A stretch of 64,000 nucleotides of DNA from Orbicella franksi (lineage: Eukaryota). A program made the translations under genes and the position numbers. The stretch lies in NCBI GenBank assembly GCA_964199315.1, contig OZ116701.1, positions 806,001-870,000 of the forward strand, written 5' to 3'. Below, in pieces: positions 1 to 64,000 of the stretch. Each line of letters starts with the position of its first letter. Position 1 is the first letter of the stretch. Under the pieces are notes generated by a model. That model did not search any database, was not told the DNA's origin, and was given only the letters and a program-made list of their open reading frames with translations.

Positions 1-1129
1 TTGATTTGTAGCTTTCTTGTGTTGGTATTTCGCGGTGGGTAGACAAGTAACATGTTTCTGACATTTTTAAGACTTTTTATTTTATGATGTATTTTAACAG
101 TACCCGCTTCTAAGTTATTCCCTGTGGATTGTGAATAAAGACTGCTATGCTCTTCAAACAGGCTGAATCCAATTTCTGGTTAATTTTGCTAATTCAGTCT
201 TGGAGACTGACTTGGAAACGGGTGGATATCACCCGAGTCGCAAAGAATACATGATTAAGTCAAACTTGATTTTAACTGGGCGGCCTGGGGCTGAACGGTT
301 TATGAGGCACTCGATATGCGCCAACACCGATTTCGCGGCTAAACGTACAATGAATGAGCCTTTCATCCCGTACCGTCGGAGAACGACTAAATCATTGAGC
401 CATTGAAAATTTTCCGAATGCTCTAGTACTGTGCTCTGTATTTTGAAATATAATCCTGTTTAGTTTCACTGAAGGGTCTGGCACGGAGGGAGAAGTAAAT
501 ACATCCCAAACTTGAAGAAACAATCACAAACTTGCTGTGACACCAAACTTTGTAAATAGACCAATATGTCATCAACCCATATAAATTTTTATTTATCACA
601 ATTTAATGGCCAGTGATAACACAAAGACCAGATAAAATACTATGCAATTAAAAGAAAAAATGCCACAAGGATGGTCGGCAAGAAATGTTAATCCCCATGC
701 AAAGCAGACCACGTGATGAAATAAAAGCATCCTACAACAGCTAAATCAAACATTTCTTGAAGTTAAGTAGTCCCTTACTCCGTTTTTAAAACCAGAAATA
801 CTTGAAGCCTAACGAACTGATAGTGGCAACACACTCCACATGTCATCATCAATCCTATTACATGTAAAAAAAGTCATACTTAAAAGCATAAGTCCTAGCA
901 TAATTCTGCTTCAGTGTGAGTTGATCTCTACCCCTCAAGGGCTATCCTTCAAAACGTGAATAAAATTTGATAAAAGAGGATATGTCTATATCAATATACC
1001 AGTTGAGGATTTTTTGTGTCCAACCATGCATTGGGAGCGCTCATAGCAAATGCGTGGCGTTTTAATACTACTATTTTGAAAATATTTGGTTTGTAACCAG
1101 ACGTGGTTAAACCCGGGGGTTAAACTCAC

Positions 1130-1161
1130 CTCTGGCGCGTTATTGACTTCTCTTCCGACAT
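1130..1161 (-). CDS. Possible first coding exon (MSEEKSITRQ.) of a gene running off the left edge, divergent from the gene at 2076
   Basis: On the minus strand GAGT-ATG is followed by 32 nt of open frame and a consensus GTGAGT donor in a CpG-containing promoter-like region. I could not identify downstream exons confidently. Confidence 0.3.
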
Positions 1162-1305
1162 ACTCCTTGCACAATCGTCTCGTCAGTTTGTTAAAATTTA
1201 ACTGGAAAAAAAAGGCGAAACCACACGCCGAACAATTATCTGCTTTTTTATCATTTTTTTGAGTTTCTAATCCTAGGAAAACAAATCCTCTCTTTTCTTT
1301 ATGGT

Positions 1306-1872
1306 TACCTTATTCTCACTAAATTTCGCGAAAGGTCAAGCGCCATATTTCCGGGTACTAAATTTCGCGATTTTGAGAGGAAATTAGAATTGGAACGTAT
1401 TAAATTTGGCGATTTTTTTCTATTCTTTAATATGTAGCTTTGACCTGAGAACTGTAACAACATAATTAACATGATCGTCACCGTAAACAATAGCAAACAT
1501 AACAAAGCATAAGGTACACACGATATTCCACAATAGGTAACATCTATATTTACACTCTGATCCCGGCCCCGGGACTCTGATAAACTTTTTTCTTATCATG
1601 TTCTGTTTGACGACTGCACAAGCGAGCTTTTGAAGAACTTACCGCCAGAGGACAGTTCTGACAGCGAGAGTGATAGAGCGGAAGAAAACTGATGGACAAA
1701 ATAAAAAAAAAACATGAAGCCGAGACATGTTGGAATAACAGTCATAAAACAACAGCTTGAATTTCATCATTGATATTATATAGGTATTAAATTTCGCGAT
1801 TTTAATCTTCGCATGTCCTATATTTCGCGAGTATTAAATTTCACGAATCGCTAAATTTAGTGAGAATAAGTA
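1306..1872. mobile_element. MITE / non-autonomous DNA transposon (TA-flanked, Tc1/mariner-like)
   Basis: Terminal inverted repeat CTTATTCTCACTAAATTT (1309-1326) matches AAATTTAGTGAGAATAAG (1853-1870). TA dinucleotides lie at or next to both ends, and AAATTTCGCGA motifs repeat subterminally. Confidence 0.75.
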
Positions 1873-2075
1873 AGTAGTTATTGCAATCAGGAACTCCGCT
1901 TTTAAGCTTGGATAAATCTATATCCAACCGAATCTGCGCTAAGACAGGGCGGAAAAAGGCCGGGCTACATACAAGAGCCCTGCGTAAGACGTACATTCCC
2001 GCCAAAAATACTGCGGACAAACTCTGCGCACATTGAACTGGCGGGTCCGGCGAGAAACCTCTGAGAGAGTGTAAA

Positions 2076-3756
2076 ATGTCTAATAACAAATCAGATCGTG
2101 ACAAACAAAAACAATTAACTGAAACTGTAGAGCGGCAAGAAAAGGTAAGAACATGACCAGTAACAAAACGTTTCGTTGAAGTTTCAGATCAAGCTTATTT
2201 GAAGCATTTCGTTTATTACTTACCAGAAACACGGCTTGGTGAGAAAGGCAATTCCAAATATTGCAAGTGCCATTAAAACGGTGGTTAGTCTCAGCAACAA
2301 CGAGAATTTTAAAGCAGAATGCCTTAAACTAGTCAAGGTAGGCTGACAGTTAACAAATCAGTAGAAATGAGAGAAAAACTTGAATATTATGCGTGACCAT
2401 CATGACGATAAACTCACTGTTATTAGGCTGAAAAAGCTCTTTATAGCTAACGTTAGGTAAGATCAGAAGCATATCAGCTAGGTGATATGCTTCTGGTAAG
2501 GTATATTACTGAAATTCGTCGAAACACTTTCTACCTGCTTTCCAACAACTCCGTTCTTGCTACATTTGTAGGTGAAAGATGAGAATGAATTTTACAAAGC
2601 CCTAAAGAAGAGATTGTGGAATATTGCGACTTCCAAACTGAATGTAAAACAATGTGTTGATGGCGAAAGCCAAGTATGCTTCAGTTGTTTAATTCTTTGA
2701 TTTTCAACATTTTTTCTTGTGGTTTCATTTTTTTCCTCGTGTGGTTTTATTTTATTACGACCACAGATCGCCCCTGGTGTAAATGTCTCGGTAGGTGAAG
2801 CAAAGGAAAAAACGATTATCGAGGTAAGATTAAGTTTAAGCATGATTAAACATTTATGTGAACGCTATTTTGTATTACAGTGAATGTATATGTATGGACA
2901 AATTGCACATAATTGCTAATCTTTCGACAATTGTTGATCCAAACCAAACACAAATATTTTCTTATTACCAGTCATACATTACAGAAATACTTTCCAAAAA
3001 ACGTCAGCTCGAATGATCTAAATAATGCTGTACGAATTAGTCCTTTAATAAATTGCTTATTTAATTTAATTTTATTTATAAATCTTGTTTGTGCAATCAT
3101 TTATTAATCTATTTCCTCAGAGTAATACAGCCAAAGTTCAAAAGATAACTATGGCAACAGATAAGCTTAAATTTAGTAATGTCCTTTTTGGCTATCGTGT
3201 TTCTTGACAGGCATTTCAGAATGACGAGCCCAACAGTGGGGTAGGTGGAGCTGAGGACTATTTTGATGATCTGGCTGCAGGAGATATATCTTTTTATGAA
3301 GATTCATCCAGTCAAGAAAACTGTCGGTTTGATCATGAAGCAAAAGATGCAGTAGACCCAGGCACTTGTGCCAGATCACTTCTTCTGTCAGAGGTGCAGG
3401 AAGTGAGAGAACAAAGATCTTCAGCTATTGTACAAGAACGACCATGCTTTATGGAACAGGTCGAGAAAGGCACACCACTCCCTACTACCGAAGTAATGCC
3501 AGATATTACAGGCCCAAAGGCCAAACTCAGGTGTTGTGAAAGTGCATTGATAACAAATAGAAAAGCCACAAGTTCAAAAGACTGGCTAGAAGATTTAACT
3601 CAGGATGTTTTTTGGATGGAAAATGACAAAACACCATTCCCACGGACACTGAAGGACATTCATACACTGGATTGTTATGCGGAAGAACAAGCAGATGATA
3701 TAGTACCTGTCTGCAGACTGCAAAGTGCATTCCAGGTTTGTGTCAAACACTACTAG
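2076..3756 (+). CDS. Uncharacterised protein, about 294 aa, 5 exons
   Basis: join(2076..2144,2227..2337,2572..2673,2767..2823,3211..3756). All introns are GT-AG and phase 0, and the frame is open from MSNNKSDRDK to ...QVCVKHY*. The last exon contains ORF 3394-3756. AATAAA lies near 4165. I recognise no domain. Confidence 0.7.
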
Positions 3757-4390
3757 GAAGTACTGACAGGACTAGCACACAGTTTAATACTGTAGACATG
3801 ATATAACATTACCATTGCAACATGACTATAAATTACATCAGTTCCTGACACTGAGGTTTTTTTGTGTACTAGGGGGTAACAGATCAAGATGATGATACAT
3901 TTCTTGGACGTGCAAAGAAGTCTCAATCACTATCAGTGAATGAGTCCACCATAAGTAAAGAATGAAATCAATGAAAAGAACAAGAACAATTTAACATTAA
4001 TGCTGGACCTTGTACTCATCATTCAAAGCAGCAGGACAGAATGTCTGTTGACGCTCAATCACAGTGTGTGCGTTCACACAATTACTTTGCTGCTTGGCAC
4101 AACTCTAAATACAAAATCACTATGAACAAAGATATTTCTGTTAGCTCTTTTATTCTACTTTTCAATAAAGTTTATTTCAGTATATCTATCTATGATAAGA
4201 AAAAAACTTAAATCAAACAGAAATAAAAGATTGAATATTAAATTTAACTTCATCCATGGGAATTTACCATTGATGATGAATAATGATGATGATGATGATG
4301 ATGATGATGAATGAATTATTTTGCTGCCAAAAAATACCCTGAAATGCCATTTTCTATTTACTGTAAGCTGCTGTTAAAACTAGTGTTAAT

Positions 4391-4619
4391 AGGGGACTTA
4401 AGATTTTAGTGCGAGTACGAGATCGAGTAAAAGGACGACTTTTCAATTCTAGTTTTCAGGCTTCACATTATCACAACACACACCCATCTCATCCCATGAG
4501 CTACCCTCTCTGCATAAAACCAGCATGAACAGCAAGGACTCTGCAAACGTCACTGATTTGAAAATTGAAAATCGTACTCGTACTCAGTCTCGTACTCATA
4601 GTCCAATCTAAAGCTCCCC
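4391..4619. mobile_element. MITE with GGGAGCTTTAGATT-type termini and GAGTAC subterminal repeats
   Basis: Left end GGGGACTTAAGATT..GAGTACGAGATCGAGTA is an imperfect inverse of right end TACTCGTACTCAGTCTCGTACTC..AATCTAAAGCTCCCC. Confidence 0.6.
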
Positions 4620-5155
4620 AATATAAATGCCATCTTGACAGAGGTATTTTTTACACAAACCGTGGAGCCACATTAAAAGGAAGTTTAACTGTCTTGAAAG
4701 AGATAAGAACTTTTTTCATTGATGTCCTTTGAGTGACAACAATTTTGTATATCATAAAAACGTAGGACTACTGGAATGTCATGGCATGCATGTATTTTCA
4801 ATGTTGAGGCTTATAAATTGACTTTTTAAATTGACATTACCATAACAAAACCACAAGCAAGGTGTTCGGCTTTCTGCCAATGGTTTGAAACTTTTAACTT
4901 TTAGCCAAGAGGATCAAAACAGGAATCATTTGTGAAATAAATAAGAGAAAAAAAGAAATAAATTTGACAGTTTATACAAGAAATCTCATGAGCAATATGA
5001 GCACCTTTTGCTTTCTTTATGAACCACACATACAATTTTGGTGACATAAGAAACAGTGCCACATGAAAAATATATTTAATTAAACTAACTGAAAATGCTA
5101 GAATTAGCAATAGTTCCATTTACTAATATGATAAAGTTAAAATTATATTAGAAAT

Positions 5156-8100
5156 TTAAAGCACTTGACCTACTCCTGTTAGTTTTGATATTATGCCAAG
5201 GGATATGCCAACAGCACAACCTAGTAGAATCAAAAGATTTAAATGGCTATACATAATTTCTCTTATTAATAGCTCTACTCTTTCAGAGGACACTTCATCT
5301 TTTTTCCTTGTTGTGTATCTTTTAACTTCCTGTTGTAGTCTTTTTATGCCTTCACCCTGTAATTCAAAAGGAGACATTTTTCTTTACAATATGAAAGTTA
5401 AATATGTCCAAAAAATGTTGCCATGCATCTATCAGCCCCAAGTCTGTAAAAAAATTGTTTAAAATGAACAAAATACCCTGATAGTCATCTGGCCTGTCTT
5501 ACTGATGATGAAATGGGGAACAGGGATGGCACAGTGGTGTGATGGCTTGCCTTCCACCAATGTGGCCCAGGTTCTATTCTGGCCCGGTGCAATATGTGGC
5601 TTGCATTTGTTGTTGGTTCTCATCCTTACTGCAAAGGTTTTTCTCTGGATACTCTGGTTTTCCTTCCTCCCTCCCAAAAACCCGACACTCCAAATTTAAA
5701 TTCAACCAGGAGAGAGGACCTGCATGAAAACCAGCTAAGGCTGATGTGGCTTCCTCTCTAAATATTGAAATTTCTTTCCTTTTTATTGTGCAGCTCCAGA
5801 AAGTATACAAACCTCCCCCATGAAAGGGATTTTTTCTAAGACCCCCCCCCCCCCCCACCCCACTCTTCTGGAAATTCAAATTAAGTGTCATGCATTTCTT
5901 TACATTTTTTTTTTTTTTTTTGGTCATACAGAATCTTCCACCCCCAGGAAATTCCAATCCCTTCTGTGTTGGGCAGGGGGGGGGGGGGGGGGGTGGGGAG
6001 TATGGATATTTTCTGGAACTGCATATTTATTTAACCACACATCAATAACCAACCACAATGCAAATTGATCATAATCAAAGTGCAATAATTAACATTTATT
6101 CTTGAAGAAAGTATTGCCAGGTGGAGAAGAAGATTCTGAGACTTTCAACTTCATATGTTTCAGCAAACAAAAACAAGATGACACAATTTGGCCAGACTTG
6201 ATCTAAACAACCTAAGACTGGAGCCATATGATGAACCTAATGCCAACATATGCCATGATACAGCAGTACAAGTAATGTTATTCTAATTTGCCTACCTGAG
6301 CATAGGAGGACAATTGCTCCATAATAACAGGAACTACATCAGTCAATAGTTCAACTACATAGGGTTTAACCAATGGCCTAAGAGATGAAAGTTTAATGCC
6401 AGCACTAGACAGAAGCTGTCCTTCTGGGGACGTTGCCAAATTATGAAGCTCGGTACCAATAAGTTTATCAACTGCCTCTGACTGTAATATTCTCTGCAGA
6501 TGGCCTTCAACATTCAGTTGCACTATTTGTTGGTTTAATCTCTTTGTGCTGTACAATTCTAAAAATGTCTCATCAAAGAGGGTATTGATAACTGAGGTCC
6601 TCACACTTTCACAAATATCTTGATAGCGATTGTAAACAATCCTGGAGAGAGAAAACATGACTGCTTTAACCATGAGAGCATAAATTATGCATCAATACTC
6701 AAGATGAGAGAATTTGATCACACAATAGAAGTGATCAAGAATGCTCTTTCACTACTTTGATTAGTCAATGCAGGATCTCAAAAATGTAATCAAAACATGT
6801 AGCAGTCACCAGAGAAGTTTCATAAAATGACAAAAATATTGCATTATAGTGTCATAAACAGTGTCAAAACACTACACGTGTGTAAGTTGGGTTTTCAATG
6901 CAAAAAAAATAAATTGCAAAACTAGCACTTTCTAGCTATGAGATTGTAAATATATCAATACTCTTCAGTTTTGACTGTCCATATTTTGTCATGAGTATGC
7001 TACTTTTTTCCTGATTCCCATGCACAAACTACCAAATAATTTCAAATTTTACAACAGGACTTGCACATTAGTTAGAGCAGTTTAAGAGCGGTTTTATCAT
7101 TAGTGTTGAAAGTAATCCTGTAATGCTTTTATTTTCCTAACTTAGTTTGATAATTGGTTTAAAACATTTATACCAACTGCTCCACAAAGCAGAGACCAAA
7201 ACAGAATCATTCATGACTTGGTCACTCAGGTTTTGCTGTGATTGGAAGTGGTTCTCAGTTTCTACTTATAGAGATAGACACAGAAATAGACAGAGCCATA
7301 GCCACAGACATACAAATAGACAAAGCCATAGCTATAGACACTGACAGGGGCAGGGACAAGGACACAGACACGGACATAAACATATAAATAGATATCAACA
7401 TAGACTACTTCAGGTTCTCATTGGATCATTGTGGTGTGTGTTTGTTGTGACTGTCTATTGAAATATTTTTGCTTTTGTGAAAGCAGGTTGATAAAATCCT
7501 TTAAAGCCATTGTAAATTGTTCAACTACGTTGATTACAAGGGATATATCATTTCTAGTTGTAAAAAATTGACATAACACGAGATAGAGAGAAAGAGTGAA
7601 TGAGCAAACGTCAGAAGTGGTTGAATATCCTGATAACATTTAAACCATGGGAGTAGTTAGTGAATGACTCTTCTAACTTAGTGTTCTTCCTGCTACAAAG
7701 TCAGTTGGTATACAACATAATTTCCATGTTTTCCCCTTGTGGATTATCATAGAAAAAATCAACACAACTATCATGTAGACATTACACTGTACTTAGTCTC
7801 TGACTAACTTTCTATGCCTTTCAAAACATGCTATTTACTATGAAGTTGAAAACCTAACTAATGATTGCATTTTCATCAATCATAATAATTACCATAACAA
7901 TCAACAGACTTTGAGAACACGAAACAAAATGAGCTAAATCTACCAATGACAACCAACAGACGTGACCTTTTGAATCCATTAAAGGGAATTTCTATCTTCT
8001 GTGTGGTCCATCGAGACCATTGACAGCAGTGAAAATTCATGTGTAATAGCCAGCCCTGTAATTTGCAGTTTCAAGAAACATCCATACCCACCCAAGGAAG

Positions 8101-9951
8101 GTTGTCGTAAAGTCTGAAATAAGAAATAATATCTACTGACCAGAAACTATCTGGAATGAGGACTTATGAAAAAGAGCATAACAATTTCCAGTTGATGAAG
8201 AGATTCTCCAAAGAAGGTAGAGATGGCTGGGTCACATGCTAGGGAAACCAGCAAGTAGCATTAGGGTTTACAGGGTTAATGGAAGAGAGGATCTTGGAAA
8301 GGGTTTAAAGATGATCAGGTATGCCTGGATGCTGCAGGAGAGGAAAGCTCAGGTCAAGTGAAGCTGGAAAAGCATCACTGGTGGCCTATTCTCATTTGTT
8401 AGCATATTTAGTTGTTTAGGTAGTTAGTTATTTCGTTTATTACATTGAAGTAACTTGTTTATTGTGATCAGTTATTAACGTAGTTAGCTTGAAGATATTA
8501 GCATCTGGGTGCTACTCCGTAAATTCAAGACTAAATAAAGTTCACATATGTAAGCTACACTGTAATTTCCAGAAGCATAGGTGGTTCAAACCAGCAAACC
8601 TTCTGTGGCAGAGATATGGATATTTTCTGAAGTAATCCAAAAATTAATCATTAAAATTAACCTGCTACATCTCATACCCGCTTCCACAAAGACCAGGAAT
8701 TCTTTTAAAAAATAAGGTCACTGCTAAATGGTTCACACAGCCTCCAGTGAATCCAAATGTACCACAAGAGAAAAGATACTGAGCTATGGAATGCCAAGTT
8801 GCAGAGCCTTCATATGATGTCAGTGATAGTGTAAATAACCCAATTATACTTAAATGGAGACAGATCAAGATACAAGTTACTCCAAGGCTTGATTTCCAGT
8901 GTACAAATGTATGGCAGAGAAGAGGAAGTCTGTTTTGCATCATCACATCTTGCTTTGGGAACACTGGGTAAAAGGGCTGGGTAACACTGATGTTCATCTG
9001 TTGAGAAACATTGAAAAAGACATTCAACCTAGCCTCCTACATGAGACATTATTTTGGCTCATCACACTCTCCTTCCCAACAAACGGCAGTCATGTGCACT
9101 AAAGGCATCTGCAGTCGAGTGTCGATCGATACTCTCAATCGATAGCCTCGATTGACATCTCAATCAATACTCAATTAACATCTTGGCTGACACTCTATTG
9201 ACACTTGATCAACAGTCAGTCGAAAGTCGGCCGAGTGTCGATTGACTCATATGAATCGATTGAAAATTAGTTGACTCTCAACTGACTGTCGACCGAGCCG
9301 TTGATGGAGTGTCGATTGAGTGTCAACCGAGGTGTTGATGGAGCGTTGTCCAAGAATCGATCGAGGGTCGATCGAGGGTCGATCAAGGGTATCGATCGAC
9401 ACTCAACCGTGGATGCCTTTAGTACACATGATCCCCAATGGCTTTAAAGAACAATAATATTATTACCAATGAACACCAACAGCTCAGTCAGGAATTGTAG
9501 TTGAAAATCTTAAGACATACATGGAATTCATCCAGGTCTACTTTAAAGTCATTCTATGCGAAAATATTCAAATCTAATAGCTATTTCTATCCTCAGCCCA
9601 ACAGAGAACCTTTAAGAGTCATTTGTGGTCATCGCCCACAGGAATCATTTGCAGTCATCCTTATGGCGGATGACTGCAAATAAGCTGTTAAAGATGTTTA
9701 AAAAGCTAATAAGCCTACGTTCATGACTAATCACAACACGAAATAGTGAAATGGCAAATAAATAAAGCAGAATAGGAACAATGACAAAAACCGCAAACAA
9801 AAGGAATACGATTAGTTTAATTTCACCAAGTGTGGATCTCGTTTGAATATTTCGTTACCTGGTCTGCTCCAGTTGCCTCACCAATCGATCTGAGCTCTGT
9901 TTTGTCTGAGCTGAGACTATTCAAAAACGTTCCATAACTTTTTCTCGACAT
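5156..9951 (-). CDS. DUF445 / UPF0754 (YheB-like) family membrane protein, about 319 aa, 4 exons
   Basis: complement(join(9859..9951,8678..8997,6296..6641,5156..5356)), GT-AG introns with consistent phases (0,2,0). It carries the family-like motif GTFGFTGGCVNHLAVTLFFKRIPGLCGSG|IVYNRYQDICESVRTSVINTLFDE and a C-terminal hydrophobic hairpin SHLNLLILLGCAVGISLGIIS. Confidence 0.8.
5514..5770 (+). mobile_element. tRNA-derived SINE (V-domain-like centre)
   Basis: tRNA-like head GGGAACAGGGATGGCACAGTGG..GGTTCTATTC (A/B box remnants) followed by GGTTTTTCTCTGGATACTCTGGTTTTCC. Lies in the last intron of the DUF445 gene. Confidence 0.7.
5787..6025. mobile_element. MITE with TGCAGTTCCAGAAAATATCCATAC-type TIRs and internal poly-C/poly-G inverse tracts
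   Basis: TGCAGCTCCAGAAAGTATACAAACCTCCCC at left versus GGGGAGTATGGATATTTTCTGGAACTGCA at right. A more decayed relative lies at about 8080-8635. Confidence 0.7.
7268..7405. repeat. Degenerate hexanucleotide repeat (AGACAY-like)
   Basis: 6-bp periodic sequence agatagacacagaaatagacagagccatagccacagacatac..., intronic. Confidence 0.6.
9087..9433. mobile_element. Palindromic MITE rich in TCGATCGA motifs
   Basis: CATGTGCACTAAAGGCATCTGCAGTCGAGTGTCGATCGATAC at left is the inverse of GTATCGATCGACACTCAACCGTGGATGCCTTTAGTACACATG at right. Confidence 0.75.
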
Positions 9952-10359
9952 CACATACTAACAGAAATTTGAACTATCACAATTATCTTTCTCTTTCCGC
10001 GTTAGAAACTAAGAAACTCGACGCACTTCTTGTTGTTTTGGCCCAGTCCTAAACCGTGAGATTCCCAGTGCCCAGGACCAACTAATCGCTTGCGGCGTTG
10101 CTTGCGGCAAAATTATGTTGCTCCCCTCCCAGTTCATCCTTCAAAGACTTGATAGAGGCTCACTCACTAACTAGTGATATCCCGCCTTTTATTTGCCCCC
10201 TTTTCCCGATTCTAGAACCTGATTCGTTGGACATTGTTGCATTTGAATGGTATCATTCACGTCAAATCTTCGTCGGGCTTATCCCGGTTTCTGCAGCATT
10301 AACTGAGCGACTAGGAGTATGTCTTTCTCCCCCCCCCCCCCCCCCCGCCCCCCGCTTAT

Positions 10360-10506
10360 GGCCTGCTAATCCATCGCGGGGTTTAATACCGATCAACATT
10401 AATTATAACGTCTCATGGGCTGGAAAGAGACGTAATGAAAGTTAAGTTTCTTGGCCAGGAACATTGCGCAATGACGCCGGCCAGGACTAGAACCTAGACC
10501 GCTCGC
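10360..10506 (-). mobile_element. Partial CORE-like tRNA SINE
   Basis: Similar to the 58622-58880 copy (..GTTAAGTTTCTTGGCCAGGAACATTGCGCAATGACGCCGGCCAGGACTAGAACC..). Confidence 0.5.
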
Positions 10507-10644
10507 TAAAATAATCTCTGGTTTACGGCTTGGTTACTTGATGTTACTTTGTACCTCCCTGATAAAAAGTTTTCCTTTTTCTTCTTCTTCTTTTTCTTAT
10601 CGTTTTCTTCAGACTGTTACTGACTAGCCGTCAGTTTCATTGTT

Positions 10645-10976
10645 CTAGGCTCCGTCCACGCTACGTGCGCCGGAGAAAATTGAAAACGCAGCTTTATTTC
10701 TACGGTTAGAACTACCCTCCACAGCTTTTTGGAAAAGCTCTTGAAACCGGAGAAATTTGAAAACGCCAGCTTTACGTTTTAGTGTCAGTGGACGGAAAAC
10801 ATTTTGAAAATAGAGCTTTTCGAAACGGATGTCATCACAATAATCCAAAAGGACCGGTTATTGTTGTCAGTATGTTCAAATTTCTCCGGCGTAGAGTGGT
10901 CGGAAAACATTTGATGTGCTTTCAGAGTGAAAACGCGATTTTCAAATTTCGCCGCTGTAGTGTCGACGAGGCCTAA
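10645..10976. mobile_element. PIF/Harbinger (Tourist-like) MITE
   Basis: TIRs GGCTCCGTCCACGCTAC / GTAGTGTCGACGAGGCC, TAA/CTA flanks, and repeated TTTGAAAACG subterminal motifs. Confidence 0.75.
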
Positions 10977-37600: not shown

Positions 37601-40600
37601 TTGCTCCAAATTAGCTGAATTTTTGCATGTGGTCTTCAATGTAATAGAAAAACGTGGTTCTGCATTTTTGTCGCTGGTTTTTGCTTTGTTTTCGAGTTAA
37701 AACGTATGCAAAAAACTTGGCTTTTCCTAGCCATGTCTTTAGCAGTTTATTTGTTGAACAGCAAACAGGCAGACTGTTTATAGTGTATGAAGTCAAAATC
37801 AAATCCCACAGCATATAGAGCAGAAATCTGGGAACAGATTGTTTACATTGGTTATTGTGACGTGAACACAACACATGAATCGATCGAGCGTCAAACGAAA
37901 TGCCATCGAACAAAAAAGAGATGTGCCGGATTAGAGTTCTGTCAACTAATATCTTAGGCATTGTTTTAAAGTACCTTGTATGCCTGCCTGGTGGTTGAGA
38001 GGCATCATAAAGCCTCGATAAACCCGTAAGTCATCAGCAAGTTTTAAAGAATCAAAATGTGTTCTGAAACTTCGAAGGCAGCTGATATACCGTAACCGTG
38101 TTATCAGCGTTCAAAGTCAGATCGAGCCAGGTAGCAAAGTCCAAGAGCAGTTCTTGCCCAAGAAAAATACCCTCTGGTGAGTTGTGGCCCATTTGCCAGG
38201 CGTTGCTAGCGTCAAAGTTTGGAAAGCGAGAACTGGTTTTAGACTTATAAAATTTGTCTTGTATCCACCGCCATGTTTTCCCGCGAACGAGGTGTAAAGA
38301 CCCTTCCCAGCATGCATTGCGATTATGTTCTGTGAACGTTTCTCGAACTGGTAACTAGATTTAAACATAATAATGGCCAACGAGTAGCGATCGATTGTAA
38401 CAGATCTGTGATCCAGTTTGCGTTGATTTTATTTCAAATCGGCATGATTTGTAGTGTTTTGAGCTTCTGGGATCAGGGGACATGCAGATGTATGGAGACC
38501 CGTACGTTGCGTAGAAGGGTTAATCTGTTAATCTGTCAGCCCTATTTATAGAGCGTTTTCACGTGGAGTCATCAAATTCTTAAATCCAAAACTAAACAGC
38601 CACCAAAGTTGTTATCCTCATCAGGCGTAAGAGGTACCAGAGCATTTTGAACTTGGAAGTTATGGCGGTGCGTGACATAAAGCTACAATCTCGTTTGTCG
38701 AAAACTATGTATTTATCTCGTGATTTTTTAGCCATTTAAGACGTAGCTGTATTTGGAAAAGTGCTCATTGAAATGTTTATTTGTTTTATTTTATTTTTAT
38801 TTACACCTTTTTTGACTTGAAATCAACATCATTGAGCTTATACGTTGCGTGAAATTACCATTTTGCTGTTTTCTAAGTGAAATTAACATCCTTGCCGTCA
38901 AGCGTTAATGTGAAATCAACATTTTAACCTATTTAGACCTGAAATCAACATCATTGAGCTTATGCACTGCGTGAAATTGACATTTTGCTGGTTTCTAAGT
39001 GAAATCAACATCCTTGCTGTCATGCATTAACGTGAAATCAACATTTAAACCTTTTTTGACCTAAAATCAACATTTTTGAGCTTATATGTTGCGTGAAATT
39101 GACATTTTGCTGCTTTCTACGTGAAATCAAAGTCCTTGTGGTCGCGGCGGGCCGATCCTTTGTTATGATAAACCGAGGCGAGACTTCGACTTATAACAAA
39201 GGCTTGGCTTGGCTATTATAACAAAAGATCGGCTCTGTTTATCATAACAAAGGCCCGGCTTCATTTATTTGAAGGCCTTGGTGGGAAAAGGGCATCAGGT
39301 ATTTTAATCAAAAGTGAACTTTGTCGAAAACGCTCCAAATTTCGCATGCAGTTTTGTTTAGGTATGTTTAGCAAGATTGTTGATTTAAGATAAATATGTC
39401 ATCGAAGAAACGTAAAAGTTTGTACCCATTTGCAAGTACGAAGGTTTCAAAAACACTCGATCAGAATTGGGCTGATGCATTGGCTGCTAGCAACAAAGGT
39501 TCCTGCTTTGAGCAGGAGAAGTTGGTTGCACTGAACAAGGAAGACACTTGAAATTTTCTAAGCATTACTTCCTTAGTGCTTTCTCCATTCAAAGTGGTAT
39601 AAACAGTAACATCTCAACCCAATGAGTATCTTGTGGGTTTCCTTCACGTTGTTTACAAGTGGGCTCTTTCATTGTCTACATCTAAGCTAAAGTGTCATAA
39701 AAATCGAAAGGAAGAAACAGGAGCAAAAATTATTTTGTTACTAACCTGGGTGCACAAGTGGTTGAATTCAGATCTTGCAAAGGATATTTCTCACTGGAGG
39801 CAATATTTGAGACTCCTTTGTAATTAATAGGAGCTCTATTGTTAATGTAAAATGAGCGTTCCCTTGGTCAATCAACACATCATTATTTTCACATATTTTG
39901 TGTAATTATATCATTACACCAGAAGAATGCCCCAAATTATATTTTTCTTCATATCTCGAAACGAAAATTTCAGTGAGTGAGGTGCACATTTTGAGTTTGT
40001 TTCTGGTGAGTTTTTCATGTTTTTCACTGAAATTTGGAGAGAATGCTGCCCAATAATCAGGCAAAAAAACAGACTTGGAGAATTCTTCTTAGTAGTGAAG
40101 AGAATGCATGTTTTATCAAAACTCAAAGTTTAACTAGATTGTATTTAAAAAAAAACCAGACAAGTAATCAAAATTTCCCGACACGGTTTTTTAGAGAAAG
40201 GTGTCAAGAAGACAGAGGGATGTTGATCGCATCCTATTGCTCAAATCAGACCAGAAACAAACTTGATTAGTAAACTTTAGTACTTTGGGAAATAGGGTGC
40301 TATAATCGGAAAATCTTAAATTTTTTTATTTTAGTAAATATACCTTCGAAATCTACAATTCTTAAGCTTTCAGAAAATGTACATGTATACTTTACTGGGG
40401 TTTGCGTGAAACATCCCACCGTAAAGTGACTGATACCTTACCTGTATGGAACACTCAATAGACCAGGTTTTAGATGCTGCCAATCTCATGCCTGCTCCCT
40501 CTGCAAGTTTTCCCTCCTTCCTACCCTCTACATTTATCAAATCCAAGATGGCGGCCTACTATGAAAATGTGCACTCACACACCAAATACACCTGTACTGT

Positions 40601-43600
40601 AGGCTAACATAAGACATAAGTTTTGACTCTTTTAATGCTGGTACAAGATATGTTTGTTTTTGGCCAGATGTTTGATTTCACTTACTCGTTTGTTTTGGTC
40701 TCTGGGACATGAGCAGCATTTTAATAAACTAATTGAACCCTTTTGGTACACTTTGGTGGCATATCAGGCAAGTTTGGTTGAGCCATGGTTCATATTTTTG
40801 CTCAACTACCTCTCACCAAAATACTCATGGCTAAACAAAAGCAAGCCTGATATGTTGCAGAAACCAAAAAAAGTAAAATTAGGTATTTAGTGTAGCCACA
40901 TCGGCAAAGTGACCATGATATCATAGCCTTGTCAGGTCAGTGACTTGATATCACAGCATCAGGATATCAGGACAGTAGACAAGGCTTCTTATTGGCTAAT
41001 TGCAAATTTGCCTGCAGTAAGAGCTTATTATTTATCTCTCTTGTGTGATTTTCATGATAATTATGATCACAGGAAAAATCATTAAATCACTAAGATACCA
41101 ACCTGAAGAGAAAAAGACAAATCTAATTCAGTGTCAATCAGTCCAGTGGATGGAAGAACTATTTCATTAGATCTGAGTATCCGACGGGAACTCTGTAATA
41201 AAACAGAATTTATTGCTAGGTATCAATAATCTATATTTGCCATTGATTAATACTGATTGTCAGTAATTATTATTGACTATCATTGATTATTATTGATTGC
41301 TGTCACATGGCATTGAAGTGCCTTATTTCAACATGCCATGTGACAGGGTGTGAAAAAAAAAATTATGCTGAAATTTGCGGAGAGGAGGGGGGGGAGAGGG
41401 GGTGGGGTTGGAAATGCAGAAAAATCCATCTATTATGCAGAAAACAAAGGGGATTATGTGGAAATTTCAACAGTTAACAAAATTTCAGATAATAAAGCCT
41501 TTCCAATGCACCCACCAACAGTGAAACAAAAAGCACTTCAAACTCTTACCTACAGTTTTTAAAGCTCTTTAATATAATAAATTTGTTAAATATCATGCCT
41601 GCCAATTTTGATGTATGCTTGATCTGTTTCAAGTATTTGTTGACAGGTAATTCTTCATTTGACACTGGTTTTCTGTAGAACTTTGTTTGAAAACTTGTTC
41701 TTGGAACATTCATAACTTAGTAACCAGGCATTACATTGGATGATGAAAAAAACTAGTTTCCAGGCTCTTTGCCTAAAGTAGGTTGGAATGCCTGGAGGTT
41801 AAAAATTTGTCACTAATGAATCAAACAGTGTGTTTTTGTCGCTGTTTTAGGAGAAAAACCACTTCAAAACAATCAATCTCTTTGGAATTTTCACTTGTGG
41901 GGATGGTAAGCAGCTGCTTTATCACTAATAAGAAACACTTTTTTCTGTTTAAGGCAAAGAAAAGCTGATTATGCAGAGGATGCGGATCTTAGAAAATTAT
42001 GCGGATTCGCCCCAGCACATCCTGTCAGATGTCCTGTTTTAACAGTTTTTGGCATGATAGACATTACTCTCCTAGAAAGTTGTATGATTCTGATACTTTT
42101 TGCCCCTGAAATGAAGGTTCAATATTTGGAGTGGAGCCATACCCAACCAAGTTGACGGAACACCTTATAATAGGGAGAACACACCAAGAAGGCATCCACT
42201 TAAAATAGAAAAAAGAAAATGTAAGACTTTGATGGGCCAAGCAGTTGCCTGGCAGAACAATCACATTGAAGAGGTGTTTTGTGAGCCTTTACGTATAAAA
42301 TGGGAAACACTGACCAAAAATGCATATACCAAGTTGAACTCTTACACATCAAGGACAAAAGATTCAAAGAGGCTATATTAAGTCACTGAATTTGGAAAAT
42401 GAGGAATAGGCCGCTTGGCTGAGAGTGTTAGGGTGGTGGTCTCGTAATCCAGAGGTCTCAGATTCAAGCCCCTCCCTTTCTATTGGTTGTATTTATTTGT
42501 GGTGCTCCTGAGTTTAACTCCTGGGGTACACTTTGTAAATATCCGCAACTGGTCTGCCTCCTGCCAGCTGGGATTGTTATCTATATTGTTATGCTTATAA
42601 GTTATGCTTATTTGTATAGTGTATAATTTGTATCAGAATTTGTTGATATTGGCCCTGATACTCCCATTAGGGAGCGGCCAATGAGGATATATTTTCATTT
42701 AATTACGAAAGAGTATTGAGGCCCACAAAACTCACTTTTAGTTCTTCCTTGTCCAGAGTGGCAATAACATTATTGTTTGGTGCACTAAATCAGTGATTCT
42801 TTAACATTAGGGCCAAAAGATCAGTTGAAAAACAATCCACTCTCTGATTTCAGGGCAATATTTCACCATAAATATTGTGTGTTCAGCTATAAGAAATATG
42901 TCAGTGATGTCTTTATTTACCTGCATAGAGACTGAAATAATAACTTCTGTTAAGCCTGGCTCCAGCGGCTTTAGTAGTTCCAATCGTGTCAGTGTCATAG
43001 TACAGAGCCTAAAGTAGAAGCACAATCAAGTCAATACATAGCTCTTGACTTTTGCAGGGGTAAACCACATAAAAAGTTTAGTTATTCCATGTAAAAAGAT
43101 CATACTGTCAAGTTCCTATGATAACCCTTCATCTCAAGTTTGTTCATAAGGCTTTTTGGTGGGAAAAACTAACTATTGGACAAACTAACAAATAATTATA
43201 CATTATATCTGGGTTTATGCTTGTGAGAAGTGATGTCACTCAAAAAAATTCTCAGCAACAAGCCAGGGCATTGCATACTACCTTGTCATTGTCACTTTGT
43301 ACCTATGCTCCTCTTGAAACTGTGAAAGGTCAGGCAAGAATTTTTTTTGTTCAAGATTTCTGGTCCTGAGGGTGTGCATGTTTTAACAGAAAGTTAAGCT
43401 GCGAGAAGGATCATAATCTTTATCATATGGCTTGTGTTTGTAGTCGATATCATGGGTGCTCTAATTGGCTACTTTTAGGGTGTTATTCTCCTGTAATGCC
43501 CAAAGGTCGATTACAGGCCTACAAAACCAAAGCAAAAAGTTGTATAAATAACAACTTATTAACCTCAAATGTTCCATCTTTACAGGGAAAATCTAAAACC

Positions 43601-45946
43601 TCGACCTTGCTGTAATGACAGAGCGATTGGTTTAAGATTTACTTGTAAAGGTCTCACCCTTAGTTTATAAGTAGTTAGTAAATTTATGGCTTGCATTTAC
43701 TTCCAATCCTATATTACCTCTTGCAGGAACAAACACATTTCAAATATACTATGTAGTTCAAATACCAAGCCATTGTCTTAATGTAAAGTAAAGCCAGCCA
43801 AGCACACAGAGGTCAGAGAATAACAAAACATGTCAAAATAGTTCACAGGTCCATTAACAGACAATGCTCATGTCCATCATATCCTGTTTCCTCTGCACAG
43901 AATGTGGCTCTGTTATATTTTCTATAGTTAAAGAGGACACAGTGATTATTTAAATAATTTCATAAGCAAGTATTTGGTGACATCAAGGAATTAATGTTAC
44001 TTGAGCTTTCCACAAGACAAAAAAGTTCTTAATATATGCATTGGTTTATTTTTAAATTAATATCCATATATCAAAATAACCCTTGGCATGTAAAGCGCTA
44101 AATTATACATGAGGAAAACTGATAAAATAATGAAAGCCTTCTTATTGTAAAGCTCAATTTCCTTACACAATAATTATTATTGATGTCAACTGTACTGAAC
44201 ATCTGCTTGTTAATTTCAATATTTATAACAATAACATTTGTTGTGTTTTTAAATCACACAAACCATACAATCTAGCTATTTTAGGCAGTAGTCAGATCAC
44301 ATCATTATCATATAAAATCATGTTCCTTTTTTAAAACTGGAAATTTTGAAGGTTTGACATTTTCAACTTTAAAACCCAAAAGGACTTTATATTTAAAAGC
44401 TTGAACGTGAAAAGATTATTATAAATAATTTCAAGCAAGAAAGGTTTCAAATCACTGTATTTGAAAACAAACCCTAATAGTTTTTAGTGATATTAAAATA
44501 AGCTTTATAAAAAGCCAGATCTTTCGGTTTCCTTCAAAGACCCAAAATATAATTCAATCACCTATGGTGCTAAATCCCAAAAGAGGATTAAGGAAATCAA
44601 AAACTCCTTTCTTAAAACTCTGCCAGATGTCTAACCTCAACAAAACCATTATTAGCTGGAGACGTAATTTGCATACAAACAGATCCGCTCTCAGGTTTGT
44701 GTAATTTTTTCCAACAATTTGAGTACTTTAAAATCAACAAATCTTATGGATAGAACCAGAGCCCTGTGTCTAAAACGTAAATTAAAAAAAAAAAACTTAA
44801 ACGCTTTTGTGCAATGGCTACATTTGATGATATTTACAGCAGCATGCAAAGCAAGAATTAATAAATCCTAATCGGCCATTTTCTCCACTTTGTCCAAAAC
44901 AAATGTGAAATTTTATTATTTCAAAAAACTTTATCGTTTTCGTTTGAACCTTTCTTCGCTTGACTCGTATGTCAGAAAACGACCTCGCTTTAATAGTCAC
45001 GCTCCAAGTTTTAAAAGCGTGCCATACCTTTGAATGTGTCAACAACATAAATTTGCATTTTTGCTCTTGAACCACATCTTACGTTTAGCGAAATTCTGAA
45101 CCACAGCAGAAAGATTCTCTGTTTGCTCAAGGTCGAACACAAAGCGAAAAGCTATAACGCTTATCTGATTTTAATTTGAAGGCGATGAAGGCGAAAATTA
45201 ACGCTTGATCTTTCTTATTCGCTTTGTCGTGATCTTTGTTCCTTGATGAACTTCGATCCAAATCAAATTTCGCATGAGCTGTTGCGTGGAAAGACATAGC
45301 AAAAATAATTTCATAACTGTGGATAACTCCAATGCAAATAAATTTGTTAATCAAAGGATTAAAGATAAGATGTGCAAGTTTCACGACCGCATAGTTTACT
45401 TTAAAAATGTCACTACCTCCTTTGAAAAACCTCCAAACGCAAAGTGAAAAAAATTGTCATATTGGAGACGTAAGATTGCAAACTTCCAGAATGCCTTCAC
45501 AACGGCACGTGCTCCGATATAACTATGTGCACTATAAACGCGAATGTTTTCACTGACAAATAAAGATTAAAGATTGAAGCATACACTCATTTCTTTGACT
45601 CCACTCTGTGGTATTAAAAAAAACTTCGCATTTTAATTTGTGTGGAGACTTAGAAAAATCTAATGATTAGAGGATTACAGTGCATGCTATATGAGAAGCA
45701 TTTCAACAGAATACTACAAACTAACCTTCGGGAAACAACCATGCATTACTGTCAACTGAACATGCTGTCTTAACAATATTTGCAAGTGCTTTGAAACCCA
45801 CCAATACGTTTAAAACTCACTCACCGCGGTACACAATTGGGCGATGTTCTTTCTACTTCCCAAGTGGCAAATAATTTCATTGGAACTGGTCTTTGGGGTG
45901 TAGATGCTATCGAAACATCTCGACGAATTCCCCCGACGTCCGCCAT
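24122..45946 (-). CDS. PACS: Phosphofurin acidic cluster sorting protein (PACS1/PACS2 co-orthologue), about 837 aa, 25 exons
   Basis: complement(join(45825..45946,42921..43008,41103..41192,37070..37195,36212..36303,35694..35743,35182..35264,34809..34877,34615..34677,33829..34001,32791..32842,31589..31666,31318..31503,30739..30843,30315..30421,29836..29990,29397..29504,28942..29044,28049..28091,27402..27435,26850..26988,26052..26148,25833..25941,24399..24521,24122..24240)). All introns are GT-AG with consistent phases. Hallmarks: [48 protein letters not shown], acidic cluster, [50 protein letters not shown]. Confidence 0.95.
27095..27280. repeat. (ATA/ATG)n trinucleotide microsatellite
   Basis: Read directly; intronic. 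Confidence 0.95.
27570..27930 (-). mobile_element. Possible LINE 3' remnant
   Basis: The minus strand ends ATAAATAAAGCTGTTGTTGTTG (polyA signal plus trinucleotide tail), typical of non-LTR retroelement 3' ends. No RT motif seen. Confidence 0.3.
28281..28605. repeat. (AGTAGC)n and (TTA/TTG)n microsatellites flanking a 190-N assembly gap (28315-28504)
   Basis: Read directly. Confidence 0.95.
33480..33775 (-). mobile_element. Decayed CORE-like tRNA SINE
   Basis: GGTACCTATTATACACATGGGTGGAGAGAGGC..TTATCCCAAAACACAACACAATGTCC..GCCAGGGCTCAAACCCAGG, homologous to 58622-58880. Confidence 0.65.
34184..34257 (+). repeat. tRNA-like repeat unit (pseudo-tRNA, GGT anticodon loop) within a longer repeat (about 34150-34310)
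   Basis: GGCTTGATAGCTCAGTTGGTAGAGCACTGCACTGGTATCACAGAGGGTCATGGGTTCAAACCCTGCTCAGGCC has A and B boxes, but the anticodon and T stems are mismatched. Confidence 0.6.
38550..39280. mobile_element. Non-autonomous DNA transposon-like region with about 3 x 122-bp tandem units (38805-39135) and TTATAACAAAGG subrepeats
   Basis: Starts TATAGAGCGTTTTCACGTGGAGTCA. GAAATCAACA repeats recur at 122-bp spacing (38819, 38941, 39063). Lies in PACS intron 3. Confidence 0.55.
42410..42690 (+). mobile_element. Decayed Deu/Nin-like tRNA SINE
   Basis: GTAAATATCCGCAACTGGTCTGCCTCCTGCCAGCTGGGATT core plus tRNA-like head and GGGAGCGGCCAATGAG tail. Confidence 0.65.
43929..45424. mobile_element. Possible Kolobok-like non-autonomous element in PACS intron 1
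   Basis: TTAAAGAGGACACAGTGA at left and TCACTACCTCCTTTGAA at right (TTAA-type flanks, short imperfect TIR). Confidence 0.35.
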
Positions 45947-46020
45947 CTTGAGCAGATCTCATATTGTTTTGGTAAACTACGCGTGCGCATTGGTCGGTAA
46001 CTTCCGGTAAAGTTATTTTC

Positions 46021-46070
46021 ATCACTGACAATCACTGACAATCACTGACAATCACTGACAATCACTGACA
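46021..46070. repeat. Perfect 10-bp x5 tandem repeat (ATCACTGACA) in the PACS proximal promoter / 5' region
   Basis: Five identical copies starting 75 bp upstream of the PACS ATG (45946). Confidence 0.95.
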
Positions 46071-46084
46071 GTGCAATTTAAATT

Positions 46085-46230
46085 TTTACCAAATTGAAGT
46101 CAGCTGTCCTGTTATTGACAATGAATTGTCAAAGTAGTTTGCGGATCCACTTCGCCATCGCCTGGTGGATCCACAGCTTCTTTGACAATGTTATGACGAA
46201 ATTCATGACGTCGATTTGTTGCAGTGCGAC
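46085..46230. mobile_element. Truncated palindromic MITE (same family as 20131-20262)
   Basis: TTGTCAAAGTAGTTTGCGGATCCAC..GTGGATCCACAGCTTCTTTGACAA. Confidence 0.65.
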
Positions 46231-46482
46231 TACTCAAAGCGGCCCACTTAGACAAGAGTTAACCAATCAGAACGTTACTTGAGAACAAAGGATAGCGATC
46301 CTTTACTCAAAGTAAACCAATAACATTGAAGAATACGAACAATAGATCTTAACAAAAACTTAAAACGCAACAAAGTGGGAATTGTTGCGAACCGCTCAGG
46401 AAACTTTGCTTTTTTTCGATTGGTTAGTTTCGATTCTAAATTTTGTACGTTTTTCAACGGTTTCGGTTTAGTTGCCGCAATA

Positions 46483-46671
46483 TAAGGGTGCGTTCCTTTG
46501 GGGTTATCCGGATCCAGATCAGTGATCCAAGATCACTCGGATCATGGTGCATCAAAGGAACCGACGAATCCACTCTGGTCACGGATTCATCGGTTCCTTT
46601 GATGCGTCATGATCCGAGTTATCTTGGATCACTGATCCTGATCCAGATCATCCCAAAGGAACGCACCCTAA
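46483..46671. mobile_element. Harbinger-like hairpin MITE with TAA TSD
   Basis: TAA-GGGTGCGTTCCTTTGGG..CCCAAAGGAACGCACCC-TAA; almost the whole element is self-complementary. Confidence 0.85.
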
Positions 46672-46808
46672 GTTTTCAAGCCAGGCTAAATTTCTCGAGC
46701 GGAGATTTATAATTATGCTAATTCGCTGTCAAGGACTGAATCTCGAAGAGTTTCCATAACGCAGAGGAGTCGATGGTGTTTCTGTTTTTACGCTAGCTAA
46801 AACAACGG

Positions 46809-47312
46809 TCCGCTCCAGTGCTGGTATGTTAACTGACATCAGATATCAAAATCCAGACTAGCAAAAGACACGGATCAAGAGATCGCACCATGGTGGCTTT
46901 AATATACTATAAGTACATCATAATAAGGTATATTACAGCACGGAACCGTGTTTTTAAATAAAGATGATGATGACGATGATTATTCACCGCCTTGGAGGGG
47001 GGGTCCAGAGGATTTTCGGTTAAAGAGAGTGACATTTGGCTGATCCCTCTTTAAATGTCATTTCATTGAAGTGACCCCCCCTCATAACTATTGATAAATT
47101 CGTGATCCCCCCCCACTTCTTCGTACGCACATTCACCTTTCGACGTGAATAGTTAGTGCTTTTAACGTTCATATGCAAATAATATATCCTGAATATATCT
47201 AATGTACTTATAGTATATTAAAGCCGCCATGGTGCGATCTCTTGATCCGTGTCTTTTGCTAGTCTGGATGCCGATATCTGATGTCGGTTAACATACCAGC
47301 ACTGGGGCGGAT
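46809..47312. repeat. About 110-bp inverted repeat pair (46809-46918 / 47202-47312) with a 283-bp spacer
   Basis: CCAGTGCTGGTATGTTAACTGACATCAGATATC..CCAGACTAGCAAAAGACACGGATCAAGAGATCGCACCATGGTGGCTTTAATATACTATAAGTACAT and its reverse complement, with only a few mismatches. Confidence 0.9.
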
Positions 47313-47460
47313 ACAGGATTTTAGAGAAGGGCATTCGAGATATGGATAGCGCTTCCTGTAGGGGGGTCCTCGGAAATGGGATTTCCGGCATTCTGAGGCG
47401 AGGTCAGTGTGCTATAATGTCTCAATTCAGGGGATTCGACCCCCACTGGATCCGCCCCAG
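47302..47460. mobile_element. MITE with CTGGGGCGGATCCAG-type TIRs
   Basis: CTGGGGCGGATACAG at left versus CTGGATCCGCCCCAG at right. Confidence 0.7.
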
Positions 47461-50400
47461 CAGCAATCTAACCATTCCAAGTGCGTGGAAACTGCAAAGT
47501 TACTTGTTTGAGTGCCAAATAACGTTAAACGTCCACCTAGTCCGTATGGACATGTGACATTTAACAGTAATTCGGCTATTTGATGCCCCCCTCTTTTGAC
47601 CTCTCAGTTATGACTGATCCCCCCTTCTGTTATCCTAAAAATGAAATGATCCCCGCCCCAAATCCTCCGGATCCCCTTACCCCCGGCAATTAAACAATGA
47701 CCGGTCCCTAATTATTTTCCAGTCACACCTGCATAGCGCTTCCAGCGAATATTTTCTTGTAGGTTTTCTAGCGGAGAGAGCTCTTTCACAAATGATTTAA
47801 TCGGCATAGTTAAATGAGACAAAATTTCTTACTTTCACATCCCCCGGCTCCAGGTCTTGCTTCTTCGCTCAGACCACGTGACCCGAAATGGATTGACCGC
47901 TGCGAAATACCGAGGCCCAGGGACTAGGCAAGTTGGAAACTACTGATAACAGCTGACAGAGTCAATCATAGTAGTCATGTCAAAGCGACTGAAAAATCAC
48001 GCAAGTTTCTGGAGAATTGTATTTTGTGGCTGAAAAGTCCAGAGTGGGGGTTGTAATAAACGTATGTACGTGTGTATGTGTGCGAGAGCTAATTTGAATA
48101 GACCCGTTTTTCGTTCTAGAAAACAATGAAATATACTCATCTACCTCTATAAACCTGACATGGAAGATAATTTTACAGCCAGGGGTACCTCCTCAAAGTT
48201 TTTGGTGGAGTGTGAGGCCCGAACCTTGAAACCTGTATCCTATTTCAGACCAAAATGTACGATTTTCCATTCCCTATTTCAGACCTGAGCGAAAAATCGA
48301 GTTAAGACCTCTAAAATTAGCTCACTGCTCTTATATGTGACCGCAGCTAACCAGACATGGCTACCCTTGTGTGAACATTTGCCAATGTTGATGCGAAATA
48401 AACACCCAATGCCAAGCCAGAGTGAAAAACAAACCCTATTACAGATCAAAATGGTCAAAACCTATACCTTTTTAACTTGTAAAATCCAAGTTGTAGGTAT
48501 TGTTGGGAGATTAAATCGATCCTCTCTTCGCTCTTTCGCTTCTTGTTATACTTTTAGTAAATTCGCATAATCAATGTATAAGGCTTTCAGCAGAGTTCAA
48601 GTAATATTCGACCTATTGGTGAAACGATTTCGTCACCGAGTGATTAGCTTAAATTTTATTGGCGATGTTTCTCATTTGTTCTTTGCATTTCTGGCGCAAG
48701 TACTAAATATCTCACAGCAGAAAAAATCTACATTGAGAAGATTTTCGCTCGAACGTCTCTATATGTGGAATAAAGCTGCATCATAAAAATTCTTGTTTTT
48801 CGGCCATTTCAATTTCAGGAGAAATAGAAAACAACAAACATAACAAATAGATTACGCATGGTATATTCAACTTGACGTTTCGTATGTTACAACACACATG
48901 TTCAGAAGTGACGGTTACGAAATATGACAAAATTTAAAAAGACTAAAACCAAAGCGAGGTATTGGTAACATTTAGAATTGAACGCTGTCGTTACATATTT
49001 AGCCTGAGCGAGGTTTCAGAGCCATAGGCATCCTGGACAAATTCAATTTTACAAGGCGTTGTCCACGGCGTCGCCGTCGTCATTGTTAAGATCCCTATAT
49101 TTGCATCTCGGATGCTCGGAGGTCGATACACTTGTTTAACGTGGGGTCTTTCATCCTAAGCGGCTGCTTTGTGCTTTGCTCATGCTTTATCATGTTTTAT
49201 CCCAAGACCAATCGAACGTAGATGAGAGTATCGTGTAAAAACCGTAAAAAATCACATGAATTGCGGCTCTTTTTGCCAAGGTTCTTTTTAATTGAGCGAT
49301 TAAGTTGTCGAGCGTTTCGGTAGGAAGTTTTTCCCTCCTGCTGAAACAATCTCGTTTACATTACTTCGCCGATGCAATACCCTTTTATCTTCCCCATTAC
49401 TACACGGCAATCGTTTGCATCTTCTTCTTCAGTATAGCTTAAGGTTTTGAACACTAAAAGGCCATCGTCATCAATAACGTCCTTGAACATGGTGAGTTGA
49501 TACTCGGGGCTTTCCCACTCCAAACCAAGTAATTATTACAGTATTTCTCTTTCCATAGCTTCCACTTCTCGGGGATCTCGCTACATAAATGGACCTCAAA
49601 TCTAATAAATGTTGCGGAGCCAATGATATCTTGGAGGAATAGCATTGAAAATTGTGATGCTTTAGGCGGCGAAGCACCCGAAGTTGTTTTCGCTCGTAGG
49701 CATTCGTAGACGGTAGCCGTTGTCGACGAATTTGAACTACCCTTTAGCTGCAACGTGCAATATTAGATGGCAGAGAGAACCTTAAACGAACGTGATCAAT
49801 CATGTCTTAACCTGGCACAGTAACTCAAGATACACAAGGTGAACGCGTATTTTAATATAAAACTGTATGCATAGCATAAATTACAAAGCCGTTACAGAAC
49901 ATAAGCGTGCATATAAAGAACGTTTGGCAAATTACCATATTATAGCGTTAAATTAAGGTATGTCCGCCATTTTGAATAATCAAATCCAGCCGATGTCAGA
50001 AACTCGATTGTCCGGTTTGACTATGACGTCAGTGCTCTCTCATTGGCTCACAACCAAGCCTTTTGTTCTTTCGCTTTATAAGTGCGACACCACCCGGATG
50101 GTTGGGCGGCTAGTTAACTCCACCGCAATACACACATCGTTCCTACACAGCCTACATCTCAGTAATCCCCCACATATACCTACACGAACGTATTAATTCC
50201 AACATATGCCTACACAGCCCACATCTCACGAATCCCTCACATTTAGCCTCACACTTCCACACACTACCCTCAAATGTGTTTCTAGAGTCATTACACATTT
50301 ATTGAGTGGTTATCAACCAAGTAGTCTTAAGATATCTTGGAACAAGTAAATTGACTATTGTTATTCAAATTATCCGTTCACTTACCGTGCGTTCAGCCGG

Positions 50401-51065
50401 TCGAACGGATACCGTAAGGAACGTTTTCGTGTGAGAGGTCACATATTTGCGGATGCATTTTTGTGGTTTAATCCGGAAAGTTCTTCTTTTAACGACGCTT
50501 TTAGGGTCGAGATGGTAGGTGCAGAGTTTGTAGGGTTTATTCCCCAGAGCCTCGTTCTGAGGTCTGTTGGTCAATTGGCGATGTACTTACCTCTTTTTAT
50601 GTGACGCGTGATTGGTGAAAAAAATTCTCCGTGATGCGTGATTTAATAGAAAAATTCAGCGTGATGCGTGATTAGTACCCCACCTTAGCCATCCTCTACT
50701 CTCCCCTGGGGTTCATAGTTTGAGAGAGTTCGTGTTTACTTTTTCCTGAATAGTCTCTTTTGTCCGTGGGATCACACAATGGCAATCAAAGCGTCATTTG
50801 GGACCTTCCCTAATCTTTCTCACTGCGATTTTGCTGCCTATAATAATCTAATAGCATTAGATAGGTAATCAGCATTTTATGGCAACAAAATTATTTCTCG
50901 AGTGTCTGTGGACTGAGCGTGAAGGTCAAAACGTTCTCGTGTAAAGATCACGCGCAAAAAGGTCAGAGAGCAATTTCCTTCGTTGTTTGCGCGTGTCATG
51001 TTAGATGTCGTGACACAGGGTGGATAATTTATGCAAGGAACGCGATTATCAACGAGATTACACAC

Positions 51066-51194
51066 GGGCCGCGTCTGTACACAAGCTACAAGGCAGAGAC
51101 ACAACAAGAGAGCGTGGGCCGCGTCTGTACACAGGCTATAAGGCACAAACACCACAAGAGAGTACACGGGCCGCGTTTGTACACAGGCTACAAG
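51066..51194 (+). repeat. About 50-52 bp tandem repeat x2.5 upstream of the BC-box ORF
   Basis: GGGCCGCGTCTGTACACAXGCTAYAAG recurs at 51066, 51116 and 51168. Confidence 0.9.
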
Positions 51195-51262
51195 TCCTTC
51201 AAGCTAGTTTCACATCCACAGTTTCATCAGAAAATGATTGAGTCTGTTTATCAGCAAAGAAA

Positions 51263-51823
51263 ATGAAAACGGTTTCTGGAGTTCCGCGCCTTACTGATCT
51301 TTGTATTCAGCAAGCTAAGACAAGGTTGCTCACAACAGAATTACTGCTGTCTCTCCCACAAGAGGTTCTTGGAGAGTTATGCGGCACACCTGCTTCACAA
51401 CGTGGCAGCTGTATTGTTCTCATTAACGACACTCCGTTACGAGTAGATGCAAACATGGTTTCTGGTGCAATCTGCGGTTTCCACGTTTTTAGGAGAGAAT
51501 TTTTATTCGGCGAATATCAAACAAATGTGTTTCAGGATTCACTTGAGAGTGCACGATGGAAAAGCTCAGTTCCTCTCAAAGATATTGTGTCCGTCATTGG
51601 AGATTTCTATAAAACCGCACTGGAGGATTTGAATAAAACAAATTGCAATTCGAATCCAAAACATTTGACAGTGCAAAACGGAGAAGAGATTGAAGCATTG
51701 TTATATCAACAAGTTACCCGCTGGGTTTTGAAGCATAACTGTTACTTTTCTCTCGAAATATCAGACGAATTCCTCAAACTCGCCCAAAAAGAAACGATGA
51801 AAGTGAGGATGGCAATACATTAA
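51263..51823 (+). CDS. Intronless 186-aa protein with an N-terminal BC-box/cullin-box-like motif (putative Elongin BC-cullin E3 ligase adaptor)
   Basis: ATG in AAAATGA context and an ordinary globular composition. VPRLTDLCIQQA fits the BC-box pattern (P-x-L-x-x-L-C-x-x-x-hydrophobic) and is followed by LLSLPQEVLGEL. Confidence 0.6.
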   Translation: MKTVSGVPRLTDLCIQQAKTRLLTTELLLSLPQEVLGELCGTPASQRGSCIVLINDTPLRVDANMVSGAICGFHVFRREFLFGEYQTNVFQDSLESARWKSSVPLKDIVSVIGDFYKTALEDLNKTNCNSNPKHLTVQNGEEIEALLYQQVTRWVLKHNCYFSLEISDEFLKLAQKETMKVRMAIH

Positions 51824-54432
51824 AGGAAAATTATTTCGGAACGATACAACTTCAAAAATTTAGGCTTATTTTCACATGTGTGATTTCTTCTGCTTACGGA
51901 GGTACGTTTTGTTTTGTTGAGAACTTTCAATTGACTAATTATAACGCTGCAATCGCACGCGTGAAAAGATGTCTATTGTAGACTGCGACTGAACTAATAG
52001 CAAGTTTGATCAAACTCTAGGCGACAGTTTTATCAGTGAACTATAAAATAACTCAGATATGACCCAGCAGGGTTATACGTGGCAGACCTTCTATTTTGCC
52101 GCTTGCTATTGCGATGAACCCTTGGGTCAGGTCAATTTCAAGCCAATATTAGTATTTAATTACCCATCTTGTGACACGTCGATAAATTTAACTTGCTTGT
52201 TTTTAAGACCAGTTGGTCGGTTCGCAAATATGGCGAGCGTGCTTTGTTTCCATGGAATTCATTAGCTTGTTTTTAGTAATAAAAATGAAAGAGCTTTGCT
52301 ACGTTTGTAAGAAAATAATACCGTTAACTTAGAGCCCAGTACCATGATTTAACTGAGTGAGATTTTGAGATGAAACATCGTAAAACTGTAATACAGAAAG
52401 TAAACTTATTACTAGAGTGTACTGAGTTCAAACAAGTAATTTTTGTTGACTTCAATATAAGAGACGATGTTCTGCCCAAGCTGATTTTAAATCTAAACTT
52501 GTTCTCATGCTATTTTTATCCTCGTCGTTAACTGCCAAACTGTATTGATTATTCTAAACAATCAAAGTCCATTAGTACTGCCGTACCATCTTGATACACC
52601 ACAAACTGTTCTCTCAGCTTTCTTCAATTCATCACTGAAATCTTTGATTATCTATTCTGGCTACTCGGTTGGATTACTGACCATCGTTGAAACGATACCT
52701 GTGGGTTCCGGCCAAGTCACTGAGACTTTATGCAGATGGTAGATAAGTTCTTTAAACCATCTTATTCAATGCCGAAGAGCTGGAATGGATGGCCTTTGCG
52801 TCGACTGTACGTAATGAAAAAATCGTATGTAAAGAACAAAGGTACCAAATATTGAACCGAGCAAATTTGGGTTGGTATCCGCTCTATCTAAAACATTAAG
52901 AATTAAGCCACATGCATACCTTTGGAAGTAATTTCACTGTGCCAATGTATTAAAGTCCGAGGGTCTTGACAGACACAGTCTTCAAACATACCCAGTAAAA
53001 ATGATTTTCTGGATACGTGAGATCCTCAACTAACTGCTCGCTGAACTGAATTGCCTTCTATGATCGTGCAACGCGTATGTATGAATATAACAGGAAAAGC
53101 ATGGACTTCACAAATGTAAATCTCTCTTGCGATATATAATGGATCGACAGTCAAAGCGTAATCTGCACTAATTTCGGAGTTTTTCAGGTAATCAATGCAC
53201 ACATTCTGCAGTAAATCCGACCATATTGTGTTGTGTTGGAACATCTTTAGCGTCTTCTATCTGAAGACTAATCATGAAGATTCAAGTACTGTGGTTCCTA
53301 TTGCTCTGCTCGTTTTTATAGGCAGAGGTAACTTTTGAGGTGATTTTCAATGCTAATAAAAATACGAATGAAAGAATGAGTTCTACATTCATTCCACGAC
53401 TGGACTAAGTAATTGTCAATATAAATATTTTTCTTCAACGCTGTTAACCCCATACAAGTGATATTCAAAGTTAAACGCGAGGAGGCCTTATGCAAACTGG
53501 GTCTTTAACAGCAAACTTCAAACGCGATCTAGCTCTGTCCAGAAAGCTCTCTTATTTCGATTATTCATGCGTGAAATTAGTTTTTACGTGGAGTGGAATT
53601 TTGAATCATATTAACAACTACAGCTGTGTGTAATATATTCAGCATCGAATCTATGAACAGCTGATTTCAAACTTTAAATATTTTATAAGATATAGTCATT
53701 CCTTTCTCTAGGGTAGCACTTCTTTTATTGATTGGAACAAGGAGAAGAGAACGATTTATAGATAAATAACAAAACCTGCCTGTCACTAATACCCCACAAA
53801 CAAAATACAGCATCCAGTTTCAGTTTATTAACGGTTAGTCCCTGCTTGAAGCCAAGTTCAAAGGCTTGCCAGTGTAATTTATTATAAAGGACAAATTACT
53901 TTAATTTATTCGAAGCAGGTGACAGTATCGTTACAAAGTCAATTAAGATATAATTAACACCATAACATTATCGTCACAAACCGGAGTTAATTAAAAATCC
54001 GTCTATAATTAATGAATAGAAAAAAGGGGAGACCCTTGTGAGTCTTGTGAAACCACAGACTCAGCTGCAGAAACAAAGCATTCTTCGGTTCAGTAAAATC
54101 TAAAAGATGTTCCCGTTAACGACATTGATTGTGAAATTTGTACAAGTTTTTGAGTACAAGCCCCTTTAGACAAGGAAAACAAGTGATGCAAGGTTTCAAA
54201 TGTGTTTTCTGGTTATAAGGACAATTCTGATTTTGCTTTGAAGTTTTGTGCGTTCTTTCTTTACAATTCTCTTAGTTGATCAAGTCTTGATGATAAAGAA
54301 TTACATCACTATATATAGGAAAGAAAAATACCTCAGCCGGTTGGACTCCTTAATTAAAAACGTACAATTCAATTGCTTCAAGTTTTTAAGCAAAACGGAA
54401 AAAGAGGAAGCATGCGTTTGCAATTAATTTAA

Positions 54433-55866
54433 TTAGAAACGAAAGCCAAGGCCAGCTTTATCAGCCCTTTCTCGAGTTTGCACTTTAGTTTGATCGCTGT
54501 CCAGAGTAGCATACTGGTTGCCTAGATCCATGAAAGCATCTGCATGTTGAAAAGTGGACGGCTCTTGAGTTTTCACTACGTCCACTTCGTTCCCGCGTAT
54601 ATGAAAGGGAAAGTTGGTATTGACTTTGCTTGGTCGCATGATAAAAAGAAGCCCAACGAATCCCAGGAAACATATCAAAGGATTCAGCAGGCGAACGAGT
54701 CGTAAATATTTTAGTTGGTGCAATTCGTCAAACAACGTGGAGAACGTTAGGGCAGAAAGTGGTGGAAAAAGGAACCACACAGAATAAAACTGCTGGAAGT
54801 AATTGTAGAACTTTCTCTTCTCGGGATGCCTTTTGATTGAAAACGAAGTTCCATAAATAAAACAAGCCCAAGCTAATGTTCTCAAACTACGAACAGCAAT
54901 ATCTAGATAGCTTTCATACGGGATGTGTGATACTTCCGAATCAAAGAACGTTTTGAAAACGAATAGAATTTCGTAGGTTAAGATGTAGAGCCAAAGGAAA
55001 ACCTTGAGTCTTACTTGCTTCTCGCGGTCGAAATGACCTGTGGTTATTATCCAGCCGTTTGCTAACAGAATGAGTAGAACAACAAAGATAACTTCGCTTA
55101 TGGAATGAAACAGTTCAGCACCGGTCTGTAAAGGATGACGTGGCATTCCATTGCCAACGTAATGTGTGTAGTAAATATAGTCAAACACCTGAGCGGCTAT
55201 TTCGCAGCTTAGAGTCATCATAAAAAGCTTGTACGCCCGATGGAGCTTACCTTGGTCAAGAAGCTGGCGTGCGAAAATTAAACCGACTACAAATAGCAAA
55301 ATATTGCCTGCCAGGGGCACTGCTTTATATTCGAGACTATGCATTTCTTCAGCCGGTAAGTGTCTCTCCCACGAGTCTCCGTTCGTGAAAGTTAACTCGT
55401 AGGAAATGTCTAAACCGTTCGTACTACTGCAATGGCTTAACACGAAGAACCACCATCGATCGCGTGTCGATTGGAGCCGAAGTTTTCCTGAGCATTTCCG
55501 AAGATTAGTGTCGTTGCTTGAAGAACACTGCATGGAAAAGTTTCCAGTGTTGCTTGAAACGTTAAGCAGTACATTTTGGAATGTAAGCACATCTTCAGCA
55601 TAAGACAGCTTGGAAGAACAATCCATGTCGTCATTAGAGGAAGCAGATTCATAAGAGTTGTGCGAGTAATAAGCGAGGCTTGGACAACATTCATTCGTTA
55701 CTGAATATTCCACATCATATTTTAACTGGCCTATATCTTCGATGAAAGAAAAGTCAGAAACCAGCACCCACTTCTGGCCGTTGCTGATACCTCCGGATAC
55801 ATATTTTCCAGAAACGAGGCAAAAGATCAGTAACAAAAGAATGAAAGCCAAGTAAACTCTTCGCAT
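54433..55866 (-). CDS. TMEM145: TMEM145/GPR180-like GOST-family 7TM protein, intronless, about 477 aa
   Basis: ATG at 55866 gives signal peptide MRRVYLAFILLLLIFCLVSG, then a Cys-containing luminal domain with RDRWWFFVLSHC and WERHLPAEE, and seven hydrophobic helices (ILLANGWIITTG, PYES, FYSVWFL, NFPFH). The ORF track starts at an upstream TTG (55890). Confidence 0.85.
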   Translation of the reverse strand: MRRVYLAFILLLLIFCLVSGKYVSGGISNGQKWVLVSDFSFIEDIGQLKYDVEYSVTNECCPSLAYYSHNSYESASSNDDMDCSSKLSYAEDVLTFQNVLLNVSSNTGNFSMQCSSSNDTNLRKCSGKLRLQSTRDRWWFFVLSHCSSTNGLDISYELTFTNGDSWERHLPAEEMHSLEYKAVPLAGNILLFVVGLIFARQLLDQGKLHRAYKLFMMTLSCEIAAQVFDYIYYTHYVGNGMPRHPLQTGAELFHSISEVIFVVLLILLANGWIITTGHFDREKQVRLKVFLWLYILTYEILFVFKTFFDSEVSHIPYESYLDIAVRSLRTLAWACFIYGTSFSIKRHPEKRKFYNYFQQFYSVWFLFPPLSALTFSTLFDELHQLKYLRLVRLLNPLICFLGFVGLLFIMRPSKVNTNFPFHIRGNEVDVVKTQEPSTFQHADAFMDLGNQYATLDSDQTKVQTRERADKAGLGFRF

Positions 55867-56339
55867 TCTTTGATGAAACCTGTCTGCCAAGGATTTCGAA
55901 CACTATGACACGCCCAAAATGAGTTCATTATTTACACGTCACAGTAAGAACTTAATTTCTTTATCAAGCAAACTTACTAAGAGATATAGCTCGTTTTATC
56001 TCCTAAAAAGTCGTGTAATGGCGAAACTATATGGCAATACTGAGAGATAACCGTCTCCGTGGACCTTAACTGGGAAATCAGGTCATGGCTGGAGGACATA
56101 AGCCGGCTGCGCGCGCATCTCGAGGAGGTGATAGTTGATCCTCATCAACTATCAGCTCATAGAAATCTCGAGCTCGTAATCTAATTGTTAATAGGAACAT
56201 GATTTTAAACCAATCCGCGAGCATATTTTCTTTGGGCTATTTTGTAAAAGAACTTTCCGTTTCATCGAGCACAGATATATTGACACTTCTTAGCTGAGGG
56301 CAGCGAGAAAAATATTTGTGAACTTTGCGACCCCTACGC

Positions 56340-56372
<33 letters not shown>
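56340..56372. repeat. (CAA)n microsatellite
   Basis: Read directly. Confidence 0.95.
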
Positions 56373-56374
<2 letters not shown>

Positions 56375-56511
56375 AAAACACTGGAAAAGATAACATGTAT
56401 ATGCGGTTACTCGGAGGGACGACAACGTAGACTGTGGCCATCTTTCGAAGATGGACATCTCATCTATTGCAAATGCTTTGAATCTTTCAATGTCTAGCCC
56501 TCTTAGGGCGT

Positions 56512-56615
56512 GATCAGAGAGGAGTGCTCAGATCAGTGAGGAGTGCTCAGATCAGAGAGGAGTGCTCAGATCAGTGAGGAGTGCTCAGATCAGTGAGGAG
56601 TGCTCAGATCAGTGA
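56512..56615. repeat. 19-bp tandem repeat x5.5 (GATCAGWGAGGAGTGCTCA)
   Basis: Five full units and one partial unit between the channel stop codon and the TMEM145 start. Confidence 0.95.
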
Positions 56616-57223
56616 AATCCAGGCTAGTTAGAAAATAAAAATCTTAGATCGCAAACAAGGCGATTCACGCAGGGAGGCATATCGCTCGAAATAATATGTG
56701 AATCTGATTTCAGCCGGAGGGTTCAGCAAACTGAAGAACGAGTGTAAACTTACGAAGAGGACACTTCAAATTAAATAAGAAAAAAACAAGAAGTTAAATT
56801 AGAAGAAACGCCATCGCAGTTATATCCACAACCAAATAAAATCCACTGTTTTTCGGGCTTTATCGCAACTGCGTATGGGATGATTTTTCTACTACTTAAA
56901 TGTTTATCCCGCAGTTCAAATATCAGAGAATTTCATCTATTCAGTGTCTATTCTATTTCAAAATATATTTCTTAGAATTTGTACTCCAACAAGAAAAACA
57001 ATCAGTTACAAACAACATAAACAACTTAAATCTGAACATATCATATTTGCAAAATAGCTCTCACTGGAAGGCCAACGCTTAAAAAAATAAATAGAAAGAA
57101 AATTCAGAAAACATTGCATGTTTTGTTGCCGCAGGAACTTCTTTCGAAGATTTTTTGCAGTTGTTACATTGTACTCAGCTGTAACTAGGTTTGCTTGTAG
57201 AGTCAATCGGCTCACTGCTTATT

Positions 57224-60200
57224 TTAGTTTTTTTTAGTGTGATCGATTGTAGGCTGTTTCATCACGTCTATTTTCTTGAGTGGCGCAGACCTTGGTGTTC
57301 CTTGTCTCACTGTGTCCACCCTAGTGAAAACTGTTTTTTCCAGTGAAGGTGTCCATGCAGTTGTTGCCTTTGTTTTACCTTTCAGCGGCTGTAAGTGATT
57401 AGTTTTGTATAGATTAGGAAGAGAATCACTCAGCCTGTCCCCAGAGAGTACTAAGTCAGCTATGCGGCTTCTGTTTAACCCTCCGTGTACTAGTGTGTTC
57501 ATATCATGCTCATTCAATCCATGATTGATGTTTCCTGTGTCTGGTTTACTCCCAGCATCAGCAACACTCAATGACGAGGCTTCTCTACGTTTCCTTTCCC
57601 GGTATCTCCTGACCGCGCGTGTTATAACCCTTGCGGCGACAATCTCGCGGTTTTTATCCATTGTGGTGGTGGTTTGACGGTAATGTGTTACTGCGGGAAA
57701 AACAGCTCGAAATCTTTCCTCCATTCGCTTCATTAGTAAGTTAAATTCCTCGGAATCAAACTCCTCGTAGCCAGTTAAAACTCTCTTTACCAAAACCTGC
57801 AGCAAGTGCAGACAGTAAATCTTGTCGTCTTCGTACAGCGGTATATTCAGGAGCGCGCATGCGGCCTTGTTTGGTTGTTTAATTCTCAGGTTTCCCTTTA
57901 AGGTGTGCAGAAACTCCGACAGATCTTTATAATAAATGTATTGAGTGCTGTCTGGGTCATACAGCATCCAGTGTTGATAGAACAAATCTATGTCCTCTCC
58001 GGTAATTCCAATCTTTTCTTGCTCCATGACGTTGTTATAATTCTCCAGTATTACAGCAACGTACATGTTGATAAGGACTAGAAAAATAATTACAATGAAG
58101 CTTGAAAAGTAACAAACTGCGATCCAGCCATTTCCGCAATTGCCATTCGACAGCCCTTTATAATTCGGGTCACAATCTGGCGGCTGGATCATCAATGGTT
58201 CTAAAACATCGTTCCAGCCCGCCGCAGTCATAAGGCGAAAAATTAACACCATCGAGTTCAAAAACGTTTCAAAATTGACCACGTCATTCAAAGCGCCTGT
58301 CTTCTTGACATGGGCAAAGAAGGACATTCCTATGATGGCGTAGATGAACATAATGAGAAAAAGTATGCCTCCCACATTGAACAGCGCTGGCAAGGAGATT
58401 ATAAGTGAGAACATGAGCCGTTGAATGCCTTTAGCTTTCTCGAAGAAGCGGAGAAGTCTGCCAACTCGGAATACGCGAACAACACGTAAGAGATTAGGTG
58501 TTATGATGATGCCTGTCTTGTTAAGGTTCTCCACAAGTATACCTGCAAAGCAATTAAAAAAAAACGACTTTTATTAAAGAGGCTTGGGAGGTCGTGCTAC
58601 TTTAGGTCAAGTTTGCGTCAAACCAGTGGCCCATAAAGCCAGTTTCTGTAGCATGAAGCGACTAGGAGTATGTATACTACCCCCCTGGATGGGATGCTGG
58701 TCCATCGTAGGGTTACCCCCCAGCATTAGATTCGCCGGTACCCATTTATACACCCGGGTGAAGAGAGGCACTGTGAGAATAAAGTGTCTTTGTCCAAGAA
58801 CACAACGCATCGTCCCAGGCCAGGGCTCCAACCCGGACTACTCAAGTCCAGCGAGCTAGCCATCATGCCAGCGCCTCTCGCTATATTTAGACCACCTTAA
58901 AAATAAAATGACACTTGTAAAAAAGCCATCGGAACGACAGACTGTGATCCATAGATAAACTGTAAAACATAAGGAAAAGAAAGATAGTACAATACCTCGG
59001 CAAAATGAAATCACGAGCATTTAGATTTAGTTGTTACGAGCGTGGATACGAATTCTGTTGATGAATATTCTCTTTTAATTTGAACCTTAGAAAATGTTCA
59101 GTTTGACATTTGGAATTCATAATCTTCCGCAAATTTCAAATCTAGGTAAAGAACAACAACTCAAATAGTAGCGTACAAGATGGTGCGAGTTTCCAGTAAC
59201 TAGTCCGTAGTCATTGGCAACCAGACACATCTCAGTGCGATAAAGCACTCGAAAGACGGGTTCCCGGCATAAAACACTTCAATATCCACAGTTTGAATAA
59301 AAAGTAACTTATATACTAGTTATGCAACGTTCTCTCGTGGTATACCATGGATTATCCCACGAGTCACTTGTATTTTCTCGGTATACGACGAGTGTGTACT
59401 GATACCAAGAAAATACATGTGACAAGTTTGATATTCCGTGGTATACCACAAGAGAGCGTCACATAACTACGCCGTAGAAAATACAGTGATCAACACAATC
59501 AATGCGACATACGCGTGGCGCGCGATGGGAAGGTTGAGTGTTATACTGTCAAATATAAAACGGCTTTCCTGTATTTTGATTGGCTGTATTCTCTATGGCA
59601 TGGCATAAATTTCGATATCCTGACAATTTCTTACCTACTATCGACAATACGACAATGACGAAGTCAAACACATTCCAGCGCTGTTGAAAATATCCCCATC
59701 TCAGGGCGATAATTCTTAGTATCGCCTCAATGATAAATATACAGGTGAATACGATGTTGAAGTATTGTGATGGACACATAGGGCGATCTCTTGTTAAGGA
59801 CAAACACGATGTAATGTCTTAATAAGCTACCAGAAAGGTTATTATAGGTGAAATTTCTACATTATTTTTGTAGTTGTTTTTTTTCGAGCATTTTTATCTT
59901 GAGTCCCTGGCTCGGTAGAACGGGCAACCACTTCCTGTGTCACGTCTTTAAATAAATTATAACTACTACCATTACTAGAAAACTGGCTTGTTACCAAGTT
60001 CTCAGTTGCCCAGGGAAAGGTTAAGTCTTTTCCTGTCTCAGGAGACTGGAAAAGACAGATGCCTTATCGGTACCAGTGCATGTGGCTTTTGTTTGCGACT
60101 ATAACGCTGCTCCCCTCCCGGGAGGATGGAATGTCTGATAGGGTTTTCAAACCATGGGTGAAAAGAGACACTGCATCAGTAAAGTGTTTGGCCCAAGGAC

Positions 60201-63200
60201 ACAAAATCATGGCCCCAGCCAGAAGTTGAACCTGGACGGCTAGATACAGTATCGAGTGGACTAACCACTAGAACAACAAGTGTAAACCAGAAACTTATTT
60301 CACCATTTTTAAGTGACTAGTGTACTCTCTCAAGGCGTCTCGTCTTTTAAGGCTAATATTGGAGGGATGTCTTGCTAAAAACGTAAAAATACTCCAAAAT
60401 AGTTGAATTAAAGGATATCTAACACCAATGTAACCTGAGGTGTCTGATCATAATGCTGTACCATCATCACTATCATGTTCACTGTGATCACCAAGATAAT
60501 AAAGATCTCAAACTTGCGATTTTCCACCATGTCAAACACCACAGCTTGATAGCGGTTCTGTATTGAGGGAAAATTGTCAAAGAGATGAGTACTAGCAATA
60601 TATTTTTTAAATTTATTTTCCAGTGAGCGATGTTCAGTACAGACTGTGTGGGATCTGTTTTACGAAGAATCTTTGATCGGAATCCCGTCATTACCTCTGG
60701 TCTTGCTATTTTCTTTTTCGGCTTCTTAGCTGCTGCGTTTTTTATCGCATTCATCCAACTCCTCTGGTTTGGAGTCAAAAAAATATGTACGGAACCCAAC
60801 ACCTCCATCTGTTGGCAAGAATACATTAAAACAACAGAGTCAATATTGTAAACTTTGTTTTGTATTCACATAATCAACGTTAAAGAAAAGCACAGCTGGA
60901 GGGGAACAATAATATTGTTTTAAATTTCACTAGCTAAGAGTCGAGCACGTTTTAATTCGGTTTAATTGACGTACAAACAAAAAATGTGTATGGTTGCTGA
61001 CCTGTTGCTTGAGTTGATTGAAGTTGTCGATGATGACACCGATGAAAAGATTTAAGACAAACAAAGATCCAGAAATAATGAACACAATGAAGAACATGTA
61101 AGCAGCCATATTGTTCTCCCTCACGGGCTGTTGATCCACCTGTAAGTGATAAGTAAACAAGCAATAAACAAACAACATGCGAGTTAATACAGAGTGATAG
61201 TAAACAGCAACTCTTGCTTTGAAAGTTGCATTGCATGAAGTTTCAGTCCAGCACCTTTCTCAAATGAATCAATGTACGTCTTTTTGTTTCTTTTTGAAAA
61301 GCCTCAATTTCAAAAAAAATGACACTATTATTATCTGGCATTTGTACAGCGACTTTCAAAACTTTCCAAAACATACCTAACAATGTCTTCTTATGCTGCT
61401 TTAAACATATCTACCACGACAATGACAGGAGTAACGAAAAAAGAAAGAGACAACATGGCTCAAGATCCGTCACTTACAGAGCATAGACTATTACTAACAC
61501 TTTCAAGTCATTGAAGAAAAAAACTTTGTTTCGTGAGACTTCCGCTAAGATTATTGACAGCAGCGTAAAATGAAATCGTTAGGTACGGAAGTTTTAAACT
61601 TCAGAGGTCTCGTGTTATTGAAAGCGATAGTAACTAAAAGCTTCATTAGTTTTCTAACGCGGAAATTAAAGTCGCTACGTCAAGGATGGCGAATCTTGTG
61701 AAATTCAGTCCTAATTTTTCTTGTTAGTTTTTTTGTATTCCCTCGTAATCACATCAAGCGTTGTTCCTCTTTTCTTCATTATTACCTCCACCAGTGGTAT
61801 TTGTTTTTATTTAAGACAACTTTAATTTTAAGGAAATGAGACTTCCTTCGATTTGAAGGTAACTTAGCATATCACACAAAACTCCTTTACAATATAGTAT
61901 GACTTTTGAATGTTAAATCGTGTTGGTTCGAGGATGGGTGTTAGTTGAACACGGAGACCAGAAAAGACGAAGCAAAGATAAATGTTACCAACCTTAGTAG
62001 CATCAATAGCGTCCTCCATAACCTCCATCCATCCCTCAAAAGTAGCCTGAAAGGCAACAGGTTATAATTATCTGCCTTCCTTTTTCCCTCAGGACCATCC
62101 ACATCAGCTACTATTGAATCTGTTTTTTTTTTTTAGAATCCCATTGTATTATTTTTATTCAGATTTTAACAGTTGGTGTGATATCTCACGATTTTTACCA
62201 ACTTAACTGAGTGGAGATGCCCCTCTTCTGCGCTATCAAATATTTTTTCCATTGACACCTGAATTATATATAACTATATTATTAAGTTGACCTGTCGCTC
62301 TATGATGTTGTTAGTACTGCTATTGTGCCAACTCTTTAGAAAAGTACATCATGATTTCCTTCAAAATATTCGAAATACGGAATCTTTAACTTCTTAATTA
62401 AACATACCACTTGAAGAAGTGCCAAAAATCCGTTGCCAGAATTATCAAAGTTAACGTTTGAGTTAATCCAGCGGTCTCCTCTTGCAAGGCATGCGGACTT
62501 GTTAGCCACTACAGAAGCGTCATACTTAACGCCGCGCGCGTCGACACACTTGTAGAATTTCCCGCCAAAAAGATTGACGCCCATGATACTAAAAATAAGC
62601 CAGAATACCAGGCACACGAGAAGAACATTGGCGATTCCGGGTATGGCGTGAAACAGAGAGCTGATCACCACCTGAAAAATAAAGCCAAGAGGCTTAAAAA
62701 TGTCACAGTCCGCATTAATCGACGACCATATTAACATAATTTGTCACAGACCATTTTCTTCTCGGAACAGACAAGGTCCGTGGACAAATATCCTAGCATA
62801 TTTTCGTGCCAAATGGTGGCTATCGTTTATATAACACGATGTATGTTGTTCCCAGTAACGTTCAAAGGATAGCAAGCCGACATAAAGTGTAGGCGTTATT
62901 TCATCCTATATACTAGTGTGCTGAGTTGTCACCGATTGGAATTTTTTCCTTGTGTATCTAAACCGGATCCCAGAGGGGTCACGTTTTGGAGTTTTCTTTT
63001 ATGGCCAATTCCCTGCACGAGGCGCACCTGCAAGGAATCATGGTGGTTGCAAAAATAATATATATCCAGTCCAAGATGATGGAAACAACTACCGTGATTC
63101 CCTGCGGGCGTGCCTTATGGAGGAAATTGGCCATTTGCCTTACATGTACTAAAAGCTATCTGGTTGAAAAGTGCACTGGTTGAAGAAGGTGGCGTGCTTC

Positions 63201-64000
63201 GAGACACTGCAAGATCATAGAGCAATAATGAAAATAAAAATATTGAAATAGGGACATCGGAAACTGGGAAATAACGGCGCTTAAAGCATTTTAAAATAAC
63301 TCACCCTCATGCGTTCAAATCTGGAGATTGCCCTCAGTGGCCGCAAAGCTCTCAGTGTTCGCAGAGAGCGAATAGACATGACTTCTTCATTGCCAAACAA
63401 AGCGATGAGCGAAACCTTTTGAAAGAATGAAAATACATTTTCAGACACAATAACTGGTACCACCAGAGCTGTTATTTTTTTCTGGATAAATTTTGAAATG
63501 TTGTGCTATCCCCAGGCTAGTAATTCATTTGAGGAATCAAAAATAGGGACATCGATAACGTTCACTAAAACAAACTGAACATAAAACTATTGGATAATAA
63601 TCGTAACTAATGGAAAGGTAATCAACTTCTGAAGGAGCTATTGAAACAAAGCTTGACTGTGGAGCTGTTAAACTCAGAGCCACCGTGTTCAAGTAAATCC
63701 AGTAACAACTTAAACGGCGATTTTAACCCGAGACTTCTAAATTTAAAGTCAAACAACTAGAATACTTAGCTACAGCAACTCTCATTTTACAGCTAGGGAG
63801 AAATTCGGAAACACCTCAAGAGGAAGATTTAACAAGATTACTTACCACTATGATAACGACATCAAGCCAGTTCCACGCGCTCGAGAAATAGGACGTGAAA
63901 CCGAGACCGATGATTTTGAGTAAGAACTCGAGCACGAACACAGCGGCAAAGAAAATGTTGAGCACCCTTAAAACCTCCTTCAAGGTTGGTCTGCTGTCCA
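57224..64000 (-). CDS. Nav2: Voltage-gated sodium channel alpha subunit, Nav2-type (3' part: DIII S2 to C-terminus; 5' end outside the window)
   Basis: complement(join(63846..>64000,63305..63415,62408..62671,61993..62046,61002..61139,60695..60808,60419..60557,59635..59766,57224..58542)). Motifs: DIII S4 [20 protein letters not shown] pore ATFEGW, linker IFLT, DIV S4 [19 protein letters not shown] pore MTAAGWND, S6 [15 protein letters not shown]-like C-terminal domain. Confidence 0.97.
58622..58880 (-). mobile_element. CORE-like tRNA SINE in the last intron of the channel
   Basis: The minus strand has a tRNA-like head, then GTGTTCTTGGACAAAGACACTTTATTCTCACAGTGCCTCTCTTCACCCGGGTGTATAAATGGGTACC (CORE-like). 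A more decayed copy lies at about 60060-60270. Confidence 0.8.
59315..59620. mobile_element. Interspersed repeat with a 150-bp hairpin (59317-59470)
   Basis: TAGTTATGCAACGTTCTCTCGTGGTATACC..GGTATACCACAAGAGAGCGTCACATAACTA; ends about 15 nt from a channel donor site. Confidence 0.7.
59767..60418 (-). other. U12-type (minor spliceosome) AT-AC intron in channel DIV S2
   Basis: 5' splice site G|ATATCCTTT at 60418, branch site TCCTTAAC at 59800-59793, 3' splice site CCATCAC| at 59767. Joining restores [19 protein letters not shown] in frame. Confidence 0.92.

Follow-up and report, generated by a model that had tools for sequence, protein, structure and literature searches.

It has been known since 1999 that Nav and Cav channel genes, those of cnidarians included, contain U12 introns. 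A conserved U12-type intron in DI S1 of Nav/Cav genes was reportedly described in that year both by Spafford et al. and by Wu and Krainer, and the former are said to have worked on the Polyorchis gene PpSCN1. The same DI-S1 intron is treated as a conserved feature of Nav and Cav channel genes in more recent work (Fux et al. 2018, PMC6259924). Another class of AT-AC intron, the U2-dependent "AT-AC II," has been reported in SCN genes (Sheth 2006, PMC1557818). Among cnidarian Nav2 channels are NvNav2.1-2.5 of Nematostella (Gur Barzilai et al. 2012, PMC3809514). The intron described below is of a kind already known, at a site for which we have found no earlier description: our full-text literature search (the 1999 jellyfish PpSCN1 report lies outside it) returned the DI-S1 U12 intron only, and the DIV position was not found.

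The window (the whole 64,000-nt stretch of DNA that we analyzed) includes, on its minus strand, part of a coral channel gene whose selectivity-filter residues are D/E/E/A (TLDFWE, CGEWIE, TFEGWM, and TAAGWN in domains I-IV). A DEEA pore identifies it as a Nav2-type four-domain channel. Like other cnidarian Nav2 genes it has this filter, several paralogues per genome, and the DIV intron (one Nematostella gene was examined); it differs from NvNav2 of the sea anemone Nematostella in being scleractinian, and is known here from sequence.

A 139-nt exon (60419..60557, minus strand; 46 residues plus the G of a split Glu codon) encodes DIV S1 together with the beginning of the S1-S2 loop, and has RNA junctions at both ends. 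It starts at 60557 after the acceptor aatacag/AACCGC (minus-strand reading; the slash marks the splice site), its first residue lines up with N1515 of human Nav1.5, and its 3' end reads ...GTG TTA G at 60419. As the first-pass annotation of this DNA had noted, there is no usable GT donor here, and read-through past 60419 gives GAT ATC CTT TAA, with the in-frame stop TAA at 60410-60408. What follows the exon is a U12-type 5' splice site, ATATCCTTT (60410..60418, minus strand), identical at 9/9 positions to the consensus quoted in PMC6259924. The AT-AC intron that begins with it is 652 nt long and in phase 1 (59767..60418, minus strand), and closes with a terminal AC at 59767..59768 (...CCATCAC/AATAC), seen in both the sequence and the RNA joints. 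The branch-site motif TCCTTAAC is at 59793..59800 (minus strand), its branch A 27-28 nt from the intron 3' end; the perfect donor and perfect branch site claimed at the outset are both present. The 3' end itself, ...AAGAGATCGCCCTATGTGTCCATCAC, is of mixed composition, with no polypyrimidine tract before the AC. The next exon, which encodes DIV S2-S3, has 132 nt (59635..59766, minus strand; sequence and RNA contigs) and starts AA TAC TTC AAC. G plus AA across the AT-AC junction makes Glu, and thus the peptide ...VTLVL-E-YFNIVF, restoring the VLEYFNIVF that had been predicted. The codon that the intron splits, for the Glu after ...VTLVL, belongs to the extracellular loop between S1 and S2 of domain IV.

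It should be noted that the spacing is long. U12-type introns are expected to have the branch motif TTCCTTAAC near the 3' end, and TCCTTAAC matches it at a distance within the 8-30 nt accepted by Sheth 2006 (PMC1557818), older schemes assuming 10-20 nt. Classifiers use a range of about 8-30 or 8-38 nt, so that a spacing of 27-28 nt comes close to their upper limit and exceeds the classical 10-20 nt. Neither of the two U12 8-mers is in excess in the window (3 found against 2.67 expected for one, 2 against 2.67 for the other). Other copies of ATATCCTT or TCCTTAAC, at 19030, 39780, and 29707, were considered as further U12 introns and set aside as chance matches because they lack coding context. 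The nonrandom part, judged by sequence comparison, is that both motifs fall at the sole exon boundary with no usable GT, and that this is repeated in nine homologous genes.

The junction is present in RNA. A joint from 59765 to 60418 (652 nt skipped, 1 nt of ambiguity) is found in Logan RNA contigs from two studies, X1 of 2017 and X5 of 2024, and resolves as the intron 59767-60418 with AT..AC on the minus strand. X1 and X5 come from independent studies, and the overhangs of the supporting contigs beyond the joint are short (30 and 24 nt); raw-read run X22 has just two reads at the locus, and the junction evidence is contig-level. The contigs of X1 and X5 carry the exact junction 60419/59766. 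All five other RNA joints in 57100-62800 are CT..AC on the plus strand, that is, GT..AG on the minus, as had been anticipated for the neighboring junctions.

In contigs from three libraries the AT-AC intron is kept and the flanking introns are removed (X2 contigs 5 and 8, X1 contig 3, and X5 contigs 11-12). The X2 contigs enter the intron from both sides, out of spliced flanking exons, and overlap mid-intron. Partly processed RNAs that keep only the AT-AC intron are thus abundant enough for assembly. The intron appears to be removed more slowly or less completely than its U2-type neighbors, on an estimate taken from contig depth, which is a poor measure of abundance. Because translation of a retained intron would stop at a TAA three codons in, retention is nonproductive. 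The proposal that the intron limits the rate of channel expression fits the selective retention seen in the contigs, and the slow kinetics that it calls for are presumed.

We are confident that 59767-60418 is a genuine U12-dependent AT-AC intron in a Nav2-type coral gene, conserved in anthozoan and placozoan Nav2, its snRNP dependence being what the motifs and the snRNA genes would predict. A search targeting U12, U6atac, and U11 found two copies of each in the genome, at scores (100, 113, and 90 bits, respectively) above the Rfam gathering cut-offs, and both U12 snRNA genes contain TAAGGAA at nt 19-25, complementary to the branch motif. If the intron follows the U12 pathway as established elsewhere, its donor would pair first with U11 and next with U6atac, its branch motif would pair with U12, and the AC 27 nt downstream from that motif would serve as the 3' splice site, joining G/AA. 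Removal by the major (U2-type) spliceosome, as for the vertebrate SCN "AT-AC II" introns, would explain the long branch-to-3' splice site distance, more typical of U2-type introns, and sodium-channel genes are where the known U2-dependent AT-AC introns are concentrated. However, the coral 5' splice site is not ATAAGT, the branch motif is perfect and complementary to the U12 snRNA of this very genome, the pyrimidine tract is absent, and both U12 motifs are conserved across nine homologous introns, all of which makes removal by the major spliceosome very unlikely.

The vertebrate SCN AT-AC II intron resembles the coral one in its AT-AC termini and in lying toward the 3' end of a sodium-channel gene, within the last third. 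The first-pass annotation credited vertebrate SCN genes with an AT-AC intron in the DIV S1-S2 region and took the coral intron to be this same ancient intron, kept since the cnidarian-bilaterian ancestor. Vertebrate Nav1 genes do carry two AT-AC introns, and the exon boundaries in this region show otherwise striking conservation (the same starting Asn, Nav1.5 N1515; the same end phase 1; 271 nt in total). But of the two in teleost Nav1, one is a U12-type intron in DI S1 and the other a U2-like intron at the DIII-S6/III-IV-linker boundary. The latter, which we take to be intron 21 of SCN4A and intron 25 of SCN5A, is two introns upstream of the coral position, at codon 1448 in phase 0, and has a U2-like ATAAGT...TTTAC structure (ATAAGTACTCAT ... 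TTTATTTCCTTTAC) with a pyrimidine tract; the coral intron, in DIV, has ATATCCTTT and no tract. The coral intron that does occupy the vertebrate AT-AC II position (60809..61001, minus strand; RNA joint) is GT-AG. In the teleost gene, the counterpart of the coral site is residue 1530 (about residue 1561 of human Nav1.5), inside the single 271-nt exon that encodes DIV S1-S3 and equals the coral 139 + 132 nt. DIV S1-S3 is one exon in amphioxus, a hemichordate, and a nemertean as well, and in horseshoe crab and wasp, too, no intron interrupts the site. Homology with AT-AC II was rejected on both position and donor. The coral intron is missing from the bilaterian Nav1/Nav2 genes sampled, from one sponge Nav2, and from the Cav paralogues, and the vertebrate AT-AC intron is accordingly a different one. 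Descent of both from one domain IV intron is highly improbable, and neither claim could be upheld. The alignment of intron positions that had been proposed gave a split answer, with the intron shared by Nematostella and missing from the vertebrate (teleost Nav1) site.

Within the coral genome, all six Nav paralogues have the intron in phase 1 at the same codon, with the same donor, a TTCCTT(A/G)AC branch motif, and a terminal AC, and their proteins are only about 40-65% identical around the site. The intron predates the six-fold Nav paralogue expansion in the coral. The same phase 1 donor, branch motif, and terminal AC occur in one Nematostella gene (L026) and two Trichoplax genes (L022 and L027), and in Trichoplax sp. 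H2 the flanking exons are 139 and 132 nt, as in the coral. Among Nav2 genes, the intron is a character conserved in anthozoans and placozoans. No intron at the coral position was found in the bilaterian genes sampled (teleost Nav1, amphioxus, and four Nav2) or in sponge Nav2 (Sycon), the site lying within one uninterrupted exon in all of them; this exon has 271 nt in five of the seven genes, and in the arthropods the upstream intron at which it starts is a different one. The sampling is thin: each bilaterian lineage is represented by a single gene and the sponges by one species, and medusozoans, ctenophores, and choanoflagellates are outside it. The four Cav genes of the coral have no intron at the site. 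Their introns are elsewhere, near Nav residues 33/34 and 69/70, and a common origin with them was rejected because the positions differ.

The DI-S1 U12 intron belongs to the same gene family and intron class as the coral DIV intron and has the same consensus motifs, its teleost copy reading ATATCCTTT ... TTTCCTTGAC-11 nt-AC. The two differ in location and phase (DI S1 and phase 2, against the DIV S1-S2 loop and phase 1) and in distribution, as the DIV intron is absent from coral Cav and sampled bilaterian Nav genes. They also differ in branch-to-3' splice site spacing, which is 27-33 nt in six of the nine copies of the DIV intron and 9-11 nt in the DI-S1 intron.

Two histories would account for the distribution: gain after the sponge split followed by loss on the bilaterian stem, or a single gain in a placozoan plus cnidarian lineage. 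The gene tree needs two changes for intron gain/loss. Grouping of the intron-bearing genes as one clade is without support in the free tree, and the corresponding constraint is not rejected (AU p = 0.147). A single gain in the common ancestor of Placozoa and Cnidaria, with the unusually long spacing (27-33 nt in six of nine copies) kept since, would be a rare documented U12 gain in animals and independent evidence for the contested sister-group relationship of these two phyla, although we regard it as a rather doubtful reading. Had the intron arisen independently in cnidarians and placozoans, through parallel insertions or through cryptic U12 sites becoming active at one and the same codon, the shared position would be left without historical signal. 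Absence from the sponge and from all sampled bilaterians speaks for independent origins, and Diptera provide one documented case in which a U2-type intron became U12-type by way of cryptic sites, yet U12 intron gain is reported in the same literature as nearly nonexistent in metazoans. Coral and Trichoplax sp. H2, moreover, agree in codon, phase, donor 9-mer, and both flanking exon lengths, and we give independent origins hardly any credence. Because U12 introns are almost never gained, an intron confined to cnidarians and placozoans bears either on how these two phyla are related or on an early loss along the bilaterian stem. It does not overturn current understanding.

A practical consequence is that gene predictors limited to GT-AG mis-model this site, as had been expected. 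Three public Nav2 models (Nematostella EDO46797, Trichoplax sp. H2 RDD37663.1, and T. adhaerens XP_002110570) bypass the AT-AC junction, forcing a false GT-AG through a Val codon, so that 3-7 residues of the DIV voltage sensor are wrong. Cloning or modeling of Nav2 channels from early-branching animals should use the AT-AC junction.

The intron upstream of the DIV S1 exon (60558..60694, minus strand) is GT-AG, with RNA joints in X1, X2, and X5, and serves as an internal control. Upstream from it is the III-IV linker exon (60695..60808, minus strand; RNA contigs and translation), with IFL replacing IFM. Downstream, a phase 1 GT-AG intron with interspersed repeats (58543..59634, minus strand; RNA joint) separates the S2-S3 exon from the last coding exon (57224..58542, minus strand; sequence), which encodes the rest of DIV S3, S4-S6, the pore Ala (MTAAGW), and the C-terminal domain. 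The search for RNA genes within the introns gave only subthreshold miRNA-like matches on a palindrome, and no tRNA. DI and DII of the gene are beyond the window end (locus L014). The window's gene appears from its sequence to carry the conserved DI-S1 U12-type intron too. With two minor-class introns, the DIV one visibly retained, cnidarian Nav2 would offer a natural test for minor-intron limits on ion-channel expression outside vertebrates. The candidate in DI S1 reads CA/GTATCCTTTGG ... TTCTTTAAC-9 nt-AG, at window-equivalent positions 77178-76700, outside the window.

The sodium-channel gene extends on the minus strand from 57224 to past the window end. Its pore residues, D (TLDFWE), E (CGEWIE), E (TFEGWM), and A (TAAGWN), identify it, at the sequence level, as a Nav2-type DEEA channel and not as a Na-selective DKEA or DEKA type; the III-IV linker carries IFL, the vertebrate counterpart being IFM. 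Read on the minus strand, the exon for DIV S1 and the beginning of the S1-S2 loop (60557-60419, 139 nt) starts directly after the acceptor aatacag| and encodes 46 residues, followed by a lone G at 60419. The bases 3' of this G are ATATCCTTTAA. Unspliced reading past 60419 gives Asp-Ile-Leu-stop (TAA, 60410-60408), and the end of this exon has no in-frame GT donor that restores homology. The branch motif TCCTTAAC lies at 59800-59793 (minus strand), and the intron ends at the first frame-restoring AC, with its last base at 59767 (…CCATCAC|AATACTTC). The G|AA junction makes a Glu codon, which leads into a 43-residue S2-S3 stretch, the DIV S2-S3 exon (132 nt, minus strand) being directly 3' of the AT-AC intron. 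All coordinates in the first-pass annotation proved correct on this re-reading.

Motif counts in the 64-kb window are close to expectation (three copies of ATATCCTT and two of TCCTTAAC, versus 2.67 expected for each), and the remaining copies have no coding context around them, so the motifs by themselves are uninformative. The nonchance signal is that both fall exactly at the forced splice boundary of an exon lacking a GT donor, an arrangement repeated in every intron-bearing homologue. The coral genome contains genes for U12 snRNA (100 and 94 bits), U6atac (113 and 111 bits), and U11 (90 and 88 bits), all exceeding the Rfam gathering score, and both U12 copies have TAAGGAA at nt 19-25, the complement of TTCCTTA. 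Based on the motifs and this complementarity, we assign the intron to the minor spliceosome, on which its removal would depend.

RNA contigs of three independent studies (libraries X1, X2, and X5) and one raw-read run were placed on 57100-62800. One contig each in X1 (2017) and X5 (2024) jumps from 59765 to 60418, leaving out 652 nt, with one base of the joint ambiguous; the implied intron is 59767-60418, AT…AC when read on the minus strand. The support is at the contig level, with overhangs of 30 and 24 nt (the raw-read run placed two reads). The junction predicted across 60419/59766 is thus present in RNA contigs from two independent studies, which is new here. Each of the other five joints in this interval has minus-strand GT…AG ends (introns at about 58543-59634, 60558-60694, 60809-61001, 61138-61990, and 62046-62406). 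Among X2 contigs there is no assembled form spliced at the AT-AC intron. Contig 5 of this library includes the last exon, is spliced across 58543-59634, continues through exon 59635-59766, and then runs into the AT-AC intron up to 60101; contig 8 covers 60063 onward, crossing the donor and exon 60419-60557, and is then spliced across 60558-60694. These are partly processed transcripts that retain the AT-AC intron only, not genomic DNA. Unspliced pieces of the intron also occur in X1 (contig 3) and X5 (contigs 11-12), and RNA contig depth over nonrepetitive parts of the neighboring introns is zero, contig depth being a poor measure of abundance. That this is the sole intron kept in partly spliced RNA is likewise a new observation.

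The coral genome has six Nav-type genes, including a tandem neighbor at a distance of ~35 kb. Each of the six has a DIV S1 exon with a phase-1 end at |ATATCCTTT, followed downstream by a TTCCTT(A/G)AC motif and a terminal AC, with 27, 29, 31, 12, 21, and 30 nt from motif end to 3' splice site. Homologue loci were obtained via protein search, and each protein was mapped onto its own locus. The same arrangement is found in Nematostella (GTG CTT A|ATATCCTTTT … CACCTTGAC-21 nt-CCAC|), Trichoplax sp. H2 (GTT TTA G|ATATCCTTTT … TCTCCTTGAC-30 nt-ATCTAC|, with exons of 139 and 132 nt as in the coral), and T. adhaerens 23340 (GTA CTT G|ATATCCTTTT … TTCCTTAAC-33 nt-CAGCAC|). Overall, the spacing is 27-33 nt in six of nine intron copies (12 and 21 nt in the others), whereas the U12 introns at DI S1 in coral and teleost have 9-11 nt. 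A spacing of 27-33 nt is at or past the usual U12 range; this unusual length is new here. At L026:22014 the Nematostella intron has a further copy of CTTAATATCCTT, 74 nt past the real donor, possibly from a small duplication or serving as an alternative donor.

GT-AG-only prediction had been expected to mis-model this site, and the deposited protein models of all three of these cnidarian and placozoan genes are indeed mis-spliced there, a finding new here. Each bypasses the AT-AC site, using the GT of a conserved Val codon 7 nt upstream and a close-by AG. As a result, the Trichoplax sp. H2 model (RDD37663.1; L022:12294-12517) gains 7 residues, the Nematostella model (EDO46797.1; L026:21933-22326) loses 3, and the T. 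adhaerens model (XP_002110570.1; L027:12976-13680) has an unalignable patch.

In Nav1 of the teleost Denticeps, residues 1484-1573 plus one nucleotide form a single 271-nt exon, whose first residue is an Asn aligned to coral residue 1 and human Nav1.5 N1515. The 271-nt exon is also uninterrupted in Ptychodera (hemichordate, DEEA pore), Tubulanus (nemertean, DEEA pore), Branchiostoma lanceolatum (amphioxus), and Sycon ciliatum (calcareous sponge). The arthropod Nav2 genes of Limulus and Chelonus ("60E") have no intron at the coral DIV site and have another, earlier in S1. Four coral Cav genes have none at the Nav 46/47 equivalent; their introns are at the equivalents of Nav residues ~33/34 and ~69/70. 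Among the taxa sampled (anthozoans, placozoans, bilaterians, and one sponge), the DIV intron is confined to anthozoans and placozoans, a distribution that is also new here.

The first-pass annotation had equated the coral intron with an AT-AC intron of vertebrate SCN genes in DIV S1-S2. Denticeps Nav1 has two AT-AC introns. One, in DI S1 (phase 2; ATATCCTTTTCT … TTTCCTTGAC-11 nt-AC), is U12-type and is the intron reported to be conserved in both Nav and Cav genes (PMC6259924). The other, at codon 1448 (phase 0; ATAAGTACTCAT … TTTATTTCCTTTAC), is at the boundary between the DIII S6 exon and a 105-nt linker exon and, from its sequence, is classed as U2-like, "AT-AC II"; SCN genes hold 10 of the 15 human introns of this type (Sheth et al. 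2006, PMC1557818). Because the teleost AT-AC II intron is U2-like and at DIII S6/linker, the premise was misplaced by two introns and concerned the other spliceosome class. At the teleost AT-AC II position, the coral has a GT-AG intron (RNA contigs), and the teleost DIV site is inside the uninterrupted 271-nt exon. The proposed homology is wrong, a further new result.

In a quick maximum-likelihood tree of 25 proteins (the coral included as a fragment), bilaterian Nav1 and Nav2 form one clade (SH-aLRT 99), with Nematostella, Trichoplax, and the coral fragment outside it and Sycon below those three. On the unconstrained tree, the intron would have been gained once the sponge lineage had diverged and then lost on the stem leading to bilaterians, two changes in all. 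A tree constrained to unite the intron-bearing genes is 10.3 log-likelihood units worse, and the AU test does not reject it (p = 0.147), so the intron may instead have been gained once, in a lineage uniting placozoans and cnidarians. U12 intron loss is reported to far exceed gain (Lin et al. 2010), which favors early origin and later loss; counter to this, the Sycon gene has no trace of the DIV intron.

U12 introns have been known since 1999 from Nav and Cav genes, including those of jellyfish. The literature found describes the DI S1 intron only, with the DIV position absent; two 1999 papers that possibly cover DIV were outside its scope, and the position may already be listed for Polyorchis or in a U12 database.

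A second U12-type intron, of GT-AG subtype, is predicted from motifs at the conserved DI S1 site of the same coral gene (CA|GTATCCTTTGG … TTCTTTAAC-9 nt-AG, phase 2), at G000:C4:882700-883178 (locus L039; window-equivalent 76700-77178, beyond the window). The DI S1 U12-type intron of Ptychodera flava Nav2 (L023:13757-14041; ATATCCTTTTCA … TTCCTTGAC-9 nt-AA) appears to have noncanonical AT-AA termini. Elsewhere in the coral genome, L013:651-5903 (G000:C14:4481651-4486903) is an intronless 1750-aa ORF, a four-domain channel homologue with 32% identity to the Nav last exon; lack of introns within an intron-rich family suggests a retrogene or an otherwise unusual gene.

Within GT-AG intron 58543-59634 is an interspersed repeat of ~190 bp (58639-58828), probably a SINE- or MITE-like element, with >3000 candidate genome copies at ~90-92% identity and RNA contig depth up to ~52,000 in X1. 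A palindromic element at 59326-59460 (RNA contig depth 300-650) has sub-threshold mir-552 and mir-624 matches on both strands and resembles a repeat hairpin, not a proven miRNA. Past the 3' end of the channel gene are two long ORFs of a single exon each, one of 485 aa that is multi-pass membrane-like in appearance (54433-55890, minus strand) and one of 186 aa (51263-51823, plus strand).
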